Positions 1 through 64,000 of a stretch of 64,000 nt of DNA are shown here, in pieces. Below the pieces are notes generated by a model. That model was given only the letters and a program-made list of their open reading frames with translations, was not told the DNA's origin and did not search any database. The first letter of the stretch is position 1, and every line of letters begins with the position of its first letter. The position numbers and the translations under genes were made by a program. This DNA comes from a virus, in the IMG/VR virus record IMGVR_UViG_3300003322_000266, positions 10,294-74,293 of that record. One strand, written 5' to 3'.

Positions 1-82
1 CGATCGCATGGCCCTGACCCAGCCTGTAGAACAGGCCCGTCTCCCACGGGATCAGTGACCTTAGAGTTGCGCCTTGGATCAT
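1..82 (-). CDS. Partial ORF (runs off window), hypothetical, starts MIQGATLRSLIPWETG
   Basis: ATG at 82 overlaps the TGA of the clamp gene (ATGA coupling); open to the window edge. Confidence 0.5.
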   Translation of the reverse strand, partial: MIQGATLRSLIPWETGLFYRLGQGHAI

Positions 83-1161
83 TGCTGATTCAGCGCCACG
101 ATTGCCGACGAGCCTGCGAGAGCCATCGACACGAAGGCACCGTCCACCACGTTCATCGACATGTCCTCCGAGGCGCGACCGATCAGCTCCTGGATGTACT
201 CGAGGTCGACGCGGAAGCTGCGCTCCTTCGACCCGCCGGTGCCACCTGCGATCAGGGACTTGACCTGACCCTGACCGGTCTTGACCAGGAGTTCGACCTT
301 GTCGCCCTTGGAGCCACGCGCCGACGTGAACTCGATCTCGGCACGCTCCTTGCCGACCACCGATCGTGCGTTGTCGATGAAGGTCAGCACGTCCTTCTTT
401 CCGAGCTTGAAGGTCGTGGCCTTCTCTGCCATCGCCTCCTTGATCTTCGCCTGCACCTCGGACAGTGAGGGCAGCTCGTCGGTGGCCGGCAGTGACAGGG
501 AGACGTTGACCAGCTTGTTCTTGACGCGGATCGAAGTCTTGCTCTGGTTGATCGTGAAGTTGGACGAGTGGAAGACTTCCACCAGTGCCTTCGCGGTCTC
601 GATCGGCATCACGCACTCGAAGTCGCCCTTGATCGCCTTGTCCCTGACCCAGCTCATGTGAGCATTGTCGTAGCAGCAGACGAAGGCGCCGGAGTTCGAG
701 AGCTTGATACCGACCGGCATCCATGCGCTGAGGATCGACGTCGGCTTCAGCGTCACGTCGCGCAACGCGGTGCGGAGCCACGTCGCTTGATCGCCGGTCA
801 GCTGCCAGTCCTTGGTCTCTTCCTTCGCCAGTTCGTCGACCGGCAGGACGTCGAGGGTCGCAAGCTCGGCCACGTAGCCACCGCTGGACTTGACAGTCAG
901 CGTCCCGTCCTTGTAGGTGAGGACGAGGTTGGACCTGCCCTTCGACGCATCACGCAGCGACTGCATGAGGATCGCGAACTCGCCATCGCCTTTGACGTCA
1001 CACGGGATGACGACGGTGCAGCGCGAGAGATCGGCGACCGAGTTCGCGGTCAGTCGACCCTTGGTCGCACGGAAGGTGACCTCGCCCTCGAGCGGAGGTG
1101 CGGTCTTGCTGATGATGTCGAGGGCATTCTGGATCGCATCGGTTTCGACTTGGATTTGCAT
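79..1161 (-). CDS. DNA polymerase III beta-like sliding clamp
   Basis: 360 aa, the size of a beta clamp; N-terminus MQIQVETDAIQNALDIISK and alternating helix/strand pattern resemble DnaN; a DnaX-like loader lies in the same block. Confidence 0.7.
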   Translation of the reverse strand: MQIQVETDAIQNALDIISKTAPPLEGEVTFRATKGRLTANSVADLSRCTVVIPCDVKGDGEFAILMQSLRDASKGRSNLVLTYKDGTLTVKSSGGYVAELATLDVLPVDELAKEETKDWQLTGDQATWLRTALRDVTLKPTSILSAWMPVGIKLSNSGAFVCCYDNAHMSWVRDKAIKGDFECVMPIETAKALVEVFHSSNFTINQSKTSIRVKNKLVNVSLSLPATDELPSLSEVQAKIKEAMAEKATTFKLGKKDVLTFIDNARSVVGKERAEIEFTSARGSKGDKVELLVKTGQGQVKSLIAGGTGGSKERSFRVDLEYIQELIGRASEDMSMNVVDGAFVSMALAGSSAIVALNQQ

Positions 1162-1208
1162 CTGGTAGCTCGTGTGGTGTCAAGGTTGAGGACGTGTGCT
1201 ATCGCGTC

Positions 1209-1218
1209 TATTTACAGT
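1209..1218 (-). promoter_or_regulatory. Putative phage promoter ACTGTAAATA
   Basis: Intergenic, 48 nt upstream of the clamp ATG and just downstream of a terminator; identical 10-mer at 44128 and 59115. Confidence 0.6.
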
Positions 1219-1247
1219 AATGGTACTTCTGATCATGGGTCAGAACG

Positions 1248-1283
1248 AAAAGAGGGTCCCGACTTTAGCCATCGGGACCCTTT
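1248..1283 (-). terminator. Rho-independent terminator
   Basis: Stem GGGTCCCGA/TCGGGACCC followed by TCTTTT on the minus strand, downstream of 1313..2098. Confidence 0.8.
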
Positions 1284-1312
1284 GAATGGACCGTGAAGTC
1301 CGAGCGAAAGCG

Positions 1313-2098
1313 TTACTGCACCGTGAGGTTCAGGACGACGTTCGAGGTCTGGCCCAGTTCGTCGTAGACCGTGAAGCCGAACGTGAAGGAGCCCGGCTGC
1401 AGCTCGTTGAGCTTCATGATGCGGATGCCGTTGTACATGACGCCGTCGGCGGTCGCCGTCGGGATGCCGACCACGGCGCTGACCAGGGGCGGCGGAGAGC
1501 CGGAAGGTTGCGTCGTGGTCACGATGCGGATGCCCTTCGTCGGCGACTTGGCGTTGAAGAGGGTCACCCAGTTGAAGTCCAGGAACGGGCACTCGCCGTT
1601 CAGGGTCTCGTAGAGGACGGAGGCTTGCCAGGTGTAGGACGCAGGAGTGGTCACGGTCGGGGCACTCGGATTCGTTGCAGCGCTGACCGAGAGGTTCAGG
1701 GTACCACCGGTCAGACCTTGGAGCAGAGGGCCGGGCGAGAAGTGCTCGAACCACGACTCGGTCGACATCGAGTACCAGCGGCTGTAGCCCTGATCGACCT
1801 TCTGGAGCAGCGTCGATGCCCACGGGAAGTAGTTCTTCGCCAGGCCAGAGGGCCAGACGGCAGCCATGTACTGGGGCATGCCGATGCCGGAGTACTGCGT
1901 CACGGTCTTGAGAGGGACCGCGAAGCCGGCGCCGCCGTTGGTGCCGTCCGGGATCGTGAACGTGGTCTCGTTGCCGCTGAAGGTCGTGGCCGTGATCGGG
2001 TACCACCCGACAACGATGCCGTCCTGCGTCATCGCAGGCAGGATCGTCTGGCGGACTGGCGCCGTGAACGGCAGGCCATACTGGTTCTTGGTGGGCAT
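1313..2098 (-). CDS. Putative virion structural protein with C-terminal Ig-like strands
   Basis: 261 aa, Thr/Pro/Gly-rich; ends GSFTFGFTVYDELGQTSNVVLNLTVQ (Ig-like); phage codon usage. Confidence 0.55.
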   Translation of the reverse strand: MPTKNQYGLPFTAPVRQTILPAMTQDGIVVGWYPITATTFSGNETTFTIPDGTNGGAGFAVPLKTVTQYSGIGMPQYMAAVWPSGLAKNYFPWASTLLQKVDQGYSRWYSMSTESWFEHFSPGPLLQGLTGGTLNLSVSAATNPSAPTVTTPASYTWQASVLYETLNGECPFLDFNWVTLFNAKSPTKGIRIVTTTQPSGSPPPLVSAVVGIPTATADGVMYNGIRIMKLNELQPGSFTFGFTVYDELGQTSNVVLNLTVQ

Positions 2099-2128
2099 CG
2101 TCTTTCCTTTGCTGATCTGAAATGGGAA

Positions 2129-3031
2129 TCAGGTGACGTCGATCACCTGCACGTACTGGAGCTCGGTGCCCTTGCAGCTGACGCCGCAGACACAGGCACC
2201 GTTGTTTTGATCCATGATTGTCACTACGTCTCGGTCTGCGATCGGAGTCTGATCGACTGCAACGACAGTGCAGAGCCAAGTGTTGGTCCACGTCAGTGCC
2301 GCTTGCGGGAGCGTCACCGTCTCGGGCCATGGGGCGAACAGGTTCTCAGGACCGACAGTCGTGGTCTCGACGATCGCCACCTGCTTCGCATCCTGTGGTC
2401 GCACGAACTGGAAGCCGTCGAAGACCAGGCTGTCAGCATCGAGTCCGAGGTACACGAGCTTGCCGTTGTACCAGGCTTTGATGGCCGGACCGTCGGAGCC
2501 TGCAACCACGTGAAGGGTCACGGTTGCGATCGCAGATTGATCGCCGGTGTTGAAGTTCGTCAGCTGATACTGGAAGGTGTCAGTGCCGATGAAGTCGTGA
2601 TCGGGTGTGTAGGTGAAGATCCCGTTGCCTGGCCAGCTGTCGATCGTGCCGTGCATCGGGTTCGTAACCACCTGCCGGAGAATCGCCTGGAGGTTCGGGC
2701 CTGCTGCATCGTTGTCGGCCGTGTTGGCCGTCAGCGACGTGTTGGCATGCACGTTGTACACGTCGTCGACCGCGACAGGTGGTGCCTCGTAGGCAATGAC
2801 CTGGACCGTTTGCGTCCAGTCTCCTTCGGAGCTCATCACCGTCACGTTGTACGAACCTGGAATCGTGTACGTGTGCTGGGTGTCAGTGCCTGAGTCCTGA
2901 GGGTCTCCGTTACCCCAGTCCCACGTGACGGTACCCAGCAGGTTGTCACCGTCGGTGTCATGAAGACTGACTGTGACGACCAGAGGCGTCTCGCCCCGGA
3001 TCGGCGTCACGTTTAGGACTGGGTGGGCCAT
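2129..3031 (-). CDS. PKD domain + cadherin/Big-like Ig domain protein (probable virion decoration)
   Basis: PKD signature TWDWGNG...HTYTIPGSYNVTV; Ig-like signature PVAVDDVY...NDAAG...GIFTYTPDHDFIGTDTFQYQL. Confidence 0.8.
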   Translation of the reverse strand: MAHPVLNVTPIRGETPLVVTVSLHDTDGDNLLGTVTWDWGNGDPQDSGTDTQHTYTIPGSYNVTVMSSEGDWTQTVQVIAYEAPPVAVDDVYNVHANTSLTANTADNDAAGPNLQAILRQVVTNPMHGTIDSWPGNGIFTYTPDHDFIGTDTFQYQLTNFNTGDQSAIATVTLHVVAGSDGPAIKAWYNGKLVYLGLDADSLVFDGFQFVRPQDAKQVAIVETTTVGPENLFAPWPETVTLPQAALTWTNTWLCTVVAVDQTPIADRDVVTIMDQNNGACVCGVSCKGTELQYVQVIDVT

Positions 3032-3778
3032 TCACTTCTCCACTTTCTTGACTTTGGGCTTGCCCGCGTTGAGGAAGTACTGCATGTCGAAGGCCGGCAC
3101 TCCCGTCTGCATCGAGATCACCTCCGGGTCACCACCTTCCTTCAGCAGCTGAACAGCACGACGCAAGTCTTGACCATCCTTGATGATGGGCGCCAGCTTC
3201 GCTTCGAGCTTCATGTTCCTGGCAAGGAACCTGAGGAGCGTACGCTCCGAACAGCGCGAGTTGAAGTAGTCGACGATCATCGCCTGCACCTCCTTGCGGA
3301 ACGTGTAGGGCGCCACGTGCTGCACCGCGGTCAGGATCTTGTTCAACAGTGACGGCTTCGCCACGTGGTTGATGTAGTCGACCGGACTCATGTGCGAGAC
3401 TTCGATCTTGATCTCTGCCTCGGACAGGAGTGCAGTCATCAGCGCCGTGACAAGGTCGGGACCAGACAGAGCCGGAATGTTCGTGGTCGACAGCATTCCA
3501 TGCGAGCCGACAATGAAATTGATGGCCTTCGGTCGCAAACCCTTTAGCGTGTAGCAGATGTGAACGTCTCTGGGCTGTGGTTGCTTCATGTTGATTCGGC
3601 GCGCGGGCTTGCCCTTAGTAGCCGAATCGATGGTGTGAGTCACCTTCAGCTGCCGCAGTGTCTCGCTCAGGTCAAAAGCGGAGAATACTGTGGAAGAGAA
3701 GACTGCGTACTTCTGGTCTCCGGTCTTACTTGATTTCACTTGGATGTCCTCGGCGAATGGACGCACCGGAAGCGTCAC
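3032..3778 (-). CDS. Hypothetical protein
   Basis: 248-aa ORF with genome-typical codon usage between real genes; start uncertain (overlaps the SbcC-like 3' end). Confidence 0.6.
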   Translation of the reverse strand: MTLPVRPFAEDIQVKSSKTGDQKYAVFSSTVFSAFDLSETLRQLKVTHTIDSATKGKPARRINMKQPQPRDVHICYTLKGLRPKAINFIVGSHGMLSTTNIPALSGPDLVTALMTALLSEAEIKIEVSHMSPVDYINHVAKPSLLNKILTAVQHVAPYTFRKEVQAMIVDYFNSRCSERTLLRFLARNMKLEAKLAPIIKDGQDLRRAVQLLKEGGDPEVISMQTGVPAFDMQYFLNAGKPKVKKVEK

Positions 3779-5894
3779 GGTAGATGGTGTACTCCTTGGC
3801 GCCCTGATAGCGCTCGTACTCCTTCGGTGTCACGATCAGGATGCTCGGGATCACAGTCAGCAGATGCGGTAGCAGCGTGTGGAACCTGTCGATCATGCCT
3901 TCGTGGAAAGAGGCGCAAGGCTCGTCCATGACCAGAAGCGACAGTCGCTTGTCGCTCGGCACGTACATGAGCAGCGAGAAGATGAGGATCATGGTGAACA
4001 GCGTCGACTCCGCACCCGAGAGCTTGCGCACGTCAGTCGGAGGCTTGCCACGACGATGAACCAGGAGCCGAATCTTCGTGTCCCACTTGAACTCGAAGCG
4101 GTAGTCGACAAAGACCAGGGTCCCCATCTTGTTGATGGTGGCCATCATCTGCTCGCTGATGGCCTCGATCGCCATGCGCTTCACCGCCTTGTCATCGTAG
4201 GCGCTGATCGCGAACTGCAGGGCTTCTTCCTCGCTCAGCTGCTCCTTGAGATCAGCCAGACGGTTGCGCATGTCAGTCGCCCGAGCCTTGACCGTGTTGT
4301 GGACTTCGAGCTTGGTCTTGGTCGACGACAGACGATCTTGCACCTCTTCGAGCTTCGACGAGTCGAAGACCGATTTGCGTTGCTGGTCAGTCAGAGCTTC
4401 GAGGTCCTTGACCGATCCCAAGTGTTGCGCCACGAACTCGAGTACCTTAAGCTCATGACTCAGAGTCTCGACGTCACCTGCCTCTTCGGGCTTCTCCACC
4501 TTCTCAGGCTTGGGACCCAGACGCTGGAGCTTCATGTACAGGGCATGATCATCGCGATGCTTGTTCTGAAGTCGCTCAGCCTTGGCTCTGGCCTCGGCCT
4601 TCGGACCGTACTCCTCCATCTCGCGGTCATACTTGGCCTTGAGTTCAGAGTATCGATCCCATTGCGTCCAGCACATCTCGAGTTCTTCGAGCTCTGTCCT
4701 GAGCTTGTCGATCTTGTCCGGGTCGTGCTTGGCAACGGGCTGACCGCACTCTCCACAGATGCCGCCCTTGAACTTCTTCGAGTGGGCAACCATCTGGTCG
4801 AGCTTGACCTCCATCTTCGCCATCTCGGCGCGGCTGATCTCCGGCTTCTGGGCAGACTGCTTCATCTGCTTCAGAGCCGGACCGTACAGCAGGTCTGGAC
4901 TGACCAGCTTCTCGTAGAGCTTGAGCTCTGCAGTCGCACGAGTGAAAGTCTTGGATGCGGCCTCCAGTTCATCCATGTCTCGCTCGCTGTCGAGGTCAGC
5001 CGCAGCTTCTTCCCAGGTCTTGAGCGCACGCTTGTACGCTCGGTACTCCTCAGCCTGTCGACCGGCCTTGCGCGCTGCCTTGAGTCTGACCTTCGTGTCC
5101 TCGATCTTGTCTTCGAGAGATGACCAGTCATCACAAAGCTTGGCTGCAGCCTTGATCTGGTCGCTCGCATAGGACTCGAACTGGAGCAGGGACTTGATGC
5201 GTTGTGACTCGTCGGACTGGGCCCTGAGCTTCTTAAGCCTGACTTCGAGTTGCTCGAGCTTGGACTCGAGCTCCAGACGCTCGCCCTTCTTCAGCATGTC
5301 GGACTTGACAGCGTTGAAGGTGGTCTCGAGTTCGGTGAACTGAGCCTTGATCTTGCGGAGTTCGGCCGCACGTGCGGCCAACACCTTCTTCTCGGCATCG
5401 AGTCGATCGAGCTGAAAGAAGGAGGTGAAGAACTTCTTCCTCTCCGTCGAGTCACCCATGACTAGTGGGTGCGGCATCTTCGAGTCCATGAACCCGTAGG
5501 TCCTGTACTCGTCTTCGGTGATCGACCAGTAGCGTGGAATCAGACTCTTCGTCTTCGACGGAGTCGCGCCCTTCTTCTCCGTGCCGTCGACCGCGATCTT
5601 GACTCGCTCGGAACGGCCGTTGTACGTGGTCTGGATCTTGACTCGGCGCTTGCCCTTCATGAACTGAATCATGCGGACGCCGGACTTGGTCTTGTCTTCC
5701 TTCTCGCCGATGATCGGCGTGTCGTAGAAGATGTCTGCAGTTGCCGAGGCGAAAACGGACTTGCCCGCGGCGTTACCGATTCCTCCCATGAGCATGTTCT
5801 TGCCATAGAGGTAGGTAACGCCGCGGGCAATCTGGAGCTTGGTGGGCTTGAAGTCGGCGATGCCGCTCAGCCCTAGTTGTTCAACGATCAGCAT
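3726..5894 (-). CDS. SbcC/Rad50/T4 gp46-like recombination ATPase
   Basis: Walker A GIGNAAGKS, long coiled coil with Zn-hook CGECGQ, ABC signature LSGAE, Walker B LLVMDEP. Confidence 0.92.
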   Translation of the reverse strand: MLIVEQLGLSGIADFKPTKLQIARGVTYLYGKNMLMGGIGNAAGKSVFASATADIFYDTPIIGEKEDKTKSGVRMIQFMKGKRRVKIQTTYNGRSERVKIAVDGTEKKGATPSKTKSLIPRYWSITEDEYRTYGFMDSKMPHPLVMGDSTERKKFFTSFFQLDRLDAEKKVLAARAAELRKIKAQFTELETTFNAVKSDMLKKGERLELESKLEQLEVRLKKLRAQSDESQRIKSLLQFESYASDQIKAAAKLCDDWSSLEDKIEDTKVRLKAARKAGRQAEEYRAYKRALKTWEEAAADLDSERDMDELEAASKTFTRATAELKLYEKLVSPDLLYGPALKQMKQSAQKPEISRAEMAKMEVKLDQMVAHSKKFKGGICGECGQPVAKHDPDKIDKLRTELEELEMCWTQWDRYSELKAKYDREMEEYGPKAEARAKAERLQNKHRDDHALYMKLQRLGPKPEKVEKPEEAGDVETLSHELKVLEFVAQHLGSVKDLEALTDQQRKSVFDSSKLEEVQDRLSSTKTKLEVHNTVKARATDMRNRLADLKEQLSEEEALQFAISAYDDKAVKRMAIEAISEQMMATINKMGTLVFVDYRFEFKWDTKIRLLVHRRGKPPTDVRKLSGAESTLFTMILIFSLLMYVPSDKRLSLLVMDEPCASFHEGMIDRFHTLLPHLLTVIPSILIVTPKEYERYQGAKEYTIYRDASGASIRRGHPSEIK

Positions 5895-5895
5895 G

Positions 5896-6606
5896 TCACT
5901 TGCCTAGAAGCAGGTCTTCGATTTGTTGGTACAGTTGTTCCAACGTGCCCCTGTTGTCGATGACCTTGTCGTAGTCGTTCCAGAGCACGTGTTGCCACTC
6001 GGACTCGTGCACTCGATCCTCGTTTCTGAGTCTCGACATGATCTTGTGTCCGTAGTCGACGACAGCGTTCCGAGTAGCGCTGTTCTGGAGGTCGACCTCT
6101 GGAATCGTCAGACCATTGAGCGTGAACTGCTCCATGCCCTTGTAGAAGGGCTTGAGCCAGTGTGGCTGCCGACGATGGACACCGACGATCTGGCCCTTCG
6201 CTTCACGCACGAACGCGAACTCGTTGAGGAAGCGTGCGTCGGTGATGACGACCGGGCCCTGATACTTCATGATCTCGTTGGCGAGACTCAGAATCCAGAA
6301 CTCGGGGTGGAAGTGATTGCGCACGACCTCGGTTGCGAAGTTCTGAAGCACCCATCGAGGCGTGATCTGGACACCGAGATCGAGCTTGTCGGTCCACCAC
6401 TCGTCGGGCTCGTCACGCCACTTTCTCGACTCTTCGGTCACGCCGTCGAGGAGCAGCCGATCCCAGTGGAACATGGCAGCCACTGCGTCCTTAAGGCTTG
6501 ATCCGAAGCTGACGCGCTTGAAGCCCTCGTGCTTGACCAGGTAGTCACCGACCGTGTCCTTGCCCGATCCGATGATACCCGCAACGGCGATGATTCTGCT
6601 GCTCAT
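5896..6606 (-). CDS. Deoxynucleoside monophosphate kinase (T4 gp1-like)
   Basis: IIAVAGIIGSGKDTVGDYL P-loop, SFGSSLKDAVAAMF, TPRWVLQ..TE..R, VVITDARFLNE, HESE. Confidence 0.92.
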   Translation of the reverse strand: MSSRIIAVAGIIGSGKDTVGDYLVKHEGFKRVSFGSSLKDAVAAMFHWDRLLLDGVTEESRKWRDEPDEWWTDKLDLGVQITPRWVLQNFATEVVRNHFHPEFWILSLANEIMKYQGPVVITDARFLNEFAFVREAKGQIVGVHRRQPHWLKPFYKGMEQFTLNGLTIPEVDLQNSATRNAVVDYGHKIMSRLRNEDRVHESEWQHVLWNDYDKVIDNRGTLEQLYQQIEDLLLGK

Positions 6607-6740
6607 TCTGAGTCCTTCTCTTCTTCGTCTTCGAGTTCCAGTTCAAGGTAGGCTTGTGCGCACTCGCCGTTGTCGTAGCCGCAACCACAGCCACATATCC
6701 ACTTCGAGTACTCGTCATCTGGATCTACGGGCTCCGGCAT
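6603..6740 (-). CDS. 45-aa acidic, Cys-containing small protein (not in ORF track)
   Basis: MPEPVDPDDEYSKWICGCGCGYDNGECAQAYLELELEDEEEKDSE; ATG abuts the upstream TAA and its TGA overlaps the kinase ATG. Confidence 0.65.
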   Translation of the reverse strand: MPEPVDPDDEYSKWICGCGCGYDNGECAQAYLELELEDEEEKDSE

Positions 6741-7100
6741 TTAGGACTCCCGTTCTGCCTGTGCCTTCTTGACGGCCTTGATGACGGACCCGAGGTCTGC
6801 CGTCTTCGGAATCACGGTCAGCAGAAGACCGATCATGCCCTTGATTTCTTCTCCGGTCGGCTCGTTCTTGAAGCTCATGCCGTTGATGAAGTGCTGGGTG
6901 CCATCGCGCTTCGTGATCACCTGCTTGATCGACCTGTACTTGCGGCCGTCGGAGCTGACCGACAGCTGAGCGATCCAGTGGTGACCATCGGTCACTTGGA
7001 ACTCGCTGATGGTCTTGTTCTTCCACGTGACCGGGCCCTTGGCCTTGGTGATCTTCGGACCCTTCTTCTTCAAGTCCTCGGCTTTGGTCTTTGTCGGCAT
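6741..7100 (-). CDS. Hypothetical basic protein
   Basis: 119-aa Lys-rich ORF, tightly packed with its neighbours. Confidence 0.65.
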   Translation of the reverse strand: MPTKTKAEDLKKKGPKITKAKGPVTWKNKTISEFQVTDGHHWIAQLSVSSDGRKYRSIKQVITKRDGTQHFINGMSFKNEPTGEEIKGMIGLLLTVIPKTADLGSVIKAVKKAQAERES

Positions 7101-7101
7101 G

Positions 7102-7299
7102 TCAGTGCTCCAGTTGATGCAGGATGTGGCGCTTCTTCTCTTCGCGCACGGGATCGGTTCGACGCTCGAACGTGTCGAGAGCTCTGAGCCACTTCAGGTG
7201 ACGCCTGAGTCCGTCACGGTCATGACCGAAGAAGTGCTCGACTGGCTTGCTAGTGTCAGAGATCGTCATCGGTCCAGCCCATGGTAGTTCAGGTATCAC
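7102..7299 (-). CDS. Hypothetical protein (65 aa, GTG start)
   Basis: GAGGA SD upstream of GTG 7299; promoter-like motif about 30 nt upstream. Confidence 0.55.
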   Translation of the reverse strand: MIPELPWAGPMTISDTSKPVEHFFGHDRDGLRRHLKWLRALDTFERRTDPVREEKKRHILHQLEH

Positions 7300-7309
7300 T
7301 TTCAGTTCC

Positions 7310-7759
7310 TCAGAGATATCGTTGCCTATATTTAAAGTATAGGTTCGGCACTTCCTTGATGGCGACGAGGTTGAACTGGAACCAGAGTTGACTGTCGCGC
7401 ATGTGAATGAACCAACCGCGGTTCCAATGCCACATGTGGAGAATCTCTCCTGGTTTGAGGCAGAAGTTAGACTTGTACCTGGCCTCTGCCGTATCAAGGC
7501 GCTTCCACAGCGAGTCCTCATCGTCGTCAGGTCCGACCGAGCACGCTAGCACGAACTGACCAGCACACTCGAGGTACTTGCTTCCAGGTGGGACCGAGAA
7601 GCGGACGAGATGCTGTACGTGCTCATCGATGCCCCAATACTCGGAACCCGGGTTGAGAACCAGCTTTGCCCTCTGGTCATGTGCAAGAGGCCTCGAATCG
7701 ATGAACGACCCAAGGCCTCTCTGGACGACCATTGCTGCTGCGTCGTCCCACTCGATCAT
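7310..7759 (-). CDS. Hypothetical protein
   Basis: Likely start ATG 7759 overlapping the upstream TGA (ATGA). Confidence 0.6.
   Translation of the reverse strand: MIEWDDAAAMVVQRGLGSFIDSRPLAHDQRAKLVLNPGSEYWGIDEHVQHLVRFSVPPGSKYLECAGQFVLACSVGPDDDEDSLWKRLDTAEARYKSNFCLKPGEILHMWHWNRGWFIHMRDSQLWFQFNLVAIKEVPNLYFKYRQRYL
7329..7338 (-). promoter_or_regulatory. Putative phage promoter variant ACTTTAAATA
   Basis: 9/10 match to ACTGTAAATA; forces AT-rich codons TTT AAA TAT at the end of the host ORF. Confidence 0.45.
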
Positions 7760-8361
7760 AGGATCATGACCGACGGTGGCTTCAGTTGTGCCGTGCCGGA
7801 ACGTCCGTGGTTGTAACTCGTCTCCCACTCACGACCGCAGGTGACACACGAGCGACGTTCGCGCCAGATTTCCGGATCGTCGAATCGCCACTCGCCGTCA
7901 GGCGTCTGCATCGGAGAGGCACTGCGGCTGGTCTCGGTCGCGACCTTGACCTTGCACCTGCCGAACTCGGCGCATCGTGACCTCGGCCTCTGCGTCACTG
8001 CCGGATTCGGCGGCCCTTGCTCAACCTTGGTCGCTGCCATGAGCGAGTCCAGATTCTTCAAGATCTGCTCGTAGGTGTGAGCCGTCTGAGGTGCCGTTCC
8101 GGTCCAGAACTGGATGGTGTCTTCGAGCAACGTCCTGTACTCGGTGAGGACGGCGCCCAGGTGGGCGCTCATCTCCAACATCGGCTGATCCGTCGTCTCG
8201 TAGTCGTGCAGCTCGTAGTTGACGTCGTTGAGCATGCGCTTGTAGGCTGCCAGGGCCTCGACCGGGAACGGCTCACGACCGTGCCAGACTTCGATCTTGG
8301 TGCTGATCAGAGCTCGTGCGTTGTGAAGGTGTTGCACCACGGGTGCGCTGAGCTTGGTCAC
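7756..8361 (-). CDS. Hypothetical protein with C-terminal NrdR-like Zn ribbon
   Basis: GTG 8361 overlaps the upstream TGA; C-terminus CxxxxxC...WRERRSCVTCGREWET resembles the NrdR N-terminal Zn ribbon (RRRRECxxCGxRFTT). Confidence 0.55.
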   Translation of the reverse strand: MTKLSAPVVQHLHNARALISTKIEVWHGREPFPVEALAAYKRMLNDVNYELHDYETTDQPMLEMSAHLGAVLTEYRTLLEDTIQFWTGTAPQTAHTYEQILKNLDSLMAATKVEQGPPNPAVTQRPRSRCAEFGRCKVKVATETSRSASPMQTPDGEWRFDDPEIWRERRSCVTCGREWETSYNHGRSGTAQLKPPSVMIL

Positions 8362-8876
8362 TTGGACCTCCGTTCTTGAAGTTTGCGTCGGAAGGCTTCG
8401 ACAGCCAGGCCTTGCCGGAGAACACCTGCCGTGTTGTAGGCCTTGACGCACTGGCGAATGTCTTCGTCGCTGAGGTCGCCCGTCGAGGCGATGACCTTCT
8501 CGTCGCCGCATACCTCGTACTGACGAACCCTGAGGCACAGACCTTCCGGACTTGCGACGATGCCACCCAGCTTGTCCGGCAGCACGTTGTGCTGGAACAT
8601 GTTCACCAGTTCTTGTAGCTCTTCTGATGTCGGAGTCCAGGTGTCGGAGCCGGCTTGGAGGTGAAGGATGCGCTGCGTCTTCGTATCCTTGGTCGAGGTC
8701 TCGGGTGGAGGGCTGGTGCCTTCTTCCTTCGCCTTCTTGATCAAGGTCCAGCCGACGTCACGCTTGAACTCGATGATGCCACGGAGCCGCAGAGACTTGA
8801 GTCGCGCCTTGATCGCGTTCCACACCTGCGGATTCTTGTCCGTGTTCAGGGTTCGAGACATCGCAGCCCAGACCAA
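8358..8876 (-). CDS. Hypothetical protein carrying a portal-like segment
   Basis: Contains QRILHLQAGSDTWTPTSEELQELVNMF, matching portal QRAMSHIAAGDDVWTPTSEELQVLVQQF; the 5' end may be frameshifted. Confidence 0.7.
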   Translation of the reverse strand: MVWAAMSRTLNTDKNPQVWNAIKARLKSLRLRGIIEFKRDVGWTLIKKAKEEGTSPPPETSTKDTKTQRILHLQAGSDTWTPTSEELQELVNMFQHNVLPDKLGGIVASPEGLCLRVRQYEVCGDEKVIASTGDLSDEDIRQCVKAYNTAGVLRQGLAVEAFRRKLQERRSK

Positions 8877-8962
8877 GCGGTCGAGATGCAGCCGACTCGG
8901 GTGCCGGTCTTGATCGCGTTGAGAATCACGTTGTCGATGTATGTGTACTTCTTGGTGGTCAT
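8846..8962 (-). pseudogene. 38-aa ORF, possibly the frameshifted N-terminus of 8358..8876
   Basis: ATG 8962 overlaps the upstream TGA; MTTKKYTYIDNVILNAIKTG; the -1 frame continues openly into 8358..8876. Confidence 0.4.
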
Positions 8963-9579
8963 GCCAGAATCCTCAGTGCTGCGACACGGGCGCTGAAGGT
9001 CCACTGCCCGTTGTCATTGATGTCGGCCTTCCAGCCGCCGTGCCAGAGCATCAGCCGCTTGTCGACCCTGCTGAAGGTGCGCCTGAGCCACGATGGTTCA
9101 GAGCCCAGACGCTCGAGTACGAACTTCTCCTGCCGCTCCATCTCCGCCAGGGTCTCCTGAAAAGAGCGCCAGCCTGGGCTGTTGCAGAAGCTGAGCACGA
9201 TCTCGGGCACTTGCAGGAAAGCCCATTGCTTGAACTCGACCAGATGCGGATTGATTTTCTCATCCAGATAGCGAATGAGCTTGACATCATGCGCGTCGAG
9301 AGTCGGATGACACTCGGTTGCCAGATAGTCGTAGCTCCGCTTTCCGAAGTAGCGATGAGAGGACGCGATCGAGTCAAGAAAGCACTTGATGCCGGCCCTG
9401 AGTTTCGCGTTGTCCATCTCTGAGGTGCCGACCAGCGCCATCATCTCGGTCGCGAGCGCGGGAACATCCCAGTTCCTGTTGTTCTGGTAGCCGGCGAGAA
9501 AGCTGTTGGCGCTCCTCATGAAGCGGGCCGGAATGCCACAGCTGGCATCGAAGCCTTCCGGGTATTGATCTGAGTTCAC
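8959..9579 (-). CDS. Hypothetical protein
   Basis: 206 aa, GTGA/ATGA coupling on both sides. Confidence 0.65.
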   Translation of the reverse strand: MNSDQYPEGFDASCGIPARFMRSANSFLAGYQNNRNWDVPALATEMMALVGTSEMDNAKLRAGIKCFLDSIASSHRYFGKRSYDYLATECHPTLDAHDVKLIRYLDEKINPHLVEFKQWAFLQVPEIVLSFCNSPGWRSFQETLAEMERQEKFVLERLGSEPSWLRRTFSRVDKRLMLWHGGWKADINDNGQWTFSARVAALRILA

Positions 9580-9983
9580 GGGAGTTCCTTGACGGCACCG
9601 ACGATGCGGCTGAAAAGAAAGTGGGACACACCGTTGCGATACTTCCAGCCATCGGTGTAGAAGAGTTGTAGTCGGCCCTGACCTCGGTTCATCATTTCGA
9701 TGAACTGCTGCTCACCTGCGTCGAGGTGGGACTTGAGCACCGTGTCATCGATCATGTTCACGGACCTGAGGTCGACCTGGAGCATGACCATCGGCACCAC
9801 GACCTCGTTGCCTTGAGCCTTCACAGGACGAGATCGGTACATGCTCTCCGCAACCCTGAGCTCGGCACCGACCTTGACACGAGCTCGAGCTTCACGACCA
9901 GGCGCCACGTACTCACCGTCACGTTCGATCGGGCCAGGTGCTTGCGAAGCGAGCCAGGCCTGCATGTCTTTGATGTAGCCCAC
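9576..9983 (-). CDS. Hypothetical protein
   Basis: 135 aa, tightly packed. Confidence 0.6.
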   Translation of the reverse strand: MGYIKDMQAWLASQAPGPIERDGEYVAPGREARARVKVGAELRVAESMYRSRPVKAQGNEVVVPMVMLQVDLRSVNMIDDTVLKSHLDAGEQQFIEMMNRGQGRLQLFYTDGWKYRNGVSHFLFSRIVGAVKELP

Positions 9984-9984
9984 A

Positions 9985-10407
9985 TCAGCCTCCGAGGATC
10001 AGGAGCTGACGAACCTTCGATCCATCGGCCCCGAGGAATTGCTGCAGCTCGGTGATCTGACTCGGCGTCATCTGGCAGGAGCCTTGGTCGACGATGACCA
10101 GGCTGTAGACACGCATCCGTTCATCGGGTACCGCGAACGCGTGATAACAGGCCTGGTTGGTCGCGTAGTGACCGAAGCCTTCCTTCGCCTTCCAAGAGCC
10201 AAGGAGCGCGCAGGCGTCCACATCCTCATTGAGGCGCTTTCCGATCCAGGTCGTGGCACCGGACCTGGCGCCCAGGTTCAGGGTCACGGTACCGAAGTCA
10301 CGCAGGAAGCGCCAGTCGTTGTTCACGTGCGCGAGTTCATCGACCTTCAGCCGATTGACGTTCAGCACCTGGGCTACTACGGCTGCAAAGAAGTCTTGCG
10401 ATCTCAT
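9985..10407 (-). CDS. Small degenerate P-loop-like protein
   Basis: Start MRSQDFF (ATGA overlap); TLNLGARSGATTW resembles a degenerate Walker A; later LVIVD is Walker B-like. Confidence 0.45.
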   Translation of the reverse strand: MRSQDFFAAVVAQVLNVNRLKVDELAHVNNDWRFLRDFGTVTLNLGARSGATTWIGKRLNEDVDACALLGSWKAKEGFGHYATNQACYHAFAVPDERMRVYSLVIVDQGSCQMTPSQITELQQFLGADGSKVRQLLILGG

Positions 10408-10676
10408 TTCATTCTCCGTGCACGTTTGCGGAACGTGTAGATGCGTCTCATCAGCATCATCTGTCCCGCTTTGGAAAGATGGGTGGGTGACTTGCGCTCT
10501 GTTGCCTGGGCCTCTCGCATCCGGTCGACTTCGAACTGCATGTGATCGACGGCACGTGCCAGGTCGGTGTTGACTTCGACCAGCATTGACCAGATGAACT
10601 TGAGTCCGTAGACGATGGCCAGGAAGGCAACGAGTACCAGACACGAGAGTAGGGTTCTGGACAGATCAGCTGCCAC
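10404..10676 (-). CDS. Small membrane protein
   Basis: GTG start after AGGAG; hydrophobic LLSCLVLVAFLAIVYGLKFIW. Confidence 0.55.
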   Translation of the reverse strand: MAADLSRTLLSCLVLVAFLAIVYGLKFIWSMLVEVNTDLARAVDHMQFEVDRMREAQATERKSPTHLSKAGQMMLMRRIYTFRKRARRMK

Positions 10677-10896
10677 CGTAGGACTCCTTCGGCTCTTCGT
10701 TGCTGAGGAGCGCGTGCTCGCATGCAAGCTTGAGTGCAAGGATGGACTCTCGGGTCGTGAGACTGATCGACTGGTTGTAGGCCATGAGGTTCAACTTAGG
10801 ATTCTGGTAGTTCGGGCTGGAGAGGTCCTGTGGGCAAGCACTCACCAACATGTTGGCGCCCGGATCAAGAATGAATGCCTTTGGTTCTGCCATCAT
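10666..10896 (-). CDS. Hypothetical protein
   Basis: GAGGGAG SD before ATG ATG. Confidence 0.55.
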   Translation of the reverse strand: MMAEPKAFILDPGANMLVSACPQDLSSPNYQNPKLNLMAYNQSISLTTRESILALKLACEHALLSNEEPKESYGGS

Positions 10897-10903
10897 AACT
10901 CCC

Positions 10904-11098
10904 TCAGCTGTTCTCACCACAGTACATGCAGGTGCCGGCGATCACTCCATCGCTAGCCTTGCAGTGCGGACATTCAATGACCGGAGTTTCGGCCACCGTC
11001 TTCTTTGATCCGAAGATCCGGTCGTAGCCTTCACGATACGCATCGGTCACGGCCTTCGAAACCAGCTCGTCGCCGGTCACGTCGTTCTTACTCGTCAT
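10904..11098 (-). CDS. Small Zn-ribbon protein
   Basis: MTSKNDVTGD...AYREGYDRIFG (a type of small protein common in phages) plus CPHC...CMYC. Confidence 0.6.
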   Translation of the reverse strand: MTSKNDVTGDELVSKAVTDAYREGYDRIFGSKKTVAETPVIECPHCKASDGVIAGTCMYCGENS

Positions 11099-11099
11099 C

Positions 11100-11462
11100 T
11101 CATGCTCCTCCAGTGGCGGGCACCCGCTTGTTCCAGCGCTCGAAGACGCCACCGAGAGTGCCCTTCGGGCCCATGGCACCGCAGTCACAGCAGACACAGC
11201 GGTACGAGTCCGCGACCGCAGGCTGACCTTCGTAGCTGACCCCGAGCGACTGGGAGCCGCAATAGGGACAGGACACAAGGTCATGCTTCTCGTCCGGAAC
11301 TGACACACCCATCTTGAACTCCTTCCACCTGACTTCAGGTGATGCGAACGGAATGGACATCGGCTTTGGGATTGGTGACCTATACTCGGACCCGAACAGC
11401 TGGTTGAAGAGTTCGGGGTCGCCGATCCACACCCACTCAGACCCGAAGCAACCCCAGTACAT
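11100..11462 (-). CDS. Lar-like restriction alleviation family Zn-finger protein
   Basis: SCPYCGS...CVCCDCGAMGP...FERWNKR matches the Lar family pattern CPFCG...CxxCGAxGP...WNxR. Confidence 0.7.
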   Translation of the reverse strand: MYWGCFGSEWVWIGDPELFNQLFGSEYRSPIPKPMSIPFASPEVRWKEFKMGVSVPDEKHDLVSCPYCGSQSLGVSYEGQPAVADSYRCVCCDCGAMGPKGTLGGVFERWNKRVPATGGA

Positions 11463-11464
11463 GG

Positions 11465-11659
11465 TCAGCTCTTCGTGTTGAGGACAATGCCAGATAGACC
11501 TGCTCCGGATAGGATAGCGCTGAAAAGCAACTGGACGATCAGTCGATGGCTTTCGTCCGAGCCGGGAACCACTGCTGAGAGTCCCACAGCTGTGGTGATC
11601 AGGAATCCGATGCCTGTGAACATCATGATGGCATAGATAGTCAAAGATGCGGTCTTCAC
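11465..11659 (-). CDS. Small 2-TM membrane protein
   Basis: 64 aa with two hydrophobic segments. Confidence 0.55.
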   Translation of the reverse strand: MKTASLTIYAIMMFTGIGFLITTAVGLSAVVPGSDESHRLIVQLLFSAILSGAGLSGIVLNTKS

Positions 11660-11660
11660 G

Positions 11661-12800
11661 TCAGCTCTCCTTCTTCTTGGCGAGATCGGGCGCGATCACG
11701 TCCTTGATGTAGCGGTACATGCGAGCCGAGATCAGGGCGCCGGCTTCGACCGTGAACTGCATCGACTCCGACTTGATCTGAACCGCAGTCTCTGCCAGAG
11801 CCGCGAAGTGTCCGAGCGTCGGCTTGTAGCCCTTGAGGCCTTCGAGTGCCATCCGATTGACCGGAGCCCAGAAGACCTTCGGGTGACGCTTGCCTTCGAG
11901 CACCGCGTTGTTGAGCAGGAACTGTGACGCCCACAGGATCTTGTTGATGACCTGGAAGCCATCGCTGATCTCGAGCACCGCGCGCTGCACCTGCGTGAAC
12001 TTGCCTTGAAGAGCCGCCGAGACGATGGTGGCTGCGAGCTTGTCGTCATCACCTTCGGTCGACTGCAGCATCGCCGACAGAGCCTTCTCATCCAGCTTCT
12101 TCGGCTTCGAGTCCAGGCCCGCCCAGTACTCGCTGATAGCCTGCAAGCTCGACGCCACCTGCCGCATGTCGGAGCAGCGCTCGACGAGCCTGGTCACCAG
12201 CTCGTTGTCACGCATGTACACCATGTCCTCGGCCTTGATGATGCGCCGGGCCTGCTTCATCAGGTCTTCCTGCGTGTGCGCCGAGAGTACGAACTGGGTG
12301 CATCGGCCGGCGATGGCCTTGCCCTCGGTCGTGGTCTGGAACTTGCCCGGGTCCATGGAGCAAAGGACCCAGATCGTGTCCTTCGACCCTGAGTCCTCGA
12401 TGGGCTTGAGCAGTGCTTGCGCCGCCGGCTTGTTGCCAAGGATCGACTGCGCCTCGTCGATGACGAAGACCTTCTTGACCCCACCCTGCGGCTTGTGCCT
12501 CGACACCTGGATGAGTTCGCGCATGTCATCGATGGTGCGCTGTGATCCGCCGTCGATTTCCTTGTAGAGACCGAGGCGCTGCTGTTCGTCGATCGGCTTG
12601 CCGTTGATGGCGACGGCCATGCAACGAGCGATCGTGGTCTTGCCGGCCGCGGGTGCGCCGGTGATCAGCACCGCCGTGGGCCACGCACCCTTGGCGACGA
12701 TGCCCTTGATCCGGGTCGCCACTTGCTCGTGACCGATCAGTCGATCGAAGCTCTGTGGCCTGTACCGTGTGTGAAAGAGAGTGCTCTGTTGTTGCGTCAT
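11661..12800 (-). CDS. dnaX: DNA polymerase III gamma/tau-like clamp loader AAA+ ATPase
   Basis: RYRPQSFDRLIGHE, Walker A GAPAAGKTT, EIDGGSQRTIDDMRELI, KVFVIDEAQ, GRC (SRC motif). Confidence 0.9.
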   Translation of the reverse strand: MTQQQSTLFHTRYRPQSFDRLIGHEQVATRIKGIVAKGAWPTAVLITGAPAAGKTTIARCMAVAINGKPIDEQQRLGLYKEIDGGSQRTIDDMRELIQVSRHKPQGGVKKVFVIDEAQSILGNKPAAQALLKPIEDSGSKDTIWVLCSMDPGKFQTTTEGKAIAGRCTQFVLSAHTQEDLMKQARRIIKAEDMVYMRDNELVTRLVERCSDMRQVASSLQAISEYWAGLDSKPKKLDEKALSAMLQSTEGDDDKLAATIVSAALQGKFTQVQRAVLEISDGFQVINKILWASQFLLNNAVLEGKRHPKVFWAPVNRMALEGLKGYKPTLGHFAALAETAVQIKSESMQFTVEAGALISARMYRYIKDVIAPDLAKKKES

Positions 12801-12827
12801 GTGGTGTCGCTCGTCTGATGATGTGTT

Positions 12828-13094
12828 CTATTTATCGTCTGCGTTCTTGCACTCGACCGGACTGCCGTTTACTAACACGAGGTCGTCACGATGCTGAGAG
12901 CCCTTGAAGTAGTGAATGGTCCAGACCTGTCCTTCATGGCATGTGGTCTGGACCGTTGGGACTGGTGTTGGTTCATGCACGTCCGGAGGCAGAGTCAGGA
13001 TCTTGTAGATCAAGTAGACGAAGCCAAAGATGGCAGTGACAACGATGAGACCTAGACTCGCATCACCATCTCGTCCAAGCATTGGATCGCTCAT
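12828..13094 (-). CDS. Single-TM small protein
   Basis: LGLIVVTAIFGFVYLIY TM segment; likely start MSDPML. Confidence 0.5.
   Translation of the reverse strand: MSDPMLGRDGDASLGLIVVTAIFGFVYLIYKILTLPPDVHEPTPVPTVQTTCHEGQVWTIHYFKGSQHRDDLVLVNGSPVECKNADDK
12829..12838 (-). promoter_or_regulatory. Putative phage promoter variant ACGATAAATA
   Basis: ACnnTAAATA consensus 29 nt upstream of the clamp-loader ATG. Confidence 0.45.
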
Positions 13095-13108
13095 TTCATC
13101 CCCTACCG

Positions 13109-13408
13109 TTAGTAACGGCCCTTGCCGGGCCCGTGCTGTCTGTACCATGGCTTGTTCTTCGGTCCTGACGGCTTTGGCCTGGGTACCATCACTTCGTCAG
13201 CGTGGATCGGATTGGTCACGGTCCGAACTCGATAGCCGTTGTGTGCACCGCTACCAGTCATGAACTGGTTGAGGTACGCGAACTGAGTGCAGTCACCAGC
13301 ATCTACGATCCGGACCTTGATCAAGTCATCCGCAGTCGGTACCGTCTGCGATGTGATCGTGACCGGGACTGGATTCCATGGATCGAACGGGTTGTTGCTG
13401 GGTGCCAT
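13109..13408 (-). CDS. Hypothetical protein
   Basis: Likely start MAPSNNPF; the upstream part of the track ORF overlaps other genes. Confidence 0.45.
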   Translation of the reverse strand: MAPSNNPFDPWNPVPVTITSQTVPTADDLIKVRIVDAGDCTQFAYLNQFMTGSGAHNGYRVRTVTNPIHADEVMVPRPKPSGPKNKPWYRQHGPGKGRY

Positions 13409-13679
13409 TCTCGGTCTCCCACCCCTGGAAGTTGAAGGTGATGTTGAAGCTGATCGGATGGCCCGGAGTGTGCTTGTTGTCTGGGTGACTCGACGGCCAT
13501 GCGCGTCCGATGACCTTGCCATCATCGTCGTAGACCGGCAGGTACTCGACTTGCTCTCCGGTCTCTGGACACACGGCCTTCTGCCAGGAAACGAAGCAGT
13601 CACGAACGGTGTACTCGATTCCGTGCCTCGGCAGTCTGGGAAGACCTTCGAAGACCCAACCTTTGGCTTTGTCCACCAT
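13326..13679 (-). CDS. Hypothetical protein
   Basis: 117 aa, abuts the upstream stop. Confidence 0.5.
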   Translation of the reverse strand: MVDKAKGWVFEGLPRLPRHGIEYTVRDCFVSWQKAVCPETGEQVEYLPVYDDDGKVIGRAWPSSHPDNKHTPGHPISFNITFNFQGWETENGTQQQPVRSMESSPGHDHIADGTDCG

Positions 13680-13680
13680 C

Positions 13681-14016
13681 TTACTCTCCGTCGGTTGCTT
13701 CTTGCATGATGCCTTGCCACAGCTTCTGCAGCTCGGCGCAGCGTTCTAGCGTCAGGACTTGGCCGCAGTGATCGTGCAGCCAGTCGACGATCACGTCGGT
13801 CAGTGGCGTCATCTTTTCGAACCAGTCGTAGGCGGTCTTCGACCATTCCTTGCCGTTGGGTCCGATGTAGTTGATCGTCGCCGGGTACTCCTTCTGCCGA
13901 TCACTCAGGTTCGTCACCGACGTGACCTGGTAGATGTTGCCGTTCCTGTGCTTCCAGTACGAGCCTTTGCGTGGCAGTGTCTGAAGCCCTTTGCGCGTCA
14001 TGACTTGGATCATCAT
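13681..14016 (-). CDS. DUF1653-like small beta-barrel protein
   Basis: KGSYWKHRNGNIYQV...INY...GKEWSK...WF pattern. Confidence 0.45.
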   Translation of the reverse strand: MMIQVMTRKGLQTLPRKGSYWKHRNGNIYQVTSVTNLSDRQKEYPATINYIGPNGKEWSKTAYDWFEKMTPLTDVIVDWLHDHCGQVLTLERCAELQKLWQGIMQEATDGE

Positions 14017-14339
14017 TTCCTCACGTAGGTCAGAAGGTCCTCGACCTTCTTAAGGCCACGGAATTGGAGGTAGGTCATGGCTGCGATCTCCAGCGCCTTT
14101 CGACCGGCTTCCGGGATCGAGTCGTAGTCACGTTGATCGAGGATGACACCGATGACAGTCAGCCCCTTCACCTTGTCTTCGACCTGATAGGCCGACATCG
14201 GGTGGTAGGTAGCTCCGTGGTCGATGTGGGCGTCCCGCAGGACCTTGAGCCTCGCCTGGTCACTTGCGTTCGTGACGATGACGATGTGCTTGTTGAGGAC
14301 AGCGTTCATTACGGCCCTTCCTTGCCGAGTGAAGGCCAC
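14013..14339 (-). CDS. Hypothetical protein
   Basis: ATGA-coupled to the downstream gene. Confidence 0.55.
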   Translation of the reverse strand: MAFTRQGRAVMNAVLNKHIVIVTNASDQARLKVLRDAHIDHGATYHPMSAYQVEDKVKGLTVIGVILDQRDYDSIPEAGRKALEIAAMTYLQFRGLKKVEDLLTYVRK

Positions 14340-14665
14340 CCGTAGTCACGTCCTCGGACCAGTGCCTCTTCGAGGGCAGCTCTCGCACCCGTCATCTTCT
14401 CGATCCAACGCTCGGGAGTACCGTGCTTGAGGGCAGGCCGAGCAGCGATGAGGCGTACGTTGGTCTCGCTCCTCGTCGACCATTGCCAATCTTCGGTTGC
14501 GAAGCGCCATAGAAGGGCTTCACGCTGTCCGAACTCCGGCTGATGGATCTCGAAGCAGCCTTCGCACGGCATGCTCTTGTAGCCCTGCCGAATCAATCCC
14601 ATCTGGATGTCGGTCAGGAGATTGTTCTTCACCCAGTCGATGGGTGGCAGTTCTGAGTCACTCAC
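14309..14665 (-). CDS. Hypothetical protein
   Basis: 118 aa in a packed operon. Confidence 0.55.
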   Translation of the reverse strand: MSDSELPPIDWVKNNLLTDIQMGLIRQGYKSMPCEGCFEIHQPEFGQREALLWRFATEDWQWSTRSETNVRLIAARPALKHGTPERWIEKMTGARAALEEALVRGRDYGWPSLGKEGP

Positions 14666-14882
14666 GATTGCGCTCCTTCTTGTCCTTCGTGTACTTCAGG
14701 ACCTCGTTGTCGATGAATTGCTTGGTGGCTCGGGTCACGCCCTTGTAGAGTTCGAGCTTCGCTTCCTTGACGTTCTCGTCGGGCTCGAGATCGGCCACGG
14801 CCTCGACCGTGACTTGCACGGGTTCGAAGCGCTCGACCTGGACGGTGCGGCTGACTGCGACCTTGATGGTCTTGACTCTCAT
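14658..14882 (-). CDS. Hypothetical protein
   Basis: 74 aa, VSRTVQVERFEPVQVTV. Confidence 0.6.
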   Translation of the reverse strand: MRVKTIKVAVSRTVQVERFEPVQVTVEAVADLEPDENVKEAKLELYKGVTRATKQFIDNEVLKYTKDKKERNRE

Positions 14883-14886
14883 TCGT

Positions 14887-15681
14887 TCACTCCTTGATAC
14901 TGAAGTTTTTCAGCATCATCCGATCCATGAACCGGCAGAGCTTGGCTGCTTCTGCCGGGCTGTAGACATCGACCTTGGCACCACGCTGGATCGTCAGCGA
15001 GCCGTCGCTAAAGATACCGATCTTCATGTCGGTGGCAACGACCGGGACGCGCATCGTCTCGGTCTTGGCCCTCGGCTCCGGCTTCGCCGGCGGATCGTTG
15101 ATCAACGAGTTCCGAGTCCTGACCATGGGAGGTACTTCGTCCTCGACGGGCGCCGTCTTCGCGACCGAGCCGGTGCGGCCTCGCGTCACATCGTCCCACT
15201 CGTCGTCACTCATGTCGCTTGTGCCGTCGTTCGTGTCTCGAACCTGCGTCGGCTCGCTGAACTTCTTGACCAGGGAACTCGACTCCGGCTTCCCCTGCGG
15301 AGGACCCGGATTGAACCCGTTGGTCTCCAACACCTGTCCGACTCTGATTTGTTCGCTCACTTCTCCGTCCTCTTTCTTCGGTTCTTGTGTTTTCCGCGTC
15401 GGCACGAAATCGAGTTCGACGTGCTTGACGATCGGATGCATGGCCACGAGCTCGGGATCGAGCTTGCGTGGACCTCGTCGCCAGAAGTACTGGACACCGG
15501 CCTTCTCACGCAGTATGTAGCCTGCGTTGAAGTAGATGTTGCTCATGTTGATGACCTGGAAGTACTCGAGGCCCATCGCTTCTGCGATTTGTTTTGTCGT
15601 CACCTCGGCGCCTTCTGGTATCTGGTTCAGATACGAGATGATCTTCGCCGCCGTGGTCTGTGGTGCTGGTACGTATTCCAT
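14887..15681 (-). CDS. N-terminal winged-HTH protein with disordered middle region
   Basis: IISYLNQ...VTTKQIAEAMGLEYFQVINMSN...GYILRE is HTH-like. Confidence 0.55.
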   Translation of the reverse strand: MEYVPAPQTTAAKIISYLNQIPEGAEVTTKQIAEAMGLEYFQVINMSNIYFNAGYILREKAGVQYFWRRGPRKLDPELVAMHPIVKHVELDFVPTRKTQEPKKEDGEVSEQIRVGQVLETNGFNPGPPQGKPESSSLVKKFSEPTQVRDTNDGTSDMSDDEWDDVTRGRTGSVAKTAPVEDEVPPMVRTRNSLINDPPAKPEPRAKTETMRVPVVATDMKIGIFSDGSLTIQRGAKVDVYSPAEAAKLCRFMDRMMLKNFSIKE

Positions 15682-15692
15682 GGTCTGGCGCC

Positions 15693-15986
15693 TCAGAGTG
15701 CTCTCAGAAGTTCTACGTCACCTGGCTGCAGCTGCCCTTGGTTCTTACGCGCGTAGATTTGCGCTAGTATGCAGTACGCGTACGCCAGGCAGTCCTGCGG
15801 ATCAGGGTCCGAGCCTTGGTCGAGCTTGTCCTTGATTGCCGCTTTGCATCTCGCGGTGTGCTCAGCGACAAGAGAGAAGTTCTTGTGGGTGCTGGGGACA
15901 GCGCCGAGATTGCGCGCGAACTGGAGGTTCGACAGGTCGTGCTGGGCAAAGAACGGCGGCTGACCTGCCATCATTGCTTGTTCCAT
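15693..15986 (-). CDS. Hypothetical protein
   Basis: 97 aa, GGAGG SD upstream. Confidence 0.6.
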   Translation of the reverse strand: MEQAMMAGQPPFFAQHDLSNLQFARNLGAVPSTHKNFSLVAEHTARCKAAIKDKLDQGSDPDPQDCLAYAYCILAQIYARKNQGQLQPGDVELLRAL

Positions 15987-16348
15987 GCGTCACCTCCGTT
16001 GAATGTGTTGACGAGATTCATGCGAGCTCTGGTCGCTGGAGCCAAGTCTTGACCAGCATCACGCGCGACCTGGACCTCGTGATGCAGCTTGATGAGTTCG
16101 ATCTTGAGCAGAGCCAGGCAGCAGTCGAGACTGACGCGCCGGGTGGCCGCCACCTCGTTTCGGATCTCGGCTTCGAGGTGCTCCAGCTGGCGCCACTTGT
16201 CGAGCGTCCCGAGATGGCCGATGAATGCCTGGACTTCAGCGAGCCACGAGCGAGGCTCGTCCATCCTCGGTAGCGTGGACGAGGTCAGGTCCATATAGTG
16301 CACCGGTTGCGGGACACTACGATTGTGGGTTGGGATCGGGTCGGTCAT
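15971..16348 (-). CDS. Hypothetical helical protein
   Basis: 125-aa ORF in a packed operon. Confidence 0.5.
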   Translation of the reverse strand: MTDPIPTHNRSVPQPVHYMDLTSSTLPRMDEPRSWLAEVQAFIGHLGTLDKWRQLEHLEAEIRNEVAATRRVSLDCCLALLKIELIKLHHEVQVARDAGQDLAPATRARMNLVNTFNGGDAWNKQ

Positions 16349-16553
16349 AGCGCTCCAGTATGCGTCGATCTTCGTCAGTCATAGAGCCACGCTTCTTGCG
16401 TTCGCGAGCGCGGGCCACGTACACAGTGATCAGGCTGTCAACGAGCCAGAAGCTCGGACGTCCGTACTTTTGGACTTCAGCGAGTAACAACTTTTCTAGT
16501 TCTAAGGCGCGAAGCTCCGCACGGTCGAGGCTGCGTCTAGTCCAGTTAGTCAT
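16317..16553 (-). CDS. Hypothetical protein
   Basis: 78 aa, TAATG coupling with the nuclease gene. Confidence 0.55.
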   Translation of the reverse strand: MTNWTRRSLDRAELRALELEKLLLAEVQKYGRPSFWLVDSLITVYVARARERKKRGSMTDEDRRILERYDRPDPNPQS

Positions 16554-17416
16554 TACGCGACCTCCCTCTCAACTTGCTTGCGCAGGATCGGGAGTTTGTT
16601 CATCCTCTTCTTCACAGTCTTGAGCAGCTCGATCCTCGGTTTCTTGCACCAGTCGCAGTACTCGCCGCCGCAGTTCGTGAGGAACAGGTCCTTCACTTCC
16701 TCGAATGTGGAGGCCACCATCGTCCTGCGATGGAGCTTGCGATCGGCCAGCAGCTCTTGCTTCGCCGACTCGTAGTCAGCCTCGGTCATCCGCAGTTCCC
16801 AGATCGCTGGCTTGCGCGGATTGTCACGGGGTAGGAAGACCAGCATCACGCCTTCGACCTTGATGCCGTACTGCTTCCAGAGCAGGTAAGCATAGGCCTT
16901 GACCTGACGCTTGTAGTTGGCTCCTGGATTCACCTTCTTCTTCGACGCACCCGAGACCGAGCAGGTCTTGAAGTCGACGATCCAGTACTTGCCCTTGCGA
17001 TCTTTCAGGATCGCGTCGATGTGACCCTTGATGCCCTTCCAGTCGATGGTCACTTCTTCGTAATGCGTCGGAAACCCGCAGCACTCGTGCTTGTGCGACA
17101 GCGGGTACTTGGTCCTGCACTCACGACACTCGTAGTCAGCAAGGAGTCGACCTGACGTCGCCAGGTACGACTGCATGACATGGTGGACCGCGTGACCTAC
17201 GTTCACGTAGTAGGCCATCATCATGTCCATCGATTGATACATGCCCAGTGTCACGTAGTTCATGATCACCGTTCGCGGGCAATAGGGAAGCTGCGAGCAG
17301 CGGAGACTGAAGAGCCGACTCGGGTCGGCCTTGTGGACGATGGTCGCCTCGTTGATCGCCTTGTAGAAGACGGAGTAGAATTCGGCGCTACCAGTCCTTG
17401 ACGGGCTGATTTTCAT
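16553..17416 (-). CDS. Cas4-like PD-(D/E)XK exonuclease with Cys ligands
   Basis: CSQLPYCPR, GHAVH, IKGHIDAIL...WIVDFKT, QVKAY, C-terminal CGGEYCDWC; extra CREC...CC Zn insert. Likely start MKISP. Confidence 0.85.
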   Translation of the reverse strand: MKISPSRTGSAEFYSVFYKAINEATIVHKADPSRLFSLRCSQLPYCPRTVIMNYVTLGMYQSMDMMMAYYVNVGHAVHHVMQSYLATSGRLLADYECRECRTKYPLSHKHECCGFPTHYEEVTIDWKGIKGHIDAILKDRKGKYWIVDFKTCSVSGASKKKVNPGANYKRQVKAYAYLLWKQYGIKVEGVMLVFLPRDNPRKPAIWELRMTEADYESAKQELLADRKLHRRTMVASTFEEVKDLFLTNCGGEYCDWCKKPRIELLKTVKKRMNKLPILRKQVEREVA

Positions 17417-17433
17417 GGGGTACCTCAAGTCCT

Positions 17434-17443
17434 TATTTACGGT
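17434..17443 (-). promoter_or_regulatory. Putative phage promoter ACCGTAAATA
   Basis: 9/10 match to ACTGTAAATA; heads the whole left minus-strand block, 18 nt upstream of the ATG. Confidence 0.6.
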
Positions 17444-17528
17444 TTCGACTGTGACAAATGCGTGGAACTTCTGGACCCTCGTGGACAATTTTAGGACTGT
17501 CTCACCTCTTCAAATTGGGCTCCGAACC

Positions 17529-17891
17529 ATGATCGCCGACCTCATTGCACTACTGTTCTTCAGCCGGGACTATGCGCATCGAGCGCATCTGGCGACCGGA
17601 AGCTACTCACAGCACAAGGCTCTCGAAACCTTTTACGAGGACATGACCGAGGCTGCAGACAAGCTGACCGAGACGTGGCAAGGTCAGAACGGCAAGCGCT
17701 TGAAGATCGGCTACGTGCATGACGAACCCGACGTCATGGAGCCCGAGGCAACGCTCACCAAACACTTCCACATGGTCAAGGCTCTGCGCTACGACGCGGT
17801 GCCCAAGGACCAGACGATGCTCCACAACCAGATCGATGAAATCGAAGCCCTGTTCGCGCAGACGCTCTACAAGCTCAAGTTCCTCAAGTAA
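17529..17891 (+). CDS. Dps/ferritin-like small protein (DUF5856-type)
   Basis: AHRAHL...SYSQHKALETFYEDM..AADKLTETWQG...NQIDEI...TLYKLKFL; four-helix-bundle His/Asp/Glu ligands. Confidence 0.8.
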   Translation: MIADLIALLFFSRDYAHRAHLATGSYSQHKALETFYEDMTEAADKLTETWQGQNGKRLKIGYVHDEPDVMEPEATLTKHFHMVKALRYDAVPKDQTMLHNQIDEIEALFAQTLYKLKFLK

Positions 17892-17903
17892 GGAAGGATA
17901 GTC

Positions 17904-20195
17904 ATGACCCAGAACACGAGTCCCCTCTTCTACACGAAGGCGGTCGTTCATCCTGCGGGCTACGCGGGCTCCAGCTACACGGCCATGATTCCGTGGGTGC
18001 CGAGCTTCGCGGCCGTGTCGAAGTCTGCGGCGCTCTGCGTCGTCACCGAAGACACGAGCGCCACGTACCCGGCCGGTCTCTACGCTCAGATCCCGAACGC
18101 GGACAACCTGAGCCGCCCGACCTGGAAGCTGGCTATCGGCTTCCCCGACCTGTGCTCCATGGTCGCCGACGGTTCGATCATCGAGCTCTACCTCGCCGTC
18201 ACGGGCGATCAGACATTCGGCGCCGGCTACCGTGTCTTCCGCAACGGCACGCTGACCACGGACTCGAGCCTGCACGCCGACCCGTACTCGGTGTGGGCTG
18301 TCGTTCGTCTGCCGGCCTCAGGCGGCGGCTCCGGCGGCGTCGCTTCGATCAACAACATCCTGCCTGACGGTTCCGGCAACGTCATCCTAGCGTCGACGAA
18401 CCTGACCGACAGCGCATCGCTGCTCAGGGCCAGCAGCCTCGGCGCCGCGTCCGGCATCGCGACCCTCGGGTCCGATGGCAAGCTCACGGCCGGCCAGCTG
18501 CCGACCATCCCGTACCCCGTCACGTCGGTGAACGGCAAGACCGGTGTCGTCAGCCTGGCCTCGACCGACCTGTCCGACACGTCAGGTCTGGTTCGCACCA
18601 CCAGCGTCGGCCAACCCAACGGCCTGGCAACCCTCGACTCGGGTGGCAAGGTTCCGACTTCGCAGCTGCCTGCTGCAGTCCTCGGAGCCATGAACTACCA
18701 GTCGACGTGGAACGCGACGACGAACACGCCGGTTCTCACATCCGGGTCTGGCACCAAGGGTTTCTACTACACCGTCGCCGTCGCCGGCTCGGTCAACCTG
18801 GACGGCATCACCCAATGGAACGTGGGTGATCACGCAGTCTTCAACGGTACGGCCTGGGAGAAGATCGATGGCATCGCCTCGGAGGTGATCTCGGTCGCAG
18901 GCCGCACCGGCGTCATCGTCCTCTCGAGCGCTGACATCAGCGACTTCGCTGCCACGGTGACGACGCCTCTGAGCCAGAAGGTCAACACCAGCATCGTCGG
19001 TCAGGCCAACGGTATCGCGACCCTCGGCTCTGACGGCAAGCTCACGGCTGCGCAGATGCCGGCGACAACCAACCTCGTGACTTCGGTCGCCGGTCGTCAG
19101 GGTGCAGTCGTTCTCTCGAGTGCCGACCTCACGGACTTTGCGTCCGCGGTGACGACGCCTCTGTCGCAACGCGTGCTGACCTCCAGTGTCGGAGCCGCCA
19201 ACGGCGTCGCCAGCCTGGACTCGAGCGGCAAGCTGTTCGCAGCTCAGCTGCCGTCCTCTGGCTTCGTCTCCACGGTCGCCGGTCGCTCGGGTACCGTCAC
19301 GATCGCCAGTACCGATCTGACCGACGTCGCTTCGGCCATCACGACTCCCCTGTCCCTGCGTGTCCTCACCTCGTCGGTGGGCGCTGCCAACGGTGTCGCC
19401 AGCCTGGATTCGGGCGGCAAGGTCCCAACCTCTCAGCTGCCCTCGTCGGTCCTCGGTGCTCTGAACTATCAGGGTACGTGGAACGCGACGACGAACACCC
19501 CGACCCTGACGTCGAGCTCCGGTACCAAGGGCTTCTACTACACGGTGTCGGTCGCGGGCTCCACGGCTCTGGACGGCATCTCGCAGTGGAACGTCGGTGA
19601 CCACGTCGCTTACAACGGCACGGTCTGGGAGAAGATCGACGGCATCGCGTCCGAAGTCATCTCCGTCGCAGGCCGCACCGGTGCCGTCACGCTGACGACT
19701 GCTGACCTGACCGACTACTCGTCGACGATCGGCACGCCTCTGTCGACCGCAACCTCGAACATCACGACCCTGCAAGGTCAAGCCAATCCGATCCCGATCG
19801 GTCTGAGCGCCAACGACACCTGGAAGGGCTTCGGTGCCGTCTCGGGCATCAACGCCGGTGCGACGCTGACGATCTGGCAACCGGTCTACATGGGCTCGGG
19901 CGGCACCTGGCTGGCAGCGGACGCGACCTCGGTCTCGACTGCACCGTGCCGTGGCCTTGCCGTCTCGGCCGGTACCAACGGCAATCCGGTCACCGTCCTC
20001 TACGAAGGCATCGCCCGCCACGACGCATGGACGTGGACTCCGGGTGGTGACATCTACCTCGCGGTCGGTGGCGGCCTGACCCAGACGAAGCCGACGGGCA
20101 CGACTGGCTACGTGGTGCAGGCCATCGGTATCGCGCTGTCGGCGACGAAGATCCTGGTCAACATGGGCTCGTTCGAGTACATCACCCTGAGCTAA
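17904..20195 (+). CDS. Virion fibre protein with internal repeats and C-terminal capsid-cement (beta-tulip/DUF2190-like) domain
   Basis: Shared N-domain, SVNGKTG/SVAGRTG and ASLDSGGKVPTSQLP repeats, duplicated 75-aa module, C-terminal G.AL.A...G..VTV...G...WTPGGDIYL...LTQTKP...VQAIGIA. Confidence 0.7.
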   Translation: MTQNTSPLFYTKAVVHPAGYAGSSYTAMIPWVPSFAAVSKSAALCVVTEDTSATYPAGLYAQIPNADNLSRPTWKLAIGFPDLCSMVADGSIIELYLAVTGDQTFGAGYRVFRNGTLTTDSSLHADPYSVWAVVRLPASGGGSGGVASINNILPDGSGNVILASTNLTDSASLLRASSLGAASGIATLGSDGKLTAGQLPTIPYPVTSVNGKTGVVSLASTDLSDTSGLVRTTSVGQPNGLATLDSGGKVPTSQLPAAVLGAMNYQSTWNATTNTPVLTSGSGTKGFYYTVAVAGSVNLDGITQWNVGDHAVFNGTAWEKIDGIASEVISVAGRTGVIVLSSADISDFAATVTTPLSQKVNTSIVGQANGIATLGSDGKLTAAQMPATTNLVTSVAGRQGAVVLSSADLTDFASAVTTPLSQRVLTSSVGAANGVASLDSSGKLFAAQLPSSGFVSTVAGRSGTVTIASTDLTDVASAITTPLSLRVLTSSVGAANGVASLDSGGKVPTSQLPSSVLGALNYQGTWNATTNTPTLTSSSGTKGFYYTVSVAGSTALDGISQWNVGDHVAYNGTVWEKIDGIASEVISVAGRTGAVTLTTADLTDYSSTIGTPLSTATSNITTLQGQANPIPIGLSANDTWKGFGAVSGINAGATLTIWQPVYMGSGGTWLAADATSVSTAPCRGLAVSAGTNGNPVTVLYEGIARHDAWTWTPGGDIYLAVGGGLTQTKPTGTTGYVVQAIGIALSATKILVNMGSFEYITLS
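18690..19680 (+). repeat. Duplicated module (about 75 aa) NYQ.TWNATTNTP...EKIDGIASEVISVAGRTG
   Basis: Copies at about 18690-18910 and 19460-19680, near-identical in protein with synonymous DNA differences. Confidence 0.9.
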
Positions 20196-20208
20196 TAGGA
20201 GCTGCCCA

Positions 20209-22077
20209 ATGGCTGTCAAGAACGCAGTATCAAGGGCTTGGCAAAAGACGGGTGGTGGAGCACCTCTTCCCAGCTTCAACGGGAAGATCTACTCCGGCTA
20301 CCTGAATGGCGACAAGCCTTCTGGCTTTCAGACCGCACCGAAGATCGTCGGTACGGACCTTAAGGCCATCACCCTCGTCAACAACTACAACGGTCAGGGT
20401 TCGTGGTTCAAGATTTTCGGCTACGGTCTGGGTTCGAGCTCTCTGTTCGGGTCCTCGACTGGCGCCAAGGTCTACCTCCGGGACCCGGCCGGCGACAACG
20501 CGTGGCACGAGGTCTCGACCTACGTGGCATTCGAAACCAGCCGCACCTTCGCACGCAATCAGCTCCTGCGACTGACCGTGCAGGTCGGCAACCTCGGAGG
20601 TTCGCAGGTCGATGGTCGCGCGCTTGACCTCAAGATCACTGTCAACGGTGTGGACACGAACGTCCTCACCGCGGCTCTGATCAACCAGGGTGCGCGCGAC
20701 TTCTACTACGCGTCGCCAGCCGGCAACGACACGACGGGTGTCAAGAACGACATCACGAAGCCCTTCCGCTACGTCCAGTACTTCAACTCGACAAACAACA
20801 CCTACACCGGCATCTGGGCTGCGTGGAAGCGTGGTGACACCATCGTCATTCGGGGCAACGGCGGAACCTGGAGCGACCAGATCGCAGACACCCGATGGGT
20901 TCGATTCCCGTGGGGCCCTGCGGCAGGTTCGTACACCGGCACAGCACCGACAGGCGCTGTCAACACGGGCTACTACACCTTCTACGGCATGCCCGGCGAA
21001 GACGTGTACGGCTCGTTCGCTACTGGTGGTGGCATCCAAGGCTGTTCAAGCGCCCAAGCGCAATCTGGCTACGGCCAGTACGTGCAGATCACGGGCATGC
21101 GCATCGACATTCAAGGCGGTGCGGCTCGTGACGCCGGTCCGGTCAACCTCCAGAACGGCGCCGACCACTGGATCGTTACCGACATGGAATGCGGTCCGTG
21201 GATCGCAGGCTCGAGCTCGGTCCTGAACAGCAGCGGCATCGGCGGTCAAGGCACGAACTGCTACGTCGCCTTCAACTACGTGCACGGGATTCAGGGTCTG
21301 TCCGACCTTCAGAATCACGGCATGTACTTCGGTGGTGTCGCAGGTGGCACAGGATACAACGCCGCAACGCAGAACACTGAAGTCTGCTACAACTGGGTGC
21401 AGAACTGCACGGGTGGGTCAGGCATCCAGTTCTACTGGCAGGGCGGCAACAGCGTCTACATGACCGGCAACAAGGTCCACCACAACTTTGTGGAGACCAC
21501 GGCCAAGTACGCGATCAACATCGGCGAGTCCTGCGTCTCGATGGATTGCTACGACAACATCTGCGTCTACGCAGGATGGTCGGCGATCCGTCTCGCACCG
21601 CTGTCGGCTTCCGGCACTCTGGCCATCAACATCGAGCACAACACGCTTTATGCTTGGAACCAGAGCCACGGCGCGACGACTGCGATCGCAGCGATCTTGA
21701 ACGAGGGCTTCCTGAACACGGGGGCGACCAAGGTCAACCACAACATCATCGCAGCTCCGACCCGCAGCGGCACCTACTCGATCGACTGGTATTCGAACAA
21801 CGGCGCGTCCGACTCGAACCTGACGGCGAGCCAGAACCTGTACTGGGACCCGGACGGTGTGAAGACCGTGGCGTGGTCGATCGACGCGGCCGGCATCTTC
21901 GCCGATCCGAAGTTCAGCGACAAGGCGAACCTGCTGTTCACGCTGCTGGCTGGTAGCCCTGCGCTGGATGCGGTCACGACGGCTGCGTCTCTGACGGTCA
22001 GCGACGACTACTACGGCATCAATCGTCCGTCGGGCACCCGCAACGACATCGGCGCATGTGAAGGAGTCGGCACATGA
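20209..22077 (+). CDS. IPT/TIG + right-handed parallel beta-helix protein (depolymerase/tailspike-like)
   Basis: Asn-ladder repeats (NHGMY, NTEVCYNWVQN, NKVHHNFVE, YDNICV, EHNTLY); C-terminus ADPKF...LLAGSPALD...DIGACE. Confidence 0.75.
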   Translation: MAVKNAVSRAWQKTGGGAPLPSFNGKIYSGYLNGDKPSGFQTAPKIVGTDLKAITLVNNYNGQGSWFKIFGYGLGSSSLFGSSTGAKVYLRDPAGDNAWHEVSTYVAFETSRTFARNQLLRLTVQVGNLGGSQVDGRALDLKITVNGVDTNVLTAALINQGARDFYYASPAGNDTTGVKNDITKPFRYVQYFNSTNNTYTGIWAAWKRGDTIVIRGNGGTWSDQIADTRWVRFPWGPAAGSYTGTAPTGAVNTGYYTFYGMPGEDVYGSFATGGGIQGCSSAQAQSGYGQYVQITGMRIDIQGGAARDAGPVNLQNGADHWIVTDMECGPWIAGSSSVLNSSGIGGQGTNCYVAFNYVHGIQGLSDLQNHGMYFGGVAGGTGYNAATQNTEVCYNWVQNCTGGSGIQFYWQGGNSVYMTGNKVHHNFVETTAKYAINIGESCVSMDCYDNICVYAGWSAIRLAPLSASGTLAINIEHNTLYAWNQSHGATTAIAAILNEGFLNTGATKVNHNIIAAPTRSGTYSIDWYSNNGASDSNLTASQNLYWDPDGVKTVAWSIDAAGIFADPKFSDKANLLFTLLAGSPALDAVTTAASLTVSDDYYGINRPSGTRNDIGACEGVGT

Positions 22078-23651
22078 CTATCAGCTTCGTAGGCTCAGCG
22101 GTCCAGAACTCCGGTTCTGGAACCAGCGGCACGGCTACCCTGAACGTCAGTACGCCGGGCAACGGCATCGCCGTCATGGTGAATGCCAACGTCGCGATCT
22201 CGTCCATCACCGAGTCTGGTGGTGTGACGCGGATCGTGGTCAAGGGCCAGACCTGTACGGATGCGCCGACCTTCAGCGGCAACCTCTACTTCTTCCCGAA
22301 CGTGACGGGTGGCAGCCACACGATCACCGCGAACTTCGGTTCGAGCGCGAACTGGTGTATCGTGGTGCAGGAAGTGGCGGGCATGTTCACGCCCACGGTC
22401 GACAAGACTGCGGGTAACGGCGCCTATACGGCGACGACGAACACGGGCTCGACCGGCACCCTGACTCAGGCTGTCGAACTGGCCCTAGCCGTCGTCCAGA
22501 ACTGCAACTCCAACTTCACGTCGACTGCGAACCCGGCAGGTTGGACCATCCTGTCCTCGTCCTCGTTCGCAGGTCCGTCCGGCTTCTCGTTCGCCGGTCT
22601 GGTCACCAGTGCCACGACGGCCCTGAATCCGACCTGGACGACGACGGGTGGCAACTACGAGTCTGCGAACGCGATCGGTACGCTGATCCCGGGCACGGCT
22701 CCGCCTGCTGCCACCTTGACGTCTCCGTCTCCGTCGGGAACCATCTCGACTGCGACGACTGCGAACGTGGGTGCGACGACGGACACGTCGGGCGGCACCG
22801 GATATTGCGTGGTCACGACTTCGAGCCTGAGTGGCGTCACGGCTGCTCAGATCAAGGCGGGTCAGAACGCGGCGGGTTCGACTTCGGGCGTCCAGTCGGC
22901 TACGACCTCGGTGTCGGCGACCGGCAGCTTCACGTGTGCGATCACGGGCCTCACGGCTTCCACGACCTACAACTACGCAGTGGTCGAAACCACGGCCGGT
23001 GGCGATTCCAACATCGTGAGCGGCACGTTCACGACTGCACCGCCTCCGCCTTCGGTGACGAGTCTGTCGACCACGACGCCGCAAGCCGGTCAGAGCCTGA
23101 CGATCACGGGTACGGCCTTCAACGCCACGCAGTCGGGTGGCTCTGTTGCCATCGGCGGCGTCAACCAGACGGTGACGGCCTGGTCGAACACCAGCATCAC
23201 GATCACCGTCGTTCAGGGTACGTTGCTCTACGGTGCGACGACCCTGACGGTGACGAACGGTGTGACCGGAAGCCAGTCGACTGGCACTGCTTGCACGATG
23301 TCGCCGGCCACCGGCTGGTCCTACATCGTGGTCGGCACTCCCGATCCGGTGACGACGGAACGCGTGACTGCTACTCCGGTCGACATCGCAACTGGTGACC
23401 AGATCGCGTGGGGCAACATCCAGGGCTCAGGTACGTTGACCATCAACACCGATGGTTCGTGGATCGCAGACCCGGGTGTCACCAGCTTCGACTACATGGT
23501 GGGCACGCCCGGCTCGGGCTTCGGCTCGGTCGCAACCAACACCCTGGGCGCTGGTGCGTCGGTGAAGAATGGTGTGATTCACACCTACAACATCAAGGCC
23601 AGTTCGGACACGAAGTTCTACTCGCAATACCCGGCGGGTAACCATCCATAA
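22074..23651 (+). CDS. Ser/Thr-rich virion appendage protein (1 FnIII-like repeat + IPT/TIG)
   Basis: AQIKAGQN repeat unit, TIG motif GQSLTITGTAF...VAIGGVNQTVTAWSNTSITI; shares its C-domain with 23661..28208. Confidence 0.7.
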   Translation: MTISFVGSAVQNSGSGTSGTATLNVSTPGNGIAVMVNANVAISSITESGGVTRIVVKGQTCTDAPTFSGNLYFFPNVTGGSHTITANFGSSANWCIVVQEVAGMFTPTVDKTAGNGAYTATTNTGSTGTLTQAVELALAVVQNCNSNFTSTANPAGWTILSSSSFAGPSGFSFAGLVTSATTALNPTWTTTGGNYESANAIGTLIPGTAPPAATLTSPSPSGTISTATTANVGATTDTSGGTGYCVVTTSSLSGVTAAQIKAGQNAAGSTSGVQSATTSVSATGSFTCAITGLTASTTYNYAVVETTAGGDSNIVSGTFTTAPPPPSVTSLSTTTPQAGQSLTITGTAFNATQSGGSVAIGGVNQTVTAWSNTSITITVVQGTLLYGATTLTVTNGVTGSQSTGTACTMSPATGWSYIVVGTPDPVTTERVTATPVDIATGDQIAWGNIQGSGTLTINTDGSWIADPGVTSFDYMVGTPGSGFGSVATNTLGAGASVKNGVIHTYNIKASSDTKFYSQYPAGNHP

Positions 23652-23660
23652 GGAGATCAC

Positions 23661-26600
23661 ATGTCTCTGACTATGACGCTCTTGACCCCGTTGACGCGGA
23701 CGGGGAATACGAGCTCCTCGGCTGCCTGGACGACGGGTAACACGACGGTGCCGGCCAACAGCACCGTCGTCTACATTGTGTCGGGTTGTGCGTTCAGCTC
23801 GGCGGGTGTGAATCCTGCAAACTTCGCACTCTCGACTTCGGCTGCAGGTGTTCCAACCCTGATCGGCAACAGCGGCCTCAGCTCCAACTGGGGCTACGGT
23901 CACAAGGTCTGGTACGTCACGAACTCCACGGGTTCTGATATCACGACGACCCTGACCGTGAGTGTCAGTACCAACGACGTCATGTCGGAATGGTCGATCG
24001 TGCCGATCGAGTTCCAGGGCATTGCGTCTGGTACGCTGTTCACTGGCTTCACGACTGGCATCGCTGCTGGTAACGTCGCCCAGACCCTGACGCTGGCTGC
24101 GGCTCCTGTGGCTGGCGACTACACGATCGGTGCCCTGATGGGTATCGTCAACGATGGTCTGACCTACAGCGCGACTGTCGGTACTGGCTACACGCTAGCC
24201 TCAACGACCAGTGACACGGTGGGCGAATCCTACACGGCGATTCAGTATCGCACGGGTTCGACCTCGACGGCTGCTGGTTGGGCCAACACGGGTCATTCCG
24301 GTGGTACGAACGCGGTGGAAGTCCAGTCGATCGCCTTCAACGTCAAGGCTGCGACTGGTGGCTCTGCGCCGACTCTGTCGAGCCCGACGTCGAGCAACAT
24401 CCAGACGACGACCGCGACTGTCGGAGCTACCACGGACACCGGGTCGGGTACCATGTACGCTGTGGTGTACACGGGTACGACCCCGACCGTGGCTCAGATC
24501 AAGGCCGGTCAGAACTCGTCGGGCACTTCGACCCCGAATGCCAACGTCGCAGTCTCTTCGACCGGCGCCAAGACGCTGAACATCACGGGTCTGAGCGCCA
24601 ACACGGCCTACAACTACGCTCTGGTGCACAACAGCACAGGTGGCGATTCCAACATCGTCACCGGCACGTTGACGACCCTGGCTGTCCCGACCCTGAGTGC
24701 TGCCACGACGGCCTCGATCACGACCACGGGCGCGACCCTGGGTGCCACGACTACAGTCGGAGCCGGTACCCTGTACGTCGTCGCCTACACGGGATCGGTT
24801 CCAACCGCGGCTCAGATCAAGGCCGGCACGGACTCGACCAACGCAGCGGCACCGAACGGTAGCGTCGCCGTTTCCTCGACGGGTGCGAAGACGATCGCAG
24901 TCACGGGCATGAAGTCCGGGACCGCCTACAACTTCGCTCTGGTGCAGAACGATGGTTCGGACTCGAACGTCCTGACCTCGACGGTGACGACCACAGCCGT
25001 GACTCTGACGTCGCCCACCAGCGCGTCGATCACGGCGACCTCCGCGTCTGTGGGTGCGACTACGGATACGGCTGCAGGCACCATGTACGTGGTGGTCTAC
25101 ACTGGTTCGGCTCCGACTGCGACCCAAATCAAAGCGGGTCAGAACTCGAGTGGCGCTGCGACTCCGAGTGCGAACGTCGCAGTCTCGTCCACGGGCGCCA
25201 AGTCCCTGTCGGTCACTGGCCTCACGGCTTCGACGGCCTACAACTACAGCGTCATCGTCAACAACGGCGGCGATTCCAACATCGTCACCGGCACGTTCAC
25301 GACCAGCGCGCCATCGGCTGCGACTCTGACGAGCCCGACGAGCTCGAACGTTGCGGGTACGACGGCCACGGTGGGTGCGACCACGGACACCGGATCGGGT
25401 ACTCTGTACGCTGTCGCTTACACGGGTACTCAGCCGACTGCGACCCAGATCAAGGCCGGTCAGAACAGCAGCGGAGCAGCGACTCCGAATGCGAGCGTCA
25501 CCGTCACCTCAACGGGTGCGAAGACGATCAACCTGACTGGTCTGACGAACAGCACGGCCTACAACTACGCCCTGGTGCAGAACAACGGTACGGACTCGAA
25601 CGTCGTGACGGGAACGTTTACGACGTTGACGCCGGCCACGTTGTCGGCACCAACCAGTGCGTCAGTGACGGGCACGACTGCGACTCTGGGTGCGACTTCG
25701 AACCAGACCGGTACTCTGTACATCGTGGCTTCGACCACGAACACGCAGCCGACTGCGGCCCAGATCAAGGCCGGTCAGAACGCAGCAGGCACCACGGTTC
25801 CAAGCGTCAGCGGCGCGGCTACGGCCTCGGCGAATACGTTGGGCATCACCGGCCTGTCGCTCGCTACCACGTACTACTTCTTCGCGATCCTCAACAACTC
25901 GGCGGGTGACTCCAACATCGTGACCGGCTCGTTCACCACGAGTTCGATTGCGACGCCGACTGTGACCCTGAGGCAGAAGTGGTATCAGCCTGCGGGTCAG
26001 GGCAACCCTGCGACTCTGGTGTCGGGTTCCAATCCGATGTCGATCACTGCAGGGTCGATGCTGGTCTGCTTGTACACCGGCGCCGACAACGGCACGATCG
26101 CACCTCCGACTGATAGCGCGGGCTCGTTCACGATCCCAACCAATGCTCGTCAGGACGCGGCTGGCTCGGATCACATCTGGGCCGCCATCTGCCATCAGCA
26201 GAACGCAGCGGGTGGCAATCACACGATCACTCCGGCCACGATCGCTGTGGGTGGTGGAGGTGAACTCGAGTGCTGGATCTACGAAGTGACGGGCATGCCG
26301 GCAACGGCAAACGTCCGTGATGTCGGCTTCGTCAACGTCATCGGTACTGCGCAGTCGTGGACGGTTCAGTCGGGTACGACGCCGCAAGTGGGCGACATCT
26401 CGTTCGTCATCACGGTCTACGAGAACACAGCCAACTTCGCGAACGCCGGCCTGCAGAATCCGCCCACGGGTTGGACGGCACTTGATGTCAACCAGGACGC
26501 GACGAACTTCATCCCGACGCAGCTCAGCTACAAGATCGTCTCGTCTGCAGGTACGCAGAGCGCTTCGTACTCGACGACGGACCCGACGGTCAGCGAGCAT

Positions 26601-28208
26601 CTGGGTGTCATGGTCACCTACGTGCCTTCGACGGTGGGTGGCGGTGCTCCGACTCTGAGTTCGCCGACGAGCACGAACGTGTTGACGACGACTGCGACGA
26701 TCGGTGCCACGACGGACACGTCGGCCGGTACGATCTACGGCGTGGTCTACACGGGCACGACTCCAACCGCGACTCAGATCAAGGCGGGTCAGAACAGCAG
26801 CGGAACGACGACACCCAACGCGAACGCAACGGTGTCGTCCTCGGGTGCGAAGACACTGAACATCACGGGTCTGACGGCGGGCACGGCCTACAACTATGCC
26901 CTGGTCCACAACAACGGTTCCGATTCCAACATTGTGACCGGGACCCTGACGACTCCGGCAGTGGCTACCCTCACGAGTCCGACTTCGAGCTCTGTTGCGT
27001 CCACGACTGCGACGGTCGGCGCCACGACCTCGGTCGGCGCTGGTACTCTGTACGCGGTTGCGTACACGGGCACCCAGCCATCGGCTGCACAGATCAAGGC
27101 TGGTCAGAACTCGAGTGGAGCGGCAACGCCTGCAGCCAACGTTGCGGTCTCTTCGACAGGTGCGAAGACACTGAACCTGACGGGCCTCACGGCCTCGACG
27201 GCCTACAACTACGCACTGGTTCAGAACGACGGCACCGACTCGAACGTGGTGACAGGAACGTTCACGACTACCGCGCCTGTCGCAACCCTGAGCTCTCCAA
27301 CGAGTTCGTCGGTTGCAGACACGACTGCGACAGTCGGAGCCACGACTGACACGGCAGCTGGTACTCTCTATGCTGTTGCCTACACGGGAACGACGCCGAC
27401 CGCGACTCAGATCAAGGCCGGTCAGAACTCGAGTGGTGCAGCAACGCCGAACGTCAGCGGTGCAGTCTCCAGTGCCGGGGTGAAGACCCTGAACATGACG
27501 GGGCTGACGCAGCTGACGGCGTACAACTATGCCCTGGTCCAGAACACGACGGGTGGCGATTCCAACATCGTCACCGGCACGTTGACGACCTCGGCAACGG
27601 CGTGTGTGATCAGTTCGACGTCGAGTGCGAGTCCTGCTGTCGGTTCGACTCTGACCATCAACGGTTCGGGATTCGGCGCCACCCAAGGCACGGGTTCCGT
27701 CACCATCGGTGGTCAGCCGCAGACGGTCACGAGCTGGGGTCCGACCGCGATCCAGGTCACGGTCTCGGCTGGCACGAACTTGTACGGTGTGGCAGTCAGC
27801 GTCGTTGTCACCAACGGCGTCGGCACTGTCTCGTCCGGGTACGCGCTGACGGGCTTCGCTCCGCAGTCGGGTTGGTCCTACGTCAACCTCGCAACGCCGT
27901 ATGCGACGGCAGCCAATCGCCTCACGGCCTCGGCTGACATCGCGAGCGGCGACCAGATCGCATGGGACACCAAGGGCTCAACGGTCGTCGTTTTCTCGGA
28001 CGGCACGTTCAGTTCCACGGTGGCGCAGACGTTCAACTTTGCGGTTGGCGTCTCTGGCGCAGGCTATGGATCGCAAGCACTTCAGACCATCACGGCAATC
28101 ACGACCGGCGTCATCGGGAACTTCCACGGAGTTCCTGCGGCCTCGATCACGACACTGCACGGAGTTCTGAGGACCAGCATCGCGACGAAGCACGGAGTGC
28201 CTCTGTAA
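23661..28208 (+). CDS. Giant Ser/Thr-rich adhesin-like virion protein (8 FnIII-like repeats + IPT/TIG)
   Basis: 1515 aa; eight repeats of about 100 aa, each with PT..QIKAGQN and Y..A..N...DSNIVTG; TIG domain; HGV x3 at the C-terminus. Confidence 0.8.
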   Translation: MSLTMTLLTPLTRTGNTSSSAAWTTGNTTVPANSTVVYIVSGCAFSSAGVNPANFALSTSAAGVPTLIGNSGLSSNWGYGHKVWYVTNSTGSDITTTLTVSVSTNDVMSEWSIVPIEFQGIASGTLFTGFTTGIAAGNVAQTLTLAAAPVAGDYTIGALMGIVNDGLTYSATVGTGYTLASTTSDTVGESYTAIQYRTGSTSTAAGWANTGHSGGTNAVEVQSIAFNVKAATGGSAPTLSSPTSSNIQTTTATVGATTDTGSGTMYAVVYTGTTPTVAQIKAGQNSSGTSTPNANVAVSSTGAKTLNITGLSANTAYNYALVHNSTGGDSNIVTGTLTTLAVPTLSAATTASITTTGATLGATTTVGAGTLYVVAYTGSVPTAAQIKAGTDSTNAAAPNGSVAVSSTGAKTIAVTGMKSGTAYNFALVQNDGSDSNVLTSTVTTTAVTLTSPTSASITATSASVGATTDTAAGTMYVVVYTGSAPTATQIKAGQNSSGAATPSANVAVSSTGAKSLSVTGLTASTAYNYSVIVNNGGDSNIVTGTFTTSAPSAATLTSPTSSNVAGTTATVGATTDTGSGTLYAVAYTGTQPTATQIKAGQNSSGAATPNASVTVTSTGAKTINLTGLTNSTAYNYALVQNNGTDSNVVTGTFTTLTPATLSAPTSASVTGTTATLGATSNQTGTLYIVASTTNTQPTAAQIKAGQNAAGTTVPSVSGAATASANTLGITGLSLATTYYFFAILNNSAGDSNIVTGSFTTSSIATPTVTLRQKWYQPAGQGNPATLVSGSNPMSITAGSMLVCLYTGADNGTIAPPTDSAGSFTIPTNARQDAAGSDHIWAAICHQQNAAGGNHTITPATIAVGGGGELECWIYEVTGMPATANVRDVGFVNVIGTAQSWTVQSGTTPQVGDISFVITVYENTANFANAGLQNPPTGWTALDVNQDATNFIPTQLSYKIVSSAGTQSASYSTTDPTVSEHLGVMVTYVPSTVGGGAPTLSSPTSTNVLTTTATIGATTDTSAGTIYGVVYTGTTPTATQIKAGQNSSGTTTPNANATVSSSGAKTLNITGLTAGTAYNYALVHNNGSDSNIVTGTLTTPAVATLTSPTSSSVASTTATVGATTSVGAGTLYAVAYTGTQPSAAQIKAGQNSSGAATPAANVAVSSTGAKTLNLTGLTASTAYNYALVQNDGTDSNVVTGTFTTTAPVATLSSPTSSSVADTTATVGATTDTAAGTLYAVAYTGTTPTATQIKAGQNSSGAATPNVSGAVSSAGVKTLNMTGLTQLTAYNYALVQNTTGGDSNIVTGTLTTSATACVISSTSSASPAVGSTLTINGSGFGATQGTGSVTIGGQPQTVTSWGPTAIQVTVSAGTNLYGVAVSVVVTNGVGTVSSGYALTGFAPQSGWSYVNLATPYATAANRLTASADIASGDQIAWDTKGSTVVVFSDGTFSSTVAQTFNFAVGVSGAGYGSQALQTITAITTGVIGNFHGVPAASITTLHGVLRTSIATKHGVPL
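24366..27595 (+). repeat. Tandem intragenic repeats of about 300 bp (5 + 3 copies, interrupted at about 25946-26640)
   Basis: Recurring DNA such as cagatcaaggccggtcagaac and gattccaacatcgtcaccggcacgtt. Confidence 0.9.
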
Positions 28209-28218
28209 GCAGTAGAGC

Positions 28219-28251
28219 AAAGGGCTGACACTAATTTGATGTCAGCCCTTT
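28219..28251 (+). terminator. Rho-independent terminator (symmetric)
   Basis: AAAGGGCTGACA-loop-TGTCAGCCCTTT right after the 1515-aa gene. Confidence 0.8.
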
Positions 28252-28270
28252 CCATTTTCGAGGACAAGAA

Positions 28271-28654
28271 ATGACTCAAGCCATCAACGTCGAAGGCGCA
28301 TACTCGATCGTGACGCCAGCCGGCAAGCAGCTCCTGGCCGAGCTCGGGACCTTGATCAAGATCACGAGCTACAGGTTCGCCGACGGCTACGACTACGTCC
28401 CTGATCCCGACCAGTCGGCCTTCAAGGGCAAGCTGACCGGCGTCGAGGAAGGGTCAGAACCCAAGGTCGAAGACAACGACATGGTGTATCAGATCGTTGT
28501 CCCTGCCGAGATCAACTTCGACTTCGGAGAGATCGGACTCTTCGCCGGACATCAGCTGGTGGCTTTGATCGTCCTCAAGTCCAAAGTCGAGATTCGCTTC
28601 GGTGACGAACCCGTCGCCATCTCCTGCACCCTCCCACTGCCTACCAAGGCCTGA
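28271..28654 (+). CDS. Stand-alone tail-fibre baseplate-anchor (DUF3751-like) domain
   Basis: VTPAGKQLL...KITSY...GYDYVP...FDFGEIGLF...LVAL, similar to the N-termini of 28664..33298 and 45290..46276. Confidence 0.65.
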   Translation: MTQAINVEGAYSIVTPAGKQLLAELGTLIKITSYRFADGYDYVPDPDQSAFKGKLTGVEEGSEPKVEDNDMVYQIVVPAEINFDFGEIGLFAGHQLVALIVLKSKVEIRFGDEPVAISCTLPLPTKA

Positions 28655-28663
28655 GGAAACGCA

Positions 28664-31600
28664 ATGAGCACTATCCAGATCACGGACGCTGGTGCTGCAC
28701 TGATGCAGAACGCGGTCGAGCCGATCGTGCTGACGAGCTTCAAGCTCGGCTCAGCCTACGGCTATACCCCGACCAGTGGCCAAACCAACATCCAGGGCTC
28801 TCTCGTCTACACGGGTGTGCCTGGAGCGCCGGTGATCCAGGATGCCAACGTCATCCTGTATCCGCTGTACCTGACTGACAGCCTGGGTCCGTTCTCCTTC
28901 GGCGAAGTCGGCCTCTACTACAACTCGACTCTGTTCGCCATCATGGTTCTCGACGCGCTCGAGACCAAGCTGCCGAAGGACGTGAACACGAACACGGGTG
29001 GCGCCCTCGTCATCGATTGCTTCGTGCCCATGGTGGGCTCGAACTATCAGCTGTGGGCCAACATCACGCAGTCGAACACGAACAAGGCCTCGGTGGCTCA
29101 GGGTCCGGAGAATCTGCCGTACTCTGTGCTGGCGAACCCCAACCTCTGGGTCGTCCAGGCTGCGGGCTCGGGTCGATCCTTTCTCGCCTACTCAGACCGC
29201 CAAGGTCTGTGGAACTTCAGCTCGTTCGAGCCCGCGCAACAGGCCTCGGTCATCAGTGCCAGCTCGAACACGGTCATCCTCAGCGCATCCGACTTCGGGT
29301 CTCTGACGTTCGATGGCCTGGGGCACCTCCTTCTCCAGGTCAAGACTGGTCGCGCTGCGGCCTCTTGCCGCTATGTCTCGTCGATGAGCATCGACGGATC
29401 GACCGGCAATGTCGTCCTCGGTGTCAGCGCTCCGTGGGCCAAGAGCCCCCAGGCAGGTGATCTCTTCGAGCTCTATCTGCCGACTGGAGCCTCGCAGTCG
29501 GGCGGTGGCGGCGGTATCGATCCGTCGAACCTGCCCAATCTTCCGTCGACCGCACAGACGAGTGATCGACTCGCCATCGTTCGCTCAGGTCAAGCCTACG
29601 GCTGGCCACTGTCCGATATGGAGACCTGGCTGGTCCAAACTGCTGGCTTCAATCGTCCGCCGACCGGCACCGACAAGACTGCTGGCGGGGTCGACACGAC
29701 GCAGAGCCTGCAAGGCAATCTCTACACCGGCATCACGGACCCGGACGGTGATCCGGTCAGCCTGCAGTCGATCACATACACGGCGCCAGGTGCGCAGCCA
29801 GTCGCCTTCGACCCCAACAACGGGACGTATCAGGCCTACTACGGTCTGTTCTTTCTCGATCCAGCGACCGGCAACTGGACCTACAGCCTGGGTCCGAACG
29901 CTCGCGCGCTGACGACGGGCCAGACGGGTACGGAGATTTTCACCTACATCATGGCTGATGGCAAGGGTGGCATCCGTACCAATCACCTGACGATCTCGAT
30001 CACCGGTTCCAACAGCGCGCCAATCGTTGCGTTCGTCAACGGCGGCACGCCGATGAACACGACGCTGACCGGCAATCTGCTGTATCGTCTGGCCTTCGAC
30101 TACGAGTCGGCGGTGACGATCAGCGGCTACTCGATCGCTGGTCAGTCCGGTACGTTCACCGGTGGTCCGACGACCATCAATGGCGGCGCTGGTACGATCA
30201 CGATTCAGACCAACGGCGACTACACGTTCGTTCCAGCGCAGGACTACTTCGGGCCCGTCCCCACCATCACGTACAACGTTACCGATGGTGTGAACGTGGT
30301 CCCAGCCAAACTCACCCTGGCGGTGACCCCTCTGATCTCTGGCACCCAACCCCTGGTCCTGGGCACTGACATCGTCTCAGGTCCGACCTCGGGTGGTGAG
30401 AACAACAATGGCATCTACCTGACCCTGTTCGGTTACAGGTTCGGCAACTCCGTGGATCTGGGCACCAACATCAAGGTCTACATCGGTGGTGTCGAAGTCG
30501 CACGCTACATCCAGCTGGTGACTGACCCCCTGGCATCCAAGTTCCCGGGCCTGCAGCGACTGAGTGTCCAGGTTGGTCATCTCGGTGGTGCTGCGCAAGG
30601 TATTCCGCTCCATATCACCGTCGTGTCGTCGGGTCAGACATCGAACGCAGACTCGATCTTCACGCCGAACCCCGGTGACATCTACTTCGTGTCACATGCT
30701 GGTAACGACACGACTGGCGTCGCCAACGACATCACCCATCCGTTCCGTATGCTTCAGTACGCGGCGCGTGGCACTCGCAGCCCGTACGCTCTGATGAAGG
30801 CTGGTGACTGCATCGTCATCATCGACTCGGACGGTCAGCCGTGGACTGACACCGGCTACGACACTGCGTGGTTCCGCTTCCGCGACCCACAACAGCAGGG
30901 CTCCGCACCTTCGGGTACGGTCGGCACCGGCTGGGTCACGATCATGGGCTACCCAGGTCAGACCATCCACTACATCACCCAGCCTGGAACCAAGGGCGGT
31001 ATCCAAGGTCCTGGTCAAGCCTTCACCGGCACGACTGGCGACTGGGTGCAGATTTCGAACCTCAAGATCGAAGTCCTGGGTGGTGCGACTCGTGACGCCG
31101 GCCCTGTCAACATGCAATACAACGCCGAGCGTTGGCGCATCGTCGGCAACGACTTCGGCCCGTGGGTGGCAGGCTCTAGCGCTGTCCTGAACTGCGCGGC
31201 GATCTCTGGTGAAGGTAACTTCATCTACATCGCCTTCAACAAGATGCACGACATCGAAGGTACAGTCGACCTTCAGAACCACGGCATCTACGCGGGTACG
31301 AGTTCCTACGGTTGGGAGATCGCCTACAACTGGATCTTCAACTGCGTGGGTGGATCACTCATCCAGTTCAACGACTCGGACGGTGGTTCGAATACCTTCC
31401 TCACGCCTTACGGTGTGTGGACGGGCTTCACCAACATCAAGATCCACAACAACTGGTTGGAGAATGCGGCGAAGTATGCCATCACGTTCTCGGACTCGGG
31501 TGGCACGACTCACGGTCAACTGGACTTCCAGGCATGGAACAACATCATCGTCGGCACGCAGCTGGCGCCGTTGCGACTCCAGACCGTGACCGATACGTCG

Positions 31601-33298
31601 GACTGCACGTACGCCTTCAACACGGTGTACAACTGCTGCACGCTGTCGTCGGCGACCGGCAATGCATACCTCCGCAACGAAGGTGTGCAGACGAGTCCCG
31701 ACCATGTGATCCGCGCCTACAACAACATCTTTGCCTTCGGTCCCGACACCGTCGCAGGGTGCTCGTGGCTGATCGCGGATGCCGAAGGCTTCGGTGGCGT
31801 CACCGGCTACACGCTGAGTCGCAACCTCTACTTTGCGAACGGCCAGAGTCCGGCCGCTGCTCCCGACGGCTCCGGCATCTATGCTGATCCGTTGTTCAAC
31901 AACGCAGCTGCAGGTGACTTCAGTCTTCAGTCCGGGTCTCCGGCTCTGAACGTCGGCACTCAAGTGCTCCCGACTGGTATGGTCGTCCAGGACGACTTCT
32001 CCGGTCTGAACACGCGACGGTACGGCGGAGCGCCTGACTGCGGAGCGGTTGAAAAAGCACAGTCGACTCCGTTCGTAACGTCGAACCCGACGTTCAGCGG
32101 AGGTCCGACGGTCGGTACGGCAACGAGCGTCACCATCGGTTCGTGGGGCAACGCACCAAGCTCCTACAGCCGACAGTTCCAGATCAACGGTTCGAACGTC
32201 GGGTCGCCGATCACTGGCACTGGCAGCGCGACCTACACGCCTGTGTACTCAGACGTGCGTCAAGTTCTGACCTGTATCATCAGCGCCACCAATGGCTCGG
32301 GCACGAGTCAGTACACGTTGTCAATCGGCACCATCGCTCAAGCGGCTGGTGGTCCTGTCAACACCGTGGCGCCTGTGATCTCTGGCACGGCTCAGGTTGG
32401 CAACGTCCTGACTGTGACGTCGAATGGTACGTGGTCCGGCACGAACAGCGGCTACCTCTACCAGTGGTTCAAGAACGTCTCGGGTACCATCACGGCTCTG
32501 ACCTCTTCGACTAGCACCAACACCTATACGCTGACCAACGGCGAATTGGGTGCCAATGTATTCTGTCAAGTGGCTGCACAGAACACCACGACTGGTTCGG
32601 GTATCGCCAACTCGAACAGTCTCGGTCCTGTGATTGCAGGCAACGCAAACCCGTTGACTGTTCAGTCGAAGGGTGGTGCTCCTGCGTCGAACGCAAACAC
32701 GACCATCACGTTCGACTCGGCCGTGAGCGCCAACAACGGCATCGTAATCTTCACGGCAACGTGGGACAACGCGATGTCGAACGGCACGTTCAGCGACAAC
32801 CAAGGGAACGGTTACGGCGTTGGCACCAGTGGTGTCGGATACACGTTGACCAGCTTCAACGGCACGGTCGATAACCCGAACTCGCAGATCGCGTATGGGA
32901 AGACGAACGCAGGTGGTACCTACACCACAACCTACAACCCAGCAAGCGCCAACGGCGTGTCTCTGGTTCAAGTCGAAGTGTCGGGCATCGACCAGACGAC
33001 GTTCCTCGACCAGCCGATGTTCCACAACGCGGGCACCGATCTGGTTCCGACCATCACGGCGACGGTGGCCAACACCAAGCCGACTGATCTGGTGTACGTG
33101 TGGGTGACGGCGCGTGGAGTCTCGGCTGTCATCACTGGAGATCCGGGCTACTCTCTGGTCAAGTCGCAAGCTGGTTCTTATCACACGTCCAGCCTGTTCC
33201 AGAAGAAGGAGTCGGCAACTGAGACCGTGAGCTTTACGGGTTCGATCGACGCGACTTCCGGATGGGTGATTCAGGTGCTGGTCCTTCGCGGTGCCTAA
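28664..33298 (+). CDS. Large modular tail fibre/tailspike: DUF3751-like anchor, VCBS/cadherin-like Ig, TIG, beta-helix, Ig domains
   Basis: ITDAG...FKLGSAYGYTP...FGEVGLY; GNWTYSL...EIFTY..ADG.GG (VCBS-like); beta-helix paralogous to 20209..22077. Confidence 0.85.
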   Translation: MSTIQITDAGAALMQNAVEPIVLTSFKLGSAYGYTPTSGQTNIQGSLVYTGVPGAPVIQDANVILYPLYLTDSLGPFSFGEVGLYYNSTLFAIMVLDALETKLPKDVNTNTGGALVIDCFVPMVGSNYQLWANITQSNTNKASVAQGPENLPYSVLANPNLWVVQAAGSGRSFLAYSDRQGLWNFSSFEPAQQASVISASSNTVILSASDFGSLTFDGLGHLLLQVKTGRAAASCRYVSSMSIDGSTGNVVLGVSAPWAKSPQAGDLFELYLPTGASQSGGGGGIDPSNLPNLPSTAQTSDRLAIVRSGQAYGWPLSDMETWLVQTAGFNRPPTGTDKTAGGVDTTQSLQGNLYTGITDPDGDPVSLQSITYTAPGAQPVAFDPNNGTYQAYYGLFFLDPATGNWTYSLGPNARALTTGQTGTEIFTYIMADGKGGIRTNHLTISITGSNSAPIVAFVNGGTPMNTTLTGNLLYRLAFDYESAVTISGYSIAGQSGTFTGGPTTINGGAGTITIQTNGDYTFVPAQDYFGPVPTITYNVTDGVNVVPAKLTLAVTPLISGTQPLVLGTDIVSGPTSGGENNNGIYLTLFGYRFGNSVDLGTNIKVYIGGVEVARYIQLVTDPLASKFPGLQRLSVQVGHLGGAAQGIPLHITVVSSGQTSNADSIFTPNPGDIYFVSHAGNDTTGVANDITHPFRMLQYAARGTRSPYALMKAGDCIVIIDSDGQPWTDTGYDTAWFRFRDPQQQGSAPSGTVGTGWVTIMGYPGQTIHYITQPGTKGGIQGPGQAFTGTTGDWVQISNLKIEVLGGATRDAGPVNMQYNAERWRIVGNDFGPWVAGSSAVLNCAAISGEGNFIYIAFNKMHDIEGTVDLQNHGIYAGTSSYGWEIAYNWIFNCVGGSLIQFNDSDGGSNTFLTPYGVWTGFTNIKIHNNWLENAAKYAITFSDSGGTTHGQLDFQAWNNIIVGTQLAPLRLQTVTDTSDCTYAFNTVYNCCTLSSATGNAYLRNEGVQTSPDHVIRAYNNIFAFGPDTVAGCSWLIADAEGFGGVTGYTLSRNLYFANGQSPAAAPDGSGIYADPLFNNAAAGDFSLQSGSPALNVGTQVLPTGMVVQDDFSGLNTRRYGGAPDCGAVEKAQSTPFVTSNPTFSGGPTVGTATSVTIGSWGNAPSSYSRQFQINGSNVGSPITGTGSATYTPVYSDVRQVLTCIISATNGSGTSQYTLSIGTIAQAAGGPVNTVAPVISGTAQVGNVLTVTSNGTWSGTNSGYLYQWFKNVSGTITALTSSTSTNTYTLTNGELGANVFCQVAAQNTTTGSGIANSNSLGPVIAGNANPLTVQSKGGAPASNANTTITFDSAVSANNGIVIFTATWDNAMSNGTFSDNQGNGYGVGTSGVGYTLTSFNGTVDNPNSQIAYGKTNAGGTYTTTYNPASANGVSLVQVEVSGIDQTTFLDQPMFHNAGTDLVPTITATVANTKPTDLVYVWVTARGVSAVITGDPGYSLVKSQAGSYHTSSLFQKKESATETVSFTGSIDATSGWVIQVLVLRGA

Positions 33299-33303
33299 GT
33301 GCT

Positions 33304-33331
33304 AGGGTGGAACTTTCGGGTTCCACCCTTT
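33304..33331 (+). terminator. Rho-independent terminator
   Basis: AGGGTGGAAC-TTTCGG-GTTCCACCCT-TT immediately after the stop. Confidence 0.8.
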
Positions 33332-33393
33332 GCCACATGTAAGCGTGCGTTAAGTCAGCCCACAGGTTGAGCGACAATTTCATGCAATCTTCC

Positions 33394-33428
33394 AGCGCGC
33401 CGCCTTGTTCCCTACGGCGCGCTTTCTT
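33394..33428 (+). terminator. Second terminator-like hairpin
   Basis: AGCGCGCCG-12 nt-CGGCGCGCT-TTCTTT. Confidence 0.65.
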
Positions 33429-33494
33429 TACGTTAACGGAGCATCCGATGAATAAGCCGTATCGCAACCCCTTCAAGTCCGGAGTGTGCTGACC

Positions 33495-33836
33495 ATGGAA
33501 CACGTAGCTACCATGGAACACTTCGACATGGTCACCATGATTGTCGACGGGCTTTTTACGCTCGTCGCTTTCCTGGGTGGCTTCCTACTCAAGGCCATGT
33601 GGACTGCGATCGACAAGCTCCGTGAGGACCTGCTCGAACTCAACAAGGCCATCGCTCGCGACTACGTTCGTCGTGACGACTTCCACGCACACGCAAAGCG
33701 AGTCGAAGACCTGCTGGCTCAGACCCATAGCGAATACGTTCGCAGGGAAGACTTCCAGCAGTTCACACTCCGCATGGAGACATCCATCCAGCGCTTGTTC
33801 GACAAGATGGATGACAAGGCCGACAAGACTCGCTGA
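33495..33836 (+). CDS. Single-TM coiled-coil protein (holin/lysis-associated candidate)
   Basis: TM IVDGLFTLVAFLGGFLL, YVRRDDF/YVRREDF, ends RLFDKMDDKADK; GGAG SD. Confidence 0.55.
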   Translation: MEHVATMEHFDMVTMIVDGLFTLVAFLGGFLLKAMWTAIDKLREDLLELNKAIARDYVRRDDFHAHAKRVEDLLAQTHSEYVRREDFQQFTLRMETSIQRLFDKMDDKADKTR

Positions 33837-33886
33837 TCAAGCATCGAGGGAACAAACTCCGTCAACCCAATCTTGAGGACCTACCC

Positions 33887-34864
33887 ATGTCCGGTACTTC
33901 TCTTTCGCAGAACACTCCGACCTACCTGACCAAGGCCACCGTGCACCCCAACGGGTACAGCGGCACTTCGTTCTCGGCGATCATCCCATGGGTGGGAGTT
34001 CTTCCGGTCGGTGGCAAGAACGACATCGTGGTTCTGACTCAGGACGAGTCGAACACGATCGCCGCTGGCCTGTACGTGCTTGTCCCGGCTCCGCTGATCC
34101 CCGGAGCCGGTACCACGTTCGCGTGGAAGATGCTGATGTCGTTCGCCGACATCTGCGACTACTCGAACGGCGCGACTCTCGACATCTACCTCAACAACAC
34201 GAGCACCCAGACTCTGTCCGGCGTCACCCTGTGGCGCAACGGCGCGAAGCTGGGCACGGCGAATCTGGTCAACGATCCGACCTCGGTCTGGATCGCGGGT
34301 GCACGTGCGCAGGCCGGTGGCATCTCGAACCTGGCTTCGGCTTCTGACTACCAAGCCAATCTGGTGACGCCTCTGGCCTCGAAGCTCGGCGTCCCGACGC
34401 CGTACTCGGCTGCGACGAACACGCCGGCCATCGCGTCGGGCGTTGCTCCGGCTGCGAACGCGCCTTCGAGCTTCACCGTCACCGACGCGGGTGTCGTCGC
34501 CATGCAGGCCGCCATCAGTGCCGACATTCCATCCGCACGCAACGGCGACTGGATCACCTGGAACCCGGCCACCAACAAGTGGACGCGTGCAGCCGGTGAT
34601 CCGTTCTCGATCAGCGTGTCGGGTGCGACCACCCTGACCGATGCCCACAACGACATGACGCTCGTGTGTTCCGGCACTCCGGCCCTGACCGTGAACACGG
34701 GTCGCATGACCGGCTTCGGCATCACGCTCATCGGCGCCTACACACTGACCGGCAGCGCCACCATCGGCACCGACATGCGCTTCTCGACTGGCAACGCCAA
34801 CACGATGAGCGCCCTGGTCCAGACCGCGGCCGACACGTACCAGCAATTCGGCGGGAAGCTCTGA
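33887..34864 (+). CDS. Virion fibre protein, paralog of 17904..20195
   Basis: N-domain TKATVHPNGYSGTSFSAIIPWV...AGLY...WKML...WRNG. Confidence 0.75.
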   Translation: MSGTSLSQNTPTYLTKATVHPNGYSGTSFSAIIPWVGVLPVGGKNDIVVLTQDESNTIAAGLYVLVPAPLIPGAGTTFAWKMLMSFADICDYSNGATLDIYLNNTSTQTLSGVTLWRNGAKLGTANLVNDPTSVWIAGARAQAGGISNLASASDYQANLVTPLASKLGVPTPYSAATNTPAIASGVAPAANAPSSFTVTDAGVVAMQAAISADIPSARNGDWITWNPATNKWTRAAGDPFSISVSGATTLTDAHNDMTLVCSGTPALTVNTGRMTGFGITLIGAYTLTGSATIGTDMRFSTGNANTMSALVQTAADTYQQFGGKL

Positions 34865-34866
34865 CC

Positions 34867-35589
34867 ATGGGACAGCGTACAAGCCGCCTCGCAGCGGCGG
34901 TGTCTCAGCTGCGACCCTGGTACGAGCCCGACGCCCAGTTCATGTGGAACGCACCCCAGGACACCGACACGGCTACGGTCGATCCAGTCCTGGGTGGTCA
35001 GCTGGCCAAGACCTCGTCAGGTGCGGCTACGATCAGCGGCAACTACTGGGACATGACCGGCTCGGTCTACAACAGTGCCAACGGTCTCGTCTCGACTTTC
35101 AGCCTCAACAACCCGTTCCTGCTCGCCGTCGTCTGCGACAAGAACAACGAAGCGTCGAGCTTCGCTCGTCTGATCTACTTCGGAAACGAAGCGACGGACT
35201 CGGTGTCGTTCGGCACCGGCAACGCTGCAACGAATCCGGTGTTTCGTCTCTACATGGCTGGCGCGGCCCTCGGTGGTGTCACCTACGCGTCGCAAGCGAC
35301 GTGGAGCGCGAAGGGCACGGCCCTCGTTCACTGGTTCGACTTCGACCCGACCGACGGCACGAACACCATCCTGGCCGGCGTCAACTCGACGACGACAACC
35401 AGCTCGGGTCTCCTGGCGCCACCGGCTGGCCGCACCATGAGCCGCAACACCTCATTCGGCAACTCGTCGGGTACGTCCGGCCTGTCGTCCATCCTTCAAG
35501 GGCAAGTGCAGCTGGTCTCGCGTGCAGGTCTCACTCGTGCACAGAAGGCCCAGATCGTTGCCAACATGAAGGCCAAGGCCGGTATCTAA
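34867..35589 (+). CDS. Putative beta-sandwich (lectin/LamG-like) virion protein
   Basis: 240 aa from ATG 34867; beta-rich, Gly/Ser/Thr-rich. Confidence 0.5.
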   Translation: MGQRTSRLAAAVSQLRPWYEPDAQFMWNAPQDTDTATVDPVLGGQLAKTSSGAATISGNYWDMTGSVYNSANGLVSTFSLNNPFLLAVVCDKNNEASSFARLIYFGNEATDSVSFGTGNAATNPVFRLYMAGAALGGVTYASQATWSAKGTALVHWFDFDPTDGTNTILAGVNSTTTTSSGLLAPPAGRTMSRNTSFGNSSGTSGLSSILQGQVQLVSRAGLTRAQKAQIVANMKAKAGI

Positions 35590-35599
35590 GGAGTAGAAG

Positions 35600-37918
35600 A
35601 TGCCTCGTGTCTCTCAAATCCTGGCACTGATGGCCAACAAGGTGACGCAGCAGCCGAGCATCGGCACGCCACCGACCATCATGTCCAGCGTCAACAACGG
35701 CTTTGCCGTCACGTACACGCCTGCTTCCGGTATCTCGGGCATTCCGGTTCCGACTGTCGAGTACGACCTGTACAAGAACGGCGCGCTGCTGATCGCGAAC
35801 TACATCACTGGAACCTACCTGGCGGAGTCGCCTGGAGACCAACTGCAAATCGTGGCAACGGCGGACAACGGTATCGGTCTCGATGCTGTCGCAACATCGG
35901 CTGTCCTGACCGTCGGCACTGCGCCTCCGATCGGTGCCCCGTCGTTCGTCAACGCCTCGCCGTTCGACGCGACCTCGGGTCTGTACTACTTCTACCCGTT
36001 CACGGCGACCAACAGCCCGACCAGCTACACCGTGGCCTCGGGCTCACTGCCTCCGGGCATCACCCTGAGTTCGGCGGGACGTCTGAGCGGCTGGCCGACG
36101 ACGGCTGGTTCCTACACCTTCACCGTCAGCGCCACCAACGCGTCAGGCACGGCAACGACCGGCTCGATCACGATGAACACGGCGTATCAGGCGCGCCTCA
36201 AGCAAGCGCCCTACGTCGGTGTGCCGCTCTACTACGAGATCCCGAACTTCAGTGGCACGATCACGAGCCAGCAGTGGTACAAGAACACGGGTTCCGGTCC
36301 TGTCGCCATCTCCGGCGCCACAGGTGCGACCTACACCCCAGTCTCCGGCGACGTCGGTGCTCACCTGTCTGTCCGTTGCGTCACCAGCAGCGGCAACATC
36401 AACAGCATCGAGTTCTCGGCCACCGGCCAGGTCATCAGTCAGACGGCGGTGCTTCAGGCTCCGTCGACCACGTCGTATATCAGTTCGCTGCACAACGGAG
36501 CGACGGTCAACACGGTGTGCAAGATCCGTGGGATCTTCGGCAACTACTACGTCGAGACGACGGTGGCGCCCGGGACCTACACGAGCGCGCAGCTCGGCAA
36601 CACGCTCCTGACCGCAGCCGGCCTCAGTGGCTATTCGGACTTCAGCGCCACAGGAGGCATGTGGTCGTCGATCTCGATGCCTCCAGTTCAGGCCGCGCCA
36701 GCGAATCGTGCAGCCGCGACTGCAACGCGTCCGGTCGCCAACACAGGTATCGGGAACTTCGTGGCCAACGGCACGCTCTACGACGGCAACGGCAACAAGT
36801 TCATTCCACGTGGCGTCAACTGGACGCACTGGGACCTCAACTGCCTGCCGCAGATGATCGTCGCCGGCATGAACTGCATCCGCTACGAGTACTACCATAC
36901 GAACGCGTGGTCGATCACGAAGAGCGCTCTCGACTCGATGGTGGCTGGTCATGTGATCCCGATCATCGCTCACTTCTTCAACGGGGCCACTGGACTCAAG
37001 GGCACCTGCAGTGGCAACACGCTGACCCTGACTCAGAGGACCACGGGCTACTTGTACGTCGGCATGGTCGTCACCATGGCCGGCCTCCCAGGTGGCAAGG
37101 CGACGATCACTTCGATCGGCAGCACGAATGGAGGCCTCGGCGACTACACGATCAACGGCGCGGGTGCGACGATCACGACCGAGACAACGATCACGGTCTT
37201 CGACTACGTGACGGGCGGTTCATTGCCACAGCAGGCACAGACGGCGGTGCGCAACATCATCGATCTGTATCCGCAGATGAGCGCCTACGATGGCGTGTCG
37301 ATCATCAACCTGGCGAACGAGTGGGGTCCTTCGGGCTCATCCACCAACACGGTGTGGCGTGATACCTGGGGCTACAAGGACTCGGGCGGCACCGTCCATT
37401 CGGGTGCGGTGCAGACGCTCCGAGCCGCTGGCTACAGGGGCTGCATCATGATCGATGCGCCGGGCAACGGCCAAGACACGTATGCGCTGATCAATCACGC
37501 CGCATCCGTCCTGGCTGCCGACCCGCTGCAGAACATCATGTTCGGCTTCCACATCTACGCAGGTGCGAAGGCTGGCGCACTGGCTGGCGTCCTCGATCAG
37601 ATCCGCGCGACCGGCATCACGCTAATGCTCAGCGAGTACGGATCGGGTGCCCCGAACGCGCCGGATGCGAACTGCTGTATCGATCCTCTGAACATCATCG
37701 CTGATGCGGAGAATCGTGACTGGGGTGCGGCTGCGTGGTCGTGGGACAACCACCACAACGCGAACCCGCCGGAGTTCGACGGCTGGTACACTCTGGCCTA
37801 CGACTGGATCAACGGCTACAAGACTGGCCTTGCATCCGACCTCAACATCTTCGGCAAGAAGGTGATCCTCGACCCTGTCTACGGATCATCGATCAGCACG
37901 AAGGCAACGACAGTCTGA
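35600..37918 (+). CDS. Ig-domain (He_PIG) + glycoside hydrolase family 5 (GH5_8 beta-mannanase-like) protein
   Basis: SLPPGITLSSAGRLSGWPTTAGSYTFTVSATN; GH5 motifs LYDGNGNKFIPRGVN, NLANEW (acid/base), DAPGNGQD, FGFHIY, LSEYG (nucleophile), AWSWDN. Confidence 0.85.
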   Translation: MPRVSQILALMANKVTQQPSIGTPPTIMSSVNNGFAVTYTPASGISGIPVPTVEYDLYKNGALLIANYITGTYLAESPGDQLQIVATADNGIGLDAVATSAVLTVGTAPPIGAPSFVNASPFDATSGLYYFYPFTATNSPTSYTVASGSLPPGITLSSAGRLSGWPTTAGSYTFTVSATNASGTATTGSITMNTAYQARLKQAPYVGVPLYYEIPNFSGTITSQQWYKNTGSGPVAISGATGATYTPVSGDVGAHLSVRCVTSSGNINSIEFSATGQVISQTAVLQAPSTTSYISSLHNGATVNTVCKIRGIFGNYYVETTVAPGTYTSAQLGNTLLTAAGLSGYSDFSATGGMWSSISMPPVQAAPANRAAATATRPVANTGIGNFVANGTLYDGNGNKFIPRGVNWTHWDLNCLPQMIVAGMNCIRYEYYHTNAWSITKSALDSMVAGHVIPIIAHFFNGATGLKGTCSGNTLTLTQRTTGYLYVGMVVTMAGLPGGKATITSIGSTNGGLGDYTINGAGATITTETTITVFDYVTGGSLPQQAQTAVRNIIDLYPQMSAYDGVSIINLANEWGPSGSSTNTVWRDTWGYKDSGGTVHSGAVQTLRAAGYRGCIMIDAPGNGQDTYALINHAASVLAADPLQNIMFGFHIYAGAKAGALAGVLDQIRATGITLMLSEYGSGAPNAPDANCCIDPLNIIADAENRDWGAAAWSWDNHHNANPPEFDGWYTLAYDWINGYKTGLASDLNIFGKKVILDPVYGSSISTKATTV

Positions 37919-37924
37919 CCTCCT

Positions 37925-37948
37925 GGGGCGGCTCTTTCGAGCCGCCCC
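37925..37948 (+). other. Perfect GC hairpin without U-tract
   Basis: GGGGCGGCTC-TTTC-GAGCCGCCCC between the GH5 gene and Rz. Confidence 0.5.
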
Positions 37949-37973
37949 TCAACCCTAGAAGGATAACTAGATC

Positions 37974-38654
37974 ATGTTCACCACACTGACTGCGGGCATC
38001 CAACCCTACCTCATTTGGATCAAGATCATCGCTGTGCTGGCGCTTGTTGCCGCCATCTTCGGCGCTGGTTATCACTTCGGGTCGACCTACACCGAGGCGA
38101 AGGACCAGAAGACCTTGTCGGCGCTTCAGAAGAAGTACGATGACGACAAGGCCATGTGGGAAGCCACAAAAGCAAGAATGGCGACCGACGCCATCCGTGC
38201 CATCGAAGATCGAGACAGGCAGAATGCGGCCGAGCTGGCCGACAAGCAGTCGAAGATCGAGACCCTCACCACCAAGTACCAATCTGCATTGAAGGAAGTT
38301 CAAGATGCGAAACAAGCTCTTCTCACTCGTGTCACTCATCCTGCTGCTGGGACTGATGACGGGCTGTGGGTCGATGTCGACTCCGACACCTGCGCCAGCA
38401 ATCCAGACGGTGACAGCCTCGTGTCCCAAGCAGCCCGAGGTGGACACTTCGCTCCAGTACAGCAGTGCCGACTTTCTGCAAGCACTGCAAGCCGACTTGT
38501 CGAAGAAGCCGCTCAAGCAAACCAAGTAGTCAAGAACTACAACCACGCGCTGGACGAGATCAAGGTCCTGACCACACCGTCGAAGTCGGAGACGATCTCG
38601 ACCGCGGTTGACAAGCAGGACGGCCAAGGTCCGCAACCGGAGGTCAAGCCATGA
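37974..38654 (+). CDS. Inner-membrane spanin (Rz-like)
   Basis: N-terminal TM, coiled coil, embedded lipoprotein gene, upstream of the endolysin. Confidence 0.8.
   Translation: MFTTLTAGIQPYLIWIKIIAVLALVAAIFGAGYHFGSTYTEAKDQKTLSALQKKYDDDKAMWEATKARMATDAIRAIEDRDRQNAAELADKQSKIETLTTKYQSALKEVQDAKQALLTRVTHPAAGTDDGLWVDVDSDTCASNPDGDSLVSQAARGGHFAPVQQCRLSASTASRLVEEAAQANQVVKNYNHALDEIKVLTTPSKSETISTAVDKQDGQGPQPEVKP
38305..38529 (+). CDS. Outer-membrane spanin lipoprotein (Rz1-like), embedded in +1 frame
   Basis: Signal MRNKLFSLVSLILLLGLMTG-C lipobox, Pro-rich mature part, nested in Rz. Confidence 0.8.
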   Translation: MRNKLFSLVSLILLLGLMTGCGSMSTPTPAPAIQTVTASCPKQPEVDTSLQYSSADFLQALQADLSKKPLKQTK

Positions 38655-38923
38655 GCGAAGTGCTAATGCGGCGAGAAGTCGCCTTCGATGTCCACGATGC
38701 TCGAGGCCTTACCACTCACGTGGTTTCATGTCCTGACGCGCCAACCCTCACGGCATCGGGTTGCGCCATCAAGGTTGCAGCGGGCATCAACTACATCTAC
38801 CAGCTCTACCTGGAAGAAGAAGGTACGACACCCGATCGTCAGATCGGAGACAGTCACGCAGTGGTCTTTCCAGAAGGACGACGACTGACCTTCTTCGCAG
38901 TCCCGCCAGCTCATGGCGGGTAA
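38651..38923 (+). CDS. Hypothetical protein in lysis cluster
   Basis: 90 aa, ATGA-coupled to Rz, no TM segment. Confidence 0.6.
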   Translation: MSEVLMRREVAFDVHDARGLTTHVVSCPDAPTLTASGCAIKVAAGINYIYQLYLEEEGTTPDRQIGDSHAVVFPEGRRLTFFAVPPAHGG

Positions 38924-38932
38924 GGAACTACG

Positions 38933-39607
38933 ATGAGAACGCAAGAGCAATGGATCAAGATTCTGACCGGCTGTGGCGTCGAGGCCTCGCATGCACAGCA
39001 GTGGGCGCCTATCTTCGTCCCACATCTCGACGACGAGACCTTCGACGGCGGAGACCTGGAGCTGACGCAGTTCCTGGCTCAGTGCCTACACGAGTCGAAC
39101 CTGCTGTCCGAGACCAGCGAGAACCTGAACTACAGGGCCGACAAGCTGCAAGCCGTCTTCGGATCGAAGCGCATCACTGCCGAGCAGGCACAAGCCTACG
39201 GTCGGATCGACGGCAAGCAGGCCGCGAACCAGGAACAGATCGCCAACATCGTGTACGGCGGACCCTGGGGTGTCACCAACCTAGGCAACACGCGGCCTGG
39301 TGACGGCTGGGCCTTCCGTGGTTCTGGTCTCATCGAGATCACGGGCGCTGCGAACTTCAAGCTCGCGACCAAGCGCACCGACATCGACTTCTACTCGAAT
39401 CCGGAGCTGATGAGGCAGGTCGGTTGGCCTGCACTCTACGCTTCGATCGAGTGGTGGAAAGAGCACGTGACGACGAAGATGCTCACCGATCCCGTTGCAC
39501 TCCGGCACTGCATCAACGGCGGAGAGCTCGGTCTGCAAGACTGCATCCAACTCGCCAACAAACTCACTTCCCTCATGGCGGCCGAACCGGATCACGCGGC
39601 CACCTAA
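38933..39607 (+). CDS. Endolysin, GH19 (chitinase-class lysozyme)
   Basis: FLAQCLHES, ENLNY, IANIVYG...LGN..PGDGWAFRGSGLIEITG..NF, INGG..GL. Confidence 0.9.
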   Translation: MRTQEQWIKILTGCGVEASHAQQWAPIFVPHLDDETFDGGDLELTQFLAQCLHESNLLSETSENLNYRADKLQAVFGSKRITAEQAQAYGRIDGKQAANQEQIANIVYGGPWGVTNLGNTRPGDGWAFRGSGLIEITGAANFKLATKRTDIDFYSNPELMRQVGWPALYASIEWWKEHVTTKMLTDPVALRHCINGGELGLQDCIQLANKLTSLMAAEPDHAAT

Positions 39608-39645
39608 TTTCATCTGCGACCTCTTCAACGCACTAGGAGATCATC

Positions 39646-40224
39646 TTGTCGAACCCGACCATCCTTTTCTACACGCCTGCCCAGGTCTACTACAACGGTG
39701 TCTCCGGCGGCGCCGTGGCCACGTCGATTCCCTGGGTCAACAACTTCCAGGATCGCCCGCAAGGCGCTTCGATCGTGGTCCTGAACACGCAGCTGGGCGT
39801 CGATGCCCCTGGTCTCTACGCCCACATGGTCGACGCCCTCAACGGCGGCAAGACCTGGAAGCTGCTGATGACCATGGCGCAACTGACGGCCGCCCTGGCC
39901 GTGGCCTCGACTTTCCAGGTCATCCTCAACGCGAACGCCACCGTGACCTTCGCGTCGCCGAACGTCGTGTACGCCAACGGCCAAGTCGTGTCCGGCGGCG
40001 CCACCACGACCTCGACGACCGTCGGCTACGTCGTGACCACGCCTCCGATGGTCCAAGGCGGTGTCTTCACGTTCTCGACCCTGCCCGCGGCCGCGACGGC
40101 TGGCGCCGGTGCTCGTTCGTTCATCACGGACTGCAACTCCACGACCTTCGGTGCTTCGGCGGCCGGCGGCGGCGCCAACAAGGTTCCCGTCTACTCGGAC
40201 GGCGCGGCCTGGAAGATCGGCTAA
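39646..40224 (+). CDS. Short virion fibre protein, third member of the shared N-domain family
   Basis: LFYTPAQV..NG..G....SIPWV...PGLY...TWKLLM...YANG; C-terminus STLPAAA...NKVPVYSDGAAWKIG. Confidence 0.7.
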   Translation: MSNPTILFYTPAQVYYNGVSGGAVATSIPWVNNFQDRPQGASIVVLNTQLGVDAPGLYAHMVDALNGGKTWKLLMTMAQLTAALAVASTFQVILNANATVTFASPNVVYANGQVVSGGATTTSTTVGYVVTTPPMVQGGVFTFSTLPAAATAGAGARSFITDCNSTTFGASAAGGGANKVPVYSDGAAWKIG

Positions 40225-40290
40225 AAGAGCCGGAAAACGAGGTCACTTTTCGTGCATGAGTCCTGACTCAGAAACGATAATTTAGACCTG

Positions 40291-40330
40291 AAAAAGGCCG
40301 CCCAGGAGTGCCCTGTGGCGGCCTTTTCTT
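40291..40330. terminator. Bidirectional terminator between convergent blocks
   Basis: AAAAAGGCCGCC-loop-GGCGGCCTTTTCTTT. Confidence 0.85.
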
Positions 40331-40338
40331 TGCCCTTT

Positions 40339-40575
40339 TCAGGAGCTGAACGACCCCGATTTGGCGTCTACAGGTCCTTTTGGTTTGTTCGCGATTAGCT
40401 TAGCATCGAGTGCAAGACCGTAGTAGGCCGTGAGGACCTTACCACACTTGCGACACGGCGCTTCAACCAGATAGTGCTCACCGGTCAAAAAGGTCTGTCG
40501 CTTGATGTCGTCAATGTAGACCTCATGACTGCATAGTCGCTGACGAAAGAAACGAAGCATAGGTTCAATGCTCAC
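40339..40575 (-). CDS. Small Cys-containing hypothetical protein
   Basis: CSH...PCRKCGK; GTGA/ATGA coupled. Confidence 0.6.
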   Translation of the reverse strand: MSIEPMLRFFRQRLCSHEVYIDDIKRQTFLTGEHYLVEAPCRKCGKVLTAYYGLALDAKLIANKPKGPVDAKSGSFSS

Positions 40576-41393
40576 TTGAACAGTCCTTTCGTCTTCGAGT
40601 TCGCGACGTTGCGGAACTCGTGGTACGCCTTCGTGAAGTCTGGGTCAGAACTCCACTTGACGTCGGGCACGGGTCCGAGGTCGATGTCGGACACGAGCTT
40701 CACGAGCTTGCGGTTCAGTCGCACTGCATCGACATTCTGCGTCAGCCACTTTCGGAACTTCGGATCAGCCTTGGCCCACATGCGGATCGAGTCGTGAGCA
40801 AGAAGTCCGGCCTTCACCTTGTCCTTGTTCATCAAGTTCGGCACATGGTCGATGTTGTCACCGATCAGCGTCTGGTAGTCCAGCCATTGATCAGGACTGA
40901 GACCGAACTTGGTGATCACGTCTTCGGCTCTGGTCTTCACCGGCTCTGGCTTGGCGCTCGAGTCGTAGAGGAACATGCCCGACCTCAGGTACTGATTGGC
41001 ATCCTTGTCCTTGGTACCGATCACGATGTCAGACTCGATGCTGGCCAGAGAGCACAGTATGTCGTCGGCCTCGTAGATCGACTTCTGGATCACGTGAAAG
41101 CCAGCGGACCCCAAATAGTCCTTGATGAACTGCAGGTGCGCGTAGACGTCAGCCGACCCGTCCTTGTCCTTCGTGCGGTTGCCCTTGTAGTCCGAGTACA
41201 GCTTGTATCTGAATATCTTCGAGCCGTCGAAGGCAACAGCCACGCGTTTGGCCTTGACCATGGCTGCATCCTTGCTCACCATGGCCAGGAACCTCGACGC
41301 CTGGCTCAGCTGCTCGTCCTTCGACTCGAAGACCTGCGTGTGGATCACACGATGCAGGTACCAGTTGCCGTCAGCAGCGAAGACGCGACTCAC
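40572..41393 (-). CDS. 5'-3' exonuclease / flap endonuclease (PolA N-terminal, T5 D15-like)
   Basis: True start GTG 41393: ADGNWYL, VAFDG, YSDYKGNR, YEADDIL, TKDKD, LIGDNIDHVP. Confidence 0.92.
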   Translation of the reverse strand: MSRVFAADGNWYLHRVIHTQVFESKDEQLSQASRFLAMVSKDAAMVKAKRVAVAFDGSKIFRYKLYSDYKGNRTKDKDGSADVYAHLQFIKDYLGSAGFHVIQKSIYEADDILCSLASIESDIVIGTKDKDANQYLRSGMFLYDSSAKPEPVKTRAEDVITKFGLSPDQWLDYQTLIGDNIDHVPNLMNKDKVKAGLLAHDSIRMWAKADPKFRKWLTQNVDAVRLNRKLVKLVSDIDLGPVPDVKWSSDPDFTKAYHEFRNVANSKTKGLFK

Positions 41394-42520
41394 TGCAGCA
41401 CCCGTTTGGTGAACAGGTTCTCGATCAGCCTTCCGTACTCTGGGGCCACGACCTTGGGATGCAGCTGCGACAGGAAGTTGTAGCTCGCCTTGCCGTACAT
41501 CTCTCGGGTCTCTAGGTCGTCGTGCTTTCGGAGCACGTTCCACAGCAGGTTCGCACCCTCGTGGATGTTGAAGTCCGGATAGTAGTAGCCGGCCTTCAGG
41601 AACTGACTGTTGTGCAGCAGCGGCCAGCCGCCGTACAAAGCCTCGTACCAGTTGTAGTTCAGGCCGTTCTCGAACGTGTGCGAGACCACGCAGTCGATGT
41701 CCTGGAATGCAGCCCAGGCAGGAACACGGGGTCGCAGCGTCGTCCGGTCCTTGATCGCCCAGCACTTGTCGAGCATCGACGTGAAGGTTGGATCGTCGCC
41801 GAGGTGATAGGCTGAGTAGAGGTGAAGCTCCGAGATCACGGGACCCTGCTCGGGTTCGAGTCGATTGCACCTCTCGGCGATCAACAACGGGATGTGCGGA
41901 GTCTTGACGACCGAGACAGAGGGCTCGAAGACACCGACCTTCTTCCGTGCACGACCCGCTACGTAGCACCAATCCGGCGGCGCTTGATCTCGAATGAAGG
42001 TCGGCTCCCAAACAACTGGAGCCAGTTCGATCGGACACCTGTAGGCAGCCGCGAAGTAGCTGAGATTTGTGTCCGCGATGTGAGCTTGAAGCCAGACTGC
42101 GTCGTAGGCACTGTTCGGAATGTCAGCACCGGAGACACTGACCTGTCCCGTCAACGTCTCCAGGTTGGTCATCATCTGGTTGCCCGGCATGTAGAGCACG
42201 ACCTTGCCGCCCTTGACGTGATGAGCCGCTGCAGCGCTCGGACTCAGCCGCGTGCAGACCTCGATGATGACGTCACAGTAGCCGGGACCTTCACCCGTCC
42301 ACTCGAGGTCCAGCTTCTTGGCCAGGGAGTAGGAGCCGAGCACTCGAGGCGCGACATTCGGGAGATTCTTGAGACTGCGATACAGGAACACCGCATTCTG
42401 GAACAGGCCGTTGCTCCACACTGCCTGCTCGTCGTTGGCATGAGTCGGGATCGTGATGCCGACACGGATCTTGCGGGTCGTTGGTCCCTGCTTCGGCACT
42501 GACTTGCTCTTCTTGCTCAC
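41390..42520 (-). CDS. DUF2827-family protein (GT-B glycosyltransferase-like), copy 1
   Basis: VWSNGLFQN, VGVFEPSVSVVKT, VSHTFENGLNYNWYEALYGGWPLLHNS...GYYYP; start GTG 42520 (GTGA overlap). Confidence 0.75.
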   Translation of the reverse strand: MSKKSKSVPKQGPTTRKIRVGITIPTHANDEQAVWSNGLFQNAVFLYRSLKNLPNVAPRVLGSYSLAKKLDLEWTGEGPGYCDVIIEVCTRLSPSAAAAHHVKGGKVVLYMPGNQMMTNLETLTGQVSVSGADIPNSAYDAVWLQAHIADTNLSYFAAAYRCPIELAPVVWEPTFIRDQAPPDWCYVAGRARKKVGVFEPSVSVVKTPHIPLLIAERCNRLEPEQGPVISELHLYSAYHLGDDPTFTSMLDKCWAIKDRTTLRPRVPAWAAFQDIDCVVSHTFENGLNYNWYEALYGGWPLLHNSQFLKAGYYYPDFNIHEGANLLWNVLRKHDDLETREMYGKASYNFLSQLHPKVVAPEYGRLIENLFTKRVLQ

Positions 42521-43629
42521 AGCAGCTCCTCGTAGAACTTGTAGTCTTGCAGCATCGGCAGCACCGACGCGAACTTCTGGCGCTCGGCCTTCGGATCGTG
42601 GCTCTCCATCGCCTTGAGGATCTGCAGACCACACGCACCCATGTCGTACCGGGGATAGTAGTAGCCCAGGCCTTCGAGTCGACGCGAGCAATGAACCAGA
42701 GGCCAGCCGCCGTACAGGGCCTCGAACCACAGGTAGGTCAGGCTGTTCTCGATGTCGTGCGTGACCAGCATGTCGACCTCGGACTTGAGCAGCCATGCAG
42801 CGGGCTGACGATCTCGGAGCTGGATCTCGGTCGGATTGTTGAGCCGACCGCGCGGCGATTTCGGATCGTAGAAGCCGAGCCTGTAGATCAGCTGCTGGAA
42901 GTGCTCGTTGCTCCTCAACTTCTCGGCATTGGTGCAGACGACACGCCCGACCTGATGCTCCTTCTGGTTCACCATCGCGTTGTAGACGCCGATGAGAGGG
43001 AACTCCGTGGTACGCGTCACCGTGTTGTTGGGCTCGAAGATGCCGATCGACCAGCCGGTGATTCCGGTCTCCGGATTCGGAGGCACGCCCTCGAATGCGA
43101 AAGGCGGATGGCCTTCCTTGACACCGGGCATGAACATCGGATACCAGACGAGTGGCACGATCTTGACCGGCCGCTCATACATGACTTCGACCCACGACTG
43201 ATAGGCCGGTGCGTAGATGGCAGGCATCCAAATCGCATCGTAGTCGTCAAAGACGTCATCGAAGGTCTCGGCGCCGGCCTTGTTGGGCCCGATCACGGCC
43301 TCCATGGTTGTGAACGCGAACTGGCCGCCGATGTAGCGCACGGTCGGAACCGAGCTGTACTGGATACGCTCGCCTCGACTGAGCCGACGACTGACCACGA
43401 TGATCAAGTCCAGCTCGGTGGCTCCAGACATGATGTCGGTCATGGGGACGCCGTAGGGACTCAAGTCCTGAGTTGGCGAAGGGCCATCGTGCCCGGTGAG
43501 CAGGATGGCCCTGTGTCCGTTGTCGGTGAAGAGCTTGTGGTAGAAGAAAGCGGCCTGACGCAGCCCGTTCGAGAGCAAGCCGAAGCCACCGTCCTCATCG
43601 ACAGTGCAAGTGATACCGATCTTCATCAT
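42517..43629 (-). CDS. DUF2827-family protein (GT-B glycosyltransferase-like), copy 2
   Basis: LLSNGLRQ, IGIFEPN.TVTRT, VTHDIENSLTYLWFEALYGGWPLVHCS...GYYYP. Confidence 0.75.
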   Translation of the reverse strand: MMKIGITCTVDEDGGFGLLSNGLRQAAFFYHKLFTDNGHRAILLTGHDGPSPTQDLSPYGVPMTDIMSGATELDLIIVVSRRLSRGERIQYSSVPTVRYIGGQFAFTTMEAVIGPNKAGAETFDDVFDDYDAIWMPAIYAPAYQSWVEVMYERPVKIVPLVWYPMFMPGVKEGHPPFAFEGVPPNPETGITGWSIGIFEPNNTVTRTTEFPLIGVYNAMVNQKEHQVGRVVCTNAEKLRSNEHFQQLIYRLGFYDPKSPRGRLNNPTEIQLRDRQPAAWLLKSEVDMLVTHDIENSLTYLWFEALYGGWPLVHCSRRLEGLGYYYPRYDMGACGLQILKAMESHDPKAERQKFASVLPMLQDYKFYEELL

Positions 43630-43662
43630 TTTGCTTCCTACGTGTGGTGATCGAATCTAGTT

Positions 43663-43980
43663 CTAGTGGAGGTTCGGGAAGATGTCTCCGCTCGGATCGA
43701 GAGGGAAGATCATCAACACCGGCGTGTGCATGAACTCGGGATTGTTGGTCTCGACGCCATCCACACCGTCGATGAATGCGGCCCGCATCGGCACCGCGGT
43801 CTTCATCGACTTGAGTTCGTTGTTGACCCGGAGCAGCAGGTCTGCACAGGAGGTGGCCTCAAATCGAAACTCGGCGCGGATGCGATCGAGTAGCTTTGAG
43901 AGGACGCGGCCTTCAGTGCAGACTGCCGCAGTGGGTGAGGCGGAGATGTGGAGCTCGAAGTCAGTAGGTTTGATCTTCAT
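43663..43980 (-). CDS. Hypothetical protein
   Basis: Likely start MKIKPTDF with AGGA SD. Confidence 0.55.
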   Translation of the reverse strand: MKIKPTDFELHISASPTAAVCTEGRVLSKLLDRIRAEFRFEATSCADLLLRVNNELKSMKTAVPMRAAFIDGVDGVETNNPEFMHTPVLMIFPLDPSGDIFPNLH

Positions 43981-44008
43981 GATCGTCCTGATGCCGCCTC
44001 TGTGGGCG

Positions 44009-44368
44009 CTAGGGAACGAGGTAGTCGATGGCGAGATTGACGACCGACGACCCCGCGTTGTGAAACGTGGTGGCGCTAGAGGTCTGCACATCGAGGACCA
44101 TGAGAGCCTGCATGGGGAGTGCGAGGCTATTTACAGTCACGGTCAGAGGACCGTCCGAGACTGCTACCATGGCCTTGATGTTCTCGCTGATCGTGAACGT
44201 GCCGCCTGGTTGAAGGACGGCGAACCTGTCGTTGACCGCCGTGCCGATCCAGAGTCCGACGTTGCGGCCGAGGCTGCGACGGATCTGGTTCATGCCCAGG
44301 AAGGTCTCGAGTTCGACGGTCAGGCTTGCTTGCGGCTGTACCGCGGGGTCTGGGAGAACGGGTTGCAT
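44009..44368 (-). CDS. Hypothetical beta-rich protein
   Basis: 119 aa, AAGGA SD. Confidence 0.6.
   Translation of the reverse strand: MQPVLPDPAVQPQASLTVELETFLGMNQIRRSLGRNVGLWIGTAVNDRFAVLQPGGTFTISENIKAMVAVSDGPLTVTVNSLALPMQALMVLDVQTSSATTFHNAGSSVVNLAIDYLVP
44128..44137 (-). promoter_or_regulatory. Putative phage promoter ACTGTAAATA (intragenic)
   Basis: Exact 10-mer; encoded by rare codons GTA AAT inside 44009..44368. Confidence 0.55.
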
Positions 44369-44378
44369 GCTGTGTCCT

Positions 44379-44624
44379 TCAGTATTGGCCAGGGCCGGAG
44401 ATCATGCGGCTGGTCTTGCGCTTGATCAGTTCTTCGCGTTCGTAGTCTTCCTTGCAATCGTCGTCGCAGTAGAGCCGCAACGGCTTGTCCCCTTCTGGCA
44501 AGATCCGTGCCTTGCAGTACAGGCATTGACCTCGCGCCACTTCCTCTTTGGGTCGACTCCGATGCAGCTTCAACTTCTCTTCGGTGAAGTCGTTGCTGCT
44601 CGTGATGTCTACGCTATCAGCCAT
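44379..44624 (-). CDS. TraR/DksA-like Zn-finger protein
   Basis: MADSVDITS (DxxD tip), CLYC...YCDDDC. Confidence 0.6.
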   Translation of the reverse strand: MADSVDITSSNDFTEEKLKLHRSRPKEEVARGQCLYCKARILPEGDKPLRLYCDDDCKEDYEREELIKRKTSRMISGPGQY

Positions 44625-44632
44625 GTGAGTCC

Positions 44633-45277
44633 TCAGGTGTTGTCGAGATCGAGACCGATGCTGAACGTCGCCATGACGACGTTGTCGCTTATGCGTCGGA
44701 TCTGAACCGAGAATACGACCGACACTGCCTTGTTGGAACCTGCGGTCGCATCGAACGCGCCCCATGAGGTGGAGCCGATCGCATTCGGACTGAACGAACC
44801 CGTGTTGATCAGTACGTTGATGTCGTTGACGTACAGGTAGTACGTCGTCGACCAGTCCGTGGCACCGCCATTCACAGAGTTCCAGGTCGAAGGACCCGAG
44901 TGCGTGTTGATGGTAGCGCCACCTCCACCGCCGTAGGTGATGGTACCGTCGGTGAGGATATTGACGTGACAGTTCGTTGTTCCGGTTGGGAAATTCGACT
45001 GCGCACTACTGCAGCTTGCGCCACCGATGGTGATGGTTGAGGATACCGAACTGGTTCCGTAGAAGTGTGAGGCTTCGAGGATGCCAGAGGTCGGGATCTG
45101 AATCGGGCCTGGGTCTGGGGTCGCAGGCGCCGTCTGGTACGAGCCCGTGCCTGCTTCCGTCAGGTTGTCCACGTGACCGCCACCCCGATACAGGCTGCTG
45201 AAGTTGAAGGGTGGACTGAGTCCGAACTCGGTCCCGATCTGCTGAAGAGTCAGCGTACCGGATGAAGGGAGAGTCAT
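44633..45277 (-). CDS. Tail-fibre-associated (distal tip/adhesin-type) protein
   Basis: N-terminus MTLPSSGTLTLQQIGTEFG...FSSLYRGG, typical of phage fibre-tip proteins; follows the S74-type fibre gene. Confidence 0.65.
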   Translation of the reverse strand: MTLPSSGTLTLQQIGTEFGLSPPFNFSSLYRGGGHVDNLTEAGTGSYQTAPATPDPGPIQIPTSGILEASHFYGTSSVSSTITIGGASCSSAQSNFPTGTTNCHVNILTDGTITYGGGGGATINTHSGPSTWNSVNGGATDWSTTYYLYVNDINVLINTGSFSPNAIGSTSWGAFDATAGSNKAVSVVFSVQIRRISDNVVMATFSIGLDLDNT

Positions 45278-45289
45278 GGTCGTCGCTCC

Positions 45290-46276
45290 TTAGGCCTCGA
45301 TACCCACCTTGGTCTCGAGCTCGTGCAGGCGTTGGACGATGCGCTGGATCGCCGGCGGGAGCAGCGCGCCCATCGTCTGGCCGTAGGAGACTGCGAGCTT
45401 GCCGGTCTTGGTATCGACCTGCACACCTTCGGGGAACAGGCCTTGAAGGCGCTGTGCCGAGATGCCCGGATGACGGATGCCCGGGAACTCTTCGAGCTCG
45501 TAGGTCAGGCCATCGAGGCCGAGCAGGACTTCCAGTGCTTGTTGGCCCTTGATGCGCTCCACGTTCTTCTTGTAGTTCATGTCGGACGTGATCGCCACGT
45601 TGGAACACGTGATGACGCCCGAGCCGCTGATGTCGGCCAGGTGAGTCGTACCGTCCGCAGCGTAGAACGTGTGAGTCGTACCTGCGTAGGTGGCACCGCT
45701 GGTCGTCGCCACACCCTTCGCGGAGTTGACGTTGAAGTTCGACGGGTTCCAGACCTGCGAGTTGACACCACCGTCGGTCGTACCCCAGAGCGCGGGCGGC
45801 TGGCCCGAGTTCATGGTGTAGACGAAGTTCGAAGTGCCGCCCCCACCTCCGCCGCCACCGCCGGTCACGATCTCGATGATGCCGCCGGCTTGACCCAGAC
45901 GCAGGTAGCACTGGAACGTGAAAGTCGAGGTCACGTTCGAGCCCAGCGAGCTGTACTTGTGTTCCAGCTGTGGAAGGGCCAGGAGCGCGAACAGGGCGCC
46001 GCCGTCTGTGTAGATGCCGACCTCGCCGAAGTCGAAGGGTCCGGCTGCAGGTGCCATCGTACACGTGACGATCAGAGAGCCGTCACTCGCGGTGCTGAAA
46101 CTCGTGATGTTGTCGGTGTACAGAGTCGAACCGTGCAGCCCCGTGTCAGTCTTGGTCGGCGTATAGCCGTAGGCCGAACCGACCTTGAAGGTTGTCAGTT
46201 TGACGGCGATACCCGAGTGAGCCGCATCGGTACTGTCGTCGAGGCCGACCTGGGTTACGATGAAGACGTCGGTCAT
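45290..46276 (-). CDS. Short tail fibre with DUF3751-like anchor and C-terminal peptidase S74 intramolecular chaperone
   Basis: FKVGSAYGYTP...FDFGEVGIY; TSDMNYKKNV...G.SAQ.L..LFPE.V...VSYG...AIQ.L...LE. Confidence 0.85.
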   Translation of the reverse strand: MTDVFIVTQVGLDDSTDAAHSGIAVKLTTFKVGSAYGYTPTKTDTGLHGSTLYTDNITSFSTASDGSLIVTCTMAPAAGPFDFGEVGIYTDGGALFALLALPQLEHKYSSLGSNVTSTFTFQCYLRLGQAGGIIEIVTGGGGGGGGGTSNFVYTMNSGQPPALWGTTDGGVNSQVWNPSNFNVNSAKGVATTSGATYAGTTHTFYAADGTTHLADISGSGVITCSNVAITSDMNYKKNVERIKGQQALEVLLGLDGLTYELEEFPGIRHPGISAQRLQGLFPEGVQVDTKTGKLAVSYGQTMGALLPPAIQRIVQRLHELETKVGIEA

Positions 46277-46812
46277 TGCTGAGCTCCATTCACGTTCGGA
46301 CGATCGGGTTGGGCGGGCATGCCTTCACGGCTGACCGTGCCTGCTGGCTGAGCGATGACCCAAGCCCACACGGCGTCACGCCACTGGGCCAGGGCTCGAC
46401 CTTCAGCCGCGAATTGCGGATTTGCCGACGTTGACCACGTGGTCGCGTTGTCGATGCCCTTGTCGTAGCCCCATTCGCGAGCCACGTAGTCGAGTGCGTT
46501 GTTGACTCGATCGTTCAGCAGCTTGGCTGCTTGTTCGTTGGTCAGGGGCGGCGCATCGACCCAGGCGGGATCGCCGTTCGCGTCGACTCCGAGAACCTTG
46601 GTCTTCGGGGGATTCGCGCTGAAGGTTGCGAACTGCTCGTCGGTCAGGAGCCTCACGTCCGAGGGCCAGCCGGTGCCGGCCACGTAGCGATCCTTCCACC
46701 GCAAGCGATAGATCGCGAGCTTCGACGGCGACCAATACATCGGATCGCCGATGATGAGGTCGAGAGGTGTGTTCTGGTCTTGCACGACCGGCGTGTTGTC
46801 AGTGTCTGCCAT
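46273..46812 (-). CDS. Tail fibre assembly chaperone (Tfa-like)
   Basis: WPSDVRLLTDEQF...LGVDANGDPAWVDAPP...QWRDAVW. Confidence 0.8.
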   Translation of the reverse strand: MADTDNTPVVQDQNTPLDLIIGDPMYWSPSKLAIYRLRWKDRYVAGTGWPSDVRLLTDEQFATFSANPPKTKVLGVDANGDPAWVDAPPLTNEQAAKLLNDRVNNALDYVAREWGYDKGIDNATTWSTSANPQFAAEGRALAQWRDAVWAWVIAQPAGTVSREGMPAQPDRPNVNGAQQ

Positions 46813-46821
46813 CTTGATTCC

Positions 46822-47388
46822 TTAGTGACCCCAGGCGAACATGAAGCCCGTGTTGCCGCCGTTGTTGACCGTGACCGTCGATGCAGTCGGCGGAGACGCA
46901 GCCGAGATCGACAGAATGCGGGAGCTGTCGCCCGAAGCGCAGACAGCTCCGAGGCATCCGGTTGGGAAGGCGGGACTGATGCTGAGTGCGAGATCGGAAC
47001 CGCCGCCAGGACACGTGAACGTCCGCCAGTGGAAGATGAGGCCGCCCTTGATGTCCGCGTAGCCGCTGGCCGTCAGGTTGTTGACGAAGTCCGCGTTGTA
47101 GGCGCTGGTCGTCACGTAGGAACCGGCCACGTTGTTCGCGATCTGCTGCACGGCATCGCCGAGCTGCGCCCAGTTGTTGTTGTCGATCGAGAGTCCCGAC
47201 TTGACGATGACCGATGCGACCTGGAGCAACAGCCGGTTGTAGATCTCTGCCACGTTGTTGGTCGACGTGGAAGGACCTGAGCCGTTGGTTGCACCCGTGT
47301 GCGTCGTATTCAGAGGACTCGAGGTCGTGGCGCCAGGTGTGAACGCTGCCGTGACCCCGATGCCAGGGATGAAACTGATGAGATCCAA
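46822..47388 (-). CDS. Tail fibre/collar protein with gp53-like C-terminal domain
   Basis: LASVIVKSGLSIDNNNWAQL..A; GYADIKGGLIFHW...FP..C. Confidence 0.7.
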   Translation of the reverse strand: MDLISFIPGIGVTAAFTPGATTSSPLNTTHTGATNGSGPSTSTNNVAEIYNRLLLQVASVIVKSGLSIDNNNWAQLGDAVQQIANNVAGSYVTTSAYNADFVNNLTASGYADIKGGLIFHWRTFTCPGGGSDLALSISPAFPTGCLGAVCASGDSSRILSISAASPPTASTVTVNNGGNTGFMFAWGH

Positions 47389-47400
47389 GGTAGTGCTCCT

Positions 47401-48306
47401 TTAAGGCCAGCGGGCCTCGTCGATGTGGGTCAGGGGTTGGCCCATGCCACCCTGCGCGATTGCGATGCCGTTGACATCCGTTGCGCCACCCGTCCATCCA
47501 CCTACCTTGGAGTGATAGAGGATCGGGTAGTTGGGCGTCTGCCCGCTGAAGGTCGGATTCCAGAGACCACCTGCCAGCATGATGTTGGCGAACGTGTCAC
47601 TGTCTTCGGTCACGATCTTGTAGACCAGTGACACCGAGATCGCGTACAGCACGAGGTTGTAGTTGCAAATCTCATAGAAGAACTTGCCGAGCGTGATCGG
47701 ATCGACAGGGTAGTCGATCGGCATTGTGATCAGCACGTGCGTCGTCTGGAAGTACGGACCGGGAGGTGAATCCCAGATGTACTGGCCTTCGAGACTCGGA
47801 TTCGGAATCACGAATGACTCGTAGTCCGTACTCACCAGAGGACTGATCTGGAGACCAGCCCCGAGGCAGAAGTTCAGAAAGTCGATGGCTGCATTCTTGC
47901 CCTTACCGAACCAGTATGAGCCGAGGAACTTCGCGATTGCACGGTAGCCAGTCTCTGAGACGACGCCGGCTGCTGCCAGCTTCATACCCAGGAGGTTGAC
48001 CTGCTGGACGATGACGGCTCGTTCTGGACCACCCCAGTCCAGGAACGAGATCATCTCGCCAGCTTCGACCTTGGCTTCCATCGCCCTGGTGCTGACCCAC
48101 ATGTTTCGGATCTGGGACAGAGCATCGATCTTGGCCTCGACCAGGTAGTCGAACTGTCGATCGATCGAGTCTGCGTACTCGACGAAGTACGGGTTGGTTG
48201 CGAGGTACGGCGCGAGCAGGATCGACTTCGGCAGCTTGACGAAGGCTCGCCTGTTCAGCGCCCCGGACGAGAACGGTAGGTCGGTTGTGTAGGTGTAGAC
48301 GGTCAT
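47401..48306 (-). CDS. Baseplate wedge subunit (gp7/gpI-like)
   Basis: Position after the J-like gene; YWFGKGK..AIDFLNFCLG. Confidence 0.55.
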   Translation of the reverse strand: MTVYTYTTDLPFSSGALNRRAFVKLPKSILLAPYLATNPYFVEYADSIDRQFDYLVEAKIDALSQIRNMWVSTRAMEAKVEAGEMISFLDWGGPERAVIVQQVNLLGMKLAAAGVVSETGYRAIAKFLGSYWFGKGKNAAIDFLNFCLGAGLQISPLVSTDYESFVIPNPSLEGQYIWDSPPGPYFQTTHVLITMPIDYPVDPITLGKFFYEICNYNLVLYAISVSLVYKIVTEDSDTFANIMLAGGLWNPTFSGQTPNYPILYHSKVGGWTGGATDVNGIAIAQGGMGQPLTHIDEARWP

Positions 48307-50540
48307 GACGTAGCATCACGAATCGGGAACAGGGCATCCGACTGACGGTTCGAGTACTGAACGTTGACGTTCAGGTTCCCGAGGCCGTTGTAGCGAATGA
48401 GCGTGTTCGAGGCACCACCGACTGGCAGCGGCGTCGGGTCCGAACCACCGACGTCCAGGTAGTGGCGCTGGAAGCCATCGAGGGAGGCAATGATTCCCAG
48501 GTGTCCCGGGCGTCGACCCCAAACGTTGTACCTGACCGCGTTCGAGATCGGATCGTTGGCCCAGTCGATGATGATGTAGGAGCCGGAGGCCGTGACCTGG
48601 GGTTGCACCCAGTTCGTCGGGACGCCGATGTCCATGATGCCCACCGTCGAAGAGGCCGTGACCAGAGTCCAGCTGGTGCCCGGAGGATCGCCGCTGATGA
48701 TCTGATCGCCGACACCGACTGCCCAGTTCAGACCACCCGGATCGATGTGACCCGCGCGGTTCACGATCCAGTATTGTCCGGCTGCAGTCGCACCTGTCGG
48801 AAAGCCTGGGGCCGTTGACGCATCGATGAGACCGATGAAGAGCGGGCTCGGACTCGGCGCATCGACCGACACTGCGTAGTCGTAGATCTGTGGTGTCAGA
48901 CTGCCGCCGGTTCCGAAGATCGTGTAGGTGATGTTCGGACTCAGGGGCGCCGTGACGCGCATCGGACCCGTCGGCTTGTTCACCACCACGTAGCTGATCT
49001 GGCCGGGTGCAGCGTTGCGTGCCGTCTGCGCGATGTCGTCAGGCACGAGGTCGGTCATGAGCAGACCGGCACGTGGCGCGAACAGGTTCTGGATCGCCTT
49101 GGTGACTCGCGTCTGCACATCGGCCAGGCTGTTCACCGAGTTGTAGCAGTAGATCGAAACGTCCACGTCATTGACAACCTCGACAGGCGCCTGCCAGACG
49201 AAGCGCGTGCTGTACATGGAGACCGACTGCAGGTACGCGAAGTACTCGTCGATCTGAGCCTGCGTCCAGCTCGAAGTCGTGAGAGCCGAGACGCGGATCA
49301 CGTTCATCCACTCGAGAGCAGCAGGGTTGATCTCACGCTGGGCTTGGGTCACGGAGTCGACAACTCCGGGATAGTCTGCGACGATCGCAGCGTACTGAGC
49401 CTTCGTGACCGCGGAACTGAAGGTGCCGAACGAGCCAGCCGCGAAGTTCTTGTACGCGAACGTTGGCTTCTCGTCAGCACCGCCCGATGGGTTCTGAACG
49501 AAGACGCCGCTGACATTGGAGATCGACGAGCCGCTGATCTTGACGCCGGTCAGGTTCGAGCCATTGAGCGTTGACCCGAGAGTCTTCGCGTAAGTGATGA
49601 CGACGCTGTCGTTGACCTGCGGAACCGAGCCGTAGCCCTGGGCGCCGAACTGGATGTTGAGGCGACCATCGCTCAGGGTCGAGTCCACATACGCCTTCTG
49701 CCCCGGGTAGTTCCAGAGAGCGCCGAAGGCCTTGGTGAGGTCGATGCCGTTGATCGTGACCTTGACGTGTTGATCCGAGACCGAGAATGCATCGTCAGCA
49801 GACACCCAGGTCTGAAGGTCGGAGCCCAGGCCGTTCAGCGTCTGGGTCACGACCTGACCTTCGTGCAGCGTCACCGTGTATGGGACGTTCGCACTCATGG
49901 TCAGGGCTTCGGTGTTGAACCAGTTGTAGCCACCACCCGACAGCTGTGAGTACGGAGGCAATGTCTGGTTCACAGTCGACGTCAGAGTCGCATTCGCCGT
50001 CGCAGGCAGCTTGCGGCTCAGGCGCAGACCTTGCATGTTGACGATGGCCCTGATCGCCGAGTCGGACTGCGCGGTCTCCGGGAATGCGTCTTCGACGCCA
50101 CGGGCAATGCGACTGGTCAGGAAGGTGCCGATGGCCGACACATACTCGATGAGGGTCTGGCTGGTCTGCGTCGTCAGGCCCGAGCTCCAGGTCTGGGTCG
50201 TGCTCAGGTCAGCCTCGAACTGCGACACGAACTGCGCCTGATCGACAGTGGCATCCAGCAGGTTGATGAGGTCGAGAACCTCGAACTGGAAGACCTGCGT
50301 CACCGTCTGTGGTGTGCCTGAAGTCGAGTCCGAACCTTCGACCGTCACGGAGTAGAGGCCGAGGGTCGTCGCCGTGCCAGAGATCAGTCCCTGCGCGTTC
50401 ATGGTCAGACCTGGAGGCCAGGCGCCCGCGACCAGGGCGAAGTTGTAGGGCTGGACACCTCCCGTCAGGTTCAAGAACTGCGCGTACGCCTGGTTGATCG
50501 ACGCTGCTGGCAGGAAGTGGTCGGTGAAGTCGAGACTCAT
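48303..50540 (-). CDS. Baseplate wedge protein (gp6/gpJ-like) with N-terminal Ig domain
   Basis: AFPETAQSDSAIRAI...G.R..RK.PA...L; GGADE; AVTKAQY; N-terminal WPPGLTMNAQGLISGT. Confidence 0.8.
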   Translation of the reverse strand: MSLDFTDHFLPAASINQAYAQFLNLTGGVQPYNFALVAGAWPPGLTMNAQGLISGTATTLGLYSVTVEGSDSTSGTPQTVTQVFQFEVLDLINLLDATVDQAQFVSQFEADLSTTQTWSSGLTTQTSQTLIEYVSAIGTFLTSRIARGVEDAFPETAQSDSAIRAIVNMQGLRLSRKLPATANATLTSTVNQTLPPYSQLSGGGYNWFNTEALTMSANVPYTVTLHEGQVVTQTLNGLGSDLQTWVSADDAFSVSDQHVKVTINGIDLTKAFGALWNYPGQKAYVDSTLSDGRLNIQFGAQGYGSVPQVNDSVVITYAKTLGSTLNGSNLTGVKISGSSISNVSGVFVQNPSGGADEKPTFAYKNFAAGSFGTFSSAVTKAQYAAIVADYPGVVDSVTQAQREINPAALEWMNVIRVSALTTSSWTQAQIDEYFAYLQSVSMYSTRFVWQAPVEVVNDVDVSIYCYNSVNSLADVQTRVTKAIQNLFAPRAGLLMTDLVPDDIAQTARNAAPGQISYVVVNKPTGPMRVTAPLSPNITYTIFGTGGSLTPQIYDYAVSVDAPSPSPLFIGLIDASTAPGFPTGATAAGQYWIVNRAGHIDPGGLNWAVGVGDQIISGDPPGTSWTLVTASSTVGIMDIGVPTNWVQPQVTASGSYIIIDWANDPISNAVRYNVWGRRPGHLGIIASLDGFQRHYLDVGGSDPTPLPVGGASNTLIRYNGLGNLNVNVQYSNRQSDALFPIRDATS

Positions 50541-50959
50541 ACTGGGACCTCAAGGTCAATCGATTGGAGACCGGGGAGGTTCGGCATCACGAATGCGATG
50601 CGCACCTTGTACCCTGGGATGTTGAAGTCAGGCACGATCGAAGTGTTGGTCAGATCGAGTGTGATTCGTGGCTCCCACTTCTCGATCGCTTGCACCATGA
50701 AGGTCTCCATCTTCTGAGCCGTCATGTCGCTGATCGGTTCCTGGATGAACTGCAGCCAGATCGAGCCGTAGGTCGGCTGGAACGTCCGGGCCCTCTGTCC
50801 CGGTACGCAGTTGAAGAGGTTGCGAAGACTCGACTTCACGATCGCCAACCCGTCGGGAATCCGATCGGGCAGCGTGTTGATGCCGTAGTCTGTGTTGACG
50901 TCGATCCAGAGCGCATCGTTGAGTTGCGTCTGATAGTTCGTGGGTCCTGATCCTGCCAT
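50537..50959 (-). CDS. Baseplate wedge gp25/gpW-like protein
   Basis: SLRNLFNCVPGQR..QPTYGS...F..EP...IEKWEPRI. Confidence 0.9.
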   Translation of the reverse strand: MAGSGPTNYQTQLNDALWIDVNTDYGINTLPDRIPDGLAIVKSSLRNLFNCVPGQRARTFQPTYGSIWLQFIQEPISDMTAQKMETFMVQAIEKWEPRITLDLTNTSIVPDFNIPGYKVRIAFVMPNLPGLQSIDLEVPV

Positions 50960-50969
50960 TGATACTCCT

Positions 50970-51779
50970 TTAGACCGGGATGCCCGTCAGGCCGCCCGAC
51001 AACGTACCGCCATGGTGGACGTGAGTGCTGCCGATGTCGTGGCCGTTGACCAACATCGCGCCAGTGATGGTGATGCCTGCAGTCATTGCAGCCATGGTGT
51101 CGAAGACGGCGCCGCCGGTGACGATCAGTGATCCAGGCATGAAGACATTGCCACCCGACTGCGAGATCGTCACACCGTTGATGTTGGTGTTGCCGTTGAC
51201 CGTGAAGTTGCCGTCGATCGTCGTCTGCGGACTCACGAAGTGGATGTTCGAGCTCGCGTTCACCGTCAGGTCAGTGACGTTGAAGATCACGTGCGGGATG
51301 TGGAAAAACCCGTTCGTATCGTCCGGCGTCGACAGTGTGAAATTGCCGCTTGGATCTACGTCCAAGTCGTAGCCGCCACCCGTCGTGAAGTGCCACTCCT
51401 TGCCGGTCACCACCAGCTTGTTGCCGGCCGGGTCCTTGAAGCCCCAGGTCGTGCCTGACGGGAACTCCGACGGATTGGCGAAGCACTGGATGTGCATGTA
51501 CATCGGGTAGTGCGGATCGCCACCTTGAAGCGCGACCGCAACGTCAGAGCCAACGGCAGGGGTGCCGAAGACTCCGTAGCCTGATCCGAAGCCGAAGGGG
51601 CTGATCTTGCACGGACCGATCCACGGGATGTCGCCGAGGTCTGGATCGTAGAGACCAGGCACCGTTGCCTGAATGCGATCCAGGTTCAGTGGATCGACGT
51701 TGGTCTTGACCTTGCCCTTGAACCACTTGTCGCCGTTCGAGTCGACGAGGAATAGCGCGTTGTTGAGAGTGTCGAACAT
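50970..51779 (-). CDS. Baseplate central spike (gp5/gpV-like)
   Basis: G.V....DP.NLDRI...VPGL...PW..P; P.VGSDV.V..QGGD...P; beta-helix repeats; tip HVHHG. Confidence 0.9.
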   Translation of the reverse strand: MFDTLNNALFLVDSNGDKWFKGKVKTNVDPLNLDRIQATVPGLYDPDLGDIPWIGPCKISPFGFGSGYGVFGTPAVGSDVAVALQGGDPHYPMYMHIQCFANPSEFPSGTTWGFKDPAGNKLVVTGKEWHFTTGGGYDLDVDPSGNFTLSTPDDTNGFFHIPHVIFNVTDLTVNASSNIHFVSPQTTIDGNFTVNGNTNINGVTISQSGGNVFMPGSLIVTGGAVFDTMAAMTAGITITGAMLVNGHDIGSTHVHHGGTLSGGLTGIPV

Positions 51780-52889
51780 TCAGGACCCCAATCCATTCTT
51801 GACCGCAACGATCTTCTCGTTGTAGGTCGTTCCCTGGATGATGATGATCTTGTCCCTGACCGTGTACTCGCCGTTGTACTGCGTCGAGTCGGAGTCGGCA
51901 GGCAGCGCCAGGTTGAAGTTATCGAACGGCTCCCAGCTGGTCTGGAACGGAAAGAGGAACTCTCCGGTCAGGCTATTCAGCAGGTTGTACCGTGCGTTCT
52001 GATAGCGAGCACGCTCGTAGTTGTCGTGGACATTGCCCCAGTCGATGTGACCGTAGCTGACGCCACCACGTTTCATCCTCGTCCGCACGTCCTGGCTCAG
52101 GAGCGGATACTTCGCATCCGGCGTGAAGCTCAGCTCGTCCTCCAGATTGTCCACCGAGGACCCAGAGTCCTTGATCGTCTGGACGTAGCGACTGTGCATG
52201 TAGCCACCGACGTGGTTGTTGGTGCCCGAGTACGTCTTCGGCGTGAAGTCGGTGATCATCAGGAAGTCGCCCTGTCCCGAAGGCGTGTAACCGACCGTGA
52301 TCTTCGGCTCCGGATTGTTGTTGACGTCCACGTACAGCATGGAGCCGAGACTGGAGACAGCCAGCGCCATGTGACTCGTGTCCGAGATGTAGCCTGCGCG
52401 TGCCACCGACTTCGCGAACTCGGCCCAGGTCTTGTTGGCAGGCATCCACAGCATCGAGTCTGCAGTGTTGTCGTTGCCTGCATCGTAGATCAGGCCGGTC
52501 TCGCCGCAAATCTGTTCCAGCACTTGAGAGCTCGTGCCCTTCATGCCTGCGCAGCTGCTGCCCACCCAGTAGCGAGGAGCGTCCCAGTAGCACTCGATGT
52601 AGTAGACGAAACCCTGAGGAGCAGGAGCACGCGTCCACGAATGGACGCGATAGTTACGCGTCAGAGAGGTCGTGCTGTTGAGCTGCACCGTGATCTGCGC
52701 ACCGTCCTGCAGTCCGTAGAACTGCATCTGGTTCAGGGTGTCCACGAAGTCGAGGGTCAGGGTCGGCAACGACTGCAGGCTCGAAGCGCGGATGTGCAAC
52801 GAGCGCAAGCCGTTGCCTACGTCGAGCGGAAACTCCCGGCCGGCGATGAAGATCGCGGCCGTTACTTGGTCGTTGACGCGGAATGTCAT
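51780..52889 (-). CDS. Baseplate hub (gp27/gpD-like)
   Basis: Size and position between the LysM-like gene and the spike. Confidence 0.6.
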   Translation of the reverse strand: MTFRVNDQVTAAIFIAGREFPLDVGNGLRSLHIRASSLQSLPTLTLDFVDTLNQMQFYGLQDGAQITVQLNSTTSLTRNYRVHSWTRAPAPQGFVYYIECYWDAPRYWVGSSCAGMKGTSSQVLEQICGETGLIYDAGNDNTADSMLWMPANKTWAEFAKSVARAGYISDTSHMALAVSSLGSMLYVDVNNNPEPKITVGYTPSGQGDFLMITDFTPKTYSGTNNHVGGYMHSRYVQTIKDSGSSVDNLEDELSFTPDAKYPLLSQDVRTRMKRGGVSYGHIDWGNVHDNYERARYQNARYNLLNSLTGEFLFPFQTSWEPFDNFNLALPADSDSTQYNGEYTVRDKIIIIQGTTYNEKIVAVKNGLGS

Positions 52890-52896
52890 GGCTGTC

Positions 52897-53238
52897 CTAG
52901 ATGGTCAGGGTCGCATTCTGAGTCGCAGCCGTGGCAGCGAAGAAGGCATCGAGGCTGCTCTTGTTCGGCAACCCGATCTGTGCACCGACGCAAATGTCGT
53001 TCAGCGGATCGTTGAGGCCGTTGAAGTACAGGATCGCTCGCCAGTAGGCCTGGTCTCCATAGTAGTCGAAGGCCAGGCCCGGCAGGTTCGCTTCGTACTT
53101 CGCATCGATGGTGATCACCTTGTCGATGGTCGCCGAGTACCGCATGTTGTTGTACTGCGAGTTCAGAATGTCGATGTCAGTCTTGCCGTTGTACAGGGTC
53201 TGCAACGGCGTCACGGTCGAATAGTCAGGGATGCTCAT
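52897..53238 (-). CDS. LysM/tail-X (gp53-like) baseplate protein
   Basis: LPGLAFDYYGDQAYWRAILYFNGLNDP...GAQIGLP. Confidence 0.8.
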   Translation of the reverse strand: MSIPDYSTVTPLQTLYNGKTDIDILNSQYNNMRYSATIDKVITIDAKYEANLPGLAFDYYGDQAYWRAILYFNGLNDPLNDICVGAQIGLPNKSSLDAFFAATAATQNATLTI

Positions 53239-53245
53239 CGTCGCC

Positions 53246-54223
53246 TCACAGGTTCGGAGTCGTGCTGTTGCCGATGGCGTTGATCGCGTTCGCGTTGCCA
53301 ATGAAGAAGCGAGCTTGCGCGGTCTGGAGGATCGACTTGATGTCGTCGGTCGTCACCGTGAACATGGGTCGGAAGGTGACGACAGCCGTTGCTGACATGA
53401 CGCCACCATTGGGCCCAGGCTGTTGAGGCCTGAGCGTGTGCTGCACGTTCGTGATCACGACATTGCTCATGCGGAACCAGTCGCCGATGCGGACCTCGAT
53501 CTTGTTCTTCAACAGCGACTCAAGTTCCGACTTCGCAGCCTTGAGCTTCTGACCCGCAAAGGAACTGACCGCTGAGGCCGTGGACACACCGGCCTTGAAG
53601 TAGCCCTGGCCATCCGTCAGTGCCTTCTGTGCTTGGCTACTCGCGGTATCGATGAGTCCGGAGACGACCGAGACAGCACCTTGACCGATCTTCTTCACTG
53701 CGTCCGCGTCCAGTACAGGACCTGGGCTGCGGAGCCATCCAGTTGATGGATCGACCGACGGCACTGCCATCGCACTCAGGTTCTGCAGCGGGATCATGAC
53801 GTCACGATCGGTGTCTTGCCATGCGCGGAACTCGATGGGAATCGTGAAGTCGAAGTCGTTACCGGACCCCTGCCAGACTTGGAGAGTCTGGACTTGAGCC
53901 AGCAGGCGAGTGCCCATCGTGACAGCCAGAAGATCGGAGATCGTGCCGTCACCAGCCAGACCTGCTCCCCATGGCGCCTTCCAGTTCACCTGCTGATCCA
54001 TCGTCAACTCTTCCGGCGCTTGGCCAACGACGATGATCGGCTGACCTTGCGTACCGATGGTTGCAATGTCCTGTGCCTGAGTGATCTGCACCAGATACTT
54101 GCGGTTCGCCGTGAGCAGCATCGGATCAGTAGATCCTGAGGCTGAGTCGCCAGTCCGCAGCGACTGCTTCGCATTGGCCAGGGTCGCACGTGCGGCCTGT
54201 GTCCACTGTGAAAGGATGCCCAT
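53246..54223 (-). CDS. Tail tube initiator (gp48-like)
   Basis: QVWQGS...F..PIEF; IEVRIGDWF....VVITNV...; position in the module. Confidence 0.55.
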   Translation of the reverse strand: MGILSQWTQAARATLANAKQSLRTGDSASGSTDPMLLTANRKYLVQITQAQDIATIGTQGQPIIVVGQAPEELTMDQQVNWKAPWGAGLAGDGTISDLLAVTMGTRLLAQVQTLQVWQGSGNDFDFTIPIEFRAWQDTDRDVMIPLQNLSAMAVPSVDPSTGWLRSPGPVLDADAVKKIGQGAVSVVSGLIDTASSQAQKALTDGQGYFKAGVSTASAVSSFAGQKLKAAKSELESLLKNKIEVRIGDWFRMSNVVITNVQHTLRPQQPGPNGGVMSATAVVTFRPMFTVTTDDIKSILQTAQARFFIGNANAINAIGNSTTPNL

Positions 54224-54233
54224 CTTGATGTCC

Positions 54234-55760
54234 TCAAGTTGCCAGTTTCAAAATGCCGGCCTTGGCCTGCACGAATGTCGTATCAGCTCCAGCTGTCTGG
54301 GTCCCGATCGGTGTCTCGCGTGACGCTACCTGCTGACCCTTGCTCAGACCCGGAAGGTAGAGACCAGGATCAACTGGGGCACTTGCGCTCATCGGCTGGA
54401 CTTCGAAGTGCAAGTGTGCGCCTGTCGAGATGCCAGTCGATCCCATGGTGCCGATGCGCTGCCCAGCGACAACGGAGTCGCCCTTGTTGACAGCGAAGGA
54501 TGCCATGTGACCGTATCGGGTTCGGAATCCTTGATGCTGAAGTTGGATGAAATTGCCGTAGGAGTTGGAGACTCGGCGGTCTTCAACCACACCATCAGCC
54601 GCGGCCAGGATCGGAGTCCCGGTCGTGCCTGCGATGTCAACCCCTTGGTGTTCGGTTGATGCACCCTCGGTCGGCTTCTCACGATGACCGAACGGACTGG
54701 AGACTGTGCCCGATGCTGGATAGACGAGTCGAATCTCGGAGCTGACAGCAGCCTGCACTTGATCCTTGTAGCCGTTGGCCGCGAAGGCTAGAGCTTGTCG
54801 TGCTGCCTCTGCGATCTGCGCGTCAGTGTACGGGTTCGATCCATTCTCTTGCCAGATGATGGCCTGCATCATGAGCTCGAGCGTCTTCAAGTCGGCCAAG
54901 TCCAGCTTCTGGTCTGCCCCAACACCCATGCGCCGAGACACAGCGACCACGTACTGGTCAGTGTCATTCTCGTTTCGTGGAGCCCAGGTCTCGACCATGG
55001 ACCTGACCGTGTCTTTGCCACGACTGTAGTTCAGCTCGATCTGTCGGCCCATGTTGTACAGGCCTTGACCTTGCGTCGCAAACTGCGCGAAGTGTCCGCT
55101 CTCTGGCAATGCGCCTGGCTGGTGTGCGTAGACGAGATTGCCCGGGTTGTTGTTGCGGATACCTTGAGCTGCACCGGCTGGAAGCTTAACCTCGGGCTGC
55201 TCTGAGGTTGGGGCAAGGCTGACCTCGAACTTCTGTTCCTTGGCTTCACCCTCGTACTTACCAGCCTTCCAGTCGGACCAACGCTTGTAGAGGTAGGCGC
55301 CGCCAGCGACGACGCCAGCCACAGCCAGGCCCTCGGGCGTGAAGACTAGCGGTAGGACAGCGCTGATCGCAGCCACGGAGATGCTGAACATCGGGATCAC
55401 CACAGTCTCGATGGCGAAGGGAATGAAGGTGAAGAGCCCTTCGCACAGCGTCTCGATCGCAGTCGAGACACCGGCCTTTGCGGCCTGCATCAGGCTCTCC
55501 ATCGCTTCGCTCTCTTGCGCTTCGAGCGCGATCTTGGGCACTGTCTTGTCGCGGTTGGCGACCATGACTGCGTGCTTGATCTTCTTGAAGCTCGAGTTCA
55601 GATAGCGCTTCTGACTGATCGCCTTTCCATTCCTCATTACGTCACCGATCGACACGACCAGACCAGCGACGGCAGTCGGGGCCACAAGGGCCATTGCGGC
55701 CTCTGTACCCAGCATGGCTTGCCGTCGCTGCTTGATCTGGATCATGTCAATGATGTTCAT
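54234..55760 (-). CDS. Tail-associated peptidoglycan hydrolase: lysozyme-like domain + M23 peptidase
   Basis: GIRNNNPGNL...WAPRNENDT..Y...AII..ENG; M23 motifs HQGVD, YGH, TGAHLHFEV. Confidence 0.85.
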   Translation of the reverse strand: MNIIDMIQIKQRRQAMLGTEAAMALVAPTAVAGLVVSIGDVMRNGKAISQKRYLNSSFKKIKHAVMVANRDKTVPKIALEAQESEAMESLMQAAKAGVSTAIETLCEGLFTFIPFAIETVVIPMFSISVAAISAVLPLVFTPEGLAVAGVVAGGAYLYKRWSDWKAGKYEGEAKEQKFEVSLAPTSEQPEVKLPAGAAQGIRNNNPGNLVYAHQPGALPESGHFAQFATQGQGLYNMGRQIELNYSRGKDTVRSMVETWAPRNENDTDQYVVAVSRRMGVGADQKLDLADLKTLELMMQAIIWQENGSNPYTDAQIAEAARQALAFAANGYKDQVQAAVSSEIRLVYPASGTVSSPFGHREKPTEGASTEHQGVDIAGTTGTPILAAADGVVEDRRVSNSYGNFIQLQHQGFRTRYGHMASFAVNKGDSVVAGQRIGTMGSTGISTGAHLHFEVQPMSASAPVDPGLYLPGLSKGQQVASRETPIGTQTAGADTTFVQAKAGILKLAT

Positions 55761-55762
55761 GG

Positions 55763-57682
55763 CTAGTGCCCGAAAGACAGGCCTCCGATGTTGAGGGTGT
55801 GGAAGGTGTCAGAGACAGAGTTGTTCGGCATCTGCGCGTTGCCGAGACCCGGAGCTGCGCCTGGACCCTTGGCTCCAGTAGCCGAAGCCGCACTGGTCGT
55901 CACGGGCGGAGCTGGCGGCTTGGCGCTGACCGGAGGTGCCGAAGCCTGTACCGGAGCAGCCACGGCCGTCGCCTGCTTCTGGGACCCGAAGACGAAACCA
56001 GTTCGCAGGTTTCGGAACATGGGCTGTGGAGCCGGCGCAGCTTGCGGAGCATCGACTGTGGTACCGATGCCAGAGACGTCGAAGCCTGCGGCTGTCAGCT
56101 GTGTTGCCAGTGTGATCGGCAGCGGCTGCTTCTTCTCCTTCCGCTTCTTCAACATGTCGGTGATGTAGCCCTTGTCGAAGCTCCGCTTGTCCGCCGCCGT
56201 GTCCTTGTCCTGGTACTCGTTCAGCGTGTTTGCGATCACCTCGTTGGAGCTATCACCGTAGCGCGCAACGTCCCAAAGCTTACCCAGCAGACCGATCTTG
56301 GACGCTTCCTTCTGCGCCTTGCCGGTCACGACTGCGTTCGCAACCTTCTGCATCTCCTTCTGCTGCTGGATCTGCGGACTCTTCTCGTCACCGAAGAAGA
56401 AGGTCTTGAGGCCGTTCAGCAGCCAGCCCTTGGCACCTTCCCACAGACTCTTGACGAAAGACTGGATGTAGTCCTTGCCGTAGCGCTTCTCGAGTTCGGC
56501 GTTGATACCGGACAGCAGCGGACCGATCAGGCTGGTGAAGAGAGCACCGAGACCCACGAGCTTTCCCAGAGCGCCAGCGCCTTCACCCGACGACAGAGCC
56601 TGCCACTTGCGCCTGAGGTAGCCGAAGATGTCACCCATCGACTTGTGAATCCAGTCGTAGGTCTCGTGACCCAGAGTCTTGATTCCGCCTGCGATCGTCT
56701 TCATGGTCTTGTCGACCTTGAGGATCGCTTGCACAGCCTTCGGGTTGTTGCCAGCCTTCTTCAGTGCCCAGGTGACGCCCGACTCCCAGACCTTGGAGGG
56801 TCGGAGAGGATCGACCTTGTCCTTGATCTTGCGACCCAGCATCTCGGCCGCCTTCTGCATCGACCTGGAGAGCGAGAGCTTGCCGTGCTGGTCCTGACCG
56901 AGGCGCAGGAACCGACCGAGCTTCGACTGGTACAGGTCCTTGTAGTCCGCCTTCTGCTCGACTTGTGGAAGTGCCTTCTTCTCGGCATCGAGAACACGCT
57001 CGTTCTTCTGCGCGATGGCATCCAGGTCATCGATCTGCTTTTTCAGGTTCTTGAGGATCTGGTCGACGTCGCCATTCTTGTCTGCAGCCGCGAGCTTCGA
57101 GCCGGTGGGGTCGTCGACCTTGGCCTTCAACTTCTGGTACGCGTTGTAGACATCGAGCAGCGCAACCTTGAACTTCTGGACATCCTGGGTGTTGACGGTC
57201 GAAGGCGCCGCGCGCTTCTTGTCGACCTCGTCCTTCAGCGCCTTGAGCTTGGTCTCGAAGGTGATGGCAGCCGCCTGCTTGATGTCCTTCTTTTTCTTGT
57301 CCTTCTTCTTGACCTGGACGTCCTTCTTGCTTTCCTTGAGCGCGAGTTCACGAGCCTTGAGCTCGTCTTCCTTCTCTTGCGCTTCTTCGGCAGCGACTTC
57401 AGCTTCGGCTTGTGCCAGGAGTTCGGCCTTGCGAGTCTGCGCCATCTCGCGATCGAGTTGAGCCTTCAGGCCCTGCATCTGCTTCTTGGTCAGACGCTTG
57501 TCCTGCTGACTCTTCGCCTTCGTCATCACTTCGACGGTGTCGATGAGCTGCTTGAGGTCTGGCGCTGAGCCAGGTTCCGCTGCATCGATTTCGTCGTAGA
57601 CTGCTTGGGCTTTGCGCAGGTGATCGAGCTTCGAGTTCGCCTTCTGCGTCGACTTCTGTCCTGGTCGTTGGCGCTTTGCCAT
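55763..57682 (-). CDS. Tape-measure-like (gp29-like) coiled-coil protein
   Basis: True start ATG 57682 with GGAGGT SD; Lys-rich coiled coil, hydrophobic segment LGKLVGLGALFTSLIGPLL. Confidence 0.55.
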   Translation of the reverse strand: MAKRQRPGQKSTQKANSKLDHLRKAQAVYDEIDAAEPGSAPDLKQLIDTVEVMTKAKSQQDKRLTKKQMQGLKAQLDREMAQTRKAELLAQAEAEVAAEEAQEKEDELKARELALKESKKDVQVKKKDKKKKDIKQAAAITFETKLKALKDEVDKKRAAPSTVNTQDVQKFKVALLDVYNAYQKLKAKVDDPTGSKLAAADKNGDVDQILKNLKKQIDDLDAIAQKNERVLDAEKKALPQVEQKADYKDLYQSKLGRFLRLGQDQHGKLSLSRSMQKAAEMLGRKIKDKVDPLRPSKVWESGVTWALKKAGNNPKAVQAILKVDKTMKTIAGGIKTLGHETYDWIHKSMGDIFGYLRRKWQALSSGEGAGALGKLVGLGALFTSLIGPLLSGINAELEKRYGKDYIQSFVKSLWEGAKGWLLNGLKTFFFGDEKSPQIQQQKEMQKVANAVVTGKAQKEASKIGLLGKLWDVARYGDSSNEVIANTLNEYQDKDTAADKRSFDKGYITDMLKKRKEKKQPLPITLATQLTAAGFDVSGIGTTVDAPQAAPAPQPMFRNLRTGFVFGSQKQATAVAAPVQASAPPVSAKPPAPPVTTSAASATGAKGPGAAPGLGNAQMPNNSVSDTFHTLNIGGLSFGH

Positions 57683-57683
57683 C

Positions 57684-57866
57684 TCAACCTCCGATGTAGA
57701 TTTCCCCGTTCTTGATCGCCTCGGCCTTGCGCTTCCAGACATCCTTGACGAACGTACTGAGGTAGAACAAGCGCGAACTCAGCATCTGATCGTCGTAGAT
57801 GTGGAGCTCTTGCGCGATCGTGCGCTGCATGTAGAGGATGTCAGCTTCAGTAATGCGGGGAAGGAA
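57684..57866 (-). CDS. gp51-like hub/tail assembly chaperone C-terminal part, possibly reached by +1 frameshift
   Basis: 60-codon open frame fills the gap exactly; no SD before the internal ATG; overlaps the 3' end of the gp26-like gene at TTT-C. Confidence 0.55.
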   Translation of the reverse strand, partial: FLPRITEADILYMQRTIAQELHIYDDQMLSSRLFYLSTFVKDVWKRKAEAIKNGEIYIGG

Positions 57867-59001
57867 ACGTGCGTGCGTCGATGATGAGCTTCGACTGCTC
57901 CTCATGTCCGCACTCCTTGCACTTCACGTTGACGGTTTCGACGACACCGAAGTCATCGACGAGCTCTGAGAACTTGAGGACCAGCAGAGCTTGATCGTTG
58001 GTCAGGTACTCCTCGACCACCTCGATCTTGTCCTGCAGCGTCCAGCGATTCAGGTCACCTTCCTTCTCAGGAGTGATCGGGAAAGGCGTGTCGAGGTCCA
58101 GCATCGAGGCGATGCGAGCCACGTACTGGAAGTCTTCGTCCGCGAGTCGTGGATCGTCGAGGAACTCGATCGAGTCCATCATGGTCTCGGGCCTGAGATC
58201 GACGCGCCGGAGTTCACCGTCGTCGAGTGTGATCATGATGTGGTAGACCTCCGGGTCCGGGATCGTGTCCAGGTATCGGGTCTCGAGTTTCGAGACGTCA
58301 TGCGAGCTCTCGTTGTCGAGACTGGACCTGGGCAGCAGACCCTTCTTCACCTTCTCATGATGAGCCGGATTCGAGCACATGTGCTGGACACGCATCGTCT
58401 GCTTCTCGAACGAGTTCGCGCGCAGCCAGTAGAGCACTGCGTTGAAGTCGTTGACCGAGAGCCGGAATGCGATGTTCTGGTGACCCGATGGCGTCATCAG
58501 CACCGACGACACGACTTCGCAGACCAGCTGCATCGAGTCGACGTCGTTGGCCTTGGCCAGCTTGGCCAGGTGCGGGACCCGGAAGGGCTTGATGTACAAG
58601 TCCTTGAACGGGTAGTAGGCGAACTTCGACGGCAGGTCGATACTCGTGTACTCGGCCGTCGAGACCGGAGTCACAGGCGCTGCCGGATTGTCGATCAGGA
58701 ATGGCTTGCGACCATCGTCGACTGCAGCCTTCGCCTCTTGCACGACCTGTCGCGCTTGTTCCTGGACACGCGGATCGGCCATGACCGGCGGGCTCACTTT
58801 TGGAGCTTGGACCTGAGTCTCGGCCGACAGTTCTGGGATCACCGGCTTGCGACGTTCGGGTCGCACGGACTCGAGAACAGGACGCTCCTGGCCACGGTTG
58901 AGGATGCCTTGCCTTAGCTTCTGGTCGATGACGTCACGAGCCTCGGCCGAGATTGGAAACTCGAAGCCAGGCGTCGGTTCGGGTACTTGTGGTGTGGTCA
59001 C
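57847..59001 (-). CDS. Baseplate hub assembly chaperone (T4 gp26-like)
   Basis: IDLPS....YP...YIKPF, D.NAVLYWLRANS, ETV.V.CKECG..; Pro-rich N-terminal extension. Confidence 0.75.
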   Translation of the reverse strand: MTTPQVPEPTPGFEFPISAEARDVIDQKLRQGILNRGQERPVLESVRPERRKPVIPELSAETQVQAPKVSPPVMADPRVQEQARQVVQEAKAAVDDGRKPFLIDNPAAPVTPVSTAEYTSIDLPSKFAYYPFKDLYIKPFRVPHLAKLAKANDVDSMQLVCEVVSSVLMTPSGHQNIAFRLSVNDFNAVLYWLRANSFEKQTMRVQHMCSNPAHHEKVKKGLLPRSSLDNESSHDVSKLETRYLDTIPDPEVYHIMITLDDGELRRVDLRPETMMDSIEFLDDPRLADEDFQYVARIASMLDLDTPFPITPEKEGDLNRWTLQDKIEVVEEYLTNDQALLVLKFSELVDDFGVVETVNVKCKECGHEEQSKLIIDARTFPSPHY

Positions 59002-59010
59002 TTTTGGCTC

Positions 59011-59856
59011 TTAGGAGAGAAGGTTGTTCAACTGGGAGGAAAGTGCGCCAGTGATGGCACCGGTTCCATATCCAGCGGCCGTTTGGGTCAACGTGTCGAG
59101 TAGACCCTTGTCGTTATTTACAGTGATGTCGACCTCTTCCACTGCGAAAGTGACATTTTGCACCAGGGCCTGTGCGTCACCAGAAGTGAGTTCCACAGAC
59201 GATGGTTCGGTCGGCCAGCAGTTGATGAGTCGGACATTGAGAAGGATGTTGCGCCGGACCGAAAGTACAGCCAGCACGATGTCCTTCTTGTAGTCAGCGG
59301 GGTATCCCCAGACACCTTGGTTCTGCACCACCTTCGGGTTCACGTTGGCCAGGACTCGACCTTGCCATGCCTTGATGTACTGATGTGCACGGCTCGAGCT
59401 GTCCATGAAGAGACCCAGGGACAGCGATCCGACTTCGTACTTGTTGGCGTAGTGAACGTTATGACCATTGCGCAGGATCGTGTCCAGGCTGAACTGACGG
59501 AGCGGCAGGTTCGCCGTCTGCACGTAGTACCAGGGCAACGAGACAGAGGGTTGACCGATGCTGACACCACCGACAGAGATGCCTGCGTTCTGGGCACTCG
59601 TGTTCGTGATGTCGGGCATGACAGCGTACCAGCACCACGACTGCACAGCGTCGCCACGAGCATTGATGCCGTGCATGTCGTCGCCGAGCGTGGTACCGCC
59701 AGTCGCGCCAGCCGAAGCAAGCAGCTGACCAGGAGTCTGAAGCGCGCCTTGGACTGCGTCCTGGACATTGCCTTGAGCTGCCTGATTGAGCAGGGTCAAG
59801 CCACTGGTCTGGACTGCTTTCTTGGCAGCGCCGATGTAATCGGAGATGGAGGGCAT
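59011..59856 (-). CDS. Tail tube-like protein (gp54/gp19-like)
   Basis: YVQTANLP...F.....NG....YA..YE.G.L.L.LFMD.......IKAWQ..V...G.YP.DYK.DI. Confidence 0.75.
   Translation of the reverse strand: MPSISDYIGAAKKAVQTSGLTLLNQAAQGNVQDAVQGALQTPGQLLASAGATGGTTLGDDMHGINARGDAVQSWCWYAVMPDITNTSAQNAGISVGGVSIGQPSVSLPWYYVQTANLPLRQFSLDTILRNGHNVHYANKYEVGSLSLGLFMDSSSRAHQYIKAWQGRVLANVNPKVVQNQGVWGYPADYKKDIVLAVLSVRRNILLNVRLINCWPTEPSSVELTSGDAQALVQNVTFAVEEVDITVNNDKGLLDTLTQTAAGYGTGAITGALSSQLNNLLS
59115..59124 (-). promoter_or_regulatory. Putative phage promoter ACTGTAAATA (intragenic)
   Basis: Exact 10-mer in rare codons GTA AAT, about 115 nt upstream of the gp26-like start. Confidence 0.55.
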
Positions 59857-59940
59857 GTGCGTGCTCTGCTAGTTGAGAGCTGGGAATGGCTGAAGGGTGA
59901 ATCTCAGACGACAGCCAATCGCCAGGATATGAGGCTGTGG

Positions 59941-59970
59941 AAGGCTGCCCTTAGGACAGGGTCAGCCTTT
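59941..59970. terminator. Possible terminator hairpin
   Basis: AAGGCTGCCCT-loop-AGGGTCAGCCTTT with a one-base bulge and weak U-tract. Confidence 0.4.
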
Positions 59971-60394
59971 AGGACCACAGATAGACGACCAGGGGATCAG
60001 TCACACCGTTACCTCGCGGGTAGGCACGGTTGAGGTACATCTCGGTGAAGTTTGTGCAGTCACGTCCCTGCGGTCGCAGGTAGTAACCCATGCGCTCGTC
60101 ACCATCGAGCGTCTGACCGTCGCGTGGAGGATTCAGGTCGCGCTCGACCACCTCCATGTTGGGGTCCGTAGGCAGGAACTCTTGTCCCACCTTGTAGTTG
60201 ATGATGAGCGCCGGTGGGTCCGTCGTCCTGCTGACTCCGATCCTGGCAAGCATTTGGTCATCCATCTGACCGGCGGGGTCGTTGACCCAGACGTTCTTGA
60301 ACGTCTCTTGCAAGATCATGAGGTCCCGCAGGACTTGGATCTCGACGTCGCTGGTCATCTTGTCGTACTGGATGCCAACGCTGTTGATGGTCAT
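59969..60394 (-). CDS. Hypothetical (possible virion) protein
   Basis: Start MTINSV, ATGA overlap, GGAGG SD. Confidence 0.6.
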   Translation of the reverse strand: MTINSVGIQYDKMTSDVEIQVLRDLMILQETFKNVWVNDPAGQMDDQMLARIGVSRTTDPPALIINYKVGQEFLPTDPNMEVVERDLNPPRDGQTLDGDERMGYYLRPQGRDCTNFTEMYLNRAYPRGNGVTDPLVVYLWS

Positions 60395-60654
60395 GCTGCC
60401 TCCGCTTCCGACCGAATGTTGCGCGCCAGTTTCTGCGCGGTGGCCAGATCGATGGTGATGACTCGGGTGGGGTCGTTCGGAAACACGAGGCGGATGTGCT
60501 TGCCGTTCGACGACGGACGCACGCCGAAGCGTGTGCCTTGCTTGATCGTGACCGGATTGCCACGGAAGTCCACCGTCACGGGTTTGGCACCGTCGTAGGT
60601 GAAGAACTCGTAGTCGGATTCCGGCTTGATTCGCGCCAGAAGGAATGAGTGCAT
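60391..60654 (-). CDS. Small SH3-like beta protein
   Basis: 87 aa, beta-rich. Confidence 0.5.
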   Translation of the reverse strand: MHSFLLARIKPESDYEFFTYDGAKPVTVDFRGNPVTIKQGTRFGVRPSSNGKHIRLVFPNDPTRVITIDLATAQKLARNIRSEAEAA

Positions 60655-60656
60655 GT

Positions 60657-61013
60657 TCAGTGCTCTCCGATCTGGGACTTGCGCAGACGCAGGTCGGAGA
60701 TGTTCTCCTTCGTGCGGTTGATCTGCTTCTCGGTCGTGTTGCGTTGAACCGGCGACATCGCGCGCCGATTCTCACGGCTCGGCATCGAGTGCTTGAGGTT
60801 CTCGACCTGCTTCTTCTTGTTCTCGATCTGGTTGTCGAGGTTCTGCTTCTGTTGCTTCTGGCTCGGTGTCTCGTCGGCCAGCAAGCGACTCTTAGCGTTG
60901 AGCTTCATGTGTGACTCCATGACTGGAGCAAGACCCTCCGTAGAGGGTCCCGCAGTTGCCATAAAATTGATGCCCAGACTCTTAGGCGCCGAAGCCCGGA
61001 AGGCGGTCGGCAC
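60657..61013 (-). CDS. Hypothetical coiled-coil protein
   Basis: Gln/Lys/Arg-rich; true start probably downstream of 61013. Confidence 0.5.
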   Translation of the reverse strand: MPTAFRASAPKSLGINFMATAGPSTEGLAPVMESHMKLNAKSRLLADETPSQKQQKQNLDNQIENKKKQVENLKHSMPSRENRRAMSPVQRNTTEKQINRTKENISDLRLRKSQIGEH

Positions 61014-62865
61014 CGAGCTTCTTCATGTTGGCTTGCTTGAGCCGCGCTCGGTAGTTCGGGTCGGCCTCGACTTGAGCTGCGATCTTGGCGATGCGCCAGT
61101 TCATGTCGCGAGCCTTCATGCGAGGCTGTGCAGCGTCGGGTACGTGCCGCTTCTTGCCGGTCACGGACTCGGTGAACATCTCTGGATTCTTGAACTCACG
61201 TGCGAGGATGCCCTTGGCGAAACCACCGAGGCCATGCTTGACAGAGCCCGTGGTCAGCTGGTTCGATTCGGCCTTCTGACCTTGCGTCGGAGCCAGGTTG
61301 TCATCGCCAGAGCCTGACCCGGAACCACCATCGTCACCGAACTCGGCATCATCGGGGTTCTGGTTCGCCACGTTCTGTGGCAGCTCCATGTACTTCGAGA
61401 TCTGCTTCTTGATCTCTTCGTTCTCGCGAGCATCGCGGATCAGAGTGTCCTTGTCGACACCAGCAGCCGCAAGCCACATCTTCAGTGGCACAGGCACGCC
61501 GTGACCTTCCAGCTTCTCCAGCATGTCCATCATGTTGTCTTCGCCCTTGGCCGTCAGGTCCTTCGTCCAGTGCAGCACTGGAATCCGGAGGTTCTCACGG
61601 TTTGCGGCGTTGAACATGAAGTCGAGCAGTCGATCGGATTGACCGGCCTTCGACGGGTCCTTGAACAGACGGTTGGCGATGGCGATGAGAGGGAACAGCT
61701 TCTTGTAGAAGATGCCGTTCGTCAGGTGCGTCCGGTAGCCGTTCGTCGTCTCCAGGAACGTCGAGTAGGCCGACTCGGCCGCAGCATACGATGCGTCACC
61801 GCTCATCATCGCTTCGCTGACGCCCAGGGCACGCAGCTTGTACGGAGTCATGACGTCGGTCATGTCCGTCCACTTCCAGAAGTCGCCACCTGGGCGCAGG
61901 TCTTGAATCTGGATCGCGTTGCGCGTCGAGATCCAGCCGCCCATCGGGTCCTTCTCGGCATCCATGAACTGCTGGACTAGGACCTGCAGCTCTTCACTGG
62001 TCGGCGTCCACACGTCGTCGCCGGCTGCGATGTGCGACATCGCGCGCTGCCGGCGTTGGGCTTCGGTCAATGTGCCCCGGAACATGGTCTTCTCGATCAT
62101 GTACATGGGCAGGATGCGATGAAGGTATGACTGGTACGCACGGTCGGTCAGACCACGACGACCAAGCCAAAGAGTCGTGATCGGATCGAGAACGAACGAG
62201 CCTTCCTTCAGCAGCTTCGTGAACGCTTGTGGAATCGTCGCCAGATAGGCCCTCGCGTAGTCGGTCGCTGAGTCGAGGAACCGCATCGTCGGACCTGAGA
62301 CCGAGACTCGAACCGTCGGGTCGACGTTGTTGAACGGGCTTGGACTCACACCGCACTGCATGGCATCGTGCGTCAGGATGTCCATGAAGTTCTTCGCGGC
62401 CGCATCGAAGATCAGAGACCCGCAGTAGAAGCCGTCGGTCAGGTACGCGACCGAGAGTTGAGGCAGCAGCTCTTGGAGGTTGAGCCTGGACAGCGCTGCG
62501 TTGAAGACGTCGGTCTCTTTGTCTTCGAGACCACGGAGTTCCCAGTCCGAGAACGGGAACACCGACTGGATATCGACCGCCGACCCTGCCACGTTGTCGT
62601 GCATGTAGATGTCGCGGTAGAAGTAGGTCAGTGACGACGAGTCCGGAATCTCTGGAGTCGCCGGCAGCAACCCGCTCATGTAGTAGTTGAAGTTCGACCC
62701 GTGGTAGAACTGGGACGAAACGTTCGAGGTGCTGAACGTGCCACCACCGCCACTGAGCGCAGCGGTCACGATGTTGTCGCCACGGGCTTGTCGCTGCGGC
62801 AACATCGCGGTCGTCTTCACTTCACCCCGACGGGTGATAGCGGTGATACGGTCTTTGGCAAACAT
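60982..62865 (-). CDS. Portal protein (T4 gp20-like, jumbo-phage type)
   Basis: 627 aa; YRDIY..D..AGSAVDI...FPFSD; SYLHRILP...IEK; AAESAYSTF; low-complexity tail; location in the head/tail module. Confidence 0.65.
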   Translation of the reverse strand: MFAKDRITAITRRGEVKTTAMLPQRQARGDNIVTAALSGGGGTFSTSNVSSQFYHGSNFNYYMSGLLPATPEIPDSSSLTYFYRDIYMHDNVAGSAVDIQSVFPFSDWELRGLEDKETDVFNAALSRLNLQELLPQLSVAYLTDGFYCGSLIFDAAAKNFMDILTHDAMQCGVSPSPFNNVDPTVRVSVSGPTMRFLDSATDYARAYLATIPQAFTKLLKEGSFVLDPITTLWLGRRGLTDRAYQSYLHRILPMYMIEKTMFRGTLTEAQRRQRAMSHIAAGDDVWTPTSEELQVLVQQFMDAEKDPMGGWISTRNAIQIQDLRPGGDFWKWTDMTDVMTPYKLRALGVSEAMMSGDASYAAAESAYSTFLETTNGYRTHLTNGIFYKKLFPLIAIANRLFKDPSKAGQSDRLLDFMFNAANRENLRIPVLHWTKDLTAKGEDNMMDMLEKLEGHGVPVPLKMWLAAAGVDKDTLIRDARENEEIKKQISKYMELPQNVANQNPDDAEFGDDGGSGSGSGDDNLAPTQGQKAESNQLTTGSVKHGLGGFAKGILAREFKNPEMFTESVTGKKRHVPDAAQPRMKARDMNWRIAKIAAQVEADPNYRARLKQANMKKLGADRLPGFGA

Positions 62866-62876
62866 CGTTGTTCCTT

Positions 62877-63056
62877 CTACAGGTAGAGCTCGCGACTCAC
62901 GTCATGTCGCGGCTCCGTTCGTTGATCTCGCAGGCTTTCCAAAAGCAGGATCAGCTCTTCCTTGAGCCTGACCCTGAGCAGTGCCTGTTGTCTGAAATGG
63001 CGATCGCGCCTAACCTGGAGTTGCTCTGGGCTCGGGCGCTGGTGACGTGTGAACAT
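62877..63056 (-). CDS. 59-aa basic small protein (not in ORF track)
   Basis: MFTRHQRPSPEQLQVRRDRHFRQQALLRVRLKEELILLLESLRDQ...; GAGGT SD; fills the gap. Confidence 0.55.
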   Translation of the reverse strand: MFTRHQRPSPEQLQVRRDRHFRQQALLRVRLKEELILLLESLRDQRTEPRHDVSRELYL

Positions 63057-63074
63057 GAGGTACCTCGTGAGAGG

Positions 63075-63572
63075 TTACTTGCTCTTCGCCGCATTCGTAT
63101 CCGCAGACCGGAATGCGGCACGGATGTAAATCGATCTGGCGGTGTCCTCTTCAACTTCAAAGGGCTTGGCGCCCTTAACCTTGATGATGCGCAGGCCGTC
63201 TTCACTCATGATGAAGCAGCCCCAACCTGGAAGTATACGAGCTCCGACTTTCTTGTACACCGACTCTGGCATCGCCACGTAGCTCTGGTTGCAGTACTCT
63301 TCATACTGCGCCATCTTCTTGTCAGCCCTGAAGTCTGCGACCGAGGACTTGACTTCGACGATGACCAGATAGCCGTTCATGGCCAGGACGAGAATGTCGG
63401 CACGAAGACGACCCATGGGCACCAAGCCGATCTCGAAGAAGCACATGCGCATCTTCTTCGCGTAGTACTTGGCGACCGTGGCCTTGATGTTGTCAGCGAG
63501 ACCAGTCGAGCGCTTGAGCCTGATGTCGATAGCGCCGTAGGTCAGAGCCTTGGTTCTGCGACGGCGACCCAT
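63075..63572 (-). CDS. MmcB/DUF1052-family PD-(D/E)XK endonuclease
   Basis: FEIGL...RLRADIL......LVIVEVKSSVADFRADKK..QY..YC...Y.A.P. Confidence 0.85.
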   Translation of the reverse strand: MGRRRRTKALTYGAIDIRLKRSTGLADNIKATVAKYYAKKMRMCFFEIGLVPMGRLRADILVLAMNGYLVIVEVKSSVADFRADKKMAQYEEYCNQSYVAMPESVYKKVGARILPGWGCFIMSEDGLRIIKVKGAKPFEVEEDTARSIYIRAAFRSADTNAAKSK

Positions 63573-63579
63573 CCGAGCC

Positions 63580-64000
63580 TCACTGCTGCAGGAATGAGAT
63601 CGCGTCACGCTTGACGTCGGCGAACTTGCTCTGAATCGCTTGACTGATCCGCACCAGTGACTCCTGTCGTGCCTGCTGAATGTGCTTCGCAGCCTCGGCA
63701 GTTGTCACCGATCGGATCGTGGTCTCGACCAGCCGATCCTCCTGCACCAGCAGCATGCCGATGTCGAGGAAGACGGGACGGATGATCTTCTCAACCATGG
63801 CGTCACCCAGCGCACCCTTGTCTCGCGTCGACTGCATGTCGATGACGAGCTCGCGGATCGAGGTGATCAGCGAGTTGTACTGGTAGACACCACGTGCGCC
63901 CTTGGTCTTGCGGATCGCATGCTCCGCGTAGGGCAACATATCGAGAGTGGCTTGGGCCAGACGCTTGAGCAGTAGCGACTGTGCGCTCTCGTGAGAGTCT
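63580..64000 (-). CDS. Partial helical protein (terminase small subunit is a guess)
   Basis: Frame is open to the window edge; lies upstream of portal; function unsupported beyond position. Confidence 0.35.
   Translation of the reverse strand, partial: DSHESAQSLLLKRLAQATLDMLPYAEHAIRKTKGARGVYQYNSLITSIRELVIDMQSTRDKGALGDAMVEKIIRPVFLDIGMLLVQEDRLVETTIRSVTTAEAAKHIQQARQESLVRISQAIQSKFADVKRDAISFLQQ

What the first reader, a model, noticed from the sequence alone, without database searches (positions are those of the whole stretch)
8358..8876. Free-standing copy of a portal-protein segment inside a small non-structural ORF
Residues at about 8565-8676 (QRILHLQAGSDTWTPTSEELQELVNMFQHNVLPDKLGGIVAS) align almost gap-free with the portal gene at about 61935-62050 (QRAMSHIAAGDDVWTPTSEELQVLVQQFMDAEKDPMGGWIST). 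WTPTSEELQ is identical while the codons differ, which suggests selection on the protein and not a recent DNA copy. The copy sits 53 kb away among early-type small ORFs, fused to an HTH-like N-terminus. Inference: it may be a portal mimic or decoy. It could bind terminase or portal partners to time packaging, exclude competing phages, or titrate host defences that sense portal (Avs/CBASS-type sensing of portal is established for other phages).
Basis: partly seen in the sequence, partly recalled or inferred. Interest (0 to 1): 0.8.

Follow-up and report, generated by a model that had tools for sequence, protein, structure and literature searches.

The report
Free-standing copy of portal clip
A small gene of this uncultured jumbo phage encodes an old, fast-evolving, stand-alone copy of the portal "clip", where the DNA-packaging motor and the neck dock. 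It is joined to a winged-helix domain and belongs to an unnamed family found in several jumbo phages. What it binds is untested, and this phage's copy carries a frameshift.

Summary
The 8358-8876(-) ORF shares about 54 residues with the phage's own portal (60982-62865(-)): BLASTP E 4e-9, and profile-profile 99.4% probability, E 2.8e-21. The large protein is a true portal (PHROG 2e-165; fold Z 16.8). The shared piece lies between its stem helices, so it is the clip.

The copy is old. Its codons differ, and it does not group with its own portal in a tree. It defines an unnamed family of about 25 small-protein clusters with one or two clip modules. Members include BcepSaruman gp209, BCSR5 QRE00113, a Motura ORF and HRDY3 XDJ15160. 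RSL1, PaBG, Erwinia Y3, PhiXhv-12, Amme-1 and two Vibrio phages carry the module only in their portals.

New here:
- The true gene starts at 8962 with a winged-helix domain and is broken by a 1-nt frameshift near 8880.
- In relatives the winged-helix and clip parts are either fused or encoded by adjacent genes.

The function is untested. I favour a soluble clip mimic, because a T4 clip peptide binds terminase and blocks packaging. A defence decoy, portal capping and a plain oligomerisation role all remain open. This scan noted stand-alone clip copies in three other jumbo phages.

The parts
8358..8962 (-). Whole gene as inferred: winged helix, linker, clip-like module, C-terminal helical hairpin. 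It is 605 nt (3n+2), so it is broken by a 1-nt frameshift.
   Evidence: The ATG at 8962 lies in an ATGA overlap with the upstream gene's stop and has GAGGA 8 nt upstream. The intact 220-aa orthologue P0123 has the same 4-nt overlaps and the same neighbours.
8846..8962 (-). Frame A: the first 38 codons. Residues 1-24 match the first helix of the winged-helix domain, and the rest is out-of-frame read-through to a TGA.
8877..8890 (-). Approximate site of the 1-nt frameshift (frame A to frame B). There is no slippery heptamer.
   Evidence: Homology to P0123, P0150 and L031 switches frame here. A Logan unitig of run X2 (depth 2.4) covers 8851-9064 without any difference.
8358..8876 (-). Frame B: the ORF as flagged (172 aa from TTG 8876; 167 aa from ATG 8861 as called on record).
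8727..8873 (-). Remainder of the winged-helix domain (helices 2-3 and the wing).
   Evidence: The AF2 model of orthologue P0123 has helices 7-18, 30-39, 46-60 and strands 64-67, 71-74. All of the top 50 VIA-align rows over residues 1-79 align to winged-helix-type domains, best Z 7.2.
8508..8675 (-). Clip-like module (strand, helix, hairpin; motif hhHhxxGxDxWxPTxEELxxhhxxF..GGhhA).
   Evidence: Predicted strand 118-126, helix 135-146 and strand 163-171 in P0123.
8361..8507 (-). C-terminal helical hairpin. It is the best conserved part within the subfamily: 76% identity to P0123, against 45% for the clip module.
60982..62865 (-). Portal protein gene (627 aa).
   Evidence: phrog_16240 'portal protein' E 2.2e-165. 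Foldseek top hits are T4 gp20, SPbeta YonE and G20c portals at E about 3e-7. VIA-align Z 16.8, 293 residues aligned, rmsd 5.0 to the G20c portal.
61885..62046 (-). Clip domain of the portal (residues 274-327), the segment shared with the small protein.
   Evidence: hhalign range. It lies after the long helix 247-280 and before helices 337-346 and 360-397. That matches the T4 definition of the clip: three strands and one helix joining the two stem helices (PMC4493910).
8959..9579 (-). Upstream 206-aa gene of unknown function. Its stop overlaps the clip gene's ATG, and it is syntenic in relatives.
7756..8361 (-). Downstream 201-aa gene with CxxC..CxxC at its C-terminus. Its GTG start overlaps the clip gene's TGA, with GGAGG 6 nt upstream. 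It is syntenic in relatives.

Best explanation
Shown: the gene is an ancient paralogue of the clip domain of this phage's own portal. It has been freed from the rest of the portal and placed between an N-terminal winged-helix domain and a short C-terminal helical hairpin. It belongs to an unnamed accessory family of small jumbo-phage proteins that carry one or two clip modules. Inferred: the protein acts as a soluble mimic of the portal clip and occupies a partner that normally docks on the clip ring. I think the most likely partner is the large terminase, so the protein would delay, tune or block DNA packaging, either the phage's own or a co-infecting relative's. Two modules, in tandem or by dimerisation, would rebuild the inter-subunit three-stranded sheet that adjacent portal subunits form. 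The winged helix, fused or encoded next door, would tether the mimic to DNA or to a further partner. In this window the winged helix is cut by a frameshift. If anything is made here, it is probably the clip plus C-terminal part, restarted at ATG 8861 or TTG 8876.
For: Homology to the portal clip: BLASTP E 4e-9; the portal PHROG hits the small ORF at E 5e-4; hhalign 99.4%, E 2.8e-21 over portal 274-327. The large protein is a portal by profile and by fold, and the segment sits between the stem helices. The clip is the attachment site of terminase gp17 and of neck gp13 in T4, and its sheet is built from one strand of one subunit plus two of the next (PMC4493910). A 24-residue T4 clip peptide (288-311) binds gp17 and inhibits packaging (PMC4493910); by position this stretch corresponds roughly to the loop-plus-helix that the small proteins conserve best. 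The family is real. It has intact ORFs in BcepSaruman/Sauron, BCSR5, Motura and HRDY3, about 25 metagenomic clusters and IMG/VR relatives with conserved synteny. About 10 of roughly 27 small proteins scanned carry two modules in tandem. Some members are little more than the modules (107-143 aa), so the module itself is the working part. The gene lies in an operon-like run with 4-nt start/stop overlaps on both sides.
Against: No binding has been shown, and the terminase gene is not on this 81-kb fragment. In the small modules only G, W and P are invariant, and F and L are nearly so, which are likely core positions. Portal-invariant polar positions (D283, A303, E304, D306, P307, T314, R315) vary, so the docking surface may have diverged. 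The modules evolve several times faster than portal clips and do not track their own portal. RSL1, PaBG, Erwinia Y3, PhiXhv-12, Amme-1, GR11A and GR7B carry the module only in their portals, so the family is not a core packaging part. Three members begin with Tat/Sec-like signal peptides, which would put them out of reach of terminase. This window's copy is frameshifted, and a low-depth unitig shows the same sequence.
Confidence: 0.35

Rival explanations
1. Anti-defence decoy. The free clip, made from a non-structural operon, occupies host immune sensors that recognise the portal clip. Because it is not a 12-fold ring, it does not cluster or activate them.
For: The SpbK TIR sensor docks on the clip domains of the SPbeta portal YonE and needs the dodecamer to cluster its TIR domains (PMC12847820). 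Portals are sensed by Avs4 and Avs11 (bioRxiv 10.64898/2026.01.04.697583). The family shows the pattern usual for conflict genes: patchy distribution, fast evolution, varied fusions, and a position among small genes of unknown function next to DNA-metabolism genes and far from the structural module.
Against: No sensor of this kind is known for the unknown host of this root-metagenome phage. No paper found here reports a phage-encoded structural-protein decoy. A decoy that binds a sensor could just as well trigger it. The fused or adjacent winged helix has no obvious role in a decoy. No expression timing is available.
Confidence: 0.2
2. A DNA-binding regulator that has reused the clip fold only as a dimerisation or oligomerisation module, with no link to packaging or to portal partners.
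For: The winged helix is fused to, or encoded directly beside, the clip gene in five lineages (window, P0123, L027, L031/L032). The invariant positions of the small modules look like fold-core residues. A single strand-helix-hairpin unit probably needs a second copy to fold, and tandem copies are common. The C-terminal hairpin, not the clip, is the most conserved part of this subfamily.
Against: Most family members have no DNA-binding domain at all. The winged-helix match is only middling (Z 7.2), and such domains also mediate protein contacts; the hits include cullin WHB and Rpa2. The strand-loop-helix motif stays recognisably portal-like over large distances.
Confidence: 0.2
3. Portal-binding factor. 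The free clip pairs by strand addition with the exposed clip edge of unassembled portal subunits. It would either chaperone or mask them until ring assembly, or poison ring assembly of a competing phage.
For: [quoted passage not shown] A free module has the same strands.
Against: There is no covariation between the small modules and their own portal clips. The family is absent from many phages with the same portal.
Confidence: 0.12
4. In this particular phage the gene is dead or dying. The frameshift has inactivated it and the ORF flagged is a remnant.
For: 605 nt (3n+2). The first 24 residues are in another frame, there is no slippery site, and no Shine-Dalgarno sequence precedes ATG 8861 or TTG 8876, whereas ATG 8962 has one. 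An independent low-depth unitig shows the same sequence.
Against: Downstream of the shift the frame is open for 172 codons. It is 45-76% identical to the intact orthologue by region, with the C-terminus at 76%, so any inactivation is very recent. An error in a 2-3x covered metagenome assembly cannot be excluded. Restart at ATG 8861, 13 nt before the frame-A stop, could still give the clip part. In relatives the clip part is a separate gene anyway.
Confidence: 0.13

Closest known systems
Clip domain of tailed-phage portal proteins (T4 gp20 residues 279-358; SPbeta YonE 270-325) and the T4 gp20 288-311 peptide that binds gp17
   Same: Same element: a strand, a helix and a hairpin of about 55 residues. 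It is demonstrably homologous to the clip of this phage's own portal. The T4 peptide shows that an isolated clip piece can bind terminase and block packaging (PMC4493910).
   Different: Here the element is a natural separate gene product, often duplicated in tandem and fused to other domains, not part of a 12-fold ring. [quoted passage not shown]
BcepSaruman gp209 (YP_009904142.1, 154 aa), BCSR5 QRE00113.1 (152 aa), HRDY3 XDJ15160.1 (196 aa), and an unannotated Motura frame at 14.9-15.3 kb
   Same: Same family: small proteins of non-structural regions carrying the same module. Two of them are labelled 'portal protein' in the records, evidently by automatic transfer.
   Different: Different partners to the module: Saruman and Motura have two modules, BCSR5 has another C-terminal domain, and HRDY3 has a 130-residue N-terminal domain. 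None has the winged helix plus hairpin of the window's subfamily. None has a published function that I could find.
PHROG phrog_11049 (unknown function, 182 positions)
   Same: It hits both the small ORF (E 0.013) and the portal (E 0.097) over the same module.
   Different: Only 43 of 182 profile positions are matched and the score is weak, so membership is not established.
Free-standing clip copies noted by this scan in three other jumbo phages (e1-5378965, e1-5349293, e1-1960452)
   Same: The same idea, a small separate gene that copies the portal clip or its tip, was read there too as a possible mimic.
   Different: At least two of those notes name T4-type portals (Pfam PF07230) as the source. 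This one derives from the PaBG/RSL1-type portal family (phrog_16240), so it would be an independent origin. I could not compare the sequences; a look-up by sequence found nothing.

Membership tests
Portal clip domain (as a fold element) | Sequence homology to the clip segment of a bona fide portal | tested here: met
   BLASTP E 4e-9; hhalign 99.4%, E 2.8e-21, portal 274-327. The portal was verified by PHROG and by fold.
Portal clip domain (as a fold element) | Three beta-strands and one helix (PMC4493910; PMC12847820) | tested here: inconclusive
   The AF2 model of orthologue P0123 gives strand 118-126, helix 135-146, two single bridge residues and strand 163-171, with pLDDT about 57-87. In the portal monomer model the helix 290-305 is predicted, but the strands are low-confidence coil. 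The pattern is consistent, but only two clear strands are modelled.
Portal clip domain (as a fold element) | Inter-subunit three-stranded sheet in a 12-fold ring; docking of terminase and neck | not testable with these tools
   This needs oligomer structure or binding data. No terminase gene is on the contig.
Portal protein (whole) | Wing, stem and crown domains around the clip | tested here: not met
   The small protein has only the module, flanked by a winged helix and a helical hairpin. It is not a portal, despite the 'portal protein' labels on its relatives.
Winged helix-turn-helix domain | Three helices followed by a beta-hairpin wing | tested here: met
   In orthologue P0123: helices 7-18, 30-39, 46-60 and strands 64-67, 71-74. 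All of the top 50 VIA-align rows over residues 1-79 align to winged-helix-type domains, Z 5.7-7.2, rmsd 2-3 A over about 60 residues. Foldseek gives the same kind of hits but none below E 0.1. In the window the first helix is in another frame.
Winged helix-turn-helix domain | DNA binding | not testable with these tools
   The fold alone does not show it, and the hits include protein-binding winged helices.
PHROG phrog_11049 | Full-length match to the 182-position profile | tested here: inconclusive
   E 0.013, positions 94-136 only; E 4.8e-4 in the six-frame search.

The most novel reading that the evidence does not exclude
Jumbo phages of at least two unrelated portal lineages have independently turned the portal clip into a class of small soluble mimics. 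These would either control the terminase-portal docking step, as natural versions of the inhibitory T4 clip peptide, or blind host sensors that read the portal clip. The tandem two-module form would reproduce the groove between two adjacent portal subunits.
Probability: 0.3. Interest if true: 0.8.

Novelty: new variant of a known kind. Interest (0 to 1): 0.6.

Why it matters
The clip is the one surface of the capsid that the packaging motor, the neck and at least one host immune sensor all have to touch. A natural, diffusible copy of it would be a new kind of phage regulator or counter-defence. It would also be a ready-made tool for probing or blocking terminase docking in jumbo phages, whose packaging is poorly known. 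The family is unnamed, it is mislabelled 'portal protein' in public records, and it has cultured members (BcepSaruman, BCSR5, Motura) in which it can be tested directly. The frameshift, together with the fusion or fission of the winged-helix partner, also corrects how this locus should be annotated.

Tried and rejected
- Complex prediction of portal 235-400 with small protein 55-167, both as alignments: no verdict (score 0.00, own folds uncertain). It says nothing either way.
- Sequencing runs: no RNA holder is listed. Two DNA runs of one root-metagenome study hold parts of the stretch as low-depth contigs. Only the unitig over 8851-9064 was used, and it is weak and possibly not independent.
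- Pfam on the small ORF, its relatives and the modules: nothing above chance.
- PDB sequence searches with the portal, the portal profile and the module profile: nothing, or only chance-level hits.
- ESM Atlas look-up of P0123: best score 0.79, no lead.
- Word-indexed protein search with the small ORF: only itself.
- Megablast of the region against phages: no match.
- Terminase (PF03237): not found on the 81-kb record.
- Programmed frameshift: considered and set aside, because there is no slippery heptamer in the overlap.
- Covariation of each small module with its own portal clip: none. The tree of 54 columns is mostly unresolved.
- dN/dS between the two copies: not computed, because half of the conserved codons already differ synonymously over 24 codons, so it would be saturated and meaningless.
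- Contexts of the signal-peptide members: contigs of 1-1.6 kb, uninformative.
- Two long hits of the HMMER search (P0126, P0128) are low-complexity repeats, not relatives.
- Promoter and terminator scan: nothing above shuffles.

Full report
**What is there.** The window is part of an 81-kb fragment (CheckV estimate 34% complete) of an uncultured virus from IMG/VR. Parts of the stretch are held by two runs of one root-metagenome study. On the minus strand, 8358-8876 is an ORF of 172 codons from TTG. The public gene call is the 167-aa version from ATG 8861. On the same strand, 60982-62865 encodes 627 aa.

- BLASTP aligns small-ORF residues 60-109 with residues 265-314 of the large protein: 45% identity, E 4e-9 for that one comparison.
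- The PHROG portal family phrog_16240 hits the large protein at E 2.2e-165 and also hits the small ORF over the same stretch at E 5e-4.
- A profile of 29 modules cut from small proteins aligns to a profile of 63 portals with 99.4% probability and E 2.8e-21.
- Over 24 gap-free codons 47 of 72 bases agree. Half of the identical residues use other codons, including 5 of the 9 codons of WTPTSEELQ. This is old protein-level paralogy, not a recent DNA copy.
- Six-frame searches with the protein and with the module profile find the module twice on the record, nowhere else.

**The large protein is a portal and the shared piece is its clip.** It has no Pfam match and no sequence relative among solved structures. 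An AF2 model built on 63 homologues (pLDDT 66.6) gives solved portals as its best Foldseek rows, including T4 gp20, SPbeta YonE, G20c, lambda and T7, at E about 3e-7. VIA-align gives Z 16.8 over 293 residues. In the model a 34-residue helix (247-280) leads into the shared segment, which holds a helix at 290-305. Helices at 337-346 and a long helix at 360-397 follow. T4 defines the clip as three strands and one helix joining the two stem helices. [quoted passage not shown] SPbeta YonE is described in the same way (PMC12847820). The low confidence of the strands in a monomer model fits a sheet that only forms between subunits. The gene lies in a tail and baseplate module. The nearest named phages by portal are RSL1 (49%), BcepSauron/Saruman (51%), BCSR5 and Motura (45%), then the PaBG, Erwinia Y3 and Dickeya JA group (group described in PMC7412058).

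**The small gene is longer than the flagged ORF, and it is frameshifted here.**
- The closest relative, P0123 (220 aa, found on 12 contigs), has 30 more N-terminal residues.
- In the window those residues exist in another frame. An ATG at 8962 sits in an ATGA overlap with the stop of the upstream 206-aa gene and has GAGGA 8 nt before it. It opens a 38-codon frame whose first 24 residues align to P0123 and to the 83-aa protein P0150. Homology then continues in the flagged frame from VWAAMS onward.
- 8358-8962 is 605 nt, one base short of a multiple of three. No slippery heptamer is present. ATG 8861 and TTG 8876 lack a Shine-Dalgarno sequence.
- A Logan unitig of a second run of the same study (depth 2.4) covers 8851-9064 without any difference. 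The shift is therefore in reads, but the support is thin and may not be independent.
- The gene's TGA overlaps the GTG of the downstream 201-aa gene, with GGAGG 6 nt upstream.
- The order 135 aa, 206 aa, this gene, 201 aa, 150 aa, and further on dNMP kinase and an SbcC-like protein is the same on P0123's contig.

**Architecture.** An AF2 model of P0123 (pLDDT 73) shows four parts:
- three helices and a hairpin (residues 1-75);
- a disordered linker;
- strand 118-126, helix 135-146 and strand 163-171, which form the module;
- two C-terminal helices.

The first part aligns only to winged-helix-type domains in a search of 48,161 chains that does not depend on Foldseek. All of the top 50 rows are of that kind, Z 5.7-7.2. 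Foldseek agrees in kind but not in significance. Between the window's protein and P0123, the C-terminal hairpin is 76% identical, the module 45% and the winged helix 47%.

**The winged helix and the clip part are a unit that fuses and splits.** In the IMG/VR relatives L031 and L032, and on the Logan contig L027, an approximately 85-aa winged-helix gene is followed directly by a separate 116-118-aa gene (clip module plus the same C-terminal hairpin). Then comes the 201-aa gene. In P0123 and in the window the two are one reading frame.

**A family, not a one-off.**
- tblastn and six-frame searches find a second, small copy besides the portal in four named lineages. BcepSaruman and BcepSauron have gp209 (154 aa, two tandem modules, labelled 'portal protein'). 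BCSR5 has QRE00113.1 (152 aa). Motura has an unannotated frame with two modules. HRDY3 has XDJ15160.1 (196 aa, labelled 'portal protein').
- An exhaustive HMMER search of 1.8 billion representatives gives 29 hits. About 24 are small proteins of 71-256 aa. Two are portal or portal fragment, one is the winged-helix gene, and two are low-complexity artefacts.
- About 10 of the roughly 27 small proteins scanned carry two modules, and several are little more than two modules.
- With the module profile, RSL1, PaBG, Erwinia Y3, PhiXhv-12, Amme-1 and GR7B show only the portal copy. A search with the single protein found only the portal copy in GR11A.
- In IMG/VR relative G001 the small copy and the portal lie about 59 kb apart, much as in the window.
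- The module has no Pfam family and no PDB sequence relative.

**Evolution.** A tree of 63 modules is poorly resolved. The RSL1/Saruman-type portal clips form a supported group with short branches. The small modules have branches several times longer. The window's module groups with P0123 and P0138, not with its own portal. Pairwise scores show no preference of a small module for its own portal. In the small modules only G, W and P are invariant, and F and L are nearly so. Several polar positions that are invariant in portals vary.

**How it most likely works.** Shown: the homology, the architecture, the family and the synteny. Inferred: the function. The clip is the docking surface for terminase and neck, and a 24-residue T4 clip peptide binds gp17 and inhibits packaging. 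The module alone makes up some members. Two modules could rebuild the inter-subunit sheet. I therefore favour a soluble clip mimic that occupies a clip partner, most likely the large terminase (0.35). The rivals are:
- a decoy for clip-reading host sensors, since SpbK docks on the clip ring and needs it for clustering and the distribution is patchy, fast-evolving and accessory-like (0.2);
- a winged-helix regulator that uses the fold only to oligomerise (0.2);
- a factor that caps portal subunits by strand pairing (0.12);
- for this window only, a freshly dead gene (0.13).

Against strict mimicry stand the diverged surface, the absence from many relatives, three members with signal peptides, and the lack of any binding data.

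**Comparison and novelty.** I found no paper describing natural stand-alone clip proteins. Public records call them hypothetical or, wrongly, 'portal protein'. This scan has noted free-standing clip copies in three other jumbo phages, at least two of them with T4-type portals. I did not check those notes. One of them pointed me to the T4 peptide, which I verified in the paper. If they hold, the present case is an independent origin in another portal lineage. I rate it a new variant of a known kind: a known domain in a new, free and modular guise, with its function open.

Noticed in passing
protein P0145 (metagenomic); L002 58-732 (Vibrio phage GR11A): A relative's portal ORF runs straight from the clip hairpin into an intein-like start (..EVR then CLSGSTIISTDKG). 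GR11A has a HintN-domain CDS two genes before its portal. Inteins may sit right after the clip in this portal family.
   Followed up: no
proteins P0132, P0136, P0137; loci L028-L030: Three clip-module proteins begin with Tat/Sec-like signal peptides (RRSFF, RRSFL or RRTLL followed by a hydrophobic stretch). That would place a portal-derived module outside the cytoplasm. The contigs are only 1-1.6 kb.
   Followed up: partly
protein P0143 residues 107-163: One family member carries a weak WYL_2 (Sm-like SH3 barrel) match after the clip module (E 1.8e-4, below the Pfam cut-off).
   Followed up: no
window 7756-8361 (-): This is a conserved 201-aa gene translationally coupled to the clip gene. It has a C-terminal CxxC..CxxC (zinc-ribbon-like) motif and no Pfam or PHROG match. 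It follows the clip gene in the closest relatives examined (P0123's contig, L027, L031, L032).
   Followed up: partly
window 54234-55760 (-): A 508-aa protein in the tail module hits PHROG families annotated as endolysin, tail tape measure, tail-injection transglycosylase and metallo-endopeptidase. It is probably a virion-associated cell-wall hydrolase.
   Followed up: no
L008 3915-3989 and 4010-4468 (BCSR5): In BCSR5 a tRNA-Met gene lies directly in front of the clip gene and overlaps the upstream part of its open frame.
   Followed up: no
window 5896-6606 (-) and 3726-5894 (-): A dNMP kinase and an SbcC-like ATPase lie a few genes downstream on the same strand, which marks the region as non-structural.
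   Followed up: partly
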